A stretch of DNA of 64,000 bases from Armatimonadota bacterium (GTDB lineage: Bacteria > Vulcanimicrobiota > JACPDS01 > JBDRKI01). The notes under the pieces were generated by a model, which did not search any database, was not told where the DNA came from, and saw only the letters and a list, made by a program, of their open reading frames with translations. Numbering within the stretch: position 1 is the stretch's first letter; every line of letters begins with the position of its first letter. Made by a program: the position numbers and the translations under genes. The stretch is taken from the NCBI GenBank assembly GCA_043814095.1, contig JBDRKI010000036.1:1-64000 (forward strand). The letters run 5' to 3'. Positions 1 through 64,000 of this stretch are shown here, in pieces.

Positions 1-392
1 CTATTATACGAAGCAACCAGTGCTCCTTCCGTTGTCGCCAGCGGGATATAAAAGTCTCCCTGCGCATATAATCCGTTTACCCGCAACGGACCGGCAACCC
101 CGATCGGAACTTGCGCTAAGCCTATAAAGTTTTCTATATTGCCGTTAAAAACGGAAAAATCTTCTATATTTTCTTTGCCGTTAATGAATTTTAATTTTGC
201 ACCCTGTTTTTCTAATATTTTGATTTTTTCGTCCACGGCTTCACGGGTAAGGGCTCTTTCGAGCGGAATGCATTCCGGCAAAGCTTTTTTGCCGGCAGCA
301 TGAGGATTGAGTTTCTCAATAAGCAACTCAGGGGATTTATTTTTAAGAATGTTTTTAATCGCTTTCATGGAATGGCTTCTAGATATTGGCAT
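1..392 (-). CDS. hmgA: HMG-CoA reductase, class I (NADPH) type; 5' part only, runs off the window start
   Basis: Manual translation from the ATG at 392: [13 protein letters not shown]...[21 protein letters not shown]...[19 protein letters not shown](R). Contains the class I HMGR ENxIG and PxATTEGxLVAS motifs; GGTG RBS upstream. Not in the ORF track. Confidence 0.88.
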
Positions 393-481
393 TATTCACC
401 TCTGCGCCCTGATATATTAGACGTTTGTTGTTTATTAAATTCAAGCAAGAAGGATTATATCCCTCCATGAAAGGATAATAC

Positions 482-509
482 TTGACCCGAGCCGTATATG
501 TGGTATATT
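482..509 (+). promoter_or_regulatory. putative sigma70-type promoter for miaB
   Basis: TTGACC (482-487), 16-bp spacer ending in TGG, TATATT (504-509; extended -10 TGn). Confidence 0.45.
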
Positions 510-518
510 CATATCATA

Positions 519-1841
519 ATGAGATCAAAAACTTATCATATCCTTACCTATGGTTGTCAGATGAATGAATTTGACTCCCAGGTTATAGAGCACCAGATGC
601 AGTCCTCTGGTTTTATCCCGGAAGAGAATGTAAAAGCCGCGGATATTATTATATTTAACACATGCTGTGTAAGAGAGAATGCCGACCAGAAGGTTTACGG
701 CAGGTTAGGTGAGTTTAAGGAATTAAAAAGGAATAACCCCGACCTTATTATTGCTGTGTGCGGGTGCCTGGCCCAGAAAGATAAAAATGAGCTTTTAAAA
801 AGGTTTGATAATGTGAATCTTGTTCTGGGAACAAACAACTTAAGCAGGCTGGGTTCTGAGATAGTAAAGATATCTGAAGAGAATAATCCCATACAGAGAT
901 TAATTGAGGATTTAGAAGGGGATCCCGAGGAAGTAGATGCTAAAAGAAATAATAATTTTAGTGCATATATCCCCATAAGCATAGGGTGTGACTGCTTCTG
1001 TACATTCTGCATAGTGCCTTATGTAAGGGGTAGGTTGAGAAGTAAACCTGTTGATGTAATTGTAAAAGAGGCTGAGAAACTGGCAGGTTTAGGATATAAA
1101 GAGATATTTCTGCTGGGACAGAATGTTAATGCTTACGGGGTTGATAGGGGTGAGTCTGAATTTACGGAACTTTTGAAAAGGGTTAATGATATTGATGGCA
1201 TTGAGAGGATAAGGTTTACATCCCCCCATCCTAAAGATTTTACGGTAGAGCAGGTTAAAGAGATATCTAAGCTTGATAAGGTATGCAGGCAGATTCATCT
1301 GCCGCTGCAGTCAGGAGATGACCTTATACTTAAAAGAATGAAAAGGGGTTATACTTCCTCTCAATTTTATGAGCTTGCTTCTGCTATAAGAGAGTATTTC
1401 GGTCCTGAGTGTTCAATAACCACTGATATTATCGTAGGGTTTCCCAATGAAGAAGAAGCTCATTTTGAGAATACATTAAAAATGGCGGAGAAGGTAGAAT
1501 TTGATAACGCTTTTATGTTCGCTTATTCTAAAAGAAGCGGCACCCCTGCGGCTAGAATAGAAGATAATGTTTCCCATGAAGAGAAAATGAGAAGATTGTA
1601 TAAATTAATAGAAGTTCAGAATAATATAACACAGAAGAAAAATTTAGGTTTGATAGGAAAAGAGCTTTCTGTTATGGTTGAGGGAGAAGCAAAGAAGAAT
1701 AAGGATAATAATATGCTTGAAGGAAGATCTTCCTGCGGCAGGCGTGTTGTCTTTGAAGGCGCTAAGTCTCTTATAGGAGAAATAATACCCGTAAAAATAA
1801 AGGAAGCTTTTATATGGGGAGTTAAGGGAGAGATAGTATGA
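519..1841 (+). CDS. miaB: tRNA-2-methylthio-N6-dimethylallyladenosine synthase MiaB
   Basis: TYGCQMNEFDS, NTCCVRENA, radical SAM GCDCFCTFC, RIRFTSPHP, C-terminal TRAM domain. Start moved from 498 to the ATG at 519 (MRSKTYH). Confidence 0.95.
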   Translation: MRSKTYHILTYGCQMNEFDSQVIEHQMQSSGFIPEENVKAADIIIFNTCCVRENADQKVYGRLGEFKELKRNNPDLIIAVCGCLAQKDKNELLKRFDNVNLVLGTNNLSRLGSEIVKISEENNPIQRLIEDLEGDPEEVDAKRNNNFSAYIPISIGCDCFCTFCIVPYVRGRLRSKPVDVIVKEAEKLAGLGYKEIFLLGQNVNAYGVDRGESEFTELLKRVNDIDGIERIRFTSPHPKDFTVEQVKEISKLDKVCRQIHLPLQSGDDLILKRMKRGYTSSQFYELASAIREYFGPECSITTDIIVGFPNEEEAHFENTLKMAEKVEFDNAFMFAYSKRSGTPAARIEDNVSHEEKMRRLYKLIEVQNNITQKKNLGLIGKELSVMVEGEAKKNKDNNMLEGRSSCGRRVVFEGAKSLIGEIIPVKIKEAFIWGVKGEIV

Positions 1842-2797
1842 ATAAAAAAATATTAATTGCTTTGATGGTATTTGTATGTATTACGGGAAGCGCTTGTTTT
1901 GCATTGGATGACTATTTTTTCCATGATATGGATATAAGGATTGTTAATAATGATAATCTTGACAGTCTGTACGGGGTGGAGTTTTTTGACCGCAGCAGTA
2001 TGATATTAAAAATTCAGTGCAACAGCGCCATGCTTACAAAGGGATATATGAAGCTGATAGACAAATTTCTGGAAAGAGGCGGTGCGGTATGGATAACCGA
2101 TTCTTTCGTGGCCCGGAATTTCGGGTTTGAACCCGCTAATTTTACTGCCAAAGAGGTTAAGGGAAAAGCCGTTAAGGCGATATACGGTTACGAGCAGAAA
2201 TATCCCGCTTATATGTGTACGGCATATCCCGCGTCAACAGATTCCATACTTACCGGCGTGGAACCTATCAAAGTGGGGTGCATTATGGTAGGGCCGAACA
2301 TCTACAGCGCCATAGCGCCCGAACCGGGGAATAAGGATTTTTATCCCCTTCTTAAGATTGATGATGTGCATTATGCCAGTGCGTATATAACAAAGGGTAA
2401 GGGTAAGATGATATTTATGCCATGCATTGATCCCAAGAATAAGAAAAGCAAGATATTTCTGGATAACGTTAGGGAATTTTCATACAGCGATCTTAATCCC
2501 GAACCGGAAGATATGTATGCGTGCAGTATTTATTTTAAAGGCGGGAAGGATTTAAAAGGTTTTATCTTAAACAGGGAGATAGGCGCTTTTGTTAATAATG
2601 ACAGTAAAACATACCAGTACAGGGATGTTAATAAAATAGTATTTAAACATCCCAGGGAAGAAGACGAGATTTACTTAAAAACAGGAGAAGTAATAAAAGG
2701 GATTATAACGGTTGAAACAATAAATTTTACTCCCGGAGGAGATCTTCTGGAGAAATTTGATCCCAAAGATATAACCGAGATTATATTCGGCAATTAA
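1838..2797 (+). CDS. secreted hypothetical protein
   Basis: 319-aa ORF with a signal peptide ([22 protein letters not shown]); ATGA overlap with the miaB stop. Confidence 0.75.
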
Positions 2798-2804
2798 AGG
2801 AGAG

Positions 2805-4202
2805 ATGATTATGCATGAACTTACGCCTAAAGAGATAGTATCGGAATTAGATAAGTATATTATAAGTCAGGATGACGCGAAACGCGCCGTTGCCGTCGCG
2901 TTGAGGAATAGATTCCGGCGCTCCAGACTCGGTGAAGACATAAAAGAAGAAGTTATTCCCAAAAATATTTTAATGATAGGCCCTACGGGTGTTGGAAAAA
3001 CAGAGATAGCCCGCCGGCTGGCTAAGCTTGCCGATGCCCCGTTTGTGAAAGTTGAAGCCACAAAATATACCGAAGTGGGATATGTGGGAAGAGATGTTGA
3101 GTCCATGGTAAGGGATCTTGTTGAGGGCTCCATAAGAATGGTTAGGGCGCATAAATCCGAACAGGTAAAAGAAACGGCAAAAGAGCTTGCCGTTGAACGG
3201 GTTGTTGAATTACTGAAGCCTTCAAGCAGGAAAAAAGAAGGCATAAACCCTCTTACAATGATTTTCGGGGGCGGACAGCAGAAACCCCAGAATGATATCC
3301 CTCCCGAGATTCTCCAGCAGATAGAAGCCGAGAGGGAAATTTTAAGAAAGAAAATTAAAAACGGGGAGCTTGACGATAAGCATGTGGAAATTGAAGTTGA
3401 AGAAGGCGCGTCATCTGTTGTGGAAATATTTTCCGCTACCGGTATGGAAGAGATGGGAGTTAATTTCCAGGATATGCTGGGCGGCCTTATGCCCAAGAAG
3501 AAAAAGAAAAGAGATGTTAAGATTAAAGACGCATTAAAGATACTTGAAGTTGAAGAAGCCCAGAGGCTTATTGATATGGAAGAAGTAAAGAGGGAAGCCA
3601 TTAAAAAATGCGAGGAGCACGGTATAATATTCATAGATGAGATGGATAAAATAGCGGGCAAGGAAAAAGGATACGGGCCTGATGTTTCAAGGGAGGGCGT
3701 ACAGCGCGATATTCTCCCCATAGTTGAGGGCTCTACCGTAAATACAAGATACGGTCCCGTTAAAACAGATCATGTTCTGTTTATCGCGGCAGGGGCTTTT
3801 CATGCTTCAAAGCCTTCTGACCTTATACCCGAACTGCAGGGTCGTTTCCCTATAAGAGTTGAACTTAAGAATTTAACCAGGGACGATTTCGTAAAAATAC
3901 TGACAGAACCCACCAATGCTCTTGTAAAGCAGTATAAAGCGCTTCTTGAAGTTGACAATGTGGAAATCAGCTTTACGGAAGACGGGTTGGAAGAACTTGC
4001 CGAAGTTTCGGTTCTTGTAAACGAGCAGACTGAGAATATAGGGGCAAGGCGCCTGCATACAATTTTAGAAAAAGTGCTTGATGAAGTTTCTTTCAGGGCC
4101 CCGTTTGATAATAAGGTTAAGATAGACGTAAATAAGGCTTATGTAAAACAGCAGCTTGACCAGATAATAAAAGACAGGGATCTTACAAGATATATATTAT
4201 AA
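2805..4202 (+). CDS. hslU: ATP-dependent protease ATPase subunit HslU
   Basis: [51 protein letters not shown]-terminal DLTRYIL. Confidence 0.97.
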
Positions 4203-4363
4203 ATAAGGGATAAGAATTGATTATAGGTGACGAGCTTCACCGCAGTTGTCTCCGGGGTGGTTTTGGGGCAAAAACGTTATCAAATAGAGTATTTTTATCA
4301 TAGAAGGGACTGGTGACCAGTTCATAGAATAAAATTAAAACAAGCTATCTTAAGGAATATTTT

Positions 4364-4645
4364 ATGATAAATATAAATATACTGGCCCAGGCATCTCCTA
4401 AATACAACATTATTTATATGGCGATTTTCGGATCTTTTGCGCGGGGAGATTTTTCTTCTCAAAGTGATATTGATATATTGGTAAAATTTGAAAAAAGAAA
4501 AAGTCTTTTAGAAATTGTCAGGATACAGAGAGAACTTTCGGAACTTATTGGCAACCCCGTGGATTTACTTACGGAAAAATCTATAAGCCCTTATATTATG
4601 GAGAAGATAAAACACGAATTAAAGGTGATTTATGATAAGAGATGA
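4364..4645 (+). CDS. minimal nucleotidyltransferase (MNT) antitoxin
   Basis: FGSFARG...SDIDILV motif; overlaps the downstream HEPN gene. Confidence 0.88.
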   Translation: MININILAQASPKYNIIYMAIFGSFARGDFSSQSDIDILVKFEKRKSLLEIVRIQRELSELIGNPVDLLTEKSISPYIMEKIKHELKVIYDKR

Positions 4646-4976
4646 TTCGATATATTTTAAGCATATTTTAGAGGCAATAAATAGGATAGGGCTATATGTT
4701 TATAAGATAAACCATAAAAGTTTTCTTGAGAATGACATGATTCAGGATGCGGTAATAAGACAAATAGAAATTATGGGCGAAGCCGTTAAAAACATATCGG
4801 ACGAATTAAAAGGAAAATATCCCAATATTCCATGGAAAGATATAGCGGGTATGAGAGATAAATTGATCCATGATTATTTCGGTGTAGATACCGATGCCGT
4901 ATGGGATACTGTAGAGCAGGATATTCCTGTTTTTAAAAAAGAAGTTGAAGATATTTTGAAGGAAGAGGGTTTTTAA
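4632..4976 (+). CDS. HEPN/DUF86 ribonuclease toxin (HepT-like)
   Basis: DAVIRQIEIMGEA, IPWKDIAGMRDKLIHDY (RxxxxH motif). Confidence 0.9.
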   Translation: MIRDDSIYFKHILEAINRIGLYVYKINHKSFLENDMIQDAVIRQIEIMGEAVKNISDELKGKYPNIPWKDIAGMRDKLIHDYFGVDTDAVWDTVEQDIPVFKKEVEDILKEEGF

Positions 4977-5132
4977 CACAAAATCCCGATGATGTATTAT
5001 CCCAAATGACACTGCAAAAACAGCCCCGAATGACCGTTTAATCTGCGTAATCAATAATAAAACAGGATAAATTATCCGCTTGGCTAATCATACATATTGT
5101 TCGGTCATTATTTAAAAAGGCCGGGGGTGGAT

Positions 5133-6320
5133 ATGGTTAAAAAGAAAAGCAGGCCTGACGAGCTTAAGCTATTAAACCAGTATATTGAAGAAAAAGAGCT
5201 TTCCAGTGTTGAACAGATAAGAGGAACGGTATTAATCTTTGTTTTCCTGTTTGCCTTCCTTACAACACCCGCGGTTCTGAAAAACGTCTCCATAATTCCA
5301 TATATTTCCCTTATATTCATAATGATAGTTTATTACGGGATTATATACAGGAGAATATATAACTGGGTTTGGGAGAACAAAAAGCTTCTTAATTCCTTTA
5401 AGCACATGCAGTCCATTATTAATCTTTTATTAATAACCGTTCTTGTTCACTTGACCGGCGGTGTGGAAAGCTACTTTACTTTTGTATATATCTTTGAAAT
5501 TATCATGGCGGGATTTCTTCTTTCATGGAAAGAGTCTTTCCTTGAAGCGTCCATGGGATGGATATTTTATCTTTCCCTGCTTTTTATGGAAAAATCGGGA
5601 TGGGTCGCGCATATATCCGTGTGGTCCGATGCCGCCGCTTACAGGGAAATGTCAATTATCCTTATAAGCACCTTAAGGCTTATTGTGGTTTTATACATAT
5701 CAAGCTTTATCGCGGGGTATTTAAATGTTTATGTTGTAAGGAATACGCTCCAGAGAAGCAAGATGCTGAATTATATATCAAAGCTTACGGTCGCGTTTAA
5801 TAAATCCATTATCAATGATTCTTTAACAAATTTCTACACATTCGGCTACTTTAAGTTAAGGTTAGTAGAAGAGATGCTTAAGGCAAGGTTTTTTGAAACA
5901 GAACTTACCCTTATATATTTCAGCATAAAAGATTTTGATAAGGTTGAGCAAAAACAGGGCATGTTCTTCGCGAACAGGGTGCTGAAAGAGTTCGCGAAGA
6001 ATTTAAATTATTTATTCTCCAAACATGATCTCGCGTGCAGGGTGACAGACGGGGAGTTTATAGCCCTTATTGTTGACGCGAAAGAGTCTGGTGTGGCGGG
6101 TAAAATAAATCAGTTGAGAGAAAAAATAAGGGATGTCGTCATAAATATTGACGGTAATATCATAGATAATATGGAAGTGGCTTTCGGCTGGGTTATGTTC
6201 CCGCAGGACGCGCAAAGCGTGGAAGTCCTTATAGAAAAGGGGAGGCAGTCCTGGTATATAGCCAAACATATGGATGACGACTCCGTATTCAGGTATAAAG
6301 GCGAATTTGAGAAAAACTAA
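5133..6320 (+). CDS. multi-TM membrane protein with degenerate GGDEF domain
   Basis: About 6 TM helices, then DSLTNFY, DFDK and RVTDGEF in place of RxGGDEF. ATG at 5133 follows a GGGGG RBS (ORF track start 5097). Confidence 0.75.
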   Translation: MVKKKSRPDELKLLNQYIEEKELSSVEQIRGTVLIFVFLFAFLTTPAVLKNVSIIPYISLIFIMIVYYGIIYRRIYNWVWENKKLLNSFKHMQSIINLLLITVLVHLTGGVESYFTFVYIFEIIMAGFLLSWKESFLEASMGWIFYLSLLFMEKSGWVAHISVWSDAAAYREMSIILISTLRLIVVLYISSFIAGYLNVYVVRNTLQRSKMLNYISKLTVAFNKSIINDSLTNFYTFGYFKLRLVEEMLKARFFETELTLIYFSIKDFDKVEQKQGMFFANRVLKEFAKNLNYLFSKHDLACRVTDGEFIALIVDAKESGVAGKINQLREKIRDVVINIDGNIIDNMEVAFGWVMFPQDAQSVEVLIEKGRQSWYIAKHMDDDSVFRYKGEFEKN

Positions 6321-6335
6321 AAAGCAGGCGCATAA

Positions 6336-7889
6336 ATGAAAAGGGCTTTGATAAGCGTATATAAAAAAGAAGGGATAGAAGATTTTGCCCGGTCGCTTAA
6401 AAAACTGGGCTGGGAGATTATATCTACTTCTGGCACGGCAAAGATTTTAGAAAAAGCCGGCATAGAAATAACCCCGGTAGAGACTCTTACGCAGTACCCG
6501 GAAGTATTTGACGGAAGATTAAAAACAATAAGCTTTCAGATAGAAGCAGGGATACTGTTTAACAGGGAAGACCCCCGCCATGTAAAAGACGCTGAAGTCT
6601 CAGGCGTTAAGTCCATAGATATGGTTATATGTAATTTTTACCCCTTTGCCGATATAGCGGCTTCTGCCGGCACAGCTGATGAAGCGATAGAGGGTATTGA
6701 TGTCGGCGGTCCTACAATGGCAAGGGCTGCGGCTAAGAATTTTAAAAATGTTGTTGTTGTTACAGACCCTTCACAGTATCAGTTAATAATTGATGAACTT
6801 AATAAGTATGAGGAAGCAAGCTTTGAAACAAGAAAAAAGCTGGCTTCTACCGCTTTTTATACGCTTTCAAAATATGACGCCTCAGTTTATAAATATTTCA
6901 ATAAAAAGTTTTTTAATGAAGAATCGTATGATTTAAGGCTAAATAAAGGAAAAAAACTCCGTTACGGCGAGAACCCGCACCAGGAAGGATATTTTTACAA
7001 AACTGATGCGGAAGACGGGCTTGTGATTTCAGATTTTATGAAAATTCAGGGGAAAGAGCTTTCTTTTAATAATATTCTGGATCTGGACAGGGCTCTTAAC
7101 GCCCTTTCTTTTATTGCCGGCAAAGAGCCCGCGTGCGTTATAGTGAAACACGGCAACCCCTGCGGCGCTGCGCGCCGCGCCGCCGTAAGAGATAATGCGG
7201 AGAATGCGTTTCTTAATGCATGGGACGGGGATTCTCTGGCGGCATTCGGCGGGGTGATAGTTATTAATAAAGAAGTCAGTAAAGAGCTTGCGGAGTTTAT
7301 GTTAAAAGACGGAAGGTTTTTTGAGATTCTGGCCGCGCCGGAGGTATCCGAAGGAGCTAAAGAGATTTTCTCTAAAAAGCCGAAACTTATAATTCTTAAG
7401 AACCCCGCTTTATATAATCCGGCTTTAAATAAAGAGAAGGATTATAAAAAGGTGAGAGGCGGCTTTTTAGTCCAGTCTCCCGATATTTATGAACTGAAAA
7501 AAGAAAATTTAAAAGTTGTTACCAAAACTTCTCCGTCGGAAGCTCAGACGGAAGATATGATTTTCGCCTGGCAGATATGCAGGGCAAGCATCTCAAATAC
7601 GGTTGTCATGGTAAAAGATAAAAAACTTATATCATCAGGTGCCGGACAGCAGGACAGGAAAAGAGCCGCGGAACTCGCGGTTATAAAGGCGGGAGACAGG
7701 GCAAAAGGGTGCGTTGCCGCCTCTGACGGTTTTTTCCCTTTTTCCGACGGACCGGAAATATTATTAAAAGCAGGGGTAAGCGCCGTAATCCAGCCCGGCG
7801 GGTCAATAAGAGATAAAGATACAATTGGTGTATGCGATAAATACAATATACCTATGGTATTTACCGGGTTGAGATGCTTTAAGCATTAA
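6336..7889 (+). CDS. purH: bifunctional AICAR transformylase / IMP cyclohydrolase
   Basis: RALISVYKK, IDVGGPTMARAAAKN, LRYGENPHQ, VKHGNPCG, ASDGFFPF, IQPGGSIRD. Confidence 0.96.
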   Translation: MKRALISVYKKEGIEDFARSLKKLGWEIISTSGTAKILEKAGIEITPVETLTQYPEVFDGRLKTISFQIEAGILFNREDPRHVKDAEVSGVKSIDMVICNFYPFADIAASAGTADEAIEGIDVGGPTMARAAAKNFKNVVVVTDPSQYQLIIDELNKYEEASFETRKKLASTAFYTLSKYDASVYKYFNKKFFNEESYDLRLNKGKKLRYGENPHQEGYFYKTDAEDGLVISDFMKIQGKELSFNNILDLDRALNALSFIAGKEPACVIVKHGNPCGAARRAAVRDNAENAFLNAWDGDSLAAFGGVIVINKEVSKELAEFMLKDGRFFEILAAPEVSEGAKEIFSKKPKLIILKNPALYNPALNKEKDYKKVRGGFLVQSPDIYELKKENLKVVTKTSPSEAQTEDMIFAWQICRASISNTVVMVKDKKLISSGAGQQDRKRAAELAVIKAGDRAKGCVAASDGFFPFSDGPEILLKAGVSAVIQPGGSIRDKDTIGVCDKYNIPMVFTGLRCFKH

Positions 7890-7939
7890 ATCATTTAATT
7901 GATATTGTAAAATAAATAATATTATAAGGGGAGGAGAGC

Positions 7940-9142
7940 ATGAAAAAAATAGCGGAAGGCAAAACCAAAATTATTTTCCAGAACGGTTCAAAAGACGAAG
8001 TTATAATTTTAAGCAAGGATAAAATAACCGCTGGAGACGGCGCTAAAGTTAATGTCATAAAAGACAAGGGTGTATACGCGAACAAGACAACCTGCAACTG
8101 CTATACATTATTAAATATGTGCGGTATAAAGACCCATTTTATCTCGGGGATAAGCGATGACAGCTTCAAGGCGTTAAAGTGCGATATGATACCTCTTGAA
8201 GTTGTTGTAAGGAGAATCGCTTTCGGTTCATATCTTAAGAGAAACCCGGGAGTGAAAGAAGGGTATGTTTTTGGGGATCTTTTACAGGAATTTTTCTTGA
8301 AAGACGACGCAAGACACGACCCCATAATGACATATGATGAGATTATAGAGGCAAAATTAAAAGCCGGTAAAAGAATCATAAAGGCTTCAGATCTTGAATT
8401 TATGATAAAAGAAGCGAAAAAGATATTTAAGATACTTGAAAGAGCGTGGCTTCTCAGAGATGTAACTCTTGTTGACCTGAAAGCGGAGTTCGGCATAACG
8501 GAACACGGGGAACTCGTGCTTGCAGATGTTATAGATAATGACAGCTGGAGAATATGGCCGGGCGGGAAACTTACCGAGATGAAAGATAAGCAGGTTTACC
8601 GCAATCTTTCAAAAGTCACGAAAGAGTCTCTTTCAAAGATTGCCGATAATTACAGGTGGGTGGCAGATACAACGGACGACTTCTGCAGAAAGACTGCCCC
8701 GCACGCCGTTATATTTATGGGTTCAGAGAAAGATAAATCACACGCAGATGAGATAATAAAAGTCCTTAAGGGTTTCGGCATCGGTTTTGATGTAAATATT
8801 CTTTCCGCGCACAAGAATACGGAGAAGCTTTTGAATATGCTTAAATATTATAACCACAGCTATCCTTACGCGGTATTTATAGCTGTCGCGGGAAGGTCAA
8901 ACGCTTTAGGTCCTGTTCTTGACGGGAATACGCTTTATCCGGTTATAAACTGTCCTCCGCCGGGAAGTGCGTTCGGGGGGATGGATATACTTTCTTCCCT
9001 GAGGCTGCCTTCAAATATGGCATGCACTACAATACTTGAGCCGGGAAATGCGGCTCTTGCGGCAGTGAAAATTCTGGCACAGACAAATCTCCCTTTATGG
9101 GCAAAACTTAACCTTCATTGTGACGGAATAAAAGGAGAATAA
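7940..9142 (+). CDS. purC: bifunctional SAICAR synthetase / class II AIR carboxylase (PurC-PurE fusion, PAICS-like)
   Basis: N-terminal PurC motifs EGKTK, IPLEVVVRR, LADVIDNDSWR; C-terminal PurE motifs MGSEKD, SAHK, AVAGRSNALG, PVINCPP. Confidence 0.93.
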   Translation: MKKIAEGKTKIIFQNGSKDEVIILSKDKITAGDGAKVNVIKDKGVYANKTTCNCYTLLNMCGIKTHFISGISDDSFKALKCDMIPLEVVVRRIAFGSYLKRNPGVKEGYVFGDLLQEFFLKDDARHDPIMTYDEIIEAKLKAGKRIIKASDLEFMIKEAKKIFKILERAWLLRDVTLVDLKAEFGITEHGELVLADVIDNDSWRIWPGGKLTEMKDKQVYRNLSKVTKESLSKIADNYRWVADTTDDFCRKTAPHAVIFMGSEKDKSHADEIIKVLKGFGIGFDVNILSAHKNTEKLLNMLKYYNHSYPYAVFIAVAGRSNALGPVLDGNTLYPVINCPPPGSAFGGMDILSSLRLPSNMACTTILEPGNAALAAVKILAQTNLPLWAKLNLHCDGIKGE

Positions 9143-10134
9143 TGAAATACAGGGTTAATGTTGAGCTGGGCGATTTATGCTCTAAGATTGCTTACGGTTA
9201 CGCGAAAAAAACTTTTAAAAACCGGAAAGGCTCTGTAGGAAGCTCGTTAAATATTGAAGGGGGGTTTTCCGGGCTTCTTGATTTCGGTTCGTTTTGTCTT
9301 TGTTTTAATTCGGACGGAACCGGCACTAAATCTTCCGTAGCCCATTCTGTAAAAAAATACGATACTTTAGGATGTGATCTTGTTGCCATGGTTGCTGATG
9401 ATGCGGTAACCCTGGGAGCGGAACCGGTATCCATGATTAATAATTTAGATATTGATAAGGTGAATCCCGGCATAATAAAGCCTCTTATGAGAGGGCTTGA
9501 GAAAGCCGCAGAAACGGCCGGGATAACTGTAGCCGGAGGGGAGATTGCGGAAGTGCCGGATCTTGTTAAGGGTATATGCTGGAATGCGGCATTAATAGGT
9601 ATAGTTGATAAGAATAAAGTAATAGACGGGAGCAGGATATCCAAAGGAGACAAGATTATAGGGCTTTTAACCGATAACTTCCGTTCCAACGGCTTTACCC
9701 TTATAAGGGATGTTCTTAAGAAAAAGCTGGGGGACCTCTGGCATAATAAAAAGTATTCCAAAGGTAAAAGCTGGGGGGAGGCTGTTCTTGCTCCTTCCAA
9801 GATATTCACTCCCTTTATACTTGATCTGGCAGGGAGATATAAAAAGAAAGCTAAAGCGAAAATAACGGGGATTGCGCATATAACAGGGGGCGGGATATAT
9901 AATAACATAAAAAGAATAATTCCCGGAGGATTAAAGGCTGATATTTATAATATCCCGGAACCTCCTAAAATATTTAAAGAGCTCATAAATCTGGGAAGCA
10001 TAAATAAAAAAACAGCTTATAACACTTTCAATATGGGAGTAGGCATGGTTATTATAACGCCGGAATCGGAAAAGATTTTAAAATATTTAAAGGCAAAGAA
10101 CCTTCCGGCTGAAATTATCGGGGTGGTGAAATGA
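9142..10134 (+). CDS. purM: phosphoribosylformylglycinamidine cyclo-ligase
   Basis: DGTGTK, GCDLVAMVADD, GGEIAE, SNGFTL, AHITGGG, TFNMGVG. Confidence 0.93.
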   Translation: MKYRVNVELGDLCSKIAYGYAKKTFKNRKGSVGSSLNIEGGFSGLLDFGSFCLCFNSDGTGTKSSVAHSVKKYDTLGCDLVAMVADDAVTLGAEPVSMINNLDIDKVNPGIIKPLMRGLEKAAETAGITVAGGEIAEVPDLVKGICWNAALIGIVDKNKVIDGSRISKGDKIIGLLTDNFRSNGFTLIRDVLKKKLGDLWHNKKYSKGKSWGEAVLAPSKIFTPFILDLAGRYKKKAKAKITGIAHITGGGIYNNIKRIIPGGLKADIYNIPEPPKIFKELINLGSINKKTAYNTFNMGVGMVIITPESEKILKYLKAKNLPAEIIGVVK

Positions 10135-10397
10135 AATATAAGGCGAAAGTACACATAACCTTAAAAAAAGGCATCCTGGATATCCAGGGAAATACAATAC
10201 AGAACGCTCTTCACAGCATAGGTTTTGAAGAAGTGGATAATATGCATATAGGCAAATACATGGAGTTTACGATTAAAACCAAAAATGAATCAACCGCGAA
10301 AAAACGTGTTGATACAATGTGCAGGAAACTTCTGGCAAACCCCGTTATTGAAGATTTTAATTTTACGTTAACAAAGATAAAAGGGGAGAAAAAATGA
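10131..10397 (+). CDS. purS: FGAM synthase subunit PurS
   Basis: LDIQG, GKYME, MCRKLLANPVIE. Confidence 0.95.
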   Translation: MKYKAKVHITLKKGILDIQGNTIQNALHSIGFEEVDNMHIGKYMEFTIKTKNESTAKKRVDTMCRKLLANPVIEDFNFTLTKIKGEKK

Positions 10398-11101
10398 AGT
10401 TCGGGATTATAAGGTTTCCGGGTTCAAACTGCGATGAAGACTGTCACTGGGCAGTGACAGGCGTGTTGAAGCAGAACGGTATTTATCTGTGGCATGATGA
10501 CGAAGATCTTAAGGGGTGTGACTGCGTAATACTTCCCGGCGGATTTTCATACGGTGATTATCTGCGTACGGGCGGCGTCGCTAGATTCAGCAGGATTATG
10601 AAAAAGGTGGCTGGTTTCGCGGATAAAGGCGGGCTCGTTATGGGAATCTGCAACGGGTTTCAGGTTTTATGTGAAGCAGGACTGCTTCCGGGTGCTTTTT
10701 TGAGCAACTTAAGCCGCCGGTTTATATGCAAAGACGTGCATGTTAAGGTTATAAATAATAAAACTACGTTTACGGTAAACTGTGAAAAAGAACAAATCTT
10801 GAAAATACCCGTTGCCCATGGTGAGGGCAGGTTTTACGCTGACAGGAAAACACTTAAGAATCTACATGATAATGATCAGGTAATATTAAAATATTGTTCG
10901 GATAAGGGCAATGTATCGGAAGAATTTAATCCCAATGGCTCAACTGATAATATAGCCGGGATCTGCAACAAAAAAAGGAATATTTTCGGGCTTATGCCAC
11001 ATCCCGAGAGATGCTGTGAGGATATTCTGGGTTCAAGTGACGGATTGTATGTATTTAAGTCAATTCTTAACAACCGGAAGCACATTATGGCTAGAAAATA
11101 A
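10394..11101 (+). CDS. purQ: FGAM synthase glutaminase subunit PurQ
   Basis: FPGSNC, PGGFSYGDYLR, GICNGFQ, AHGEG, MPHPER. Confidence 0.96.
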   Translation: MKFGIIRFPGSNCDEDCHWAVTGVLKQNGIYLWHDDEDLKGCDCVILPGGFSYGDYLRTGGVARFSRIMKKVAGFADKGGLVMGICNGFQVLCEAGLLPGAFLSNLSRRFICKDVHVKVINNKTTFTVNCEKEQILKIPVAHGEGRFYADRKTLKNLHDNDQVILKYCSDKGNVSEEFNPNGSTDNIAGICNKKRNIFGLMPHPERCCEDILGSSDGLYVFKSILNNRKHIMARK

Positions 11102-11409
11102 AATGTTTATTTTTAAGGCTTTTTTGATATAGAAGTTCTTCGGCATTTTATCCACATATTTTGCAAAACCCTTATTTTTAAGTGTTTTTTCTGTGTATGA
11201 AATTTATTTTTGGGTATCTGCCATTTATAGTTTTTAAAAGAACCATATTTTATGTAGATATTCCTTATTTTTCAACAAAATTCAAAAAAGACCGTTTATG
11301 CTTAATAAAAATACTCCTATTGGTTCTGAAAATTACCCCACTTGACCCATATTTATATTGACCTATCACTGTTATAATAGAGACAGAAAAAGAAAGGAGG
11401 TTAACCCAG

Positions 11410-11883
11410 GTGAAAAAACTACTGACAGCACTTATAGTAATAGCATTTCTATCTACAGCGGCATTCGCGGCAACTACCGATACTCAGACTGTGTATTACG
11501 AAATAGACCCGATCGTCAATCTGCAATTTCATACAGACATGACTTTAACGATTGACGCGGCTACCGCGGGTTCGCAGCCGAATACCGATTCTACGGTCAG
11601 TACGTATGATCTTACGACAAACGAAACCGGTAAGAAAATAACAGGGTATCTTAACGTGAATATGCCGAGCAGTACTTATCTGTCTGTAAACTTAAGTCCG
11701 CCGACAGGCGCTTCGTCTCTCGGTGAAACAACTTTAACCACTACAGCACAGGACCTTGTAACCGGCATTGACACACTCGCGGAACCCGGCAATAATTATA
11801 CTGTATATTTAAACGCAGCAGTTAATGCCGGTCTGCCCGCAGACGGTTCAAGAGTCATAACTTTTACCGTTGCGGATGAGTAA
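11410..11883 (+). CDS. small secreted beta-rich protein (possible pilin/fibre subunit)
   Basis: GTG start after AAGGAGG; signal peptide ending AFA; Thr/Ser-rich all-beta mature part; own terminator. Confidence 0.8.
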   Translation: MKKLLTALIVIAFLSTAAFAATTDTQTVYYEIDPIVNLQFHTDMTLTIDAATAGSQPNTDSTVSTYDLTTNETGKKITGYLNVNMPSSTYLSVNLSPPTGASSLGETTLTTTAQDLVTGIDTLAEPGNNYTVYLNAAVNAGLPADGSRVITFTVADE

Positions 11884-11915
11884 ATTATAACAAACAAATA
11901 TTTTAAGTTAGTGTT

Positions 11916-11942
11916 AAAAAACAGCCCGAAAGGGCTGTTTTT
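11916..11942. terminator. bidirectional rho-independent terminator
   Basis: AAAAAACAGCCC-GAAA-GGGCTGTTTTT between convergent genes. Confidence 0.9.
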
Positions 11943-11945
11943 ATA

Positions 11946-12581
11946 TTATTCATCAATTAATATTCTTATCGCTTCCGGCAGTATTTTATGTTCTTTTTTC
12001 CGCATTTTTTTTGTTAATGATTCCAGAGTATCGTTCTTATCTATTTTTATAATCTCTTTAATTATTACTTTGCCGCGGTCTACATAAGGGGTTACCTTAT
12101 GTACGCTGCACCCCGTGTAGGTTGTTCCTGACTTGAATGCTTTTTCAATAGTATCTAACCCTCTGAAAACAGGCGATACTGTCCCGTCGGGAAGCACTAT
12201 ATTGTCATCTTCTATATTATCGGGAAGAATGGCCGGGTGAAGATTAATTATTTTTCCTTCAAATTCTTTTACAAAATTTTCCGAAAGAATTAATAAAAAT
12301 CCGGCAAGCACGATTAGATCAACATTATACCCTTTTATTAGTTTTGCCAGCTCATTACAGTAATCATCGTTTGTTTTGTATTTAATGCGCGACAATACCC
12401 GGGTGGGTATATTTGCTTTTTCTGCTTTTTTTAATCCGCCGGCTTTTTCTTTATTTGATATTACAACTTTAATCTCGGCAGGAAGCCTGCCTGCGGAAAT
12501 ACTGTCTATTATCGCCTGCAGGTTGGTTCCTTCGCCTGATATAAGGACTGCGAGGGTTGTTTTGTTTTTTTCTTTATCCAT
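11946..12581 (-). CDS. purN: phosphoribosylglycinamide formyltransferase
   Basis: LISGEGTNLQAI, LAGF, INLHPA, GCSVH...VDRG. Confidence 0.94.
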   Translation of the reverse strand: MDKEKNKTTLAVLISGEGTNLQAIIDSISAGRLPAEIKVVISNKEKAGGLKKAEKANIPTRVLSRIKYKTNDDYCNELAKLIKGYNVDLIVLAGFLLILSENFVKEFEGKIINLHPAILPDNIEDDNIVLPDGTVSPVFRGLDTIEKAFKSGTTYTGCSVHKVTPYVDRGKVIIKEIIKIDKNDTLESLTKKMRKKEHKILPEAIRILIDE

Positions 12582-12634
12582 ATATTTTTTATCTTGTCCT
12601 GACCCATACTGCTTTATTTTGAGTTTTAAGAAAA

Positions 12635-14014
12635 TTAATTTTTCAAACTGTAAGGATATTTACCGTTAAAGCACGCAAGGCAGAATGTATCTTTTTTTAT
12701 CCCCACGGCTTTAAGAAGTCCTTCCAAGCTCAGGTATCCCAGGCTTTTAGCGCCTATGAATTTCGCTATTTTAGGTATTGAATGATTTGCCGCTATTAAT
12801 TCTTCATAAGTTGCCGTATCCACTCCCAGATAACACGGGTGAGTCATTGGGGGCGAAGTTACCCTTACATGCACTTCTTTCGCGCCTGCTTCTTTCAGAA
12901 GTTTTACGATAGATCTTGTGGTGTTGCCCCTTACGATGGAATCATCAACAAGTATTATCCTTTTCCCTTTTATATTATCCTTTACGGGATTGAATTTTAA
13001 TTTTACGCCGAGCTTTCTTATCCTGTCCTCGGGCTGGATAAAAGTTCTTGCTATATACCTGTTTTTTATCAGTCCTTCCACATAAGGCAGGTCTGACGCG
13101 TTCGCGAACCCTATTGAGGCGGGCGTGCCCGAGTCGGGTATTGACATAACAAGATCTGCATCACAGTGATATTCTTTTGTGAGAAATTCCCCCATTTTTG
13201 CTCTCGCGGCGTATACGGATCTACCGTTTATTATTGAATCGGGTCTTGCAAAGTAGATATATTCAAATATGCAGAGAGAAGAGGAAGTATCTTTTTTATC
13301 TTTGTAATTGTATGTTTTTATCCCGTGTTTATCTATTATTACTATTTCCCCGGGGGATAGTTCTCTTACGAATTTGGCTCCTATCGTGTTTAACGCGCAG
13401 GTCTCGGAGGAAAAGACCCATCCTTTGTTTTTATTTATTTTTCCGAGGCATAACGGCCTTATGCCCTGCGGGTCCCTGAAAGCCACAAGCTTATCAAGAG
13501 TGCATAATACCACAGAATACGCGCCTTTTATCCTGTCCATGGTTTTTATAATCTTTTTATGTATCTCTTTTCCTTCGGCAAGGGCAAAGAGTTTCGCGAT
13601 GATCTCACTGTCGGAATTAGATTCAAAATGTATTGATTTTTTTAAAAGTTCTTTTCTTAAAGAGTTGTGGTTTATTAAATTGCCGTTATGCGCAAGCGCT
13701 ACCGGGCCTATATGCGTTTTTAATGTTATGGGTTGGGCGTTATGAATTTTGCTTGAACCGCTTGTGGAATACCTGTTATGCCCTATGGCTATATTGCCCG
13801 TAAGGTGGTGCAGTATCTCGGGAGTGAATATCTGGGATACAAGCCCCATCTCTTTATGGCATTCTATGGTTTTGCCGTTTGATGCGGCAATGCCTGAGCT
13901 TTCCTGTCCCCTGTGCTGGAGGGCGAAAAGCGCGAAAAAAGCGGATGAAGCGACATTCGCGTAATCGGAGTAAATGCCGAATACGGCACAGCTTTCACGG
14001 ATTTCACCTGACAT
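12635..14014 (-). CDS. purF: amidophosphoribosyltransferase
   Basis: Propeptide followed by C; LQHRGQES, GHNRYST, VDDSIVRGNT, Fe-S cysteines (CLACF). Confidence 0.97.
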   Translation of the reverse strand: MSGEIRESCAVFGIYSDYANVASSAFFALFALQHRGQESSGIAASNGKTIECHKEMGLVSQIFTPEILHHLTGNIAIGHNRYSTSGSSKIHNAQPITLKTHIGPVALAHNGNLINHNSLRKELLKKSIHFESNSDSEIIAKLFALAEGKEIHKKIIKTMDRIKGAYSVVLCTLDKLVAFRDPQGIRPLCLGKINKNKGWVFSSETCALNTIGAKFVRELSPGEIVIIDKHGIKTYNYKDKKDTSSSLCIFEYIYFARPDSIINGRSVYAARAKMGEFLTKEYHCDADLVMSIPDSGTPASIGFANASDLPYVEGLIKNRYIARTFIQPEDRIRKLGVKLKFNPVKDNIKGKRIILVDDSIVRGNTTRSIVKLLKEAGAKEVHVRVTSPPMTHPCYLGVDTATYEELIAANHSIPKIAKFIGAKSLGYLSLEGLLKAVGIKKDTFCLACFNGKYPYSLKN

Positions 14015-15296
14015 AATACGCTCCTTTTATGTTTCCGATGTCTTTCCTATAATGAAATCCTTCCCAGTTCATACCGTTAATATATGAATAGACTTTCTCT
14101 CTTGCCTTGTCTAAGCTCGGCGCGAGGGATGTTACGGATAAAACCCTGCCTCCAGAAGAGACTGTTTTTTCATTTTCAAGTTTTGTGCCCGCATGGAATA
14201 CAATAATATCGCCTTCTTTTTCTTCTAAAACGGGAAGAGCTATGTTTTTTTTATAATTTCCGGGATATCCTTCTGCTGAGATAACTACTGTTAAGGCGGC
14301 ATCATCTTTCCATTTTAATGTTTGCGTGTGCAGTTTTTTATCCGCCGCGGCAAGCATAATTTCCACAAGATCATTATCTAATCTTGTTAGTATGACCTGG
14401 GTTTCAGGGTCGCCGAATCTCGCGTTATATTCAAGAACCATGGGTCCGGTTCCTGTTATCATAAGTCCGAAATATATTACACCGCAGTAATCAACGCCTT
14501 CTTTTTTTAACCCGTTTAATGTGGGGATTATAATTGTATCTTTTATGGTGTCAAAAAGTTTCTCATCCAGAAATTCAGATGGAGAGTATGCCCCCATCCC
14601 GCCCGTATTTGGGCCCTTGTCTTCATCATGCGCTTTTTTATAATCGCACGCGCCTTCCATGGGCAAGATTACTTCCCCGTCGGTAAAGCAAAGAATAGAG
14701 ATCTCTCTGCCCTTAAGGAATTCTTCTATGATAACTTTTTTTGAGGATTCCTTGAATTTGGATTTTATAAGAAGCTCGGTTAATTCGCCTAAAGCTTCGT
14801 CCGCGTTCTTTGCGATTGTTACGCCTTTGCCGGCGGCTAAGCCGTCCGCTTTTATTACAAGCGGGAATTCACAGATGTTTAAATATTCTTTAGCGTCTTG
14901 AAAGTTTTCAAAACAGCCGTATTTGGCTGTGGGGATGCCGTATTTTTTCATGAAATTTTTAGAGTATGCCTTGCTTGCCTCAAGCTCGGCCCCGTCTTTA
15001 CCGGGTCCGAACACTTTTATTCTGTTCTTTTTAATCTCATCGGCGAGCCCGCAGGAAAGCGGCGCTTCGGGCCCTATTACAACAAGGTCAATTTTATTTT
15101 TCTTAACCCAGTCAATGATCCCGGGTATGTCATCTACGGGTATATCTATATTTTTGCCCAGATTGCGCGTTCCGGCATTCCCGGGTATTATGAATAATTC
15201 ATCTGTTTTCGGGGACTTTTTTATTTTCCACGCAAGGGCGTGCTCCCTCGCGCCCTGTCCTATAACCGCTATTTTCATTTTTTTACTCCCATTCAA
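14004..15296 (-). CDS. purD: phosphoribosylamine-glycine ligase
   Basis: GAREHA, KADGLAAGKGV, GPNTGGMG, EYNARFGDPETQ. Confidence 0.97.
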   Translation of the reverse strand: MNGSKKMKIAVIGQGAREHALAWKIKKSPKTDELFIIPGNAGTRNLGKNIDIPVDDIPGIIDWVKKNKIDLVVIGPEAPLSCGLADEIKKNRIKVFGPGKDGAELEASKAYSKNFMKKYGIPTAKYGCFENFQDAKEYLNICEFPLVIKADGLAAGKGVTIAKNADEALGELTELLIKSKFKESSKKVIIEEFLKGREISILCFTDGEVILPMEGACDYKKAHDEDKGPNTGGMGAYSPSEFLDEKLFDTIKDTIIIPTLNGLKKEGVDYCGVIYFGLMITGTGPMVLEYNARFGDPETQVILTRLDNDLVEIMLAAADKKLHTQTLKWKDDAALTVVISAEGYPGNYKKNIALPVLEEKEGDIIVFHAGTKLENEKTVSSGGRVLSVTSLAPSLDKAREKVYSYINGMNWEGFHYRKDIGNIKGAYYVR

Positions 15297-16815
15297 TAGT
15301 TCCCGGGGGCTTGGAAGTTATGTCATATACAACCCTGTTTATTCCCGGGACTTCATTTACTATTTTTGTTGATAATTCTTCCATGATTTCCCATGATATG
15401 TTCGCTGGTTTTGCCGTCATAGCGTCTCTTGAATAAACCGCTCTTACGGCTATTATATCATTATATGTTCTTTGATCGCCCATAACTCCCACTGTTTTAA
15501 GGGGGAGAAGAACCGCGAAATACTGCCATAGCTGGTTATTTAAGTCATATTTTTCTATTGTGGAAGAAACTATTTTGTCTGCTTTGCGAAGCGTCTTAAG
15601 TCTCTCCTCTGTAATCTCTCCCAGAACCCTTACTGCGAGCCCCGGACCGGGGAAGGGCTGTCTTTGCAGTATTTCCTGCGGTATGCCGAGAGTTTTCCCT
15701 ACCCGGCGCACTTCATCCTTAAAGAGATATTTTAAAGGCTCTATCAATTTAAATTTAAAATCGTCCGGGAGCCCGCCCACATTATGATGTGTTTTTATAA
15801 TCGCGCTTTTTGAGTATTTGCCGCCCCCGCTTTCTATTATGTCCGGATAAAGGGTGCCCTGCACCATAAACTTTATCTTATCCTTTATTTCTTTTTCAAA
15901 TATTCTTACAAATTCTCTCCCTATTATTTTTCTTTTTTCTTCGGGATCCGTAACGCCTTTTAATTTTTTTAAAAAATGAGCCCCCGCATCAAGCACTTTT
16001 AATTTTAATCCCAGCTGTTTTACCATAGCTTCTTTTATGTTTTTTACTTCGCCTTCCCTTAACAGGCCGTTATCAACAAGAAGGCATGATAGTTTTCCTC
16101 CGGCGGCTTTCTTTACAAGCAGTGCAGCAACCGTTGAATCAACACCGCCTGAGAGCGCGCAGAATATTTTTTCGTTCCCTGTCTCTTTTTTTATATCCGC
16201 AATTATCTCTTTTATGAATTCTTTCGGCGTCCAGGAGAAAGTACACCCGGCAGCTTTTAAAAAGTTTTTGATTATTGCCGCGCCGCGGGGAGTATGCGCA
16301 ACTTCCGGATGGAATTGTACGCCGAATATTTTCCTTTTTTTATTTGCGATGGCGGCTATCTTTCCGTAAGAAGATTCCGCCAGTATTTTAAAGCCCTCAG
16401 GAACTTTTTTAACTTCATCCTGGTGAGACATCCAGCAGGTATTTTTACCCTGTATGCCTTTAAATAAAGAGTCTTTTTCCGTTACGTTAAAAGTATTTGC
16501 CCCGTATTCTCTTTTACCGGATTTAAAAACAATACCGCCAAGCTGGTGCGTAATAAGCTGCATACCGTAGCAGATGCCGAGCACGGGGATATTTAAGCCG
16601 TATATATCCGGATCAAGTTTCGGCGCGTTTTTATCGTATACGCTTGCCGGGCCACCCGACAGGATTATCGCTGTTGGTTTTAATTTTTTAAGTTCTCCGG
16701 CTGTTACGGAATGGGGTATAAGCTGGCTGTAAACACCGGCTTCCCTTGCCGCTCTTACGATTAACCGGTTATACTGTGACCCGAAATCAAGAACAAGAAC
16801 CTTTTCTTTTATCAT
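15283..16815 (-). CDS. guaA: GMP synthase (glutamine-hydrolysing)
   Basis: LDFGSQY, GICYGMQ, QFHPEV, SGGVDS, KPPGTIEWE. Confidence 0.97.
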   Translation of the reverse strand: MIKEKVLVLDFGSQYNRLIVRAAREAGVYSQLIPHSVTAGELKKLKPTAIILSGGPASVYDKNAPKLDPDIYGLNIPVLGICYGMQLITHQLGGIVFKSGKREYGANTFNVTEKDSLFKGIQGKNTCWMSHQDEVKKVPEGFKILAESSYGKIAAIANKKRKIFGVQFHPEVAHTPRGAAIIKNFLKAAGCTFSWTPKEFIKEIIADIKKETGNEKIFCALSGGVDSTVAALLVKKAAGGKLSCLLVDNGLLREGEVKNIKEAMVKQLGLKLKVLDAGAHFLKKLKGVTDPEEKRKIIGREFVRIFEKEIKDKIKFMVQGTLYPDIIESGGGKYSKSAIIKTHHNVGGLPDDFKFKLIEPLKYLFKDEVRRVGKTLGIPQEILQRQPFPGPGLAVRVLGEITEERLKTLRKADKIVSSTIEKYDLNNQLWQYFAVLLPLKTVGVMGDQRTYNDIIAVRAVYSRDAMTAKPANISWEIMEELSTKIVNEVPGINRVVYDITSKPPGTIEWE

Positions 16816-16829
16816 GGGAACCTCAGGTT

Positions 16830-18341
<1,512 letters not shown>

Positions 18342-18474
18342 TTAATAGAAAATCATTATTTTAAAGCATTTTTTTATTATTTTTCCGTTTTTTCTCTTTT
18401 ATTTAAATTAAATACGTTATTAAAAAGGGAAAAGAAGAAGAGCTAAGAATTAATTGATATTGTGGGGGGATATA

Positions 18475-19176
18475 ATGATCAGTCAGTCAAATAAATTAAT
18501 CGCTGTAATTGATGATGAGCCTGATATAGTGGAATTAATAAATATCCATCTTCAAAAAAGCGGGTTTAAGGTTAAAACTTTCCAGGAAGCCGAATCCTTT
18601 TTAGAGTTTATTAAAAATACCCAACCCTCCATTATAATTCTTGATTTAATGCTTCCCGGTGCTGACGGGCTTGAGATCTGCAGATACCTTAAGAGCGAAA
18701 AAAAATATTCTTTTATACCTATTATTATGTTAACTGCCAGAGCGGAGGAGACGGATAAGATTATAGGGCTTGAACTTGGTGCCGATGATTATATTACCAA
18801 GCCTTTTTCGGTTAAAGAGCTTACCGCAAGAGTAAAGACCGTTTTAAGAAGGGCATCAAGCTCCGCAAAATCCGATTCTGCGGATATAATTGAGATCGGC
18901 GGAGCGTTAAAGATTGACGTCCAGAAGTATGAAGTCAGGATTTATGATAAGAAAGTAGATTTAACCACAACGGAATTTAAAATGCTCGAGCTTCTTGCCG
19001 AAAAAAGAGGCAGGGTTCTAAAAAGGGATGATATACTTGACTGCATCTGGGGTGACGATAAGGATGTTTTAGACAGGACAATAGATACGCATATGAAAAA
19101 CTTAAGAAAAAAACTGGGGGATGCCTCGGATCTTATAAAAAACATAAGGGGCATAGGTTATAAGATAGAAATATGA
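18475..19176 (+). CDS. phoB: OmpR/PhoB-family response regulator
   Basis: Receiver domain (DD, LDLMLP, KPF) plus winged helix (RTIDTHMKNLRKKL); located next to the pst operon. Start moved to the ATG at 18475. Confidence 0.88.
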   Translation: MISQSNKLIAVIDDEPDIVELINIHLQKSGFKVKTFQEAESFLEFIKNTQPSIIILDLMLPGADGLEICRYLKSEKKYSFIPIIMLTARAEETDKIIGLELGADDYITKPFSVKELTARVKTVLRRASSSAKSDSADIIEIGGALKIDVQKYEVRIYDKKVDLTTTEFKMLELLAEKRGRVLKRDDILDCIWGDDKDVLDRTIDTHMKNLRKKLGDASDLIKNIRGIGYKIEI

Positions 19177-20900
19177 AAAGACATTTTTTTTATAAAATAT
19201 TCTCCGGATACTTCTTGATAATATTATCTCTTACTGTTCTGATTTTCTTTTTTTCATTTCAGATTATAAGGGATAATTATATAGAGATTACAACTTCAAA
19301 TCTTAAAAATATCACCAGATCTTTAATGCCTGAGGTTTTTTTATTTATAAAAAACAAGCAGCTTGATGAACTGGATTTATTTGTTAAAAATATGGGCAAG
19401 TCTATTAATGCGAGAATTACGGTTGTAAGCAAAAACGGAGCAGTTTTAGCGGATTCTCAGGAAAATCCGGTCAATATGGAAAACCACAAAGAAAGACCCG
19501 AGATCGCAGGCGCTCTTACCGGCTCGACGGGGAAAGACCTGCGTTTCAGCAACACCGTTAAAAAAGATATGCTCTATGTGGCGCTTCCTGTTGAATATAA
19601 TAATGAAGTTTACGGGGCATTAAGGACAAGCGTGTTTCTTAAGGATATAAACAGCCTGCTGTACATCCTAAAGATAAAGATTGCACAGATTGTAGCGATA
19701 ATATTAATACTTTCAATAATTGCCGCTGCGCTTCTTGTCCGTGGTTTTTCAAAACCCGTACAAGAGTTAAGTGCGGCTTCTAAAAAATTAGCAGAGGGCG
19801 ATTTTGATGTAAGAGTGCTTTTAAAGAATAAGGATGAGTTAAAAGATCTTGCGGATAGTTTTAATTATATGGCCTCCAGAATAAAGAACTTGTTTAAGGA
19901 AGTATCGGGCCAGAAAGAAGAACTTAACGGCATTATTTCATCCATTCAGGAACTGCTGGTTGTATTGGACTATAAGGGCAGGATTATTCTTTCAAACGAT
20001 AGCTTTAAAAAATATGTTAACAATATGGATATGCGGGATAAATTTTACTGGGAAATCCCGGGCATGGCCGGACTTGAGGAGATTGTAGAAAAGGTTTCTT
20101 CTCTTAACGAAAGCGCTTCGGGTGAGATAAAAATAAATGAAGATATTTTTATCTGCACGGTTGCCCCGAGCAAATATAAAGAGAAAAAGACCGTAATCCT
20201 TCATAATATAACGGAGGTAAAGCGGCTGGAAAAACTAAAAAAGGATTTTATTTCAAATGTTTCCCATGAGATGAGGACCCCTCTTACCGCCATAAAGGGT
20301 TTTGCCCAGACACTGGAAGATTCCGCGGATCAGGAAAGCAGGCGTTTTGCTGATATTATAAATAAGCATGCCGACCGGCTTATGAATATAGTGCAGGATC
20401 TTCTTCTTCTTTCCGAACTTGAGGAGAAGGGATCAAAGCTTGAGGTAGAGGAAGTGGATCTGGAAAAATTAGCTAAAGGTATAATAAATATATTTGATTT
20501 TAAGGCGAAAGAAAAAAACATTAATTTAAATCTTGTTTCCGATCAAAAGATACCCGGCATTAAGCTTGATCCGTTTAAGATTGAACAGGTTTTTATAAAC
20601 CTTATAGATAACGCGGTTAAATATACCGAATCAGGAGATATAAAAATTATACTTAAAAACGAAGGGCCTTCCGTAAGGGTTGAAGTGCAGGATACGGGGA
20701 TAGGCATCCCTGCGGAACATATCCCCAGAATATTTGAAAGATTTTATGTTGCCGATAAATCCCGTTCAAGGAAGATAGGTGGCACGGGGCTTGGCCTTTC
20801 CATCGTAAAACATATAGTTTTACTGCATGGCGGAAATATAAATGTTGAGAGTATGCCGGGTTGCGGCACTAAATTTATAATTTATCTTCCTTTAAATTAA
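19173..20900 (+). CDS. phoR: PhoR-like sensor histidine kinase
   Basis: TM-Cache-like (MENHxxRPE)-TM-HAMP-PAS-HisKA (SHEMRTPL)-HATPase. Confidence 0.88.
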   Translation: MKRHFFYKIFSGYFLIILSLTVLIFFFSFQIIRDNYIEITTSNLKNITRSLMPEVFLFIKNKQLDELDLFVKNMGKSINARITVVSKNGAVLADSQENPVNMENHKERPEIAGALTGSTGKDLRFSNTVKKDMLYVALPVEYNNEVYGALRTSVFLKDINSLLYILKIKIAQIVAIILILSIIAAALLVRGFSKPVQELSAASKKLAEGDFDVRVLLKNKDELKDLADSFNYMASRIKNLFKEVSGQKEELNGIISSIQELLVVLDYKGRIILSNDSFKKYVNNMDMRDKFYWEIPGMAGLEEIVEKVSSLNESASGEIKINEDIFICTVAPSKYKEKKTVILHNITEVKRLEKLKKDFISNVSHEMRTPLTAIKGFAQTLEDSADQESRRFADIINKHADRLMNIVQDLLLLSELEEKGSKLEVEEVDLEKLAKGIINIFDFKAKEKNINLNLVSDQKIPGIKLDPFKIEQVFINLIDNAVKYTESGDIKIILKNEGPSVRVEVQDTGIGIPAEHIPRIFERFYVADKSRSRKIGGTGLGLSIVKHIVLLHGGNINVESMPGCGTKFIIYLPLN

Positions 20901-20904
20901 TTTC

Positions 20905-20943
20905 TTCACACAAACTTCACAGTTTCTTTATACCTAATCCATA
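20905..20943 (+). promoter_or_regulatory. Pho-box-like direct repeats upstream of the porin-pst operon
   Basis: TTCACA (20905), TTCACA (20916), TTTATA (20927), TCCATA (20938), in exact 11-bp phase. Confidence 0.7.
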
Positions 20944-20995
20944 AATATTAGTTATATTCTTATTGGAAGTTAATTTTTATGCATAAGGAGAGGGT

Positions 20996-22249
20996 ATGAA
21001 GAAAATAGCGCGGAGACTCCTTTCAAATACTAAAAAGAAAAAAGTCTTGTTGGCGCTTTTTGTTTTATTTATTTCTCTTTTTCTTTTGGTAAAAATATCC
21101 GCTGCCGCAGAGATGGATAAGCTTATAGACAAGCTTGTCGAGAAGGGTATTTTAACCCGGGATGAAGCAAAGCAGATAATAGTGGAAGTGGAGCAGGAAA
21201 ATAAATTGAAGCCGGATACAGTAAAATCTGCAGAGACGATAAAGTTAAAAGGAGATCTGAGAATAAGGTATCAGAATGAAGAAGACGGTGATGAACTTAA
21301 AAACCGCCAGCGCGGGAGATATAGAGCCCGTTTGGGCGCGGAAACAAAAGTTAATAGCAATACGAGTGCTGCCCTGGGTCTTGTGGCCGGAGAAAACGAT
21401 CCGCGTTCCAGAAACTTAACTTTCCAGAACTATTTTGAGACCCCCGGCATGAGATTAGATTACGCGTATACAACATATAAGGCTTACCCATGGGCGACGG
21501 CCGAAGTCGGCAAAATGAAGGAAGTAAGAAAGCTGGTTTTCAGCCCGTCAGATCTTTTATGGGATTCAGATATAAATCCGGAGGGGGCTTCGGTTCTTTT
21601 TTCTAAAAAAGTAAATAACAAATTTAGTTTGTTTGCTAATACAGGAGTATGGATTCTAGATGAATCTTCACGCCAGCCCGATCCTTTTATGTGTGTCTTA
21701 CAGCCCGGATTTCAGTATGAGTTAAGCAATGATTCTTATTTTAAAGCAGGGGCTACATATTACGGTTTTAAAAATGTAATAGGCTCATCTCCTGAACATT
21801 CTTCGGGCACTAACACAAGAGAAGGCGGCACATTGAAATATAATTATAGCGCATGGAATCCTACCGTGGAGCTGGCATTTAAGTTTCCTTTCGGCTTCAA
21901 GAGCATTCCCTTTCTTTCGTTATACGGCGAATATATAAAAAATCCCAGCCCCCCTGTAGATAATACGGGATATGTAGCCGGTTTCAGGTTCGGACATAAA
22001 AAAGTGCTGAATGCAAATGAGTGGCAGATCGGCTATAGCTACAGATTTTTAGCCAGTGATGCATGGCTTGATACTTTTCCTGATTCCGATATATTCGGCG
22101 GCTCAACCAATGTAAGGGGAAGTGAGATCACCTTATTTTACGGATTAAATGAAAATTCATACTTAGGTGTTGATTATTATATGGTTAGCAGGATTGAAGG
22201 AGATGACAAAAGAAACCTTCTTCAACTTGACTGGAATTTAAAATTTTAA
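20996..22249 (+). CDS. putative outer-membrane porin (phosphate-associated)
   Basis: Signal peptide, LVEKGILT N-terminal motif, GDLRIRY...RYRARLG, WDSDINPEG, C-terminal LQLDWNLKF beta-signal. Confidence 0.85.
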   Translation: MKKIARRLLSNTKKKKVLLALFVLFISLFLLVKISAAAEMDKLIDKLVEKGILTRDEAKQIIVEVEQENKLKPDTVKSAETIKLKGDLRIRYQNEEDGDELKNRQRGRYRARLGAETKVNSNTSAALGLVAGENDPRSRNLTFQNYFETPGMRLDYAYTTYKAYPWATAEVGKMKEVRKLVFSPSDLLWDSDINPEGASVLFSKKVNNKFSLFANTGVWILDESSRQPDPFMCVLQPGFQYELSNDSYFKAGATYYGFKNVIGSSPEHSSGTNTREGGTLKYNYSAWNPTVELAFKFPFGFKSIPFLSLYGEYIKNPSPPVDNTGYVAGFRFGHKKVLNANEWQIGYSYRFLASDAWLDTFPDSDIFGGSTNVRGSEITLFYGLNENSYLGVDYYMVSRIEGDDKRNLLQLDWNLKF

Positions 22250-22251
22250 CT

Positions 22252-22285
22252 AAACACCGGACTTAAGTCTAGTGAATATTATGCC
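22252..22285. repeat. 34-bp palindromic intergenic repeat, copy 1
   Basis: AAACACCGGACTTAAGTCTAGTGAATATTATGCC; 31/34 identical to 33112-33145. Confidence 0.8.
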
Positions 22286-22295
22286 GGGAGGAAAA

Positions 22296-23114
22296 ATGAA
22301 AATTAGAATCTTAACCATCTGTATATTGCTCTGTCTTATGCCCGGGCTTTTATTGGTCTCGGGATGTAGGAAGAAATCGGCTTCTGTACAGAGCATAACC
22401 CTTGCTGGATCTACTTCGGTACAGTCCTTTGCGGAAGAATGGGCATCTAACTATATGCAGAAAAACCCGGGATGCAGGGTGAATGTACAGGGCGGAGGCT
22501 CAACTGCAGGCGTGCAGGCGGCAATATCCGGCGTTGCGGACATAGGGATGACATCAAGGGATTTAACTGCTGGCGAACAGAAAACTTTACAGAAAAAAGT
22601 GGTTGCTTTTGACGGCATAGCGGTTATCGTTAATCCCGAAAATAAGATTGATAATCTTACAGAGGAACAGATCCAGGAAATATTCTCAGGCAAAGTAACA
22701 GACTGGTCAAAGGCAGGCGTGGGCAAAGGAACAATAAATGTAGTAACCAGGGAAGAAGGTTCGGGTACCAGAGCATCTTTCCAGGATATGATTATGAAGA
22801 AGTACAAGATAAATGCCGCTTCAATGGTGCAGGATTCCAACGGATCCGTAAGGGAGATGGTCTCATCTGATCCTAATGCAATAGGGTATATATCTATGGA
22901 TCTGGTTAATGATAAAGTAAAAGCGGTTAGTATAAACGGCATTGCGCCTACAGTGGAAAATGTAGAGAAAGGTGAGTATGAGACTATCAGACCGTTTTTA
23001 TTTGCATATAAAAAAGATATAAGTCCGGCTGCGCAGGCATTTATAGATTTTGTATCCAGCCCGGAAGGTAAGGCATTGATAAAAGAAGAGGGGTTAATAC
23101 CTCCTTCAAAATAA
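22296..23114 (+). CDS. pstS: phosphate ABC transporter substrate-binding lipoprotein
   Basis: Lipobox (VSGC), AGSTSV, QGGGS, REEGSGTR; ATG at 22296 follows a GGAGG RBS. Confidence 0.93.
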   Translation: MKIRILTICILLCLMPGLLLVSGCRKKSASVQSITLAGSTSVQSFAEEWASNYMQKNPGCRVNVQGGGSTAGVQAAISGVADIGMTSRDLTAGEQKTLQKKVVAFDGIAVIVNPENKIDNLTEEQIQEIFSGKVTDWSKAGVGKGTINVVTREEGSGTRASFQDMIMKKYKINAASMVQDSNGSVREMVSSDPNAIGYISMDLVNDKVKAVSINGIAPTVENVEKGEYETIRPFLFAYKKDISPAAQAFIDFVSSPEGKALIKEEGLIPPSK

Positions 23115-23157
23115 TATTATTGTTTGCAAGGATTTTTTAGCAGTAGATTGGTATTAA

Positions 23158-24030
23158 ATGAAATTTATAAGTAAATTTTTTGATCAGGAAAAAACAGCGT
23201 ATTACATATTTACGGTTATTGCTCTTACAACAATAGCGGCGCTTTTTCTTATTGCTTTTTTCATCATGAAAGAAGGCGTCCCGTTAATAGCAAAAGAAGG
23301 TCTTTTCAAATTTATATTCGGCAGGCTGTGGGAACCCTCAAGCGGTGTTTACGGCATTTATGCCATGATTATAGGTTCTATATGGATTACCATAGGAGCC
23401 ATGGTAATAGGGATTCCGCTCGGGCTTGCATGCGCGATTGTTCTTGCTGAATTTGCCTCATATAAGGCGGCGATGGTTATTAAGCCTGCGCTTGAGCTTC
23501 TTGCAGGAATACCTTCTGTTGTTTACGGTTTTATAGGGATGGTTGTGCTTGCCCCTATAATAAGGAAATATCTGGGGGGACCCGGCTTTTCGGTTCTTAC
23601 TGCTTCAATTGTTCTGGGGATAATGATTCTTCCTACAATTATAAGTATATCAATTGATTCTTTAAAAGCCGTGCCTTCAAGCTACCGTGAGGGTTCATAT
23701 GCGCTTGGTGCCACAAAATGGCAGACAACCTGGATGGTTGTTCTTCCTGCGGCAGGTTCCGGTATAATTGCCAGTATTATATTAGGCATGGGTAGGGCGG
23801 TAGGCGAGACAATGGCCGTTATAATGGTTGCCGGTAATTCAATAAAAGTGCCTCACAGTATACTTGATCCGGTAAGAACCCTTACAAGCAACATTGCGCT
23901 TGAGATGGGTTATGCGACAGGTGATCACCAGAAGGCCCTTTTTGCAACCGGTGTTATCTTGTTTGTGATGATAATGGTTTTAAATATTATTGCCAATGTA
24001 GCATTAAAAAGGAAGTTATCGAAAAAATGA
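23158..24030 (+). CDS. pstC: phosphate ABC transporter permease PstC
   Basis: ELLAGIPSVVYG, GRAVGETMAV. Confidence 0.95.
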   Translation: MKFISKFFDQEKTAYYIFTVIALTTIAALFLIAFFIMKEGVPLIAKEGLFKFIFGRLWEPSSGVYGIYAMIIGSIWITIGAMVIGIPLGLACAIVLAEFASYKAAMVIKPALELLAGIPSVVYGFIGMVVLAPIIRKYLGGPGFSVLTASIVLGIMILPTIISISIDSLKAVPSSYREGSYALGATKWQTTWMVVLPAAGSGIIASIILGMGRAVGETMAVIMVAGNSIKVPHSILDPVRTLTSNIALEMGYATGDHQKALFATGVILFVMIMVLNIIANVALKRKLSKK

Positions 24031-24863
24031 GAGTTAATCCTAAAAAAATGCAGAAATTTATTCAGATCCCTCTCTGGGGTTTTACGGTATTTTGTCTTGC
24101 GGTACTTTTTTTTATAATTGTCTATGTCTTAAAAAACGGTCTACCTGTTATATCCTGGGAGTTTTTATTCTCAGTTCCTAAAAACATGGGAAAATCAGGC
24201 GGCATACTTCCTATGGTTCTCGGGACCATATATGTAACCGTTGTAGCTGTTTTAATTGCGACTCCTCTGGGTGTAGGTACAGCCGTATACCTTACTGAGT
24301 ATACAAGAGAAAATAAGCTTACGGCATTTATCCGCTTTACCACAGAATGTCTTGCTGGTATACCTTCGATAATATTCGGCTTGTTCGGGTTTATACTTTT
24401 TGTGATTTATTTTAACTGGGGCTGGTCTATACTTTCAGGCGGCCTTACTTTAGCTATAATGATTCTTCCTACGGTTATAAGGACCTCAGAAGAAGCGATA
24501 CGTTCAGTTCCCTTTAAATTAAGGGAAGTAAGTTTTTCGCTGGGCGCAAACAGATGGAGTACAGTCTCAAAAGTTGTTATACCATCTGCTCTTCCGGGCA
24601 TTTTAACCGGCATAATTCTGGGGGTGGGCAGGAGCATAAGCGAGACTGCCGCGGTAATATTTACCGCAGGCTCGTCATTGTTGATACCTACATCTATATT
24701 CAGTCCTGCCCGTACAATGTCTGTTCATTTTTATATTCTTGCGCGAGAAGGTATATCAATGAAAATGGCTTATGGAACTGCAGCCGTCCTTATAATAGCC
24801 ATACTTATTATTAATTTTGTTTCTTACTGGATAATGCATAAATATTTATCAAGGCTTTCTTAA
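24027..24863 (+). CDS. pstA: phosphate ABC transporter permease PstA
   Basis: LAGIPSIIFGLFG, ILPTVIRTSEEA, GRSISETAA. Confidence 0.95.
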   Translation: MRVNPKKMQKFIQIPLWGFTVFCLAVLFFIIVYVLKNGLPVISWEFLFSVPKNMGKSGGILPMVLGTIYVTVVAVLIATPLGVGTAVYLTEYTRENKLTAFIRFTTECLAGIPSIIFGLFGFILFVIYFNWGWSILSGGLTLAIMILPTVIRTSEEAIRSVPFKLREVSFSLGANRWSTVSKVVIPSALPGILTGIILGVGRSISETAAVIFTAGSSLLIPTSIFSPARTMSVHFYILAREGISMKMAYGTAAVLIIAILIINFVSYWIMHKYLSRLS

Positions 24864-24890
24864 AAATTAATGATTAAAAGGAGATGAGTT

Positions 24891-25649
24891 TTGTCCGATA
24901 TAAAATTAAAAGTTGAAAAATTAAGTTTTTCCTACGGCAGCAATAAAGTCCTGGATGATATAAGTCTTGATATTAAAAATAGGGAAATATTAAGCATAAT
25001 AGGGCCGGCCGGTAGCGGTAAGACAACTTTCTTAAGGTCTCTTAACAGGCTAAATGATCTTTTTCCGAATACCAAGGCTGTGGGCCGCGTTCTGCTTAAC
25101 GATAAAGAAGTTTATTCTCCCTGCATGGATTTATTTGATTTAAGAAGAAGGGTCGGGATGGTTTTTGCGGTCCCTGTTCCCCTTATTAATACAATATATG
25201 AGAATATAGCTTACGGTCCTAAACTTATCGGGATAAAAAATAAGAAAAAGCTCGATGAGATTGTAGAAGACAGCCTGCGCCGTGCCGCGCTCTGGGATGA
25301 GGTAAAAGACAGGTTAAAAACTTCAGCGCTGCGGCTTTCGGGCGGCCAGCAGCAGAGATTGTGCATCGCGAGAACGCTTGCTCTTGATCCTGAAGTTATG
25401 ATGCTTGATGAGCCCTGCTCGGGATTAGATCCCATATCCACAATGAAGATAGAAGAAAACTTGCAGCAGCTTAAAGAAAAAATTACGGTTATACTTGTAA
25501 CAAACAACAATAAACAGGCTGCCCGCGCATCGGACAGGTGCGCTTTCTTTTTGATGGGTAAATTAATAGAGGTCGGCGCCACAAAGGATTTATTTGTAAG
25601 TCCTGCGGAAAAGCAGACAAATGATTATATAACCGGAAAGTTCGGATAA
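24891..25649 (+). CDS. pstB: phosphate ABC transporter ATP-binding protein (copy 1; Q-loop and H-loop degenerate)
   Basis: [32 protein letters not shown] start. Confidence 0.93.
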
Positions 25650-25662
25650 CAGGAGGCGGTTT

Positions 25663-26421
25663 TTGGATAAGGCTGTTATTAAAACAAAAAATCTTTCGCT
25701 TTACTACGGCAGCTTTAAAGCGCTTGATAATATAAATCTTGATATTCTTCCCAATAAGGTTACCGCCCTTATAGGACCTTCGGGATGCGGCAAATCAACT
25801 TTTTTAAGGTCGTTAAACCGCATGAATGATTTAATTGACGGCGTAAAAACAGAGGGAGAAGTCCTTTACAGTAATCAAAACATTTATAATAAGTGTGTGG
25901 ATATTACATCTCTAAGGAAAGATATAGGTATGGTTTTTCAAAGACCGAACCCGTTTCCGTCATCAGTATATGATAATGTGATTTACGGACCTAAAGTTCA
26001 CGGCATAAACAACAAAGAAAAACAGGATGTAATTGTTCGGGAATCCCTGGAATCAGTGGGTCTGTGGAAAGAATTAAAGGACTGTTTGTTTGAATCTGCT
26101 CTAAGTCTTCCTCCGTACCAGCAGCAGACACTATGTATTGCAAGGCTTCTTGCTGTTAAGCCTGAGGTTCTTTTAATGGATGAGCCATGTTCCGCGCTTG
26201 ATCCTATAGCAACAGCCAAAGTAGAGGAATTGATACATGAGTTGAAAAAGAATTATACTGTAGTTATAGTTACCCATAATATGCAGCAGGCGGCAAGGAT
26301 ATCCGACCGCACGGGCTATTTCCTGCTGGGGAAACTTATAGAGTTTGATGATACACAGAAAATATTTACAAATCCTGCCCAAAAAGAAACTGAAGATTAT
26401 ATCTCCGGGAAATACGGTTAA
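25663..26421 (+). CDS. pstB: phosphate ABC transporter ATP-binding protein (copy 2; signature motif degenerate)
   Basis: [34 protein letters not shown]; signature region reads LPPYQQQ. Confidence 0.93.
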
Positions 26422-26436
26422 AGAAAGAGGCTATTT

Positions 26437-27129
26437 ATGGAAAGACATCTTGATGAAGAGATAAGAAATCTGCATAAAGGAATTCTTAAAATGGGCGCAT
26501 CTGTTGAAGATATTATATCAAAGGCGATTGAATCCATTAAGATGCGCAACCAGGAATTTTCTAAAAGCATTATAGATTCAGATGACGAGATTGATACGGC
26601 AGAAGTAAAGCTTGAGGAAGAATGCATAAGACTGCTTGCTCTTTACCAGCCGGTGGCAGAAGATCTCCGCTATATAATTGCTGTCACAAAAATTGTAAAC
26701 GATTTAGAAAGAATGGCCGATATAGCGGTTAATATTACCGAATGTTCTATTGAGATGGCGAACGAGCCGTTATTAAAGCCGTTAATTGATATTCCAAAAA
26801 TGGCTGAGCTTGCAAAATCCATGCTGAAAAATGCCCTTAATTCATTTATTAGCAGGGATCTGTCTTTAGCCAAAATGATATGGATTCAGGAAGAAGAAGC
26901 TGATAGGTTAAGGGATCTGGTTTTTGAAGAATTAATAGGGTTTATAGAAAAAGACGGTAAATGTGTTAACAAAGCACTGCCCCTTCTTCTTATAGCGCGC
27001 CATCTTGAACGAATATGTGATTTATGTACAAATATATCAGAAGATGTTGTTTATATAATTACGGGCAAAACAATTAAGCACCAATCCGATATTATTAGAA
27101 AGCTGAATAATAATAAAACCGTAAACTAA
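26437..27129 (+). CDS. phoU: phosphate signalling protein PhoU
   Basis: QPVAEDLR, DLERMAD, HLERICD repeats. Confidence 0.95.
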   Translation: MERHLDEEIRNLHKGILKMGASVEDIISKAIESIKMRNQEFSKSIIDSDDEIDTAEVKLEEECIRLLALYQPVAEDLRYIIAVTKIVNDLERMADIAVNITECSIEMANEPLLKPLIDIPKMAELAKSMLKNALNSFISRDLSLAKMIWIQEEEADRLRDLVFEELIGFIEKDGKCVNKALPLLLIARHLERICDLCTNISEDVVYIITGKTIKHQSDIIRKLNNNKTVN

Positions 27130-27578
27130 CGATTATAGTTTTTAGGCGGGTTAACGGGTATCTCTTTGGTATTATTATTTTCGTTGCTTTCCTGTGTTTT
27201 GTCTTTCTCATCGGCGATGGCTTTAAGTTTAGTTGCATTAAGCAGAATCTGGTTCTGTCCGGGGTTTGTTATTGTCATGAGAGAGTTATGTTCAGCGCCG
27301 GGAGCCAGAGGTCCCTTAATTTCACCTCCGAAATAGCCCCAGTTATTGTTAACCATGGCTTCAAGCTTAAGGAAGTATTCGTTGCCGGGCGCGTCCCCTA
27401 TATTTTTAACGGTGACTTTAATTTTTAACGGGTTCCAGTTAATGATCTCCAGGTTTGTTACTGTTAAGTCCGGTTTAGGTCTGGTAACTGTTCTGGCATT
27501 TACTGTTGCTGTTATAGAAGTTGTAATAAAAATAAAAAGAAGAATTAATACCAAAAATTTCAGGTTGTTATTTTTCAT
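27126..27578 (-). CDS. secreted CARDB (Ig-like) domain protein
   Basis: Signal peptide; PDLTV...VTVKNIG...AD...ESNENNN pattern of CARDB. Confidence 0.8.
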   Translation of the reverse strand: MKNNNLKFLVLILLFIFITTSITATVNARTVTRPKPDLTVTNLEIINWNPLKIKVTVKNIGDAPGNEYFLKLEAMVNNNWGYFGGEIKGPLAPGAEHNSLMTITNPGQNQILLNATKLKAIADEKDKTQESNENNNTKEIPVNPPKNYNR

Positions 27579-27614
27579 AGCGCCCTCCATTAAGTAAAAA
27601 TTATAGTGATATAT

Positions 27615-29780
27615 TTATAAACAATAATATGCTTTATTTAATTTATCCAGGGAAACTGAAAAGATCTTCTCTTTTCCATGGTTAAGTGTTAAATCTTTAT
27701 CTGTTACTTCCCCCAAAATTTGATAGGTGTTAAATTTTTCTTTTGAGGCTAACTTCTTGAATTTATCAAAATTTTCTTTTGATAAAGATACTACTATTCT
27801 TGACTGACTTTCTCCGAATAATAGTTCCGGGCTTATCTTGTCTAAATTTATGTCTGCACCGAGATTGCCTGTTATACAGCTCTCTGCTATGGATATAAGG
27901 AGGCCGCCTTCAGAACAGTCATGGGCAGAAGAGAATAATTCATTCTGTATCGCCTTAAGGCATACAGAATGTACTTTCTTTTCTTCATTAATATTAAATT
28001 TAGGTAGAGGTCCTTTCTCTGCACGATAAAGATGCTTTAGGTATTCGCTTCCGCCTAAAGAATCGCAGTGTTTTCCCAGCAGCATTATAATATCATCTTT
28101 GTTTTTAAAGCTCATTGAACAGGTTTTTGATATATCTTCTATTAATCCCAGCATTCCTATTGTTGGTGTAGGGTGTATAGGCCCCTTATGGCTTTCATTG
28201 TAAAAAGATACATTACCTGATACTACGGCAATTTTAAGTTCTTTACATGATTCTGCTATCCCCTCAACACATTTTTTAAACTGCCAGAACCTGTCCGGTT
28301 TCTCGGGGTTTGCGAAATTAAGACAATCTGTAACGGCTGCTGGATCTGCTCCTACACATACCAGATTTCTTGCCGCTTCACATACCGCGATCTGTGCGCC
28401 AATATACGGGTCAAGATAACAGTATGTGCTGTTGCAGTCAGATGTTAAGGCGATAGCCTTGTTTGTTCCTTTTATCCTTACTAGGGCGGCATCTCCCATC
28501 CCCGGCCTTATTATGGTATTATCCTGCACCATATGATCGTACTGGGTAAATATCCATCTTTTGCTTGCTATAATAGGTGATGATAAAAGTTTTAAAAGGG
28601 CGTCTTTATGATCTATCTTCTTTTTTATTTTCCCGTTCTTTTTATTTATTTTATCCAGATAGGCCGGTTTCTTTGAAGGCATAATGTATAAAGGAGCTGC
28701 TGTTATTTTTTTTGCGGGTACTTCCGCTACAATTTCCCCCTTATTTTTTAAGATGACGATATCGCCGGGCGTGGTATACCCTATAACCGAAGCTTCTAAG
28801 TTCCACTTGTGGAATATATCAAGTATTTTTTTCTCTTTTCCTTTTTTAACAACGGCAAGCATCCTTTCCTGTGACTCGCTCATCATTATCTCATAAGGCT
28901 CCATTGGTTCTCTTAAGGGAACATCTGCAAGCTCAACAACCATACCTACATTATTTGCCTCAGAGAGTTCTGTTGTTGTGCACGTAAGCCCGGCTGCCCC
29001 CATATCCTTATATGCCATTATATATCCGGTTTCAAGAGCTTCTTTGGTTGCTTCAATTAAACATTTGCCTGCAAACGGGTCTCCTACCTGTACTGACGGT
29101 CTCTTTTCTTCTTTGTCTTTGAATTCGGCTGATGCAAGTATACTGCACCCGCCTATACCGTCTTTTCCTGTTCTTGCTCCGAGAAAAAGAACGGGGTTTC
29201 CCGGTTTTGCCCCGCTTTTGGCAAGGTCTTTTTCTTTTGCAATACCCGCGCACATTACATTTACAAGGCAGTTGCCTTCATAAGAAGGATGGAAATATAC
29301 TTCCCCTCCCACGGTAGGAACACCGATACAGTTCCCGTAAAAAGATATACCGCTTACAACACCGCTTAAAAGGTATTTATTTTTATGGGTGTTAGGCATA
29401 CCGAACCGGAGTGAGTTAAGAAGAGCGATAGGTTTTGCCCCCATGGATATAATATCCCTTATTATCCCGCCTATGCCTGTAGCCGCACCCTGGAATGGTT
29501 CTATCTGTGATGGGTGGTTATGACTCTCCATCTTAAATACAATAGCAAGGTCGCCGAATTTTATCCCGCCTGCATCTGTCCCGAATAATGTAGGGTATTT
29601 ACCTTTTTTAGGGAGGAGTTTAAGAAGGGCGCGTGATCTGGGATACCCGCAGTGTTCGGACCATTCAACAGAGAACATCGCGAGCTCGGTAGGAGTGGGC
29701 GTTCTTCCGAGAATCTTTAAAATATTCTTGTATTCGGCTGTTTTTAATCCCAATGATTTATACATCTGTTTTGCTTTCAT
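27615..29780 (-). CDS. purL: FGAM synthase subunit PurL
   Basis: WSEHCGY, KMESHNHPS, DMGAAGL, SESQERM, VSGNVSFYNE. Probable start is the ATG at 29780 after GGGGGTG, not 29963. Confidence 0.96.
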   Translation of the reverse strand: MKAKQMYKSLGLKTAEYKNILKILGRTPTPTELAMFSVEWSEHCGYPRSRALLKLLPKKGKYPTLFGTDAGGIKFGDLAIVFKMESHNHPSQIEPFQGAATGIGGIIRDIISMGAKPIALLNSLRFGMPNTHKNKYLLSGVVSGISFYGNCIGVPTVGGEVYFHPSYEGNCLVNVMCAGIAKEKDLAKSGAKPGNPVLFLGARTGKDGIGGCSILASAEFKDKEEKRPSVQVGDPFAGKCLIEATKEALETGYIMAYKDMGAAGLTCTTTELSEANNVGMVVELADVPLREPMEPYEIMMSESQERMLAVVKKGKEKKILDIFHKWNLEASVIGYTTPGDIVILKNKGEIVAEVPAKKITAAPLYIMPSKKPAYLDKINKKNGKIKKKIDHKDALLKLLSSPIIASKRWIFTQYDHMVQDNTIIRPGMGDAALVRIKGTNKAIALTSDCNSTYCYLDPYIGAQIAVCEAARNLVCVGADPAAVTDCLNFANPEKPDRFWQFKKCVEGIAESCKELKIAVVSGNVSFYNESHKGPIHPTPTIGMLGLIEDISKTCSMSFKNKDDIIMLLGKHCDSLGGSEYLKHLYRAEKGPLPKFNINEEKKVHSVCLKAIQNELFSSAHDCSEGGLLISIAESCITGNLGADINLDKISPELLFGESQSRIVVSLSKENFDKFKKLASKEKFNTYQILGEVTDKDLTLNHGKEKIFSVSLDKLNKAYYCL

Positions 29781-30077
29781 CCACACCCCCGCGGATTTTC
29801 TTTGAACAATTGTAAGTTTTCTTAAACCGTTTTTTTTTACCTTCTTTGCATAAAAAATCATTATTTTAAACAACTTTTGCCAATATAGTATTATTATAGT
29901 TATATTTGCATAATTTTGGCTTGACAATTTTCCACAGCCCTGAAGAATGAAAATTTTTCTCACCCTTAATATCCCTGCATATTGCCTTTAAAGCAAGTGA
30001 ATGTGCAGGGATTCGACTTTTCAAAAGAACACCATTAAAAAAGTTTAAAAAATAATTTTCTCAAGAGCGTTTTTTGC

Positions 30078-30118
30078 TTGATTTCTTAACTTTAATATTG
30101 TATAATACAAGTTAAGAC
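30078..30118 (+). promoter_or_regulatory. IS promoter with overlapping inverted repeat
   Basis: TTGATT (30078)-17 bp-TATAAT (30101); TCTTAACTT...AAGTTAAGA inverted repeat flanks the -10. Confidence 0.65.
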
Positions 30119-30139
30119 AAATATGGGAGGCAATACATT

Positions 30140-30499
30140 ATGGATTTATCTAAAATCAGAAAACAAATTTCAACGGATATTTCTAAACGGACTAAATTAG
30201 AGAAAGAACTTTTAAACTCTTATTACAGAATAGAAATGGGGTCGCTTATTAAAAGATATGTCCTTTGCGGAAAGCCGGGATGTAAATGCGCCAAAGGGGC
30301 CAAACATGGTCCGTTTCTTTACTTGTATAAAGCGGTTAACGGCAAAAACATCCGCAGTTATATAAATAAAAAGGATATTAAGCTAATAAAAGCGCTTGAA
30401 CGTTATAAAGTATTCCAACAAAAACTGGCCGAAGTCAGGATATTAAATAAAGGAATAAATGAGTTATTTAACGATTTAAGAGATGGATTGTCGAAGTGA
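30140..30499 (+). CDS. DUF6788-like small basic protein (IS accessory)
   Basis: GSLxxRYxxCGKPGCKCxxGxKHGPxxYL motif; overlaps the transposase start (GTGA). Confidence 0.8.
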   Translation: MDLSKIRKQISTDISKRTKLEKELLNSYYRIEMGSLIKRYVLCGKPGCKCAKGAKHGPFLYLYKAVNGKNIRSYINKKDIKLIKALERYKVFQQKLAEVRILNKGINELFNDLRDGLSK

Positions 30500-31803
30500 C
30501 AGAAACGATAAAAATACTTTTTAAAACCGTTAGGCATTTTTTCCCGTCATTTTCGAGATGGCTTAAAGATATACCGGACTTTCGCGATAAGGCTAAAAGC
30601 GATTATAGTTTATTGCAATTATTTTGGGTGGGCATTTTCTTGTTTTTGTTTAAATTTAAAGCGCGGAGAAACATTAAATTTATGTTAAATTCGGCGGAAT
30701 TTATGAAAAATTTAAATCTATTGGCAACGCCTCTAAAATGTTTGGATAAGGTTCCTCATGGCGATACATTGAATTATTTATTGAAAGGGATTCCATCGAA
30801 ATATATCGCCACATTGAGAACGGAAATGGTTAGAACTTTAATCAGGAAAAAATGTTTTGTAAATGACCGGCTTGGCGGCAGATATTATTTGATTGTTATT
30901 GACGGCACATGGATGCTGAATTTTAATAAAAGACATTGCAAAGGGTGTTTAAAACGCGCCATAAATGAAGATAAATATATTTATTATCATCCGGTTCTTG
31001 AGGCTAAATTAATTACGGTTAACGGCATGGCCGTATCAATTGCCACTGAATTTATTGAAAATGCCGGATCATCTTCTAAACAGGATTGCGAATTAAAGGC
31101 ATTTTACAGGCTGGCCAAAAGACTTAAAGCCGATTTTCCTCAAATGAAAATTTGTATAGCCGCAGACGCTTTGTATGCGGCTAAACCGGTTTTTGATATT
31201 TGCGAGAAATATCATTGGAAATATATTATTACTTTTAAAGAAGGCAGCATGCCGGCAACTTATGCGGAATTTGAGAATTTAAAAGAGATTGAGCCGGGAA
31301 ATAAGGAAAATTTTACAACCGCAAAAACAGTTCAAAATTATCAATGGATAACAGAAATTAATTATGAGGGGCATTCGCTTGATATTTTAGAATGTGTCGA
31401 AGCAAATAGAAAAAACAACAAGGCGACAAAATTTGTTTGGCTGACTAATTTACCCATTAAATCTGCTAATATTTTACAAATCGCACAAGGAGGAAGAGCA
31501 AGATGGAAAATTGAGAATGAAGGCTTTAACATGCAAAAAAACGGAGGATATGGACTGGAACACGCCTACAGTCTAAATACTGAGGCGATGAAAAATTTTT
31601 ACTTTCTTCTCCAAATAGCGCATATTATCAGCCAGCTAATGGAGAAAGGGAACTTGTTAAAAGATTCCCTGCTAAAAACCTATGGAAGCATTAAAAACTT
31701 TTCTTTGGCGCTCTGGAGGGCATTTGTTTCCAAATCTCTCAATCCTGATGAGATCGACGAGTTGCTAAATACCCGTATCCAGATTAGATTCAATACTTCT
31801 TAA
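30496..31803 (+). CDS. DDE transposase
   Basis: IVIDGT, KQDCELKAFYRL, AADALYA, RARWKIENEGFN. Confidence 0.88.
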   Translation: MTETIKILFKTVRHFFPSFSRWLKDIPDFRDKAKSDYSLLQLFWVGIFLFLFKFKARRNIKFMLNSAEFMKNLNLLATPLKCLDKVPHGDTLNYLLKGIPSKYIATLRTEMVRTLIRKKCFVNDRLGGRYYLIVIDGTWMLNFNKRHCKGCLKRAINEDKYIYYHPVLEAKLITVNGMAVSIATEFIENAGSSSKQDCELKAFYRLAKRLKADFPQMKICIAADALYAAKPVFDICEKYHWKYIITFKEGSMPATYAEFENLKEIEPGNKENFTTAKTVQNYQWITEINYEGHSLDILECVEANRKNNKATKFVWLTNLPIKSANILQIAQGGRARWKIENEGFNMQKNGGYGLEHAYSLNTEAMKNFYFLLQIAHIISQLMEKGNLLKDSLLKTYGSIKNFSLALWRAFVSKSLNPDEIDELLNTRIQIRFNTS

Positions 31804-31976
31804 ATAAAAATTTTTGTTCCAGTCCTTCCTCCGCCGTCTTTAATAACTATTCTACAATATGGGGCCATATTTCCTTTTGTGTTGCTCTTTTAACCAATAA
31901 ACTTTTTACCCAATACGATAAAAATGTCATTTATGGACACCTTTATTCTTCATCCCTGGGATGGGTTAAACAACTA

Positions 31977-32005
31977 TTGACCTTTTTAAAAAATTGAATT
32001 ATAAT
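31977..32005 (+). promoter_or_regulatory. sigma70-type promoter of the tRNA pair
   Basis: TTGACC-17 bp-TATAAT, 14 bp upstream of tRNA-Ile. Confidence 0.8.
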
Positions 32006-32019
32006 TTGACTTTGTTAAC

Positions 32020-32096
<77 letters not shown>

Positions 32097-32106
32097 TAAA
32101 CACAGT

Positions 32107-32182
32107 GGGGCTGTAGCTCAGCTGGGAGAGCGCCTCCCTTGCACGGAGGAGGTCGTCGGTTCGATCCCGTCCAGCTCCACCA
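32107..32182 (+). tRNA. tRNA-Ala(TGC)
   Basis: GGGGCTG acceptor stem with G3:U70, TTGCA anticodon loop, GGTTCGATC, encoded CCA. Confidence 0.97.
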
Positions 32183-32189
32183 TAATCTA

Positions 32190-32218
32190 TAAAAACCACC
32201 TTTTTGGTGGATTTTTTA
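32190..32218 (+). terminator. terminator after the tRNA pair (CCACC/GGTGG family)
   Basis: AAAAACCACC-TTTTT-GGTGGATTTTTT. Confidence 0.75.
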
Positions 32219-32302
32219 TTATATGCAAGGGAATCGGGTTGAAGATAGGGAATTTTAAGGGTAGAATATAGTAATTAGGAATTATAATTGCAGGAGGCGG
32301 AT

Positions 32303-32725
32303 ATGGCTCTGGATTTGAGTAGTTTGCAAAAAGCAATAAACGCACTGGATGACTCCATAAATTCTTATATGTCAAATCAAGATAACGAGTCTTTATCAGA
32401 TAAAGACATGAATACTTTAAAAGCGGGCGTTATTCAAAACTTTGAGGTAGCATATGAATTATGCTGGAAATTTATAAAGCGATGAGTAGAAGAACAGGTT
32501 TCTTCAGAAATCGTTGACGGCGTGCCGCGTATAGAGTTATTCCGCGTGGGTGCTGAGAATCTGCTTATAAATGATGTGGATAAATGGATGAGTTATCATA
32601 GGGCAAGAAATGTAACTTCACATACTTATAATCAACAAGACGCGGATGAGGCATTTAAAGCCGCCAAAACATTTATTGTTGAGGCAAAAGAATTATTAAA
32701 AACATTAGAGGCGAAAAATGATTAA
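32303..32725 (+). pseudogene. HI0074-family HEPN (nucleotidyltransferase substrate-binding) gene with in-frame TGA
   Basis: ORFs 32288-32485 and 32522-32725 share one frame. GVIQNFEVAYELCWKFIKR*VEEQVSSEIVDGVPRIELFR...RNVTSHTY is continuous across a single TGA at 32483-32485. Confidence 0.85.
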
Positions 32726-33026
32726 TATATCCGCGTCTCATCTGGAAATAGTGAAAAAAATATTGCAAAAACATGTTCCGGAATGTGAGGTTAGGGTATT
32801 CGGCTCGCGTCTTAACGAGAATATAAAAAGCTATGCTGATCTTGATTTGGCAATAGTCGGTAAAGAAAAGCTTCCCATTGATAAAATCTACTCGCTGAAA
32901 GAGGACTTTCAGGAGTCCGATCTTCCTTTCCGCGTGGATGTTTTGGATTGGAACGCCATTTCTCTCGAATTTAAATCAGTAATTGAAAAAGGATATGAAA
33001 TTTTACAAAAAAGAGAAAACAGGTAG
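32718..33026 (+). CDS. minimal nucleotidyltransferase (HI0073-like)
   Basis: VFGSR...ADLDLAI, SDLPFRVDVLDW. Confidence 0.9.
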   Translation: MINISASHLEIVKKILQKHVPECEVRVFGSRLNENIKSYADLDLAIVGKEKLPIDKIYSLKEDFQESDLPFRVDVLDWNAISLEFKSVIEKGYEILQKRENR

Positions 33027-33111
33027 GGCGCAATATGGAAGAAAATCAAGTTGAGGTTAAACAAGAAAATAAGCAGGAGGAAGAGCCGAAGCGGTTCGCG
33101 ACCTTATCCCC

Positions 33112-33145
33112 AAACACTGGACTTAAGTCTGGTGAATATTATACC
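33112..33145. repeat. 34-bp palindromic intergenic repeat, copy 2
   Basis: AAACACTGGACTTAAGTCTGGTGAATATTATACC. Confidence 0.8.
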
Positions 33146-33198
33146 AAAAGAGTTACCTAATTACTGAGCATCTACAGCTGTCCCTATTTTCTCCTGTA

Positions 33199-34728
33199 TT
33201 AATAAAAATTGTCTAAGCTCCAGTTTATCTGATTTTGCGTGTCTGTTGTTACATTTATTGTATTCGGATCCCATGCCCAGGTGCTGTTCCGGGTGATTAT
33301 ATTTTTCATAGGATCCGTAAAAGTAATTTCAGTGCTTTTATTCATCATGGCGACAACTACGGAATTGATGCTTTTAAATGTATCTTCGGAATTAAATGCT
33401 TCTCCCCAGACTAAAGTATCGTCGTTATTAACCTTGTCTATGCCGGCCTGAACGGCAGGGTCGTTAATTTTTTCTCCGTTATAAAAGCCTTTAAGCGAAT
33501 TAAGCACTTCTAATACATCGGCTTGCTCGATTCTTTCGTTATAAATTGATGTGCCGTTATTTAGCAAAGTAAAAAGCCAGGGAATCTGCCATATGTATCT
33601 TTTGCCGTATACAACGGCGTCATCCGCATAATCGGGATAATTATTGAAAACATTTTCAATAGGGGTGTTTGTCTGTATTGCGGATTGTAAAAGCAAGCAT
33701 TGAGCAGCCGATGAAGCAAATTGATTCTGCCCTCTGTTGTAAAAATAACTTAAAATTATTCCCATTGCCGAGTAGCTTTGTATATATATACCGTCTGCCG
33801 GAGCGGTATAAGTTCTTGTTGTACCGTTATATTCTTTTGCCGTAAAATCGCCGTTTTGATAAGGTGTTCTTGTGCCATCTTGATTTAAGTATTGAAAAGC
33901 CCAGCCGCTCAGGGTGTAACCCGGATAAGGAACGGTAGGATTTGTATTCGGATAGGGGACCTTGTTCATGTTATAAGATAGGGCGTCATAATATCCTTTT
34001 TCAACAGCAGCCCAGATAAAGCCCTGCCGGTTGACATCGCAAAGCACTGCATCTCTTCCCTGATCAGAGCCGAAAGTCGCTCCTCCGTTAAGGTAATATA
34101 AAAATTTGTAGAATTCCCATTCTTTATCCTCTGCTGTTCCTCCATAGCCGGGGTTTAATGCATTAAACAAAAGCACCCACGGCTGATTATCAATCTGGAA
34201 GTAACCCGAATGTGTCGCTACTAAAGGATTAAATGTTGTCTCCTGAAAACCTACTGCAAGAGAATAATTCAGTCCCATTGATGCCATTATCTGATCTATT
34301 TGATTAATATCCGCTCCTGATTCATATAAGTCGTCGACAACATTTGTTAAATTCAGAAATACACAATATCCTATAGCCATCGCTATGGCTTCTTTTTTAA
34401 TATCAGCATCACCATCAATTTTAAGTGCTGTTCCGGCGGCAAGAACTGCATCCCACTGGGCGATTGAAACATGCACCGAATCCGTATTGAGAATAAATTT
34501 ATTATACTGGGATGTGCTTTCTGAAGCCCGTTCTATTCTCGGACCCGTTTCGCCTTCTAAAAAATTGCCGTCATTATCTGTTAATAAATAAGGATCAGAT
34601 GTTTCCGCGTTGCTGCTACTGGAGGGCGGGGTTTTGGAACAATTGAAAATTGCAAGTGATATTAATAAAAGAAATATTATAATACAAGCATTTTTAATAA
34701 TTATTGAATTATAATTTTTGTTATTCAA
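33199..34728 (-). CDS. lipoprotein, possibly lysozyme-like fold
   Basis: TTG start, lipobox IFNC, Ser-rich linker; helix-QET...GYFQI pattern; aromatic-rich. Confidence 0.7.
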   Translation of the reverse strand: MNNKNYNSIIIKNACIIIFLLLISLAIFNCSKTPPSSSSNAETSDPYLLTDNDGNFLEGETGPRIERASESTSQYNKFILNTDSVHVSIAQWDAVLAAGTALKIDGDADIKKEAIAMAIGYCVFLNLTNVVDDLYESGADINQIDQIMASMGLNYSLAVGFQETTFNPLVATHSGYFQIDNQPWVLLFNALNPGYGGTAEDKEWEFYKFLYYLNGGATFGSDQGRDAVLCDVNRQGFIWAAVEKGYYDALSYNMNKVPYPNTNPTVPYPGYTLSGWAFQYLNQDGTRTPYQNGDFTAKEYNGTTRTYTAPADGIYIQSYSAMGIILSYFYNRGQNQFASSAAQCLLLQSAIQTNTPIENVFNNYPDYADDAVVYGKRYIWQIPWLFTLLNNGTSIYNERIEQADVLEVLNSLKGFYNGEKINDPAVQAGIDKVNNDDTLVWGEAFNSEDTFKSINSVVVAMMNKSTEITFTDPMKNIITRNSTWAWDPNTINVTTDTQNQINWSLDNFY

Positions 34729-35100
34729 TTAAATACCCCAACAACGCATTGTTTAGGACAGCGATTTGTTTCTCTTCTACTTATATTATATCCTCTCTGT
34801 GCTTATAAGGATATAAGCCGAAAGGAGTATTTTTTGCCGAAAAATGCTACAAAAAGACGGATTTTTTGTTGTTTAAGAGCTGATTAAATCAATAAATTCA
34901 TCAATTCTTCAAATAATCTTCATAATTTCTTTATTATATTATTTTATAATAAATATGCCGGAAGAGAAGGCATCCGGCTAACAGCAGTTTCATAAGGCGT
35001 CCTCTTTTTAGATACCCAAAGGGAGTTTTAAATATCCGTAGAATAGTGCTGTTAGATAATACAGTAATGATTTATTATAAAATCTAAAGGAGATTTTAAT

Positions 35101-36204
35101 ATGAAAAAAAGAATATTTTTATGGCTGGTTCTTTCGGTTATTATATCCGGCATTATTTTTTGGAGTTTAGGGTGTACGGGGGGGAGTGTAGTTGGTGAAA
35201 GCAGTGATGATAATAATGATGCTCCCGCCACTACATCGGTTAATCTTTTGCAATCCGCATACATCCAGCTTGGCGCAACAGATTCATTGAGTACTATTAC
35301 CAGGGGAGGGGTTAATTCTTTAGATGTAATTATTTTCGCGTTTGGAAATATAGCATCATCCAGCATAGATAATTCTTATCTTACCTGGATGCAGACTTTT
35401 ATAAATCACAGGAATCCTAATTCAGTAATTTTTTTAAGCATAGGAGGAGAGACTGTAAGGCCCGAGCATATTACAGCAGCCGGAGGATCAAGCGCCATTG
35501 TTACGAATATAGTTGCTCAGATTCACTCATACAACAACAGCCTGGCAGGCGGCTCTATAACCGGTGTGGATCTTGATCTTGAGAATGCGATAGATGCGGC
35601 TACTATTAATAGTCTGGCTAAAGGGTTTAAGGATGCGGGATTAATAGTATGTACAGCACCCCAGGTATATTTAAGTTCGGGTGCATCTGTTGATCCTTCA
35701 AATCCTACAAACATGGTTTTAACCTCAGGGGGAGCTCTGGCAACTACAAATACTTACGGAACGGCTATCTCAAACGGATATGTTGATTATATAATGGTCC
35801 AGACATATAATTCCGGAGGTATTACCATAAACGGGTATGCTGAAAACAATGTGCAGTTTTTTAAAGCTGTTTCAAACGCTTTAAACAGCTCAAGAGGAAT
35901 ATTATCCATACCCGATCATACGAAAATATTTGTAGGCCAGGTGGCGAATCAATGCGCGGGCGGGCAGTATAATATATTCAATCCCAACCTTGGCTGGCCT
36001 TTCCCGGTGGTATATGATCAGCAGGCCATATTGAATCAGCTGAAAACAGATATACTCTCAATGGAGTCAGATAGTACGAATTACGGGAATATATCAGGTG
36101 TAATGGTATGGTCGCTGAATAATGATTATATGCCTACAGGTTGGAGTGATACATATGCGACTTCAGGCGCGTTCACCCGGACCATATTCGGCGCATCAGA
36201 TTAA
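35101..36204 (+). CDS. glycoside hydrolase family 18 lipoprotein (chitinase/ENGase-like)
   Basis: Lipobox SLGC; SIGGE, GVDLDLE (DxDxE), YIMVQTYN, GVMVWS. Confidence 0.88.
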   Translation: MKKRIFLWLVLSVIISGIIFWSLGCTGGSVVGESSDDNNDAPATTSVNLLQSAYIQLGATDSLSTITRGGVNSLDVIIFAFGNIASSSIDNSYLTWMQTFINHRNPNSVIFLSIGGETVRPEHITAAGGSSAIVTNIVAQIHSYNNSLAGGSITGVDLDLENAIDAATINSLAKGFKDAGLIVCTAPQVYLSSGASVDPSNPTNMVLTSGGALATTNTYGTAISNGYVDYIMVQTYNSGGITINGYAENNVQFFKAVSNALNSSRGILSIPDHTKIFVGQVANQCAGGQYNIFNPNLGWPFPVVYDQQAILNQLKTDILSMESDSTNYGNISGVMVWSLNNDYMPTGWSDTYATSGAFTRTIFGASD

Positions 36205-36244
36205 TAATATTAAGTACAGTGTAAGATGTGAAGTGTAAAATGAT

Positions 36245-36272
36245 AAAAAATCCACCTTTTAGGTGGATTTTT
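36245..36272. terminator. bidirectional terminator (CCACC/GGTGG family)
   Basis: AAAAAATCCACC-TTTTA-GGTGGATTTTT between convergent genes. Confidence 0.8.
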
Positions 36273-36326
36273 GGTAGTGTCAGATTTTTTGTTTTATGTA
36301 ACAATTACTATTCCGGGCAATATAAC

Positions 36327-37358
36327 CTACATCTGTATCCTGTCTTCCGGTTTCAATATTACGGGTTGTTTTGGCAAAAGCTTAAAGAAATTATCATGCG
36401 CTACTTTTCTTGCTGTCTCTGGTGTAAGATCGTTTAAAAGCACATCATATTTTCTTATCTCGCTTTTGTATTTTTCTAAAGGCATGAAGCGTCCCACTAT
36501 ATCGGTTCCCAGCGTGAACCTGTCCGGATATTTTTCTATAACGGGGAGCCACTTTTTATCAAGTATCATACTTGGATCAAGTTCGTAATCCCATACAAGC
36601 CAGGATAGATCTACATTAAGGTTCGGGTATTTTCCAAGCTGTTCGGATATAATATCCTGGAGGTTCGGTATATATATATCATTGGATATCCCTATATGGG
36701 CCCATACAAATTTTGTTTTAGGGTTATTTCTTACCGCATTCATCATCTGTTCAAGATATATAGGTTTCGGGTTTGACCCGCTTGTTATATTATTATGGAT
36801 AACAACAGGCATATCATATTTTGCCGCAAATTTGTATATCATATCATATGCGTCACTGTCAGGCCGGGGTATTTCCCCTGAAGTCATATAACTTATATAA
36901 TCATGGTGGGCAAAAATCTCGCCTATTCCCTGCCATAGTCCGGGATAGGTCTGTATAAGCCTTTTTACCTGGTCAAGGGAATTTTTATCGTTCCCGTTAA
37001 AACCGCACATGAAGGGGTGAAGTCTTTTTTTCTGCTCATCGGTAGCATTCAGGTAAGCCGCGGCTATCAGATAGTCTGTTTTAGTATCCCAGTACATTCT
37101 TGTCTCGGAATCAAGTGAATGAACCGGCTGCTTTTTCTCACAACCCCATATTTTTATTACCGGCAGCCCCCATAGCACGGCATCCGTTACTTTGGCATGG
37201 TCCATGCATTTTAACAGTACATCAACACCGTCCGTATTCTGGGCAAAATCAACATAATGGACGTGGGCATCAACTATTTCATACTTCATCGGTTCTTCCG
37301 CAAAAGCAAAAGTTGCAATACCTATAAACAGCAAACAGATAATCAGAATTTTTTTCAT
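36327..37358 (-). CDS. secreted amidohydrolase-family metallohydrolase
   Basis: Signal peptide; DAHVH, GIGE, VIH, WAHIG, LGTD. Confidence 0.85.
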   Translation of the reverse strand: MKKILIICLLFIGIATFAFAEEPMKYEIVDAHVHYVDFAQNTDGVDVLLKCMDHAKVTDAVLWGLPVIKIWGCEKKQPVHSLDSETRMYWDTKTDYLIAAAYLNATDEQKKRLHPFMCGFNGNDKNSLDQVKRLIQTYPGLWQGIGEIFAHHDYISYMTSGEIPRPDSDAYDMIYKFAAKYDMPVVIHNNITSGSNPKPIYLEQMMNAVRNNPKTKFVWAHIGISNDIYIPNLQDIISEQLGKYPNLNVDLSWLVWDYELDPSMILDKKWLPVIEKYPDRFTLGTDIVGRFMPLEKYKSEIRKYDVLLNDLTPETARKVAHDNFFKLLPKQPVILKPEDRIQM

Positions 37359-38953
37359 ATTCTCTCCTCTATGCTATTTTTATTATCCGAATCTTTCACT
37401 AATTTATATTCAATACTGTCAGTTATTGCCTGCAATCCTGCCTCTATTAAATTCTCAGATACGCCTACTGTGGACCAGGTGTCTTTATCATCTTTTGACT
37501 GTAGAAGCACCCGCACCTTTGACGCTGTGCCTTTTTTTTCGTCCAGGACCCTTATCTTAAAATCGGAAAGGTGTATTTTTTTAACTGCGGGATAAAACTT
37601 GCATAAAATTTTCTTAAGAGCGCTATCAAGAGCCGTGACAATTCCTTTGCTCTTTATGGATATCTTTTTCTTTGTGCCTTTTACTTCGATATTGAGAACT
37701 ACCCCGGTGATTGTTTTTTTACCGGCTTTCTTTTCGACTATTATACGGAAACTTTCCAGTTCAAGGAATTTATTGTATTTTTTAATCGTTTTTTTGAGCA
37801 GGAGGTCAAAAGATGCTTCCGCCGCTTCAAAATAGTAACCTTTATGTTCAAGTTCCTGGACGGTTTTTAATAGTTTTTTAGTCTTTTTATCTTCTTTATC
37901 TATCTCAAAGCCCATTGCTTTTGCGTGGAACAATATCTCGGTTTTACCTCCGAGCTCGGAAACTAAGATCCTGCGGCTGTTTCCTACTAAAGACGGTTCA
38001 ACATGTTCATAAGCATGGGAGTTTTTTAAAACCGCATTAATATGAACGCCGGCTTTATGAGCGAAAGCGGATTGCCCCGTATAGGGTTGTTCGTGCCTGG
38101 GACTTATATTGCTTATCTCGCTTACAAAACGGGAGACCCGTGTCAGCTGTTTCAGGTTCTCATCCGGGATGCAGTCAATTCCGAGTTTTAATTTAAGACT
38201 TGCGATTATAGGGATAAGGTCGGCATTGCCGCACCTTTCCCCGTATCCGTTAATGGTGCCCTGCACCATACTGCACCCTGCTTCAATCCCCGCAATGCTG
38301 TTGGCTATACCCAGCCCTATGTCATTATGGCAGTGTATCCCAAGGCGCGCTTTTATATGGGGCTTAACCTCGGATATTATTTTTGTTAACTTGCTGGTTA
38401 AGACGCCGCCGTTGGTCTCACAGAGTACCAGATATTCCGCTCCTGCTTTCTGCGCGGTTTTTAAACAGTCGATACTGTATTTTTTATTTGCTATGTATCC
38501 GTCAAAAAAATGTTCAGCATCATAAAATACAGTAAGCCCGTTTGAAGTAAGAAACCTTACGCTGTCTTCTATCATGCGTAAGTTTTCTTCAAGGGTTGTT
38601 CTTAGGACATCTTTTACGTGCAGGTCCCATGTCTTGCCGAAGATGGTTGCGTATTTTACTTTAGCCTTTAAAAGATCATTAAGATTCTTGTCTTCGCAAG
38701 CCTTTATACCAGCGCGTCTTGTAGAGCCGAAAGCAACAGGCTTGCTGTATTTAAGGCCCATTTTTGATATTTTAAGAAAAAATTCCATATCCTTGGGGTT
38801 TGAACCCGGCCATCCGCCTTCTATAAAATGGATGCCCAGCTTATCCAGCTCATTTGCTATGCGCAGTTTATCTGCTACTGTATAGGAGATGCCTTCACCC
38901 TGAGAGCCATCCCTTAAAGTTGTGTCATATAATTTTATATCCGAAGATCCCAT
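37355..38953 (-). CDS. cimA: citramalate synthase
   Basis: YDTTLRDGSQ, IEGGWPGSNPKD, YDAEHFFDGY, HCHND, GERCGNA, SAFAHKAG, WSTVGVS. Confidence 0.92.
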   Translation of the reverse strand: MGSSDIKLYDTTLRDGSQGEGISYTVADKLRIANELDKLGIHFIEGGWPGSNPKDMEFFLKISKMGLKYSKPVAFGSTRRAGIKACEDKNLNDLLKAKVKYATIFGKTWDLHVKDVLRTTLEENLRMIEDSVRFLTSNGLTVFYDAEHFFDGYIANKKYSIDCLKTAQKAGAEYLVLCETNGGVLTSKLTKIISEVKPHIKARLGIHCHNDIGLGIANSIAGIEAGCSMVQGTINGYGERCGNADLIPIIASLKLKLGIDCIPDENLKQLTRVSRFVSEISNISPRHEQPYTGQSAFAHKAGVHINAVLKNSHAYEHVEPSLVGNSRRILVSELGGKTEILFHAKAMGFEIDKEDKKTKKLLKTVQELEHKGYYFEAAEASFDLLLKKTIKKYNKFLELESFRIIVEKKAGKKTITGVVLNIEVKGTKKKISIKSKGIVTALDSALKKILCKFYPAVKKIHLSDFKIRVLDEKKGTASKVRVLLQSKDDKDTWSTVGVSENLIEAGLQAITDSIEYKLVKDSDNKNSIEERI

Positions 38954-39154
38954 GTTTTACGGAGCCTCCTTTTACTTATGTCTCTGTATTTTATAATTAT
39001 ACAATTTATTGAATTCTATATTTTTATATTTTTTCCTTGATAAAAGCAGAAAAAATATAGTTGATTTGAGAATAATTATACAAGGAAATAGAATAAAATT
39101 GGTGAAATTATAGTTAAATAGTAAAGAATTATAAATAACTTTATGGGGTGTTAA

Positions 39155-40699
39155 ATGAGAAAAATACCGGTATTTACTTTAATCATTATTATGCTGCTTT
39201 TAACCGGGTGTTTTGCGACTCCTGCGGCAGTTAAATATAAAATACCTCCTCCTGTTCTTGATAATAATCCCCAGTTTGATATGGTCCTGACAAACGAGAG
39301 GCCCATTCTGTCTGTCAGCAATCCTTCGGGCTGTTGCGATTTTACTCTTGATTATGAAATATCAAAGAGTGCGTTTTTTCTTCCGGGAGATACAATAAAG
39401 TATTCAGGGATTAAACCTCATAATGATATGGTAAGCGCTTTTCAGATAAAAGAAGGTGATGAGCTGTCTGACGGTACATATTACTGGCGCGCAAGGACTG
39501 TTGATAAAGTCGGCAATAAGAGTAAGTGGGTTTTTACAAGATTTCATGTTGATGTTAAAAATTCCAGGACATTTTCCGGTTTTTTAAGGGCAGAGGTAAA
39601 GGATATTGAAGTATCAAGCGGGCAGGATAAGAAAAATATAATTGACTGGAATGACCAGGGTCAGATCACATTTTGGAATAATACTCCGTCAGCAGGAGAG
39701 CCCTTCCAGTGGGTTATGCTTGATATGGGAAAACCAGCTCCTGTTTCGCGTTTTTGGATTCTTTCAACAAGGAAAGTAACCATGGCGGCAGGCTGGCTTA
39801 CGCATTTCCTCTGGCAGTACAGCAATGACAAAGAAAAATGGGTAGATATCCCGGGTACGGAAGTTAAAAACAATGATACCTATAAAAATATTATTGATTT
39901 TAAACCTGTAAATGCCAGGTATTATCGCCTTGTTATTTATTCTCAGAACGCATTACAGGCCCAGATTAATGTAATAATACCCTATGTGAAAGGTCAGTCT
40001 CAGGTTCCTGAAGTTCCCGACGGGAAATACGTATTGATAATAGGGAACCAGATGAACGGGTACACCTACACAAATCTTGCTGAGTTTGTGGAAAAGCAAG
40101 GGCTTAAAGCGGTTGTGGTGCCGCATTATGAGATCTCGTATGATGTTTTAAGAAAGTTAAAGAATAAACCCATGGCTATAATTTTTAGCGGGAATAATGC
40201 CGACTGGCAGTATCTTCCGCTCTTTGAATATTACGGGGAGTATGAGATTATAAGAAAAGTCTATGATATCCCTATGATGGGTATCTGCGCGGGTAATGAG
40301 TTCATGGCTATGGCATACGGGGTCAGTTTCGCTCACTGGATGGGCTGGTTTGATGATACAATGTTCAGGCTTTCCAAAGGAGAAAATCCCGATAAAGTAA
40401 AGATTAAAAAAGAATTTAAAGATGACCCTATTTTTGAAGGACTGCCGAATCCTTTCAGAGCGGTTGAGATTCACAGCTGGGCTATAAGCCCGCTCTTTCT
40501 TAAAGATAAGCGGTACAGTGAATTCAGGGAAACAGCCTCAAGCTCTTATATTCAAGCATTAAAAAGCATAAAAAGACCCCTTTATTCCGAGCAGTTTCAC
40601 GGAGCCGTGGTTAATAAATATAATCAAAGCGGCGGCTATCTTTCCAATTTTCTGAAAATTGCCGAAAAAAAATATATGTTGAGAGATTCCTCTAATTGA
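39155..40699 (+). CDS. lipoprotein with Fn3-like, F5/8 (discoidin) and class I glutamine amidotransferase-like domains
   Basis: Lipobox LTGC; YYWRARTVD; WVMLDMG...FKPVNARYYRL; IFSG, GICAG, QFH. Confidence 0.8.
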   Translation: MRKIPVFTLIIIMLLLTGCFATPAAVKYKIPPPVLDNNPQFDMVLTNERPILSVSNPSGCCDFTLDYEISKSAFFLPGDTIKYSGIKPHNDMVSAFQIKEGDELSDGTYYWRARTVDKVGNKSKWVFTRFHVDVKNSRTFSGFLRAEVKDIEVSSGQDKKNIIDWNDQGQITFWNNTPSAGEPFQWVMLDMGKPAPVSRFWILSTRKVTMAAGWLTHFLWQYSNDKEKWVDIPGTEVKNNDTYKNIIDFKPVNARYYRLVIYSQNALQAQINVIIPYVKGQSQVPEVPDGKYVLIIGNQMNGYTYTNLAEFVEKQGLKAVVVPHYEISYDVLRKLKNKPMAIIFSGNNADWQYLPLFEYYGEYEIIRKVYDIPMMGICAGNEFMAMAYGVSFAHWMGWFDDTMFRLSKGENPDKVKIKKEFKDDPIFEGLPNPFRAVEIHSWAISPLFLKDKRYSEFRETASSSYIQALKSIKRPLYSEQFHGAVVNKYNQSGGYLSNFLKIAEKKYMLRDSSN

Positions 40700-40725
40700 C
40701 TTATGATATCATATATGATATCATA
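40696..40725 (+). promoter_or_regulatory. hicAB promoter with tandem palindromic operator
   Basis: TTGACT-17 bp-TATCAT, overlapped by two adjacent perfect palindromes TATGATATCATA (40702-40713, 40714-40725). Confidence 0.75.
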
Positions 40726-40747
40726 TATATGGGGATAGGAGAGAGCT

Positions 40748-40984
40748 TTGAAGGAAGAAAAGCTACTTAATAAAATTAAAAATAATCCTAAAAGTGTTAA
40801 ATTTAATGAAATTGAACTTTTATTGAAGTGCTACGGCTTTGCTTTACAAAGGCAGAAAGGAAGCCATAGAATTTATAAAAAAGGCAATATTCTGGTTAAC
40901 ATTCAAAGAATAAAAGGAGAAGTTAAGCCGTATCAGGTAAAACAGGTCATTCTGGCTATAGAAGAGATTTTGAGAGGTGATTAG
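40748..40984 (+). CDS. hicA: HicA-family toxin
   Basis: GFALQRQKGSHRIY, VKPYQVKQV. Confidence 0.9.
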   Translation: MKEEKLLNKIKNNPKSVKFNEIELLLKCYGFALQRQKGSHRIYKKGNILVNIQRIKGEVKPYQVKQVILAIEEILRGD

Positions 40985-40986
40985 TT

Positions 40987-41304
40987 ATGTTTCCGTATAA
41001 AATAAATATATTTTACAGCGATGAAGATGAAGGATACATTGCCAACATAGCTGAATTAAAGGGATGTTCTGCTTTCGGATTAAGTCCGGAAGAATCCCTT
41101 AAAGAGATAAAAATTGCGGCTAAGCTTTGGCTAGATACGGCTAAAAAAAATAAGATACCCATTCCTAAACCCAAACAGCATAAATACAGCGGCAGGATAC
41201 TTATAAGGACCACACCCGCTATTCATCAAAAAATTGTAGAAAAAGCAGAAGAGGAACACCTAAGTTTGAATCAGTATATTAATTATTTGTTAGCCACAAC
41301 TTAA
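40987..41304 (+). CDS. hicB: HicB-family antitoxin with C-terminal RHH
   Basis: YIANIAELKGCSAFG, IPIPKP, YSGRILIR...SLNQYI. Confidence 0.9.
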   Translation: MFPYKINIFYSDEDEGYIANIAELKGCSAFGLSPEESLKEIKIAAKLWLDTAKKNKIPIPKPKQHKYSGRILIRTTPAIHQKIVEKAEEEHLSLNQYINYLLATT

Positions 41305-41328
41305 AAATTTGAAAATTTTATTATAATA

Positions 41329-41359
41329 TAAAAAATCCACCTTTTGAGTGGATTTTTTA
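41329..41359. terminator. bidirectional terminator (CCACC/GTGG family)
   Basis: AAAAAATCCAC-CTTTTGA-GTGGATTTTTT. Confidence 0.75.
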
Positions 41360-41381
41360 TATTATCTAGGTTGCTTTATTT

Positions 41382-42542
41382 TTACTGAACTATATCATTT
41401 ACTTTTATTCTGTTGGAAAGATTTACCCTGTCTTTAATAAACTGGCAGACGGATGTATTTTTATCGCATTTTGTTACAACTACAGGGCCCAGAGGCACTG
41501 CTTCATACATGGTTACACCTGTTAATGGGTCTCTGAAGTCATTTATGCTGTATGCTATGAAAGCCAGTTCAGGATATACCCCGCCTGTTGATCCTTTGTT
41601 GATTACGAATGAATCGGCATTGCATTTTATAACAACGGCTTTAATGGGATTTTTTCTGGCCAATGTCATCTCCTTGGTAGCCGTGTTGCCGTAAATATCT
41701 CTTGCGGTTACTTCAAGAGTCAGTTTTTCGCCTACGCGTCCCGGCGGGTATTCCACGGGATAGCTCATCTGTAAAGTTTTCTGGGGCCATATGCCGTAAT
41801 CAACACCGTTTACTATAAGAGAATCGACTTTAGACGAATCAGTTATGTTCCCCTGAAGAAGCACGCACAGTGTCTTTATTCCCTGGGATTCTTTGGGAAC
41901 GGTAACGGTTATTGAAGGGGCTTCATTGTCACGCGGTTTTGCGCCTATCTTGTTTATAAAGCTGTTGCCGAGTTCATCAATGGCTGATAAGGTAAATGTA
42001 AGAATCTGTTTCTTTACAGGAGGCGCGTCTTTGCCCTGATCTATGCTGTCATCACGCCATACGGTATCAGACCAGAGCACATCGCCTGATTTTCCATCAT
42101 AAAGAATGCCTTCTAATGTGAATTTCCATTTTTGTTGCATGCTGGATAAAAACTGGGGGACGCCGTATTTTGCCATCTGGGAAAGGTTTCCTGCAAGGAG
42201 CCCGTCAAGCCTGTACTGTTTGCAGATTTTAGCGATCTGATCCTTGGTAAAGGGCTTATCCGGTCTTAAAGACGAATAAGGAAATATTTTAAGATCTGTT
42301 ATCATGTCTGTATCTATAGGGACAATTACATAGTTATTCTGTGTCAGAATTTCCTGCATTCTTTCAGGGTAGTAAGGGAAGTCAATATGTCCCGGGATAT
42401 CGGTAGTATTAAACGGCTGCATTACACCGATAATGTAAAGGTCCTGGTATGAATCTCCCGCGGCATCTGCCGGGAGCGGGGAGAAAACAACGAGGCACAA
42501 AAGAACCATCACCGTAAAGATAAGATTTTGTCTTTTTTTCAT
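41382..42542 (-). CDS. secreted multidomain protein (CsgG/TolB-N-like + Ig-like + FlgT-C-like)
   Basis: Signal peptide; LYDGKSGDVLW; DNEAPSITV...ARDIYGN Ig-like domain; VINKGSTGGV C-terminal domain. Confidence 0.6.
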   Translation of the reverse strand: MKKRQNLIFTVMVLLCLVVFSPLPADAAGDSYQDLYIIGVMQPFNTTDIPGHIDFPYYPERMQEILTQNNYVIVPIDTDMITDLKIFPYSSLRPDKPFTKDQIAKICKQYRLDGLLAGNLSQMAKYGVPQFLSSMQQKWKFTLEGILYDGKSGDVLWSDTVWRDDSIDQGKDAPPVKKQILTFTLSAIDELGNSFINKIGAKPRDNEAPSITVTVPKESQGIKTLCVLLQGNITDSSKVDSLIVNGVDYGIWPQKTLQMSYPVEYPPGRVGEKLTLEVTARDIYGNTATKEMTLARKNPIKAVVIKCNADSFVINKGSTGGVYPELAFIAYSINDFRDPLTGVTMYEAVPLGPVVVTKCDKNTSVCQFIKDRVNLSNRIKVNDIVQ

Positions 42543-42651
42543 GCTTTTCGTTCCTCCTTTATTTGATATTAAAATATTCTTTAATTTTTTTATAAATCCC
42601 TTTAATCATATAATGTTTGTGCATGTAAGTTACAAAGGGTAAAATAAGAAT

Positions 42652-43551
42652 TTATTGATGGCAGTTTTCGCAGTCATGATCGCAGTTTGGTTTCTGATGG
42701 CATGGTTCGGCATGTATTAATATCTCAATATCGGTAAAAGTTTGTTTTATATCTATTTCTAAATGATCGCATAATTTATGGGCTTCAGCTAAAGTGCAGG
42801 TCGGTTTTAACACAAGATGAAGGTCAACATATCTTACAGAACCCGAGCTTCTGGTTCTTAAATTGTGGTATTCTATGAACTGGCCCATGTGTTGATCTAA
42901 AATTTCTCTTATAGTTTTTTCTTCTTCTTCAGGCAGGGATTCATCTATTAAGTCCTTCATTGTTTTGCGTATAAGTTTGAAGAAAGAGAATAATATTATG
43001 CATGCTACTAATAATCCCACGATAGGATCTATTATGTTGATACCGGTTACTTTAATTATTATTAAGGAGACAAGAACCCCGGCTTCCCTCCATATATCCG
43101 CTTTAAAATTATGGGCTCTTCCTTCAAGGGCTATTGAATTTTCGGATTTCGCGGTTTTGAACAGATAATTAGAAACCACTATTTTTGATATTAAGGATAC
43201 GGCCATAACCAGGATACCCAGATTTAGTTCTCCGATTATATTGCCGTAAAGTATACCCTTAACAGCTTTTATAACGATAAATACGGCTATTGATAATATG
43301 AATATGGATTCTAATGCCGCGGATAAAGTCTCAAATTTGCCGTGCCCGTAAGGGTGGTCTTTATCAGGCGGTTTTTCCGATTTTTTAATAAGGAAGTAGG
43401 ATAATAAAGAAATAGCAAGGTCGCCTATGGAGTCTAACGCTTCAGATAGTATGGCTATGGAATTAATATAAAGGCCGACAGCCACTTTTAATATAGCTAT
43501 CACAATAACATATATTATTGATATAACAGATGCTGTTACTTTTTTAGTCAT
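42652..43551 (-). CDS. cation diffusion facilitator (FieF-like)
   Basis: SEALDS, PPDKDHPYGHGKFE, HNFKAD, HNLRTR, IHAEP. Confidence 0.92.
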   Translation of the reverse strand: MTKKVTASVISIIYVIVIAILKVAVGLYINSIAILSEALDSIGDLAISLLSYFLIKKSEKPPDKDHPYGHGKFETLSAALESIFILSIAVFIVIKAVKGILYGNIIGELNLGILVMAVSLISKIVVSNYLFKTAKSENSIALEGRAHNFKADIWREAGVLVSLIIIKVTGINIIDPIVGLLVACIILFSFFKLIRKTMKDLIDESLPEEEEKTIREILDQHMGQFIEYHNLRTRSSGSVRYVDLHLVLKPTCTLAEAHKLCDHLEIDIKQTFTDIEILIHAEPCHQKPNCDHDCENCHQ

Positions 43552-43696
43552 ATAATCACTGCTTAATATAATTTAATATTAAGAAAATTATATCAGAAAT
43601 AGAATTTTTTAAAAAGGGGTTAGTGTCATTTTATCGAAAAATTATTGAGTTAGAAGATTGTTCGATAACCATAATTTAATAAAAAAGGCGGTATTT

Positions 43697-44698
43697 ATGA
43701 AAAAATTAACATCCGGCAAAAAAAGGATTTTTCTTTTTATTCTGCCCGCATTATTGTTAATATTTACTTTAACGGGATGCGCGACAAACAGTACGACAAC
43801 CGAGCTTGCGGCCGCCGCGACGGGTTATTATCTTTATGTAGGGAATATGACTACCAATGATGTGACTATAATTAATACAGGCACTAACTCGGCGGCAGCC
43901 ACTGTTAATGTCGGGGATAATCCGGGCAGGGCGGTTATAGGGCTGTATGATTATGTTTATGTACCGAACTGGGGTTCTAATAATGTATCAGTAATCAGAG
44001 TCAGCGACAATACCGTAACTACCGCCGTCAATGTGGGGAGAAATCCTTTCGAGACTGCTATCACGCCTAACGGCAATTATGTTTATGTGTCAAATATGGG
44101 CGCTGATACCGTGTCGGTAATAAAAACCAGCGATAATACCGTAACTTCTACAATAAATGTAGGGTCAAATCCGTCAGGGATAGTGGTTACACCCAGCGGC
44201 AGTTATGTTTATGTGGCAAATATGGACAGTGATACCGTATCTATAATAAGAACAAGCGATAATACGGTAACCGCCACAATAAATGTGGGAACCCACCCCA
44301 AGGGAATCGCCATCACGCCTAACGGCAGTTATGTTTATGTGGTAAATGACGGTTCTGATACCGTATCGGTAATAAGAACAAGTACCAATACCGTAACAGC
44401 AACTATAGATGTCGGCTCCAGTCCATACGGGGCCGCAGTTACACCTGACGGGAAACATGTTTATGTGACAAATTATTTTCATAATACCGTATCGGTAATA
44501 AATACAGCCAGCAATACGGTGACCGCTACGGTTAATGTCGGAACGAGCCCTACAGCTGTGGCTGTTTCTCCTTACGGTGATTATGTTTATGTGACAAACT
44601 GGGGTTCTAATACGGTATCTGTAATAAGGGTCAGCGATAATGAAGTAGTTAATACCGTTAATACAGGGATAGGACCGGGAGGAGCGGTAATCGGTTAA
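43697..44698 (+). CDS. YVTN/YncE beta-propeller lipoprotein
   Basis: Lipobox LTGC; seven ~42-aa YVxN...SVI...VG..P repeats. ATG at 43697 preferred over TTG at 43658. Confidence 0.9.
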   Translation: MKKLTSGKKRIFLFILPALLLIFTLTGCATNSTTTELAAAATGYYLYVGNMTTNDVTIINTGTNSAAATVNVGDNPGRAVIGLYDYVYVPNWGSNNVSVIRVSDNTVTTAVNVGRNPFETAITPNGNYVYVSNMGADTVSVIKTSDNTVTSTINVGSNPSGIVVTPSGSYVYVANMDSDTVSIIRTSDNTVTATINVGTHPKGIAITPNGSYVYVVNDGSDTVSVIRTSTNTVTATIDVGSSPYGAAVTPDGKHVYVTNYFHNTVSVINTASNTVTATVNVGTSPTAVAVSPYGDYVYVTNWGSNTVSVIRVSDNEVVNTVNTGIGPGGAVIG

Positions 44699-44747
44699 TA
44701 ATTTATAAAAAGATGATTGTCATTAGATAGATAAAAAGAGGAAGATA

Positions 44748-46817
44748 TTAATTTTTATCTTCTTCTTTCTTTTTCTTTAATATTTCTTCTTCAATATTTT
44801 TAGGAGCTGGGAGGTATTTGAAAAACTCCATAGAGAATGTTGCTCTCCCGCTGCTTAATGTGCGCAGGGCCGTCGCATAACCGAACATCTCTTTAAGAGG
44901 CACAGTTCCCGTTATTTTCTGCGAGCCCTTGCGGAACCTTCTCATGTTGTTTATCTTCCCGCGTCTTCTTGTTAAATCTCCCATGATATCACCTAAGTAC
45001 TGGTCTGGGGAGTTTATCTCTATTTTCATTACAGGTTCAAGCATAAGAGGAGATGCTTTTTTAAATGCTTCTTTAAAAGCCATTGATGCCGCTGTCTTAA
45101 ACGCGAATTCCGACGAATCCACTTCATGTGTCGTGCCGTCTAATAGTTCGCACTTTACATCAACTACGGGGTATCCCGCGTATGCGCCTTCCTGCATGGC
45201 TTCTTCTATGCCTTTTTTAACAGCGGGGATGTACTCTTTGGGTATCACCCCGCCTTTTGTACGGTCAATGAATTCAAAGCCTTTGGCATCATTGGGCTCT
45301 ATGCTTATAACGCAGTGCGCGAACTGTCCCTTGCCGCCGGACTGTTTTACATAACGCTTGTCGCAGTCAGCTTTTCTGGTTATTGTTTCCCTGAATGAGA
45401 TCGAAGGGCTGCCGGTTTCGGCGTTTACGCCGAATTCTCTTTTTAGGCGGTCAACAATAATTTCAAGATGGAGTTCTCCCATACCGGATATTATAATTTC
45501 TTTTGTTTCTTCATCGGTGCGGAAACCGAAAGACGGATCTTCCATTGCTATTTTTTTAAGGGAGATACCGAGCTTGTCGTTTTCCTGCTGGGATAAAACG
45601 GATACCCTTATGCTTATAACCGATTCAGGTGCCGTTATTTTTTCAAAGAGTATAGGGTTACTTGGCGAGGAGAGGGTATCACCTGTTGTGGTGTTTTTAG
45701 TGCCTATCAATGCAACTATATCGCCTGCTGATGCCTCTTTTAGTTCCTGCCTGTCTTGCGCGTGTATTTTAAGTATTTTACTTATTCTTTCTTCCTTGTT
45801 TTTTAAAGTATTTAAAACAGTGTCTCCTTGAGATATTTTTCCCGAATAAATTCTTGTAAATGTCTGCTGGCCTACGAACGGGTCGTGTATTATTTTAAAT
45901 GCAAGAGCTGAGAAATTTTCATCTGCAGAAGGTTTTCTGGTAAGAACTTTTTCCGGATCATCCGGGCAAAAACCTGTTGTAACACCTATATCAAGAGGGG
46001 AGGGCAGATAATCAATAACAGCGTCAAGAAGATTCTGTACTCCGATATTTTTATATGCCGCACCGCAGAAAACAGGAGTTATGATAGATTTTAAAACACC
46101 GTCTCTTGCGGTTTTTTTGATAAGCTCTGCATCTATAGGTTTATCTTCCATATACTGTTCAAGCATCTCGTCACTGTATTCGGTTAATTTTTCTATTATT
46201 TCTTTATGCGCTTCCTGGGCTGAATTTAGATATTTTTCCGGTATCTCTTCCTCTTTATATGAGCCGTCTTTATAAATGAGGGCTTTCATTGCAACAAGAT
46301 CAATGACCCCTGTTAATTCTTCTCCCTCAAATAAAGGAAACTGGAATTTTACAGGGTTTGCCTCAAGCTGGTCTGTCATCATTTTTACACAAGTTTCAAA
46401 ATCCGCGCCTACGGTATCCATTTTATTTATAAAAGCGATTTTAGGTACTTTGTGTTTCTGCGCCTGGTTCCATACGGTTTCTGTCTGGGCTTCCACGCCG
46501 TTAACTCCGCAGAAAACCGCGACAACGCCGTCAAGAACTCGCAGTGATCTTTCAACTTCAATAATAAAATCAACATGACCCGGAGTGTCAATAATATTTA
46601 TCTGATGGTCTTTCCACGCGCAGGTTATTGCCGCAGAAGCTATGGTAATGCCGCGTTCCTGTTCCTGGGTCATAAAATCCATGGTGGCTTTGCCGTCGTG
46701 GACTTCACCCATCTTCCTTATATTACCGCTGTAATACAGGATTCTTTCGGTAACGGTTGTCTTGCCTGCGTCAATATGGGCGACAATCCCGATGTTTCTC
46801 AGTTTTTCCAGTGACAT
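44748..46817 (-). CDS. fusA: elongation factor G (stand-alone paralogue)
   Basis: AHIDAGKTT, RGITI, DTPGH, NKMD, GMGELHLEI, KQSGGKGQF, HEVDSSE, EMFGYAT. Confidence 0.93.
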   Translation of the reverse strand: MSLEKLRNIGIVAHIDAGKTTVTERILYYSGNIRKMGEVHDGKATMDFMTQEQERGITIASAAITCAWKDHQINIIDTPGHVDFIIEVERSLRVLDGVVAVFCGVNGVEAQTETVWNQAQKHKVPKIAFINKMDTVGADFETCVKMMTDQLEANPVKFQFPLFEGEELTGVIDLVAMKALIYKDGSYKEEEIPEKYLNSAQEAHKEIIEKLTEYSDEMLEQYMEDKPIDAELIKKTARDGVLKSIITPVFCGAAYKNIGVQNLLDAVIDYLPSPLDIGVTTGFCPDDPEKVLTRKPSADENFSALAFKIIHDPFVGQQTFTRIYSGKISQGDTVLNTLKNKEERISKILKIHAQDRQELKEASAGDIVALIGTKNTTTGDTLSSPSNPILFEKITAPESVISIRVSVLSQQENDKLGISLKKIAMEDPSFGFRTDEETKEIIISGMGELHLEIIVDRLKREFGVNAETGSPSISFRETITRKADCDKRYVKQSGGKGQFAHCVISIEPNDAKGFEFIDRTKGGVIPKEYIPAVKKGIEEAMQEGAYAGYPVVDVKCELLDGTTHEVDSSEFAFKTAASMAFKEAFKKASPLMLEPVMKIEINSPDQYLGDIMGDLTRRRGKINNMRRFRKGSQKITGTVPLKEMFGYATALRTLSSGRATFSMEFFKYLPAPKNIEEEILKKKKEEDKN

Positions 46818-46919
46818 AATAAAAGCTCCTTTTGTTAAGGAAATAACAATACATTAATAAGTTATGCTTGTCAATGATTTTTTACCTTATTTATATATTA
46901 TTTTCACATAAAATTAATA

Positions 46920-46946
46920 TAGGGACAAGGCAGTGCCCTGTCCCTA
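46920..46946. repeat. REP-like palindrome / possible terminator
   Basis: TAGGGACAAGGCA-G-TGCCCTGTCCCTA. Confidence 0.55.
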
Positions 46947-46979
46947 AGAAAAACCGGCATAAGATATAAAAAGTTTTTC

Positions 46980-48944
46980 TTATTTAACTATTAATTCGCC
47001 CGCGTAATTATCGTATATCTGCGGCTGCTGGGTATAATAACCGCTTGTTCCCGAGTAAATATAATCATTTGTCAGTCCGGGTACATATCCTCCCAGCTCT
47101 TCCGCTGATATTGATGTGCTTGAATCGGCATCCGCCGGTCCGAATATTGAACCCTGACCCAGCCCTTCACATATGTAATATACAAAAACGCCGTTCTGCA
47201 GGAATCCTGACTCCCAGCTTACTTCATCGGAAGCAGAAGATGTCATAACATAGGTATTATCAAGGCCTTCAAGTGATTTAGAGAATTCTTCGCCTTTGTA
47301 GCTTAAGCTGGAATTTTTAACGGGGATATATTTAGCTTTCATGTATTCTGACCTTGAATATTTTTTATCTATGAAATGCCCGCTGAAACAGGCATCTAAG
47401 AGGATATACTTACTTGAAGTTTCAGGAAAATCCTTGATCCAGTTCTTAAGATCATTCTCGCTTATTCTCTTGGAGTCGTCATCTATGCTGTCATGTGGTA
47501 TTAGATATCCTGTATTGCCGGTGTTTGTGCCGTGTCCGGAATAAAGGAATATGAATAATCCGTCATCTGCGATATTATTTGCGGCATCCGCTATCGCGTT
47601 CTGTATTGCTTCTTTTGTCGCCTTGGCATATCTGTTTACGCTTATACTGGCTCCGGCCCATAATGGGGAATTTAGGAGGCTGTCTTTCATATCTACCGCG
47701 TCATCATCCGTATAACTGAGGTCATATTCGGTACCGGGATAATCACATACGCCCACAAGTACCGCGCAGACCGATCCGTCTGCCGATGATATTGTTATAA
47801 GGGTATCCCCGCCGTCCTGGGGAGTATCCGGTTCATCCGGCTCATCAGGGATATCGGGTTCTTCATCGGGAGCTTCGTAACCGCTCCCGCTTTTTATATC
47901 CATGCTCCCGCTGTAGTTGTCATAAGACTGCGGCTGCTGTGTATAATAATAATTACTGTTATTTATAACATAGTTGTTTACGCGGGAAGGTACATAGGAA
48001 GATAATTCTTCCGCGCTTATTGAATCATTTGAATCCGTGTCCGCGGGGCCTATTACGGCGCCCGTGCCCAGTCCTTCGCAGAGGTAATATATGAAAACGC
48101 CGTTCTGCAGGTATCCGGATTCAAAACTTACTTCATCACCTTTTGACGAAGTCATAACATAAGTATTTTGGGATCCGGTAAGATTTTTAACTGTTTTATC
48201 GCTGTCATAATACGGGTTAGATCCTTTAACAGCCATGTATTTGGATTTTAAAGCGCCGGTATTTACACCCCGTGCATCTATAAAAAGACCGCTGAAGCAT
48301 GAGTCTATTAATACGTATTTTTTAGCGGTTGAAGGAAAATTATCAATCCAGTTTTTCATTTCATATTCACTTATCATACTGGAATATCCGTAAGCGCCGT
48401 CATAAGGTATTATATATCCCGTACTTCCGTTATTTGTACCGTGGCCTGAGTACATAAATACAAATAACCCGTCGCTTGCTAAACTGTTCTGCGCGTTTGT
48501 TACGGCAGTCTGGATTTTTGCTTTTGTTACGTGTATATCACTCTGTATATTTACATCAGCGCCTGTCCATGAGCCGCTGTTTATTAAAGCGTCTTTAAAA
48601 TCAAGAGCGTCTTTATATGTGCATGTAAGGTCTGAGGAATCATTGCTCCCGGGTTCATCCGGGTAATCTGATACGCCGGCTATTACCGCGTAAGCCGATC
48701 CATCCGCTTTTGATATGGTTATTAAAACACCCTTATTTTCCGGTTCCGGTGTCTGCGCTGGCGCAGGGGTGGGTTCTTCGGCAGGGGAAGAGTATACCGG
48801 TTCATTAGAAGTATTTGTTCCGCCGCCACCGCCTGTACCGCCGCCGCCTCCTCCTCCGCAGCTTGTCAGAACAAGAGTAAGCAGGGGACATAGGATAATT
48901 AATATAAAAACGGTAAAAAATAATGGAATATTTCTTTTTTTCAT
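46980..48944 (-). CDS. lipoprotein with two tandem caspase-like (peptidase C14) domains
   Basis: Lipobox LTSC plus Gly/Pro linker; FMYSGHG...LIDSCFSG and FLYSGHG...LLDACFSG; acidic linker between the domains. Confidence 0.9.
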   Translation of the reverse strand: MKKRNIPLFFTVFILIILCPLLTLVLTSCGGGGGGGTGGGGGTNTSNEPVYSSPAEEPTPAPAQTPEPENKGVLITISKADGSAYAVIAGVSDYPDEPGSNDSSDLTCTYKDALDFKDALINSGSWTGADVNIQSDIHVTKAKIQTAVTNAQNSLASDGLFVFMYSGHGTNNGSTGYIIPYDGAYGYSSMISEYEMKNWIDNFPSTAKKYVLIDSCFSGLFIDARGVNTGALKSKYMAVKGSNPYYDSDKTVKNLTGSQNTYVMTSSKGDEVSFESGYLQNGVFIYYLCEGLGTGAVIGPADTDSNDSISAEELSSYVPSRVNNYVINNSNYYYTQQPQSYDNYSGSMDIKSGSGYEAPDEEPDIPDEPDEPDTPQDGGDTLITISSADGSVCAVLVGVCDYPGTEYDLSYTDDDAVDMKDSLLNSPLWAGASISVNRYAKATKEAIQNAIADAANNIADDGLFIFLYSGHGTNTGNTGYLIPHDSIDDDSKRISENDLKNWIKDFPETSSKYILLDACFSGHFIDKKYSRSEYMKAKYIPVKNSSLSYKGEEFSKSLEGLDNTYVMTSSASDEVSWESGFLQNGVFVYYICEGLGQGSIFGPADADSSTSISAEELGGYVPGLTNDYIYSGTSGYYTQQPQIYDNYAGELIVK

Positions 48945-49004
48945 AATAATACCCCCAATAAATTATAAAAAATGCCTGTGCCTGCTGATTGTTTTGTTAA
49001 TTAT

Positions 49005-49069
49005 ATTATAGCATTAAAAAAGTAAAGAATTGTTAAATTTTTGTTAACAGAATGTTAACATATTGTTAA
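49005..49069 (-). promoter_or_regulatory. promoter with four phased TTAACA boxes (OmpR/PhoP-type site)
   Basis: Plus-strand TGTTAA at 49031, 49042, 49053 and 49064 (11-bp phase); extended -10 TGCTATAAT on the minus strand at 49005-49013. Confidence 0.8.
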
Positions 49070-49091
49070 CATTTATGAGGGTATAGGGTAA

Positions 49092-50036
49092 TTATCTTAC
49101 AGGTATAAAGGCATGCCCGTCCCATTCATAAGCATCACAGAATTTTTCGGCTTCACCGTGGGTAAAATAAGTGCCGTAAAGGCGTATCTCGGGCTGGCGG
49201 TTATTATTGCTATCTGCTATTTCCAAACTTTCAAAATAGCCTTCCTGGCCCAAATCCATACTATTGCGCCATATTTCTTCATAACGGGAACCGTCCCATT
49301 TATATATAATTACATTATTCGCGCTTCTTGAGGCCATGCAGTCAGGAAGTATTTTATCATCACCTATGCTTACCACAACCAGTTCGTCTTTGCCGTCTCC
49401 CGTAATGTCGGCATATTCTTTTCCTACTATTGCAATTGTGTTCATATTGCCGGAATGTCCTGTATCAACATCGTAATATGATTTCGTTTTTATATAGAAT
49501 GCGGGGCATCCGCGGTACATATTTACCGTAGCCTGTGAGTTAGCATCTACCGTGAAATTAGATATTACCTTTCCCGGATACATAAGCTCCGCTAATTCTT
49601 CATTTGATAATATATGCGTGCTGCTTTTTACTTTGTCTTTTTTAAATATACCTAGATTTTTAATGTAGTCTGACTGTAATACTGCTTTTGCTATTATAAA
49701 AATGCCGGAAAGAACCAGAATTATTGATATCAAAGAAGTTATTAACGGCATTATTTTCTTTTTTTCTTTTCCCGTATCTTTCTCTTTTTCTTTCTCTGGA
49801 GAGGATTTTAATTCTTCTTTATCCGGTATTATTGATATCTCGGTATTTTCTGTTATTGTACCTTCATTGCTGGGTTCAAGATTTGTTACTTTTAAATTTA
49901 TACCGGAGAAGCGTATTATTTTGCCTTTGGATATGCTCTTTCCCATTAAAAATGAACCAAGCTCATCTGACCTTGCCTCTATGGACCTTATATTTCTTAA
50001 AGATACCGTTAATTCAACAAACTTAGCTTCAGGCAT
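49092..50036 (-). CDS. bitopic membrane protein: Cdc48 N-subdomain-2-like N-terminus, TM, exported domain
   Basis: LMGKSISKGKII...LKVTNLEP...ITENTEISI; charged linker; TM; ADITGDGKDELVV Ca-loop. Confidence 0.65.
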   Translation of the reverse strand: MPEAKFVELTVSLRNIRSIEARSDELGSFLMGKSISKGKIIRFSGINLKVTNLEPSNEGTITENTEISIIPDKEELKSSPEKEKEKDTGKEKKKIMPLITSLISIILVLSGIFIIAKAVLQSDYIKNLGIFKKDKVKSSTHILSNEELAELMYPGKVISNFTVDANSQATVNMYRGCPAFYIKTKSYYDVDTGHSGNMNTIAIVGKEYADITGDGKDELVVVSIGDDKILPDCMASRSANNVIIYKWDGSRYEEIWRNSMDLGQEGYFESLEIADSNNNRQPEIRLYGTYFTHGEAEKFCDAYEWDGHAFIPVR

Positions 50037-50137
50037 AACTCACCTCTTTAACTGTTTTCTGTATATTTATAATTCGCAGTTTTATAAAAAGCTTCCTCCA
50101 AATAAAATAAATTAAGAAATGAATAGATGAATGAATT

Positions 50138-50174
50138 AAAAAACCAGAGCTGCCGTAAGCAGCCCTGGTTTTTT
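50138..50174 (-). terminator. rho-independent terminator after the AGCS gene
   Basis: AAAAAACCAGAGCTGC-CGTAA-GCAGCCCTGGTTTTTT. Confidence 0.8.
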
Positions 50175-50193
50175 AAAAACAATCTGTAATTAA

Positions 50194-51612
50194 TTAAACT
50201 TTTACTTCTTTTTTTGCCTCGGGAATAGGGCAAGGCTGGTTATCTAAACACAGTTTAGATGTCTTACCGTTGCTTTTATTAAAATAATCTCTTGTTGCCT
50301 TAACGATAATAGGACTTAGCGCTATTAAAGCTATAAGGTTGGGGAATACCATAAGTCCGTTCGTTATGTCAGCAAGGTTCCATATCAGCTTAAGGGCCGA
50401 TACGGCGCCTACGAAGTATAAAGCTACATATACAAGCCTGTATAATATAACTGACTTTTCACCGAAAAGGTATTCCATGCACCTGTCTCCGTAATATGAC
50501 CAGCTGATAGCTGTTGAGAATGCGAAGAGACATATTGCTATAGGAACAATATAAAGGCCATTTGCTATTCCCAGTCCGTTCTGGAATGCCAGGGTTGCCA
50601 GTTCTCCGCTGGTTGTGCCTGTTTTCCATGCCCCGGACACAACTATAACCAATCCTGTCATAGAACATATTATAAATGTGTCAATAAAGGTTTCCAGCAT
50701 TGATACAAGGGCCTGTCTTACCGGTTCTGTTGTTTTAGCCGCCGCATGCGCTATAGGGGCGGAACCCATACCGGCTTCATTGGAGAATAATCCTCTGGCC
50801 ACACCGTATCTCATAACCATAAGTATGCTGAACCCCGCTGCTCCGCCTAATGCCGCCTGGGGATTAAAAGCACTCACTACAACCAGCTTTAATCCGGGTA
50901 TTATCATTTTATAATTCAATGCCAGAACAGCTGCCGCTCCGAGTATATAGAAGGTACACATTATAGGGGAGAGCTTGCTTGCAAACTGGGCTATTCTTTT
51001 TATCCCGCCGATTATTACCAGGAATAATAAAGTTGCCAGTATAAGTCCTGTTACGACAGGAGGAATATTAAATGTAGTTTGTAAGGCCTGGGCAACAGTA
51101 TTGGACTGCACCATATTGCCGATACCGAAGGAAGCTATTACGGTAAATAAAGCGAAAGCATACGCAAGGGGCTTCCATTTAGGACCCATGCCTTTTTCAA
51201 TGTAGTACATCGCTCCGCCGCTTACCGAGCCGTCTTTATGGACAAACCTGTAAAGGTGTCCTAAAAGGCATTCTGAATATTTTAACGCCATTCCGAAAAA
51301 CGCTGTTACCCACATCCAGAATAATGCTCCCGGTCCGCCAAGATGTATCGCGGTTGCCACGCCTGCTATATTTCCTATGCCTACGGTTGCGGAGATAGCG
51401 GTATAAAGAGCCTGTTTATGCGTGATATCACCGGGATCATCGGGATTATCATATTTTCCTGTGAGTATGCCTAAAGCGTAAGGGAGTCTTTTTATCTGTA
51501 TAAAGACAAGCCTTAAGGTGAGGTAAAGTCCCGCAGCCAGCAGGACAAACATTAAAAAGTCGCCCCATACCATAGAGCTTATTTTCTGAATAATGGCATT
51601 TAAACTTTCCAT
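50194..51612 (-). CDS. sodium:alanine/glycine symporter (AGCS family)
   Basis: ATVGIGNIAGVATAI, GGPGALFWMW, GLFSNEAGMGSAPIAHA, FIDT. Confidence 0.95.
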   Translation of the reverse strand: MESLNAIIQKISSMVWGDFLMFVLLAAGLYLTLRLVFIQIKRLPYALGILTGKYDNPDDPGDITHKQALYTAISATVGIGNIAGVATAIHLGGPGALFWMWVTAFFGMALKYSECLLGHLYRFVHKDGSVSGGAMYYIEKGMGPKWKPLAYAFALFTVIASFGIGNMVQSNTVAQALQTTFNIPPVVTGLILATLLFLVIIGGIKRIAQFASKLSPIMCTFYILGAAAVLALNYKMIIPGLKLVVVSAFNPQAALGGAAGFSILMVMRYGVARGLFSNEAGMGSAPIAHAAAKTTEPVRQALVSMLETFIDTFIICSMTGLVIVVSGAWKTGTTSGELATLAFQNGLGIANGLYIVPIAICLFAFSTAISWSYYGDRCMEYLFGEKSVILYRLVYVALYFVGAVSALKLIWNLADITNGLMVFPNLIALIALSPIIVKATRDYFNKSNGKTSKLCLDNQPCPIPEAKKEVKV

Positions 51613-51762
51613 GGTGCACCTCTGTAATCATTAATAAATAATAGTATACCTGGATAATATATTAATAGTCAAGGCAAATCTTGCTGAATTTTGCCATATA
51701 AAGAAATAAAAAAAAGATAAAAAAAGGATTATAGGACATAAAAATAGTAAATAATACTCAGT

Positions 51763-52302
51763 ATGAAAAAAAATCTTGATTTAAACGGAATTTTTAATAC
51801 GGAAGATATAACCCAGAAGCTGGTTAACCATATTAATATAGATGGTAAATCTTATGATATAAGCGGTCTTACAATGGAAGAAAGAGCCAGCCTGCGTACT
51901 TATCTGGATAAATTCTGCAGCCTTAAAGATGGTTTTTTACTCCCTTTAGAGCAGAGAGAGATAAGAAAGGAAGACTTAGCGTTATATGTTAAGCCCCTTA
52001 AAGAAAAATTATCTCTTGCAGTAAATACGAAGGATCCGGGTGAGCTGGAAACACTGTCTAATGACGGAAGTACAGATAAAAATGGCAGGCAGGTTGTTAA
52101 AATAAAAGTTATATCTAATCAATGTACACCGCCTGAGGTTTTAACAGAGCTTTCTTTCCAGCTTGATAGAGATATAGTTCTGGCTCTGGCGGGGAATGAG
52201 AATACCCCCGGTGAAGTATTGGCTCGTCTGCATAAACTATATATATATAATGAACAGATTAAAAATATGATTGAAAATAATCCAAATTACAAAAAGAGGT
52301 AA
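51763..52302 (+). CDS. hypothetical protein with LRV/HEAT-like repeats
   Basis: NQCTPPEVLTELS, LAGNENTPGEVLARL, NPN repeats. Confidence 0.65.
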   Translation: MKKNLDLNGIFNTEDITQKLVNHINIDGKSYDISGLTMEERASLRTYLDKFCSLKDGFLLPLEQREIRKEDLALYVKPLKEKLSLAVNTKDPGELETLSNDGSTDKNGRQVVKIKVISNQCTPPEVLTELSFQLDRDIVLALAGNENTPGEVLARLHKLYIYNEQIKNMIENNPNYKKR

Positions 52303-52307
52303 GAAAT

Positions 52308-54134
52308 ATGCAGGATACTTACAAAAGCAACAGGCTTATTACACAGGAAGACATAAAGAAAATGTGGAGAGCTAACCCGCAGTTCCGTAAGCTGTTAAAG
52401 AGAAGTAAAACTCTTGAAGATGCAAGGCAGAAAATCCGCGTCTATATAAATGAATGTCTGGAATATCTGTTTTCAACCGAGTGCCACCTCCATACTATGG
52501 AAAAAGTAAATGCAAGAGAATGCGCGAGGGCTCTTAGAAATATAACCTCGCCTATAAGCGAGAAAAGAACGGGATTCAGCTCCCTGGAAGTTTTATGGAA
52601 GATTGCAAGAGGAAAACAGGATGAGATAAAAGATGAAATAAAGCTGGGATTTGTAAAAGAGTTTGAACATTTATTTAAAGGTCTTATCGGCAAATCAGGC
52701 ATATATGATGAAGAAAGCGATATAGATAAAGCTCTTGCTCATGCTCAAGGAAGGGATGCCGCAGTTATCCGCTCTAAGATTCTTGATAAAATGTCGGCCA
52801 ATATTCAGAAGTATATAAAAAAATATCCTTCAGGTCTTAAATCAGCTATTGTTAAAAATAGAAAAGAAAACGTAAAAAGAATATGTGAATATTTCGGCGC
52901 GTCTGAAGCAGACTGGAATGACTACAAGTGGCAGCTGAAACATGTTGTAAAAGACGCGGAGATTTTATCTAAATTAATAGACCTTACTCCCGAAGAAGAA
53001 AAAGCGGTAAGGCTTGCCAAAGAATATAAAATTCCGTTCGGCATTACCCCTTATTATATCTCTCTTATGGATAAAGATACTTCAAGAAAATATGATCATG
53101 CTGTAAGGGCGCAGGTTATACCCCCCCTTTATTATGTTGAAAGAATGAAGATGAACAGGGAAGACAGGAAAGAAGAACTGGATTTTATGGGCGAAGCCGA
53201 CACATCCCCGATTGACCTTGTAACAAGAAGATATCCCCAGATAGCCATCTTTAAACCTTATAATACATGCGCGCAGATATGCGTATACTGCCAGAGAAAC
53301 TGGGAGATAGATGAATGCATGTCTCCTCAGGCACTATGCTCGCGCGAGCAGATGGAAAAAGCGATAGAATGGTTCAGAACCCATCCCAGGGTTACGGAAG
53401 TTTTGATAACGGGCGGGGACCCTCTTGTTATGCAGGATGAATTAATTGATGAAATTTTAAGCAAGTTCGCGAAGATAAAGCACATAGAAAGAATACGTAT
53501 AGGCAGCCGCGCGCCTGTCGTACTTCCGATGAGGTTTACAAAAAACCTTATTAATATTATGAAAAAGCACAATAAAACGGGAAAAAGGGAAGTATGCCTT
53601 GTTACTCATTTTGAACATCCCTATGAGGTAACACCCGAGAGCGGCAAAGCCTGTTTAAAAGTTAAAAAAGCGGGGTTAAGCATATATAACCAGCAGGTAT
53701 TTACCCTTGAGAACTGCAGGAAATTTGAGACAGTTGCACTCCGCAAATCCCTGCGCTCTATAGGCGTTGATCCATACTATACTTTCAATGCAAAAGGCAA
53801 AGAAGAAACGAGGCATTACAGGGTGCCTATAGCAAGAATCCTTCAGGAGAGAAAAGAAGGAGCCCGCCTAGTTTCAGGCCTGGTAAGGACCGATGAGCCT
53901 GTATTTAATATACCGAAACTGGGCAAGAATCATTTAAGAGCTCTCCAGGACCATAAAGTTATAATGATAAAACCCAGCGGGGCAAGAGTTTATGAATTTC
54001 ACCCATGGGAGAAGAATATAACTTTAACTTCATCTTATGATTATGAAGATATTCCCATAATTGAATTTTTAGAAGAGATGGAAAAAAGGGGAGAAAAGGT
54101 TAAGGATTATAAAACTATATGGTACTATTTTTAA
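52308..54134 (+). CDS. KamA-family radical SAM/PLP aminomutase, long form
   Basis: WNDYKWQL, ITPYY, RRYP, CAQICVYCQR, LITGGDPL, RIRIGSR, HFEHPYE, LGK. Confidence 0.9.
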   Translation: MQDTYKSNRLITQEDIKKMWRANPQFRKLLKRSKTLEDARQKIRVYINECLEYLFSTECHLHTMEKVNARECARALRNITSPISEKRTGFSSLEVLWKIARGKQDEIKDEIKLGFVKEFEHLFKGLIGKSGIYDEESDIDKALAHAQGRDAAVIRSKILDKMSANIQKYIKKYPSGLKSAIVKNRKENVKRICEYFGASEADWNDYKWQLKHVVKDAEILSKLIDLTPEEEKAVRLAKEYKIPFGITPYYISLMDKDTSRKYDHAVRAQVIPPLYYVERMKMNREDRKEELDFMGEADTSPIDLVTRRYPQIAIFKPYNTCAQICVYCQRNWEIDECMSPQALCSREQMEKAIEWFRTHPRVTEVLITGGDPLVMQDELIDEILSKFAKIKHIERIRIGSRAPVVLPMRFTKNLINIMKKHNKTGKREVCLVTHFEHPYEVTPESGKACLKVKKAGLSIYNQQVFTLENCRKFETVALRKSLRSIGVDPYYTFNAKGKEETRHYRVPIARILQERKEGARLVSGLVRTDEPVFNIPKLGKNHLRALQDHKVIMIKPSGARVYEFHPWEKNITLTSSYDYEDIPIIEFLEEMEKRGEKVKDYKTIWYYF

Positions 54135-54239
54135 TATAAAAATAATAAATTTTAAAGGAAAAATAAAAAAAAATAGAGAACTTATTATTAAAATTAAATA
54201 ACAATATTTTTTTAAATATCAATTAAGGGGGTATTCTCC

Positions 54240-56378
54240 GTGAAAAAAAATATTTTACTATGGCTGATTGTTCTATTTGTTTTTTCCGGTATGGTTTTTT
54301 CCATTAACGGATGTGCAGGGATTGCAAGTACTGTTTTAACAGCTTCAGGTACAACAGGGGGGAGCCTTTTATGCCGTGTTCTTGTACCTGTTGCCAGAGA
54401 TAAAGCAGAAACCAGGGCGGGCTACCAACCCTTACAAGGAGCCCGGGTATCTGTTGTGGGTTTGAATAAATATGCTATAACTGATCATAATGGTGATGCT
54501 GTAATTAACGGTGTTCCCGGGGGAACATATAATGTTACCGTAGGCAAAGACGGTTATGAGACCCTCACCTATACGGGCGTTAGCGTTAATAATACGGCAA
54601 GCACCAGAGTTGGATCTTCGAATGGTGTTGATATAACTACTTCATCTGATCCCGGCATTCTGGATTTAAGTTCTTCAAGCGGGCAGGTAGGTACGCCCGT
54701 AACAATTACAGGTACTAATTTCGGGGCATCACAGGGAACCTCAACCGTAACATTTAACAGCACAGAAGCAACCGTAACCAGCTGGTCCAGCACTTCTATA
54801 AGATGTACGGTACCCGGTGGTGCTACAACAGGAAATGTTATTGTTACGGTAGATTCTACTGCAAGTAATTCCGTAGCGTTTACAGTTTCTGAAGCTGGAG
54901 AAGCCGGTTCTCCCAGTATTACAAGCCTTACTCCGACAAGCGGGGAAGTAGGGGATTCAGTTACAATAGCCGGAGAGAATTTCGGTTCTTCCCAGGGCTC
55001 GTCAACTGTATCTTTTAACGGTACAGAGTCTACTTCCATAACAAGCTGGTCAGATACCCAGATTGTGTGTACCGTACCTACAGGCGCTACAAGCGGCAGT
55101 GTGTTTGTAACTGTAGATGGTACTTCTTCAAATGGTTCTACTTTCACTGTTGAAAGCGGTGGCGGGGGAAGTGTGACTCCTTGGGTGAAGTCATGGGGCG
55201 CGGCAGGAGTTCATGAATATGCCAGAGCGGTTACAAGAGACAGCTCTAATAATGTTTATGTAACAGGAGATGTTGGGGGGCAGATATTAACTATAAAATA
55301 TGATAGCTCAGGCGATATTACCTGGAAAAAGAAATATACGGGTGCCGGCACAAGCAATATAGGCTACGGCATAGCTGTTGATTCTTCAGGTAATGTATAT
55401 GTAACCGGGAGATTTGAAAGCGAGTTAATTCTTATAAAATATGATAGTGACGGAGATGTTGACTGGGCTAAGAAGTGGGGAGGAGCAAGTACCGATATCG
55501 GTTTCGGAGTTGCTCTTGATAGTTCCGGTAATATTTATGTTGTCGGTAAATATTACTACAGTGTGGCAAGCAAGAATTATCTGGCACTTTTAAAATTTAA
55601 TTCAGACGGAGATCTTTCATTTGCCAAAGTCTGGAAGGATAAAATAGGTACTAGTAATGTAGCTATAGATATAGATGGCTCTGATAATATCTATATAGCC
55701 GCAGATACGCAGGCATTTTCTGTCTGGACGGATATTCTTCTTTTAAAGTGTAACACCGATGGTGATCTCGATATGCAGAAAACCTGGAGCTCTTCAGTTG
55801 AGGGTCTTGGTTTCGGCAATGCTATAGCGGCAGATTCTTCAGGTAATGTTTATGTTGTCGGGACCTCAAATGGCGCGGAAGGAAACCCGTTTGCGGGGGT
55901 GCTCGTGAAATTTACGGACGGTCTCGATAATTACGGCGGAAGTGTTGCCTGGGATGTTAACGGTACATCTGAGAGATTTAACGGAGTAGATGTAGATGGT
56001 TCCGGATATGTTTATACCGTAGGATACATTGATAATTATACTACGGCTTGTTATGTAAAATACAGCAGTGCCGGAGCGGTACTGGCAGAAAGCGCTTGGG
56101 GTGGTTCACGTGATGATAATTTTGATGCAGTGGAAGTAGACAGTTCAGGCAACATGTTTATTGCCGGTTATACAAAAAGCGCAGCTCCGGGCTGGATAGG
56201 GGTTACAAAATCTACGCCTGCTATTGTGGGCGAGGTAACAGTAAGAGCTACCGACTGGGGTGCTGCAGCAGGAGCTAGTTTAGCTCCGGGCGCCGGTGAG
56301 AGCAGTATTCCCGACGGTTCTACGGGTTATCCTTCGGATAATTATGCTAATACTGTTACTGCGGTAGTTACTCCTTAA
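54240..56378 (+). CDS. surface lipoprotein: carboxypeptidase-regulatory-like + 2 IPT/TIG + SBBP beta-propeller repeats
   Basis: GTG start, lipobox INGC; VTITGTNFG...SWS..I.C.VP twice; repeated DSSGNVYVTG. Confidence 0.85.
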   Translation: MKKNILLWLIVLFVFSGMVFSINGCAGIASTVLTASGTTGGSLLCRVLVPVARDKAETRAGYQPLQGARVSVVGLNKYAITDHNGDAVINGVPGGTYNVTVGKDGYETLTYTGVSVNNTASTRVGSSNGVDITTSSDPGILDLSSSSGQVGTPVTITGTNFGASQGTSTVTFNSTEATVTSWSSTSIRCTVPGGATTGNVIVTVDSTASNSVAFTVSEAGEAGSPSITSLTPTSGEVGDSVTIAGENFGSSQGSSTVSFNGTESTSITSWSDTQIVCTVPTGATSGSVFVTVDGTSSNGSTFTVESGGGGSVTPWVKSWGAAGVHEYARAVTRDSSNNVYVTGDVGGQILTIKYDSSGDITWKKKYTGAGTSNIGYGIAVDSSGNVYVTGRFESELILIKYDSDGDVDWAKKWGGASTDIGFGVALDSSGNIYVVGKYYYSVASKNYLALLKFNSDGDLSFAKVWKDKIGTSNVAIDIDGSDNIYIAADTQAFSVWTDILLLKCNTDGDLDMQKTWSSSVEGLGFGNAIAADSSGNVYVVGTSNGAEGNPFAGVLVKFTDGLDNYGGSVAWDVNGTSERFNGVDVDGSGYVYTVGYIDNYTTACYVKYSSAGAVLAESAWGGSRDDNFDAVEVDSSGNMFIAGYTKSAAPGWIGVTKSTPAIVGEVTVRATDWGAAAGASLAPGAGESSIPDGSTGYPSDNYANTVTAVVTP

Positions 56379-56398
56379 TAATATAAGGGAATTATATA

Positions 56399-56434
56399 TA
56401 AAGGGCGGTTTATTTCCTAATAAGCCGTCCTTTT
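56399..56434 (+). terminator. rho-independent terminator
   Basis: AAAGGGCGGTTTATT...AATAAGCCGTCCTTTT. Confidence 0.7.
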
Positions 56435-56626
56435 ATAATTATATATATTATAGGAAGAAAGTAGAAAAGAGCAGGTAAAAAGAAGGAATAAGAAAAAAGA
56501 AGGAAAAATTAATTCTACTTAAGAATATTTTGCCTGAACTTGATTTTTTATTTTTAATATGTATAATAGTGATACTTGTCTTTTTTTAAGTATTAATAAT
56601 ATATTAATTAGGAGAAAGGTAGAATT

Positions 56627-58072
56627 ATGAACACACAAGCTTTAATTTTACTGATTGTCTTTATTCCAGTCCTCGGTTCACTTATTCTTCCCCTTCTTGG
56701 CAGACTCTCACCCCGTCTCAGAAACATATGCAGCTTGATCTTTGTATCGGCTTCATTCGTGTTCTCGCTTATGCTGATCCCCCACATTAACGCCGGTGAA
56801 CCTGCAACAATAAGGTTCAATTTTTTATTCGGGCAGGAGCTTTTCCATGCCGATAAGCTGGCAATTTTTATGGCGCTTGTATCAACACTGGTAGGCGCCA
56901 TTATTGTTCTGTATTCATTCGGGTATATTAATCCTTATAAGAACCAGAATGAATACTACTTTATGGTTGTGCTCTTCTTGGGTTCAATGATGGGAATAGT
57001 TTTCTCGTCAAACCTAATAATTCTCTTCCTTTTCTGGGAGATAACAGCCATAGCATGCTGGAGGCTGATAGGTTTCTTCAGGACTCCCAATGATGTTGTA
57101 AGAGCCGATAAAGCGTTCCTGGTAACAGTATTTGGTGCTCTTGTCATGTTATTGGGCTTTTTTGTGGTATACCAGCAGACAGGCACATTTGATCTTCTGG
57201 CCATAAAACAGCATCTTTTAAACGGCCATATTTCAAATTTAGCTATTTTCCTTATACTCTTCGGTATATTATCTAAGTCAGCTACACTGCCTCTGCATAC
57301 ATGGCTGCCTGACGCAGGTGTCGCGCCGTCACCGGTAACGGCATTGCTGCACGCCGCTGTTCTTGTTAAGATCGGCGTTTATGTGTTTGCAAGATTGTTT
57401 GTAATGACTATACCGATAGAAGTTATGTGGCATGAAATTGTGCCGTGGATAGCCGGTATAAGCGCTATTGTTGCGGCAGGCGCGGCTTTAATAGATACCG
57501 ATATGAAAAGAATCATTGCTTATTCAACAATAAGCCAGATAGGATACATCTTTTTAGGGCTTGCGATAGGAAATCCCATAGGAATTGCAGGCGGGCTTCT
57601 ATATATATTAATGCACGGTCTTGCAAAAGGAGGCCTCTTCTTATGCGCGGGCATTGTTGAACAGAAAACCCATGTAAAAGATATAACAAAACTGGGCGGA
57701 CTTATAACGGTTATGCCCATAACCGCCATATCGTTCCTTTTCTGTGCGTTATCGGTAATGGGAATACCGCCTTTCGGAGGATTCTTCAGTAAATATATGG
57801 TTATTACAAGCGCGGCAAACGCTAAGGATTTATTCATAGCTCTTACGTTTGTTGTCGGCGCCTTTTTAACTATTATATACCTCTTCCGCCTGTTTAATTC
57901 AATATTTATGGGAGATATAAAAGTGAAATCGGAAAAAGAAGGCACCCCGGGTATGGTTTTCAGCGTGGCGGCACTGGCAGTGCTCTCACTGCTTGCGGGC
58001 GTCTTTATAAATTATTCTTCAGACTTTGTTCAGTCAATAGTGAATGAAGTTTCTAAGGTGGTGTTAAGATGA
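56627..58072 (+). CDS. antiporter-like membrane subunit (NuoL/MrpA-D family) of hydrogenase complex
   Basis: FLFWEI, KSATLPLHTWLPDA, ALLHAAVLVKIG, AYSTISQ, GFFSK. Confidence 0.9.
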   Translation: MNTQALILLIVFIPVLGSLILPLLGRLSPRLRNICSLIFVSASFVFSLMLIPHINAGEPATIRFNFLFGQELFHADKLAIFMALVSTLVGAIIVLYSFGYINPYKNQNEYYFMVVLFLGSMMGIVFSSNLIILFLFWEITAIACWRLIGFFRTPNDVVRADKAFLVTVFGALVMLLGFFVVYQQTGTFDLLAIKQHLLNGHISNLAIFLILFGILSKSATLPLHTWLPDAGVAPSPVTALLHAAVLVKIGVYVFARLFVMTIPIEVMWHEIVPWIAGISAIVAAGAALIDTDMKRIIAYSTISQIGYIFLGLAIGNPIGIAGGLLYILMHGLAKGGLFLCAGIVEQKTHVKDITKLGGLITVMPITAISFLFCALSVMGIPPFGGFFSKYMVITSAANAKDLFIALTFVVGAFLTIIYLFRLFNSIFMGDIKVKSEKEGTPGMVFSVAALAVLSLLAGVFINYSSDFVQSIVNEVSKVVLR

Positions 58073-59913
58073 GCTCAAGCATTTTACTATATCTTATATT
58101 ATTACCTGTAATAGCGGCTGTTGCTGTTCTTCTTTTAAATAAGGTTAAATATATAAAAGAAGCGATAGCCCTTATTGTAACAGCTGCTGTTTTAGCCGCA
58201 GTGATAATGATCTTTAACAAAGATATGACGCATTGTGTACGCTGGTGCGGTTTCGGGCTGGAGATGTCGCTGCGTAATTACAATTTCAGCAGTTTTATAA
58301 TGCTCTTCGGCGCGGGATTCGCGTTTCTTATAGCTCTGTATTCACTTACATTTATGAAGGGGAAAGAGTACCTTAACCAGTTTTACGCGTACCTTCTCAT
58401 AACACTCGGCTTTTTTAACGGGGCTGTATTATCAAATAACCTGGGTTCGCTTGTGTTTTTCTGGGAAGGACTGCTTATAGTGATATTTGGTTTTATCGTT
58501 ATAGGCGGCAAACTTTCCTTTAAAACAGCGGTTAAGGCATTTATCATATCCGGTGTAGCGGATATATGCTTCATACTGGGCATAGGTCTTACATATTATA
58601 TTGCCAAAACCCTTACAATCTCAGATATACATATGCAGATTACCACATTAAGCAGTATAGCGTTTATCTTCCTTATAATAGGCGCTGTCGCAAAATCAGG
58701 AGCTATGCCTTTCCACAGCTGGATACCCGATGCGGCCCTCGATGCTCCTCTGCCTTTTATGGCATTTATGCCCGCTTCATTGGACAAGCTTCTGGGCATA
58801 TATTTCTTAACAAGAATAGTTATGGATATTTACCAGCTTAATCCTCACACATGGCTAAGCACGGTACTTATGATTGTGGGCGCTGTTACAATTATACTTG
58901 CCGTTATGATGGCTCTGGTACAGAAGGATTATAAACGCCTTCTTTCATATCACGCCATCAGCCAGGCAGGCTACATGGTGCTCGGTATAGGTACATGCCT
59001 GCCTGTCGGTATTATCGGCGGTATATTCCATATGGTAAATAATGCATTATATAAATGCGGGTTGTTCTTAACAGGCGGCGCTGTTGAAAAACAGACCGGC
59101 ACAACCGACCTTAAGAAGCTCGGCGGTCTCGCAAAGTTCATGCCGATAACATGTATATGCTTCCTTATAACAGCGTTCTCAATATCCGGGTTCCCGGGAA
59201 CCAACGGATTTTTCTCTAAAGAGCTGGTATATGAAGCCGCTCTGGATAGAGGATGGATATATTACGCGGCGGCGCTTGTGGGAACTTTCTTAACAGCTGC
59301 GTCATTTTTAAAGCTCGGTCATGCGGCTTATTATGGTAAAGCCACGGCAGAAACAAAAAAAGCAAAAGAAGTAAACTGGACAATGAGCGTGCCCATGCTG
59401 GTAATAGCGGCGGTTTGTTTACTGTTCGGTCTTTACAACGCGCTCCCGATAAGGGATATGATCCAGCCCATACTGGGAGAGGCCATGCTCCACGGACATA
59501 ATTACGGAGGGATGCCTACAAGCTGGTTTCTGGTCGGTATGACTGTTATTGCTCTCGGGGCAGCGGTCATAAACCATATTTACGGCGTAAAGAAATCAGG
59601 ATCGGGGCTCGGCGCTTCAGATCATATACATAACGCGCCTATTCTTTCCGGTATTTACGCTAAAGCGGAAAAAAGATATTTTGACCCTTACGATATAGGG
59701 CTTAAGATAGTTGATGTTATAGCGAATATATCCTGGTATATAGACAGAGCTATAGACTGGATATACGAGAAACTTGCGGTAACGGTAACTTTTTCGTTAT
59801 CGCATCTTGTGAGAAGATTTCAGACAGGCAACTATACCGCGTATCTTTTATGGTGTATAGCGGGAGTTATAGTTGTTGTCTGGGCATTTTTTAGAATGAC
59901 TTATAATATATAA
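58069..59913 (+). CDS. antiporter-like membrane subunit (NuoL-like)
   Basis: FFWE, KSGAMPFHSWIPDA, KRLLSYHAISQ, GFFSKE, C-terminal amphipathic helix. Confidence 0.9.
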   Translation: MSSSILLYLILLPVIAAVAVLLLNKVKYIKEAIALIVTAAVLAAVIMIFNKDMTHCVRWCGFGLEMSLRNYNFSSFIMLFGAGFAFLIALYSLTFMKGKEYLNQFYAYLLITLGFFNGAVLSNNLGSLVFFWEGLLIVIFGFIVIGGKLSFKTAVKAFIISGVADICFILGIGLTYYIAKTLTISDIHMQITTLSSIAFIFLIIGAVAKSGAMPFHSWIPDAALDAPLPFMAFMPASLDKLLGIYFLTRIVMDIYQLNPHTWLSTVLMIVGAVTIILAVMMALVQKDYKRLLSYHAISQAGYMVLGIGTCLPVGIIGGIFHMVNNALYKCGLFLTGGAVEKQTGTTDLKKLGGLAKFMPITCICFLITAFSISGFPGTNGFFSKELVYEAALDRGWIYYAAALVGTFLTAASFLKLGHAAYYGKATAETKKAKEVNWTMSVPMLVIAAVCLLFGLYNALPIRDMIQPILGEAMLHGHNYGGMPTSWFLVGMTVIALGAAVINHIYGVKKSGSGLGASDHIHNAPILSGIYAKAEKRYFDPYDIGLKIVDVIANISWYIDRAIDWIYEKLAVTVTFSLSHLVRRFQTGNYTAYLLWCIAGVIVVVWAFFRMTYNI

Positions 59914-59922
59914 GAAGAGAGG

Positions 59923-61359
59923 TTGCGGATTATGGCTTGTTTACTTGTTTTAATACCGTTAGCAGTTATAATACTTCTAAACCTGTTCTTTAGAAACGTG
60001 AAAAAACTCGGCCTTCTTATGGCGGCCCTGGTTTCTTTAGCGCAGATAGCTGCTGTTTTATTTGTAAGTCCGTATTTCTGGTTTGCAAAGAAGCTGTGCA
60101 TCTTCGGTAACAGTTCGATGTTTAATTTTAGTATAACAGGATTAAGTCTTGTTATGATGTTGGCCGCGGGTATAACCGCGTTTGCCGCGGTTATGGTCGG
60201 CATGTATACTATAAAAGATGAGGAACAGCAGTTCAGTTTTTCAAATCTTGTGATTCTCGCTGTTATAGGCATGAACGGGATTGTAATGGTTACTGATCTT
60301 TTCTCAATGTATGTATTTCTTGAGATAGTTGCGGTAACTTCATTTATCCTTATAGCCCTTAACAGGAATGTAGAGTCGCTTGAAGGCTCGTTTAAATACC
60401 TTGTTCTTTCGGCTATAGCCACAATATTGATGCTTGCGGGTATTGCACTGCTCTTCTTAATATCTGGCGGTACTTCATTTATAGCCGTAAAGCAGGCGTT
60501 GTATACGGGCGGTCTTAATAAGATGGCCGCGTTTGCCATATGTCTTTTCCTTGGCGGCTTGTTTATAAAGGGCGGGCTTGTCCCGTTCCACGGATGGCTG
60601 CCTGACGCGTATTCAAGCGCGCCGACATCAGTATCCGTGCTTTTAGCCGGTATAGTTACCAAGACAACGGGCATATATACTATTATAATATTGTTAACTT
60701 CGGTATTTGTCTTTAATAAACCGATACAGGATATACTTTTATTGATAGGTGCGGTCTCTGTTGTTTTTGGAGCCCTGGCCGCCATTACCCAGAAAGATTT
60801 CAAAAGAATGCTCGCGTATTCAAGCATAAGCCAGGTCGGCTATATAATTTTAAGTTTAGGAACAGGTACCGCGCTGGGATTTGCGGGTGCGGTATTCCAT
60901 ATGTTTAATCATGCTATATTTAAATCACAGCTGTTTGTAAATTCAGCGGCTGTTGAAGAGCAGGCAGGCACGGTAGATATAGATAAGATGGGCGGGTTCG
61001 GGCAGAAGATGCCCATTACCGGCTTTACATCCGTTATAGCCTGTCTTTCAACTGCGGGTATACCGCCTTTGGCCGGATTCTGGTCCAAGCTTGTTATAAT
61101 CCTTGCTTTATGGACTTCAGGCCATTTTTTCTATACCGCTGTCGCGGTTATAGCAAGTTTAATAACGCTTGGATATTTTCTGGTGCTCCAGAGGCATGTT
61201 TTTTTCGGGAAGCTCCGTGAAGGTTTTGAGAACTTAAAGGAAGCCCCCTACGGAATAGCTCTGGCTGCGCTTCTTCTTACGGGCATAACTATCGGGATAG
61301 GCGTACTTTTCCCGTTTGTTGTAAATACTATTATACTGCCGATAAGCAAAATAATGTAA
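59923..61359 (+). CDS. antiporter-like membrane subunit (NuoN/MrpD-like)
   Basis: YVFLEI, KGGLVPFHGWLPDAY, KRMLAYSSISQ, GFWSK. Confidence 0.9.
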   Translation: MRIMACLLVLIPLAVIILLNLFFRNVKKLGLLMAALVSLAQIAAVLFVSPYFWFAKKLCIFGNSSMFNFSITGLSLVMMLAAGITAFAAVMVGMYTIKDEEQQFSFSNLVILAVIGMNGIVMVTDLFSMYVFLEIVAVTSFILIALNRNVESLEGSFKYLVLSAIATILMLAGIALLFLISGGTSFIAVKQALYTGGLNKMAAFAICLFLGGLFIKGGLVPFHGWLPDAYSSAPTSVSVLLAGIVTKTTGIYTIIILLTSVFVFNKPIQDILLLIGAVSVVFGALAAITQKDFKRMLAYSSISQVGYIILSLGTGTALGFAGAVFHMFNHAIFKSQLFVNSAAVEEQAGTVDIDKMGGFGQKMPITGFTSVIACLSTAGIPPLAGFWSKLVIILALWTSGHFFYTAVAVIASLITLGYFLVLQRHVFFGKLREGFENLKEAPYGIALAALLLTGITIGIGVLFPFVVNTIILPISKIM

Positions 61360-61399
61360 AGATTGAGCCTCGTTTAAAAAATACAAGGAGGTTGTTAAG

Positions 61400-61906
61400 G
61401 TGATAAATATAAACGGAATAAATATAGACGCACTGCTTCTGGTGCTTATGGTCCTGGCTTCACTCTGGGCCGTAATGGCAAGAAGCCTGCTCAAAGCTGC
61501 TATCGCTCTTGCGGTAGTAAGCGCTCTTTTAACAATTGTAATGTTCAGGCTTAATTCGCCTCTGGCGGGTGTGTTTGAGCTTTCTATCTGCGCCGGCCTT
61601 ATAACAGCGCTTTTTATAAGCGTTATAAGTTTGACAAACAGAACAACAGTTGCTGAGGAGATGGAGATTACAAAGAAGAGGATACGCAAATACTGGCTGC
61701 TGCCCGTGCTTGTGGTAGTCGCGGGATTTCTTCTTGTTATGGTAAAGATTCCCTTTGATTTCACGCTCCCGGCACCCGCGCTGGATACAAACGTAAAGCT
61801 TGTTTTCTGGAACCTGCGCCTTACCGATCTGCTCGGCCAGATAATAGCCCTGCTTGTCGGTGTTTTCGGCGTTGTAGTTCTTCTGAAGGAGGTAGTTAAG
61901 AAATGA
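61400..61906 (+). CDS. NuoJ/MrpA-C-terminal-like membrane subunit
   Basis: 5 TM; FELSICAGL; FWNLRLTDLLGQ. Confidence 0.75.
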   Translation: MININGINIDALLLVLMVLASLWAVMARSLLKAAIALAVVSALLTIVMFRLNSPLAGVFELSICAGLITALFISVISLTNRTTVAEEMEITKKRIRKYWLLPVLVVVAGFLLVMVKIPFDFTLPAPALDTNVKLVFWNLRLTDLLGQIIALLVGVFGVVVLLKEVVKK

Positions 61907-62223
61907 ATTTTGAGATTTCATCCTTTTTCTGGTTTTTTAACATATCCGTCGTACTGCTGTTTATAGCAGGTTTTTACTGCATACTGGTAACTACCAACCT
62001 TATAAGGGTGCTTATAGGGCTTGAGCTTCTCACAAAAGGGGTAACCCTTTTGATTATACTTGTGGGTTTTGTTACCGGCCGCATGGCGTTTGCTCAGACT
62101 TTAGCCATAACGCTTATCATTATTGAAGTTGTTGTTATAGCGGTCGGCGCCGGTATTATTGTAAGCGTGTTTAATAAAAATGAATCCTTAGATGTCAGAA
62201 AATTAAGAAAACTGAAAGGTTAG
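61903..62223 (+). CDS. NuoK/MrpC-like membrane subunit
   Basis: NLIRVLIGLELL, IIEVVV, LRKLKG. Confidence 0.85.
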   Translation: MNFEISSFFWFFNISVVLLFIAGFYCILVTTNLIRVLIGLELLTKGVTLLIILVGFVTGRMAFAQTLAITLIIIEVVVIAVGAGIIVSVFNKNESLDVRKLRKLKG

Positions 62224-62232
62224 GAGGCAAAA

Positions 62233-62565
62233 TTGAATTATTTATTACTTTTACCGCCGGTAGCTTTTGTTGTAATACTAATATTCGTGGCCCTTCAGCT
62301 TTTTGTCTTCGGCAAATACGGAGTTAAAAGCAAAAATGACGCGCCGGGCAAGAGAAAAGTTTACGCGTGCGGCGAAGATGTTCCTGTACCCATGGTTAAT
62401 CCGGAGTACAGCCAGTTTTTCTCTTTCGCGTTCTTTTTTACCATTATGCACGTTGTAGCCCTTATGATAACGACATTTCCCGCGGGCAGTATTTCAATGC
62501 TCGCGTTCGCACTGTTTTATGTTGTAGGCGGGATAACCTGTTTATTCATTTTGTTCAGGAAATAA
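62233..62565 (+). CDS. NuoA-like small membrane subunit
   Basis: K..YACGE, YSQFFSFAFFFTIMHV. Confidence 0.75.
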   Translation: MNYLLLLPPVAFVVILIFVALQLFVFGKYGVKSKNDAPGKRKVYACGEDVPVPMVNPEYSQFFSFAFFFTIMHVVALMITTFPAGSISMLAFALFYVVGGITCLFILFRK

Positions 62566-62586
62566 TCAAACGGAGGTAGACACAAG

Positions 62587-63027
62587 ATGGATCCTATTAC
62601 TAAATTAGTTAACTGGGGAAGAGTAAAATCCCCGTGGATAATACATTTTAACGGAGGGAGCTGTAACGGCTGTGATATAGAAGTGGTCGCGGCTTTAACG
62701 CCCAGATATGATGTTGAAAGATTCGGCATTCTTTTAAAAGGCAGTCCAAGGCAAGCCGATGTTCTGGTCTGCACGGGCGCTGTTACAAAACAGATAAAAG
62801 ACAGACTGGTAAGGATATATGAACAGATGGCAGAGCCTAAATTCGTGGTAGCCATCGGCGCTTGCGCGTGTTCGGGCGGTGTTTTTAAGGGGTGTTACTG
62901 CGTTGAAGGCGGGATTGATTCCGTGATACCCGTTAATGCCTATATACCGGGCTGTGCGGCTAATCCGGAAGCCATAATTGACGGAGTAGTCAAACTTCTG
63001 GGAACGCTCGCGCCCGCTAAAAAGTAA
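62587..63027 (+). CDS. [NiFe]-hydrogenase group 4 small subunit (NuoB/EchC/MbhJ-like)
   Basis: SCNGCDIE, PRQAD, GACACSGG, IPGC. Confidence 0.92.
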   Translation: MDPITKLVNWGRVKSPWIIHFNGGSCNGCDIEVVAALTPRYDVERFGILLKGSPRQADVLVCTGAVTKQIKDRLVRIYEQMAEPKFVVAIGACACSGGVFKGCYCVEGGIDSVIPVNAYIPGCAANPEAIIDGVVKLLGTLAPAKK

Positions 63028-63044
63028 TTTGGAGGAAAAGTTTT

Positions 63045-63527
63045 ATGTCAAAAGCTGAAAATTATAAAAATGAGCTGGAAAAAAAGTTTGATTATCTTAA
63101 AGACAAAATAGATATTAAAAGCGAGAACCGCATATTTACAAATTACCTTCCGGAAGAGCAGTTTAGGCCCGTACTTGAATATCTCGCAAAAGAAAAAGGT
63201 TTCTGGCAGATATGCACGATAAGCGGCATGGAAGAAGAAGATTTTTACGGAGCTATTTACCATCTTTCACATGAAGACGGCACTGTTTTAAGCTTAAAGC
63301 TGCGCACAAAAGACAAAAAGAATATAACCATAAAGACCGTTACAGAGTTTTATGCCGGCGCGGAGCTTTATGAGAGAGAATTAGTTGATATGTTCGGCAT
63401 AAAAGTAGAAGGACTGCCGGAAGGCAACCGTTATCCTCTGCCTGACGGCTGGCCGGATGGTGTGCATCCTCTTAGAAAAGATTATATAGTTGAAAATGAT
63501 TTAGGCAAGAAAGAAGAGGTGAAATAA
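63045..63527 (+). CDS. NuoC/EchD/MbhK-like subunit
   Basis: YERELVDMFG, LPDGWP...HPLRKD. Confidence 0.9.
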   Translation: MSKAENYKNELEKKFDYLKDKIDIKSENRIFTNYLPEEQFRPVLEYLAKEKGFWQICTISGMEEEDFYGAIYHLSHEDGTVLSLKLRTKDKKNITIKTVTEFYAGAELYERELVDMFGIKVEGLPEGNRYPLPDGWPDGVHPLRKDYIVENDLGKKEEVK

Positions 63528-63528
63528 T

Positions 63529-64000
63529 ATGGGTAAAATTACCATACCTATAGGACCCCAGCACCCGGCGCTTAAAGAACCTATGTGTCTAAGCGTTGTT
63601 CTTGACGGTGAAAGAATATTCAGCACCGGTTTGCGGCTTGGCTACAACCACAGAGGTGTTGAAAAAGCATGTGAATTAAGAACATATATTCAGGATATAT
63701 ATATACTTGAACGTATCTGCGGTATATGTTCGCATGTTCATGCCACAACATTTGCCCAGACGGTTGAAGCTATCGCAGGATTGGATGTTCCAAAACGCGC
63801 TCTATATATGAGAACTATTATAGGGGAGCTTGAAAGAGTTCACAGCCATCTTCTTTGGCTTGGTGTTGCAGGACATGAACTGGGTTTTGACACCCTTTTA
63901 ATGTATACATGGCGCGACCGTGAAGTAGTAATGGATCTTTTAAATCTTCTTACAGGCAACCGTGTTAATTACGGTATTAATACAATAGGCGGTGTAAGGC
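63529..64000 (+). CDS. [NiFe]-hydrogenase group 4 large subunit, 5' part only
   Basis: Manual translation MGKITIPIGPQHPALKEP...GYNHRGVEK...ERICGICSHVH (L1 Ni-binding motif)...ELERVHSHLLWLG. Not in the ORF track. Confidence 0.92.
   Translation, partial: MGKITIPIGPQHPALKEPMCLSVVLDGERIFSTGLRLGYNHRGVEKACELRTYIQDIYILERICGICSHVHATTFAQTVEAIAGLDVPKRALYMRTIIGELERVHSHLLWLGVAGHELGFDTLLMYTWRDREVVMDLLNLLTGNRVNYGINTIGGVR

Follow-up and report, generated by a model that had tools for sequence, protein, structure and literature searches.

A conserved tandem pair of PstB proteins with complementary motif losses suggests an asymmetric phosphate importer

Two different PstB proteins in one operon

Pst is the standard example of a high-affinity phosphate importer, and it also provides the Pho regulon with its sensory input; models of Pst have it run on two identical PstB subunits. 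How, then, would a Pst system work if its operon encodes two different PstB proteins, each of them damaged in its catalytic motifs? We studied such an operon in an Armatimonadota bacterium (assembly GCA_043814095.1, contig JBDRKI010000036.1). By "the window" we mean the whole stretch of DNA that was analysed, which is 64,000 nucleotides long.

The two genes, pstB1 (24891..25649) and pstB2 (25663..26421), are adjacent, intact and full-length open reading frames of 252 amino acids each. (These and all of the other features described here are on the + strand.) Each is preceded by a Shine-Dalgarno sequence and starts with TTG. The proteins share 53% identity (130/247), and both pass the cut-off of the curated PstB equivalog TIGR00972 (NCBIfam, 343.2 bits), with scores of 354.2 bits for PstB1 and 389.3 bits for PstB2. 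In the window's own genome, which is a draft of 129 contigs, we found no other PstB above this family cut-off.

The flanking genes encode the rest of a Pst system: the phosphate-binding protein PstS (22272..23114; TIGR02136, 1.9e-69), the permeases PstC (23158..24030; TIGR02138, 3e-89) and PstA (24027..24863; TIGR00974, 5.2e-84), and PhoU (26437..27129; TIGR02135, 1.4e-59). All four of these models score above their cut-offs. The parts of the E. coli operon (pstS, pstC, pstA, pstB and phoU) are therefore all present, as in the PstSCAB-PhoU complex of E. coli (PDB 9k3x, 9k3y and 9k3s; PMC12976172). Upstream of pstS lie a putative outer-membrane porin (20996..22249; Pfam Porin_5, 1.1e-42; no match among NCBIfam models), a PhoR-like histidine kinase with an N-terminal single-Cache-like domain and HAMP, HisKA and HATPase_c domains from Pfam (19173..20900), and a PhoB-like response regulator with receiver and winged-helix output domains (18454..19176; Pfam Response_reg, 1.7e-29, and Trans_reg_C, 4.1e-25). 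Judging from gene position, the regulator and the kinase are both candidates for Pho control.

Each PstB retains the motifs that the other has lost

An earlier note on this DNA had claimed that PstB1 has lost catalytic motifs while retaining its signature, and the open reading frame at 24891-25649 reads just so. Walker A (25002-25028) is retained, as is the Asp-Glu of Walker B, and the D-loop is SGLD. The signature is LSGGQQQRL, with LSGGQ intact (25335-25349). However, Ala93 takes the place of the Q-loop glutamine (25167-25169, within MVFAVPVPL), and Asn205 takes the place of the H-loop histidine (25503-25505, within VTNNNKQA). An AlphaFold2 model of PstB1 (pLDDT 93.8) has as its best Foldseek match the PstB of E. 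coli (9k3x_C; TM 0.94, rmsd 1.2 A, 49% identity), and a further best match is 9k3s_C (TM 0.91), which indicates a PstB fold.

The same note had described PstB2 as canonical apart from a degenerate signature, and this too agrees with our reading. Walker A and Walker B, Gln93 (25939-25941) and His205 (26275-26277, within VTHNMQQA) are intact, but the signature is LPPYQQQT (26107-26130; codons ctt cct ccg tac cag cag cag aca). In a residue-by-residue alignment to E. coli PstB (PDB 9k3x/9k3s), LPPYQQQT lies opposite SGGQQQR. A compensated frameshift at this site was considered and is ruled out, as the codons are in frame and the neighbouring frame has a stop. In a public RNA-library run from groundwater, one contig matches 26117-26282 identically; this interval spans most of the PstB2 signature, including the codon for Thr156.

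Each subunit is thus without the full catalytic motif set: PstB1 lacks Gln93 and His205, and PstB2 lacks SGG. For comparison, all 51 of the canonical PstB proteins that we compared have the full set (51/51), where the same columns had defined that class. The nucleotide-binding domains of ABC proteins associate head to tail, a geometry that is established for ABC and that is seen in the E. coli PstB dimer, as reported in PMC12976172. Given this geometry, all of the defects would map to one composite site, as the earlier note had claimed, and the motif mapping leaves a complete ATP site possible in a mixed dimer only. We infer that neither a PstB1 homodimer nor a PstB2 homodimer works. The clustering of three substitutions in one site has a chance of about 1 in 4, so the evidential weight lies in their conservation in other genomes.

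The mismatched pair is conserved in other bacteria

We defined B1-type proteins as those with no Q-loop glutamine, no H-loop histidine and an intact LSGGQ, and classes were set by these motifs. Among the matches listed, asparagine is at the position of the H-loop histidine in 118/118 homologues of PstB1, a count that leaves out the window's own protein and one chimeric open reading frame. The 12 commonest Q-loop strings in these homologues, which account for 100/120 aligned rows, have glutamine in none, and the 12 commonest signature strings (115 of 120 rows) have LSGGQQQR in all. The replacement at the H-loop is itself highly conserved, as TNN[TV]KQA.

To the extent that they can be read, the genes that follow B1-type genes are degenerate as well. 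Genome loci contain 17 B1-type genes, of which 15 have readable partners, and the partner's signature is degenerate in 15/15; the remaining two loci stop within about 210 nt past the B1 stop. In all 15 of the loci that carry the pair, pstC-pstA is directly upstream and the context is a pst operon (15/15). Metagenome loci, which were picked with the B1 H-loop as the sole DNA pattern (counts at positions 205-208 hold by construction), yielded another 112 B1-type genes. Their partners have degenerate signatures in 62/62 readable cases; another 27 partners break off ahead of the motif, and in 23 loci the sequence stops shortly after B1. The search pattern did not include the B1 Q-loop, and it lacks glutamine in 73/73 readable metagenome cases.

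Across the genome and metagenome loci (15 and 62), the next gene is a degenerate B2-type in 77/77 other readable loci and a canonical PstB in 0. The expectation that the three substitutions co-occur in tandem pairs is therefore borne out, and so is their conservation in orthologous pairs. In all 77 pairs, B1 precedes B2 on the same strand, and the stop codons of the two genes lie a median of 763 nt apart. Judged from these sequences, the motif substitutions are not drift, and the mismatched PstB pair is a conserved design in many, mostly uncultured, bacteria.

The residues that would make up the intact site are also invariant: SGGQ..R in the signature of B1-type proteins (89/89), and Lys44 of Walker A, Asp173 of Walker B and the catalytic Glu174 in B2-type proteins (80/80). 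The same three residues are kept in 89/89 B1-type proteins. At the second glycine of the signature, the 77 B2-type partners have glutamate (71) or aspartate (6). We take this position to be the site of the CFTR mutation G551D. Overall, an acidic residue is present there in 79/80 B2-type proteins, and the sole exception is the window's PstB2, which has Tyr152. The window's PstB2 is also without Arg156, where it has threonine, and its signature, LPPYQQQT, is unique among the 80.

The closest relatives that we found are about 66% identical to PstB1 and 69% identical to PstB2, with nothing nearer for an estimate of selection in this lineage, and the one genome of the same order that was searched (75% complete) gave no PstB match. 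When PstB1 was used as the query against a library clustered at 50% identity, the best 150 representatives included about 7 B1-type proteins and 95 fully canonical ones; the few B1-type representatives imply that this type collapses into few clusters, and the numbers are not a census.

Phylogeny and covariation of the two types

An IQ-TREE tree of 72 rows, built with the motif columns removed, groups the B1-type proteins in one branch (SH-aLRT 99) and the B2-type proteins in another (97). The B1 and B2 types are likewise separate in a FastTree tree of 156 rows. (Both trees leave out the tandem pairs of Firmicutes.) Placing the B1 and B2 types in a single clade is not rejected by the AU test (p-AU 0.633), and the constrained tree has a log-likelihood that is higher by 7.96. 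These data are compatible with a single duplication as the origin of the pair. The mean distance to canonical PstB is 0.489 for the B2-type vs. 0.536 for the B1-type.

The pairwise distances of B1 and B2 are correlated (r = 0.795, 73 pairs; 0/999 permutations reach that value), as is expected for any two genes that share an operon. Among 24,696 scored pairs of B1 and B2 columns, the top pair by MI-APC joins B1:94, which is adjacent to the Q-loop position, to the signature residue B2:151. The window fits this pattern, with valine and proline. The pair of B1:41 (Walker A) and B2:151 ranks 84th. The signal is not upheld by a phylogeny-aware check of B1:94 and B2:151, which has only 7-8 and 4-5 independent contrasts, too few to give it power in either direction; the medians of the sign tests are p = 1 and 0.5.

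The coupling helix of PstA changes with PstB1

In the E. coli complex, one PstB is reported to sit on PstA and the other on PstC (PMC12976172). In the window, PstC has an ordinary EAA loop (REGSYALGAT), and the EAA helix of PstA (residues 166-173, nt 24522-24545) is REVSFSLG, a form that is specific to operons with the mismatched PstB pair. Next to the EAA glutamate of PstA, the following residue is valine or isoleucine in 61/65 operons with a mismatched pair vs. 0/36 canonical PstA proteins. The same comparison shows no class-specific change in the coupling helix of PstC. Furthermore, in a sub-clade whose B1 Q-loop differs, the PstA helix is different too. That the PstA coupling helix changes along with the B1 type suggests that PstB1 docks on the transporter.

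The PstA and PstC comparison draws on very few independent changes.

A proposed heterodimer with one catalytic site

We think it likely that PstB1 and PstB2 join as an obligate heterodimer, and that this dimer drives the PstS-PstC-PstA importer of this operon with one catalytic site and one crippled site. The catalytic site (site II) would be fully canonical and would combine Walker A and B, Gln93 and His205 of PstB2 with the LSGGQ of PstB1. The other (site I) would combine Walker A and B, Ala93 and Asn205 of PstB1 with the LPPYQ of PstB2, and it would be catalytically crippled. Nucleotide binding probably persists at site I, because PstB1 has retained the P-loop lysine, the Asp-Glu of Walker B and the aromatic residue of the A-loop. 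Site I could then act as a latch with no hydrolysis or very slow hydrolysis, and one ATP would be split per cycle. As for docking, PstB1, with its altered Q-loop groove, would most likely sit on PstA, with its altered coupling helix, and PstB2 would sit on PstC.

Some hydrolysis may be left at site I, on the PstB1 side, because PstB1 keeps the catalytic Glu174 along with Lys44 and Asp173. The invariance of these residues in the B1-type would also fit a heterodimer in which both sites hydrolyse ATP, with site I remodelled by way of Asn205, Lys208 and the partner's acidic residue, and with an asymmetry that is kinetic only. The replacement residues are highly conserved in both types, which resembles selection for a new function rather than decay. 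We nevertheless consider it unlikely that both sites are active. In ABC ATPases, the histidine of the H-loop and the glycine of the signature are among the residues that are least tolerant of change, as seen in mutants of HlyB, MalK and HisP. Also, the acidic residue has been lost from the window's PstB2, so its role must be dispensable in this system. Finally, the signature mutant Q160K of E. coli PstB is reported to abolish transport (PMC5775613).

Another possibility is that the two proteins do not pair: a PstB2 homodimer would be the motor, and PstB1 would be an accessory or regulatory ATP-binding protein, for instance in signalling through PhoU and PhoR. Of the two, PstB2 departs less from the canonical form, and its type is nearer to canonical PstB. 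There is also a precedent in Enterococcus faecalis, which is reported to need PstB2, while its PstB1 is accessory and can be replaced by excess PstB2 (PMC12096839). A tandem pair alone is thus no proof of an obligate heterodimer. In the window, however, both sites of a PstB2 homodimer would contain a degenerate signature, and the invariant LSGGQQQR of PstB1 would be difficult to account for if it did not complete a working site together with PstB2. The shift of the PstA coupling helix with the B1 type also suggests that PstB1 docks on the transporter. Furthermore, both of the E. faecalis proteins are reported to be canonical in their motifs (PMC12096839), which makes it a different case. Overall, separate roles of this kind seem quite improbable.

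The degenerate motifs might also reflect the decay of a redundant duplicate, or an error of assembly or sequencing in a metagenome-assembled genome. The genome is a draft, LPPYQQQT has no match among the other B2-type proteins, and a Pit transporter could cover phosphate uptake. Yet both frames are intact and full-length with good ribosome-binding sites, both proteins pass the PstB equivalog cut-off, the PstB2 signature does not come from a compensated frameshift, and an independent public run matches 26117-26282 exactly. Above all, the motif pattern recurs in all of the other readable pairs. Decay or error is hardly credible, and it is already contradicted by the conservation data.

Site I might be a purpose-built latch or sensor rather than a dead relic, although we are doubtful of this. 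The acidic residue of PstB2 would lie at the usual place of the gamma-phosphate, facing the Asn-Asn-x-Lys of PstB1. Site I would stay closed, or would report the nucleotide or phosphate state of the cell, while a single ATP at site II would drive each cycle. The window's variant, with tyrosine for the acidic residue and threonine for Arg156, would then be a natural loss-of-latch form. If site I is a latch or sensor, then it could halve the ATP spent on each phosphate where habitats are poor in energy, or it could feed the state of the transporter to PhoU and PhoR.

Comparison to known transporters

The earlier note did not recognize this arrangement as a described feature of Pst importers, and our search of the literature on Pst agrees: we found no description of a motif-complementary PstB pair with one degenerate site. 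E. coli has a canonical PstB homodimer with two equivalent ATP sites; in contrast, the window has two genes, neither of which encodes the full motif set, and which together would give one canonical and one non-canonical site. The EAA helix of PstA differs from that of E. coli as well, while the PstB fold is shared with the model of PstB1. The tandem pstB1 and pstB2 of E. faecalis are likewise adjacent paralogues in a pst-phoU operon, about 60% identical and with non-equivalent roles, but as far as PMC12096839 describes them, they have identical motifs and are not motif-complementary, whereas the window's pair has reciprocal losses.

There are also parallels among heterodimeric exporters and channels. 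TM287/288, TAP1/2, CFTR and BmrCD (reviewed in PMC7756269) also have two different nucleotide-binding domains, with the non-consensus residues all in one composite site (the H-loop and Q-loop of one domain and the signature of its partner). The working model that we expect for the window's pair, in which one site is catalytic and the other is a latch or has a regulatory role, is the same as for exporters of the TM287/288 type. These proteins have another transmembrane fold, however, while the window encodes a binding-protein-dependent type I importer. Loss of the catalytic glutamate of Walker B is reported as a hallmark of degenerate sites in exporters (PMC7544095), but Glu174 is kept in the window's PstB1, as in the other B1-type proteins. 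The conserved acidic residue at the second glycine also sets the B2-type signatures apart from the exporters with degenerate sites.

Asymmetry in an importer is not new as such. The ATPases of sugar importers such as RbsA and MglA are fused doubles, and one ATP site of the two departs from the canonical form. However, they belong to another family, they are single fused polypeptides, and they are unrelated to phosphate uptake or to Pho signalling.

If our proposal is correct, then the architecture of asymmetric exporters is also open to a binding-protein-dependent importer, and the pair offers a natural test case for the number of ATP needed per phosphate. Also, whereas the PstB on PstA cannot be told from the PstB on PstC in E. 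coli, the two positions would become separable, so that signalling to PhoU and PhoR via PstB would be easier to dissect. Annotation pipelines call both genes just PstB, which makes the B1/B2 subfamily invisible in databases.

Other phosphate uptake and expression

The genome also encodes a Pit-type phosphate transporter. The Pst system need not be essential, and we rejected the argument that it must be.

The share of the window that was matched was 0.12 for a DNA sequencing run and 0.11 for an RNA-library run. Two further RNA runs gave no contigs on the window, and the uncovered parts are uninformative. Three short contigs from the RNA library are 100% identical to parts of pstA, of the pstA/pstB1 junction and of pstB2; these contigs may derive from DNA in the library, and they give a weak hint that the pst genes are expressed.

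Two PstB proteins with complementary degenerate motifs

The window contains a whole phosphate-uptake locus, all on the + strand: a response regulator (18454-19176), a PhoR-like histidine kinase (19173-20900), a putative porin (20996-22249), pstS (22272-23114), pstC (23158-24030), pstA (24027-24863), pstB1 (24891-25649), pstB2 (25663-26421), and phoU (26437-27129). PstB1 and PstB2 have 252 residues each and are 53% identical, and their scores in TIGR00972, the PstB equivalog model, are 354.2 and 389.3 bits (curated cut-off 343.2 bits). No other protein in the 2.5-Mb, 99%-complete draft genome passes the PstB family cut-off, so the pair is the genome's only Pst motor. The genome also encodes a Pit-type transporter.

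An earlier note had described complementary defects in the two proteins, and we found the same motifs. In PstB1, the Q-loop glutamine is replaced by alanine (MVFAVPVPL) and the H-loop histidine by asparagine (VTNNNKQA); its signature (LSGGQQQRL) is intact and its Walker B motif is MMLDEP. PstB2 keeps Walker A/B, the Q-loop glutamine, and the H-loop (VTHNMQQA) and has a degenerate signature, LPPYQQQT, which aligns with SGGQQQR of E. coli PstB (solved structures 9k3x and 9k3s). We confirmed that these complementary degenerate motifs are real. The codons of the PstB2 signature are in frame (a neighbouring frame has a stop), each gene begins with TTG and is preceded by a Shine-Dalgarno sequence, and positions 26117-26282 are identical in a contig from a public groundwater RNA-library run. 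AlphaFold2 gives a confident model of PstB1 (pLDDT 93.8) that superimposes on E. coli PstB with a TM score of 0.94. Short RNA-library contigs are also exact matches to stretches of pstA, the pstA/pstB1 junction, and pstB2, which is a weak hint that the pst genes are expressed.

A predicted heterodimer with one catalytic site

Each ATP in an ABC ATPase is sandwiched by two domains: one contributes the Walker A/B motifs, Q-loop, and H-loop, and the other the signature. On this geometry, the proposal that all of the defects fall in one composite site holds up: every change maps to the catalytic face of PstB1 or to the signature of PstB2, which would together form one site (site I). The other site (site II), with the catalytic face of PstB2 and the signature of PstB1, maps as canonical throughout and invariant. 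In a homodimer of either protein, both sites would be defective. Because only the mixed pair would have a canonical site, we read PstB1 and PstB2 as forming an obligate heterodimer that has a single catalytic site, an interpretation that was made in the earlier note and that is well supported by the comparative data below. Site I probably still binds nucleotide, and would split it poorly or not at all. In E. coli, a PstB signature mutant (Q160K) is described in an excerpt of PMC5775613 as having no transport and as signalling phosphate sufficiency, which shows that the PstB family itself is sensitive to changes in the signature.

Both proteins are PstB by family, and by design the pair resembles the heterodimeric exporters with one degenerate site (excerpt of PMC7756269). 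Unlike those exporters, the pair belongs to a type I importer and the catalytic glutamate of the odd site is retained; furthermore, PstB2-type partners have a conserved acidic residue in the signature (tyrosine in the window's PstB2). We found a single study of tandem pstB genes in the full-text literature; it concerns E. faecalis, where both proteins have canonical motifs, and by its own statement there was no earlier work on tandem pstB paralogues (PMC12096839). We found no description of an asymmetric or degenerate PstB in the full-text literature outside most subscription journals.

The degenerate proteins occur as a pair

The substitutions co-occur in other tandem pairs: the partner was degenerate in all 77 readable pairs, and we saw no canonical partner beside a PstB1-type gene in the readable genome and metagenome loci. 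We searched one genome per species with an alignment of the PstB1 type (Q-loop glutamine and H-loop histidine replaced, LSGGQ intact). This returned 80 loci with 17 PstB1-type genes, and the downstream gene had a degenerate signature, with glutamate at the second glycine, in all 15 cases where it was readable (the other two loci stop about 150-210 nt past the PstB1 stop codon). In metagenomes, we searched with a DNA pattern that covered nothing but the PstB1 H-loop, which gave 120 loci with 112 PstB1-type genes. The partner's signature was readable in 62 and degenerate in every one (56 Glu, 6 Asp); 27 other partners are truncated ahead of the motif, and 23 loci stop shortly after PstB1. The Q-loop lay outside the search pattern, and its glutamine was absent from 73 of 73 readable metagenome PstB1 genes. 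Motif columns served to define the classes, and the H-loop to choose the metagenome loci, so the informative counts are those for the partner's signature, the PstB1 Q-loop, and positions outside those columns.

Gene order is also conserved. PstB1 lies upstream of PstB2 on the same strand in 77/77 pairs (median stop-to-stop distance 763 nt), and among the 15 genome loci, pstC-pstA is directly upstream in all and pstS is also present in 14. In the genome loci without a PstB1-type gene, each of the 52 canonical PstB was a single gene. In each of five other genomes, the pair is accompanied by one or two additional PstB genes.

The nearest relatives of PstB1 in a search of 5.8 billion proteins are at most 66% identical. 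Among the matches listed (120 proteins, or 118 once the window's PstB1 and a chimeric ORF are set aside), asparagine replaces the histidine in 118/118 aligned homologues, mostly as VTNNTKQA. The Q-loop glutamine is absent from all 12 of the commonest Q-loop strings (100 of the 120 listed) and LSGGQQQR is kept in all 12 of the commonest signature strings (115 of 120). An alignment of 45 homologues is invariant at Lys44, Ser150 to Arg156, Asp173, Glu174, Asn205, and Asn206. Across PstB1-type proteins, at positions other than the class-defining ones, Lys44 of Walker A, Thr or Ser at position 45, and Asp173 and the catalytic Glu174 of Walker B were each present in 89/89, and the A-loop aromatic in 80/88. 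The class-specific changes are Cys42Ser in Walker A; Gln93Ala, Asn96, and Phe98Leu in the Q-loop stretch; Ala178Gly in the D-loop; and His205Asn and Gln208Lys in the H-loop.

The nearest relatives of PstB2 are mixed: among the matches listed, the histidine is kept in 119/119 and the signature departs from SGGQ in 22 (for example, LSGEQ, LPLDQ, LTGEQ, or LSLEQ). The main catalytic change of the PstB2 type is Gly152Glu. Position 152 is Glu in 73 of 80 such proteins, Asp in 6, and Tyr only in the window's PstB2, which also has Thr156 where 75/80 have Arg. Elsewhere, the signature nearest to the window's LPPYQ is LPPEQ (locus L151).

Origin and distribution of the pair

We built PstB trees with the motif columns removed. 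With IQ-TREE (72 rows), PstB1-type proteins formed one side of a branch (SH-aLRT 99) and PstB2-type proteins one side of another branch (SH-aLRT 97), among canonical PstB; a FastTree tree of 156 rows agrees on these branches. Holding both types as one clade gave a higher-scoring tree that was not rejected (p-AU 0.633), so the data would allow a single ancestral duplication. Pairwise distances between PstB1 proteins track those between their PstB2 partners (r = 0.795, 73 pairs; reached by 0/999 permutations), as would follow from joint inheritance of the pair.

By the titles of their records, the genomes include Planctomycetota, Verrucomicrobiota, Acidobacteriota, Gemmatimonadota, Thermodesulfobacteriota, Myxococcota, Poribacteria, Desantisbacteria, and WOR-1, and the sources of PstB1 homologues add Ignavibacteria, Lentisphaerae, and Bacillota. 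Within the window's phylum, only the window's own genome has the PstB1 H-loop pattern (1/401 genomes searched; 1/247 high-quality genomes), and relatives that have Pst have a single canonical PstB. The pair is thus unusual in its phylum, which fits acquisition by transfer in the window's lineage.

Predicted pairing and docking of the subunits

We scored covariation between PstB1 and PstB2 by MI-APC (24,696 column pairs, 71 non-redundant protein pairs). The top score linked PstB1:94, beside the replaced glutamine, to PstB2:151 in the signature, with few changes among phylogenetically independent contrasts; PstB1:41 (Walker A) and PstB2:151 ranked 84. A shared site I predicts both links, and the window fits the pattern (Val at PstB1:94, Pro at PstB2:151). 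We view this as a lead towards PstB1-PstB2 pairing, not as proof.

The coupling (EAA) helix of the permease fits into a groove formed by the Q-loop region. In PstA, the residue after the EAA glutamate is Val or Ile in 61/65 pair operons versus 0/36 canonical operons; in PstC, it is Gly or Ala in 59/59 and 43/44, respectively. Also, in the sub-clade with the PstB1 Q-loop stretch MVxPLPVGL, the PstA helix is REACWN and PstC is ordinary. Given that groove and the changed PstA helix, we infer, from few independent changes, that PstB1 docks on PstA and PstB2 on PstC. In E. coli, one subunit of the PstB dimer sits on PstA and the other on PstC (excerpt of PMC12976172).

Other features of the locus and unusual PstB-like genes

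The window's kinase has an N-terminal single-Cache-like domain ahead of HAMP, and E. coli PhoR is described, in an excerpt of PMC5775613, as being without a periplasmic sensory domain. Phosphate sensing here may be tied to the transporter differently than in E. coli. The Porin_5 family gene (20996-22249), which lies between the kinase and pstS, had no match in an NCBIfam search; it may encode a phosphate-related outer-membrane channel. Overlapping ORFs of 119 and 435 aa follow a purL-like gene at 30140-31803 (+), and the longer one looks transposase-like by reading alone.

Several other genomes carry odd PstB-like genes. A Bacillota metagenome-assembled genome (L029:1897-2658) has a single PstB1-like gene in a pstC-pstA-pstB-phoU operon with no PstB2. 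Its product has lost the Walker A lysine (GSGITT), the catalytic glutamate (LLDRP), and the Q-loop glutamine, and retains LSGGQ; this operon may be a decaying or purely regulatory Pst. In G040, a genome from the window's phylum, a PstB-like protein (L022:1315-2250) is encoded after two permease-like genes and lies downstream of a canonical pstB by about 1.7 kb, and all of its motifs are degenerate (Q-loop Gln to Pro, signature LPIDL, Walker B FDDP, H-loop ATND). In a Candidatus Poribacteria genome, a third PstB-like gene (L065:6480-7277) lies downstream of the pair, between an extra pstA-like gene and phoU, with arginine in the Q-loop, signature LSIGQQQLL, and H-loop ATNKRRQA.

The pairs at L064, L065, L071 (a RefSeq record of a Limisphaera strain), L074, and L078 form a divergent sub-clade, in which PstB1 has proline at the Q-loop position, LCLDEFSI after Walker B, and VTNL(T/V)QQA; the PstB2 signature is LQLEQQQKL and the PstA helix is REACWN. 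The Gemmatimonadales genome that holds L063 (G045) has two separate tandem PstB pairs, on contigs C20 and C36. Finally, three canonical PstB-like proteins of 314-356 aa (P0122-P0124) have an internal repeat of about 100 residues, and a 384-aa ORF (P0002) joins the C-terminal half of one PstB to a full PstB; these are probably assembly or gene-calling artefacts.
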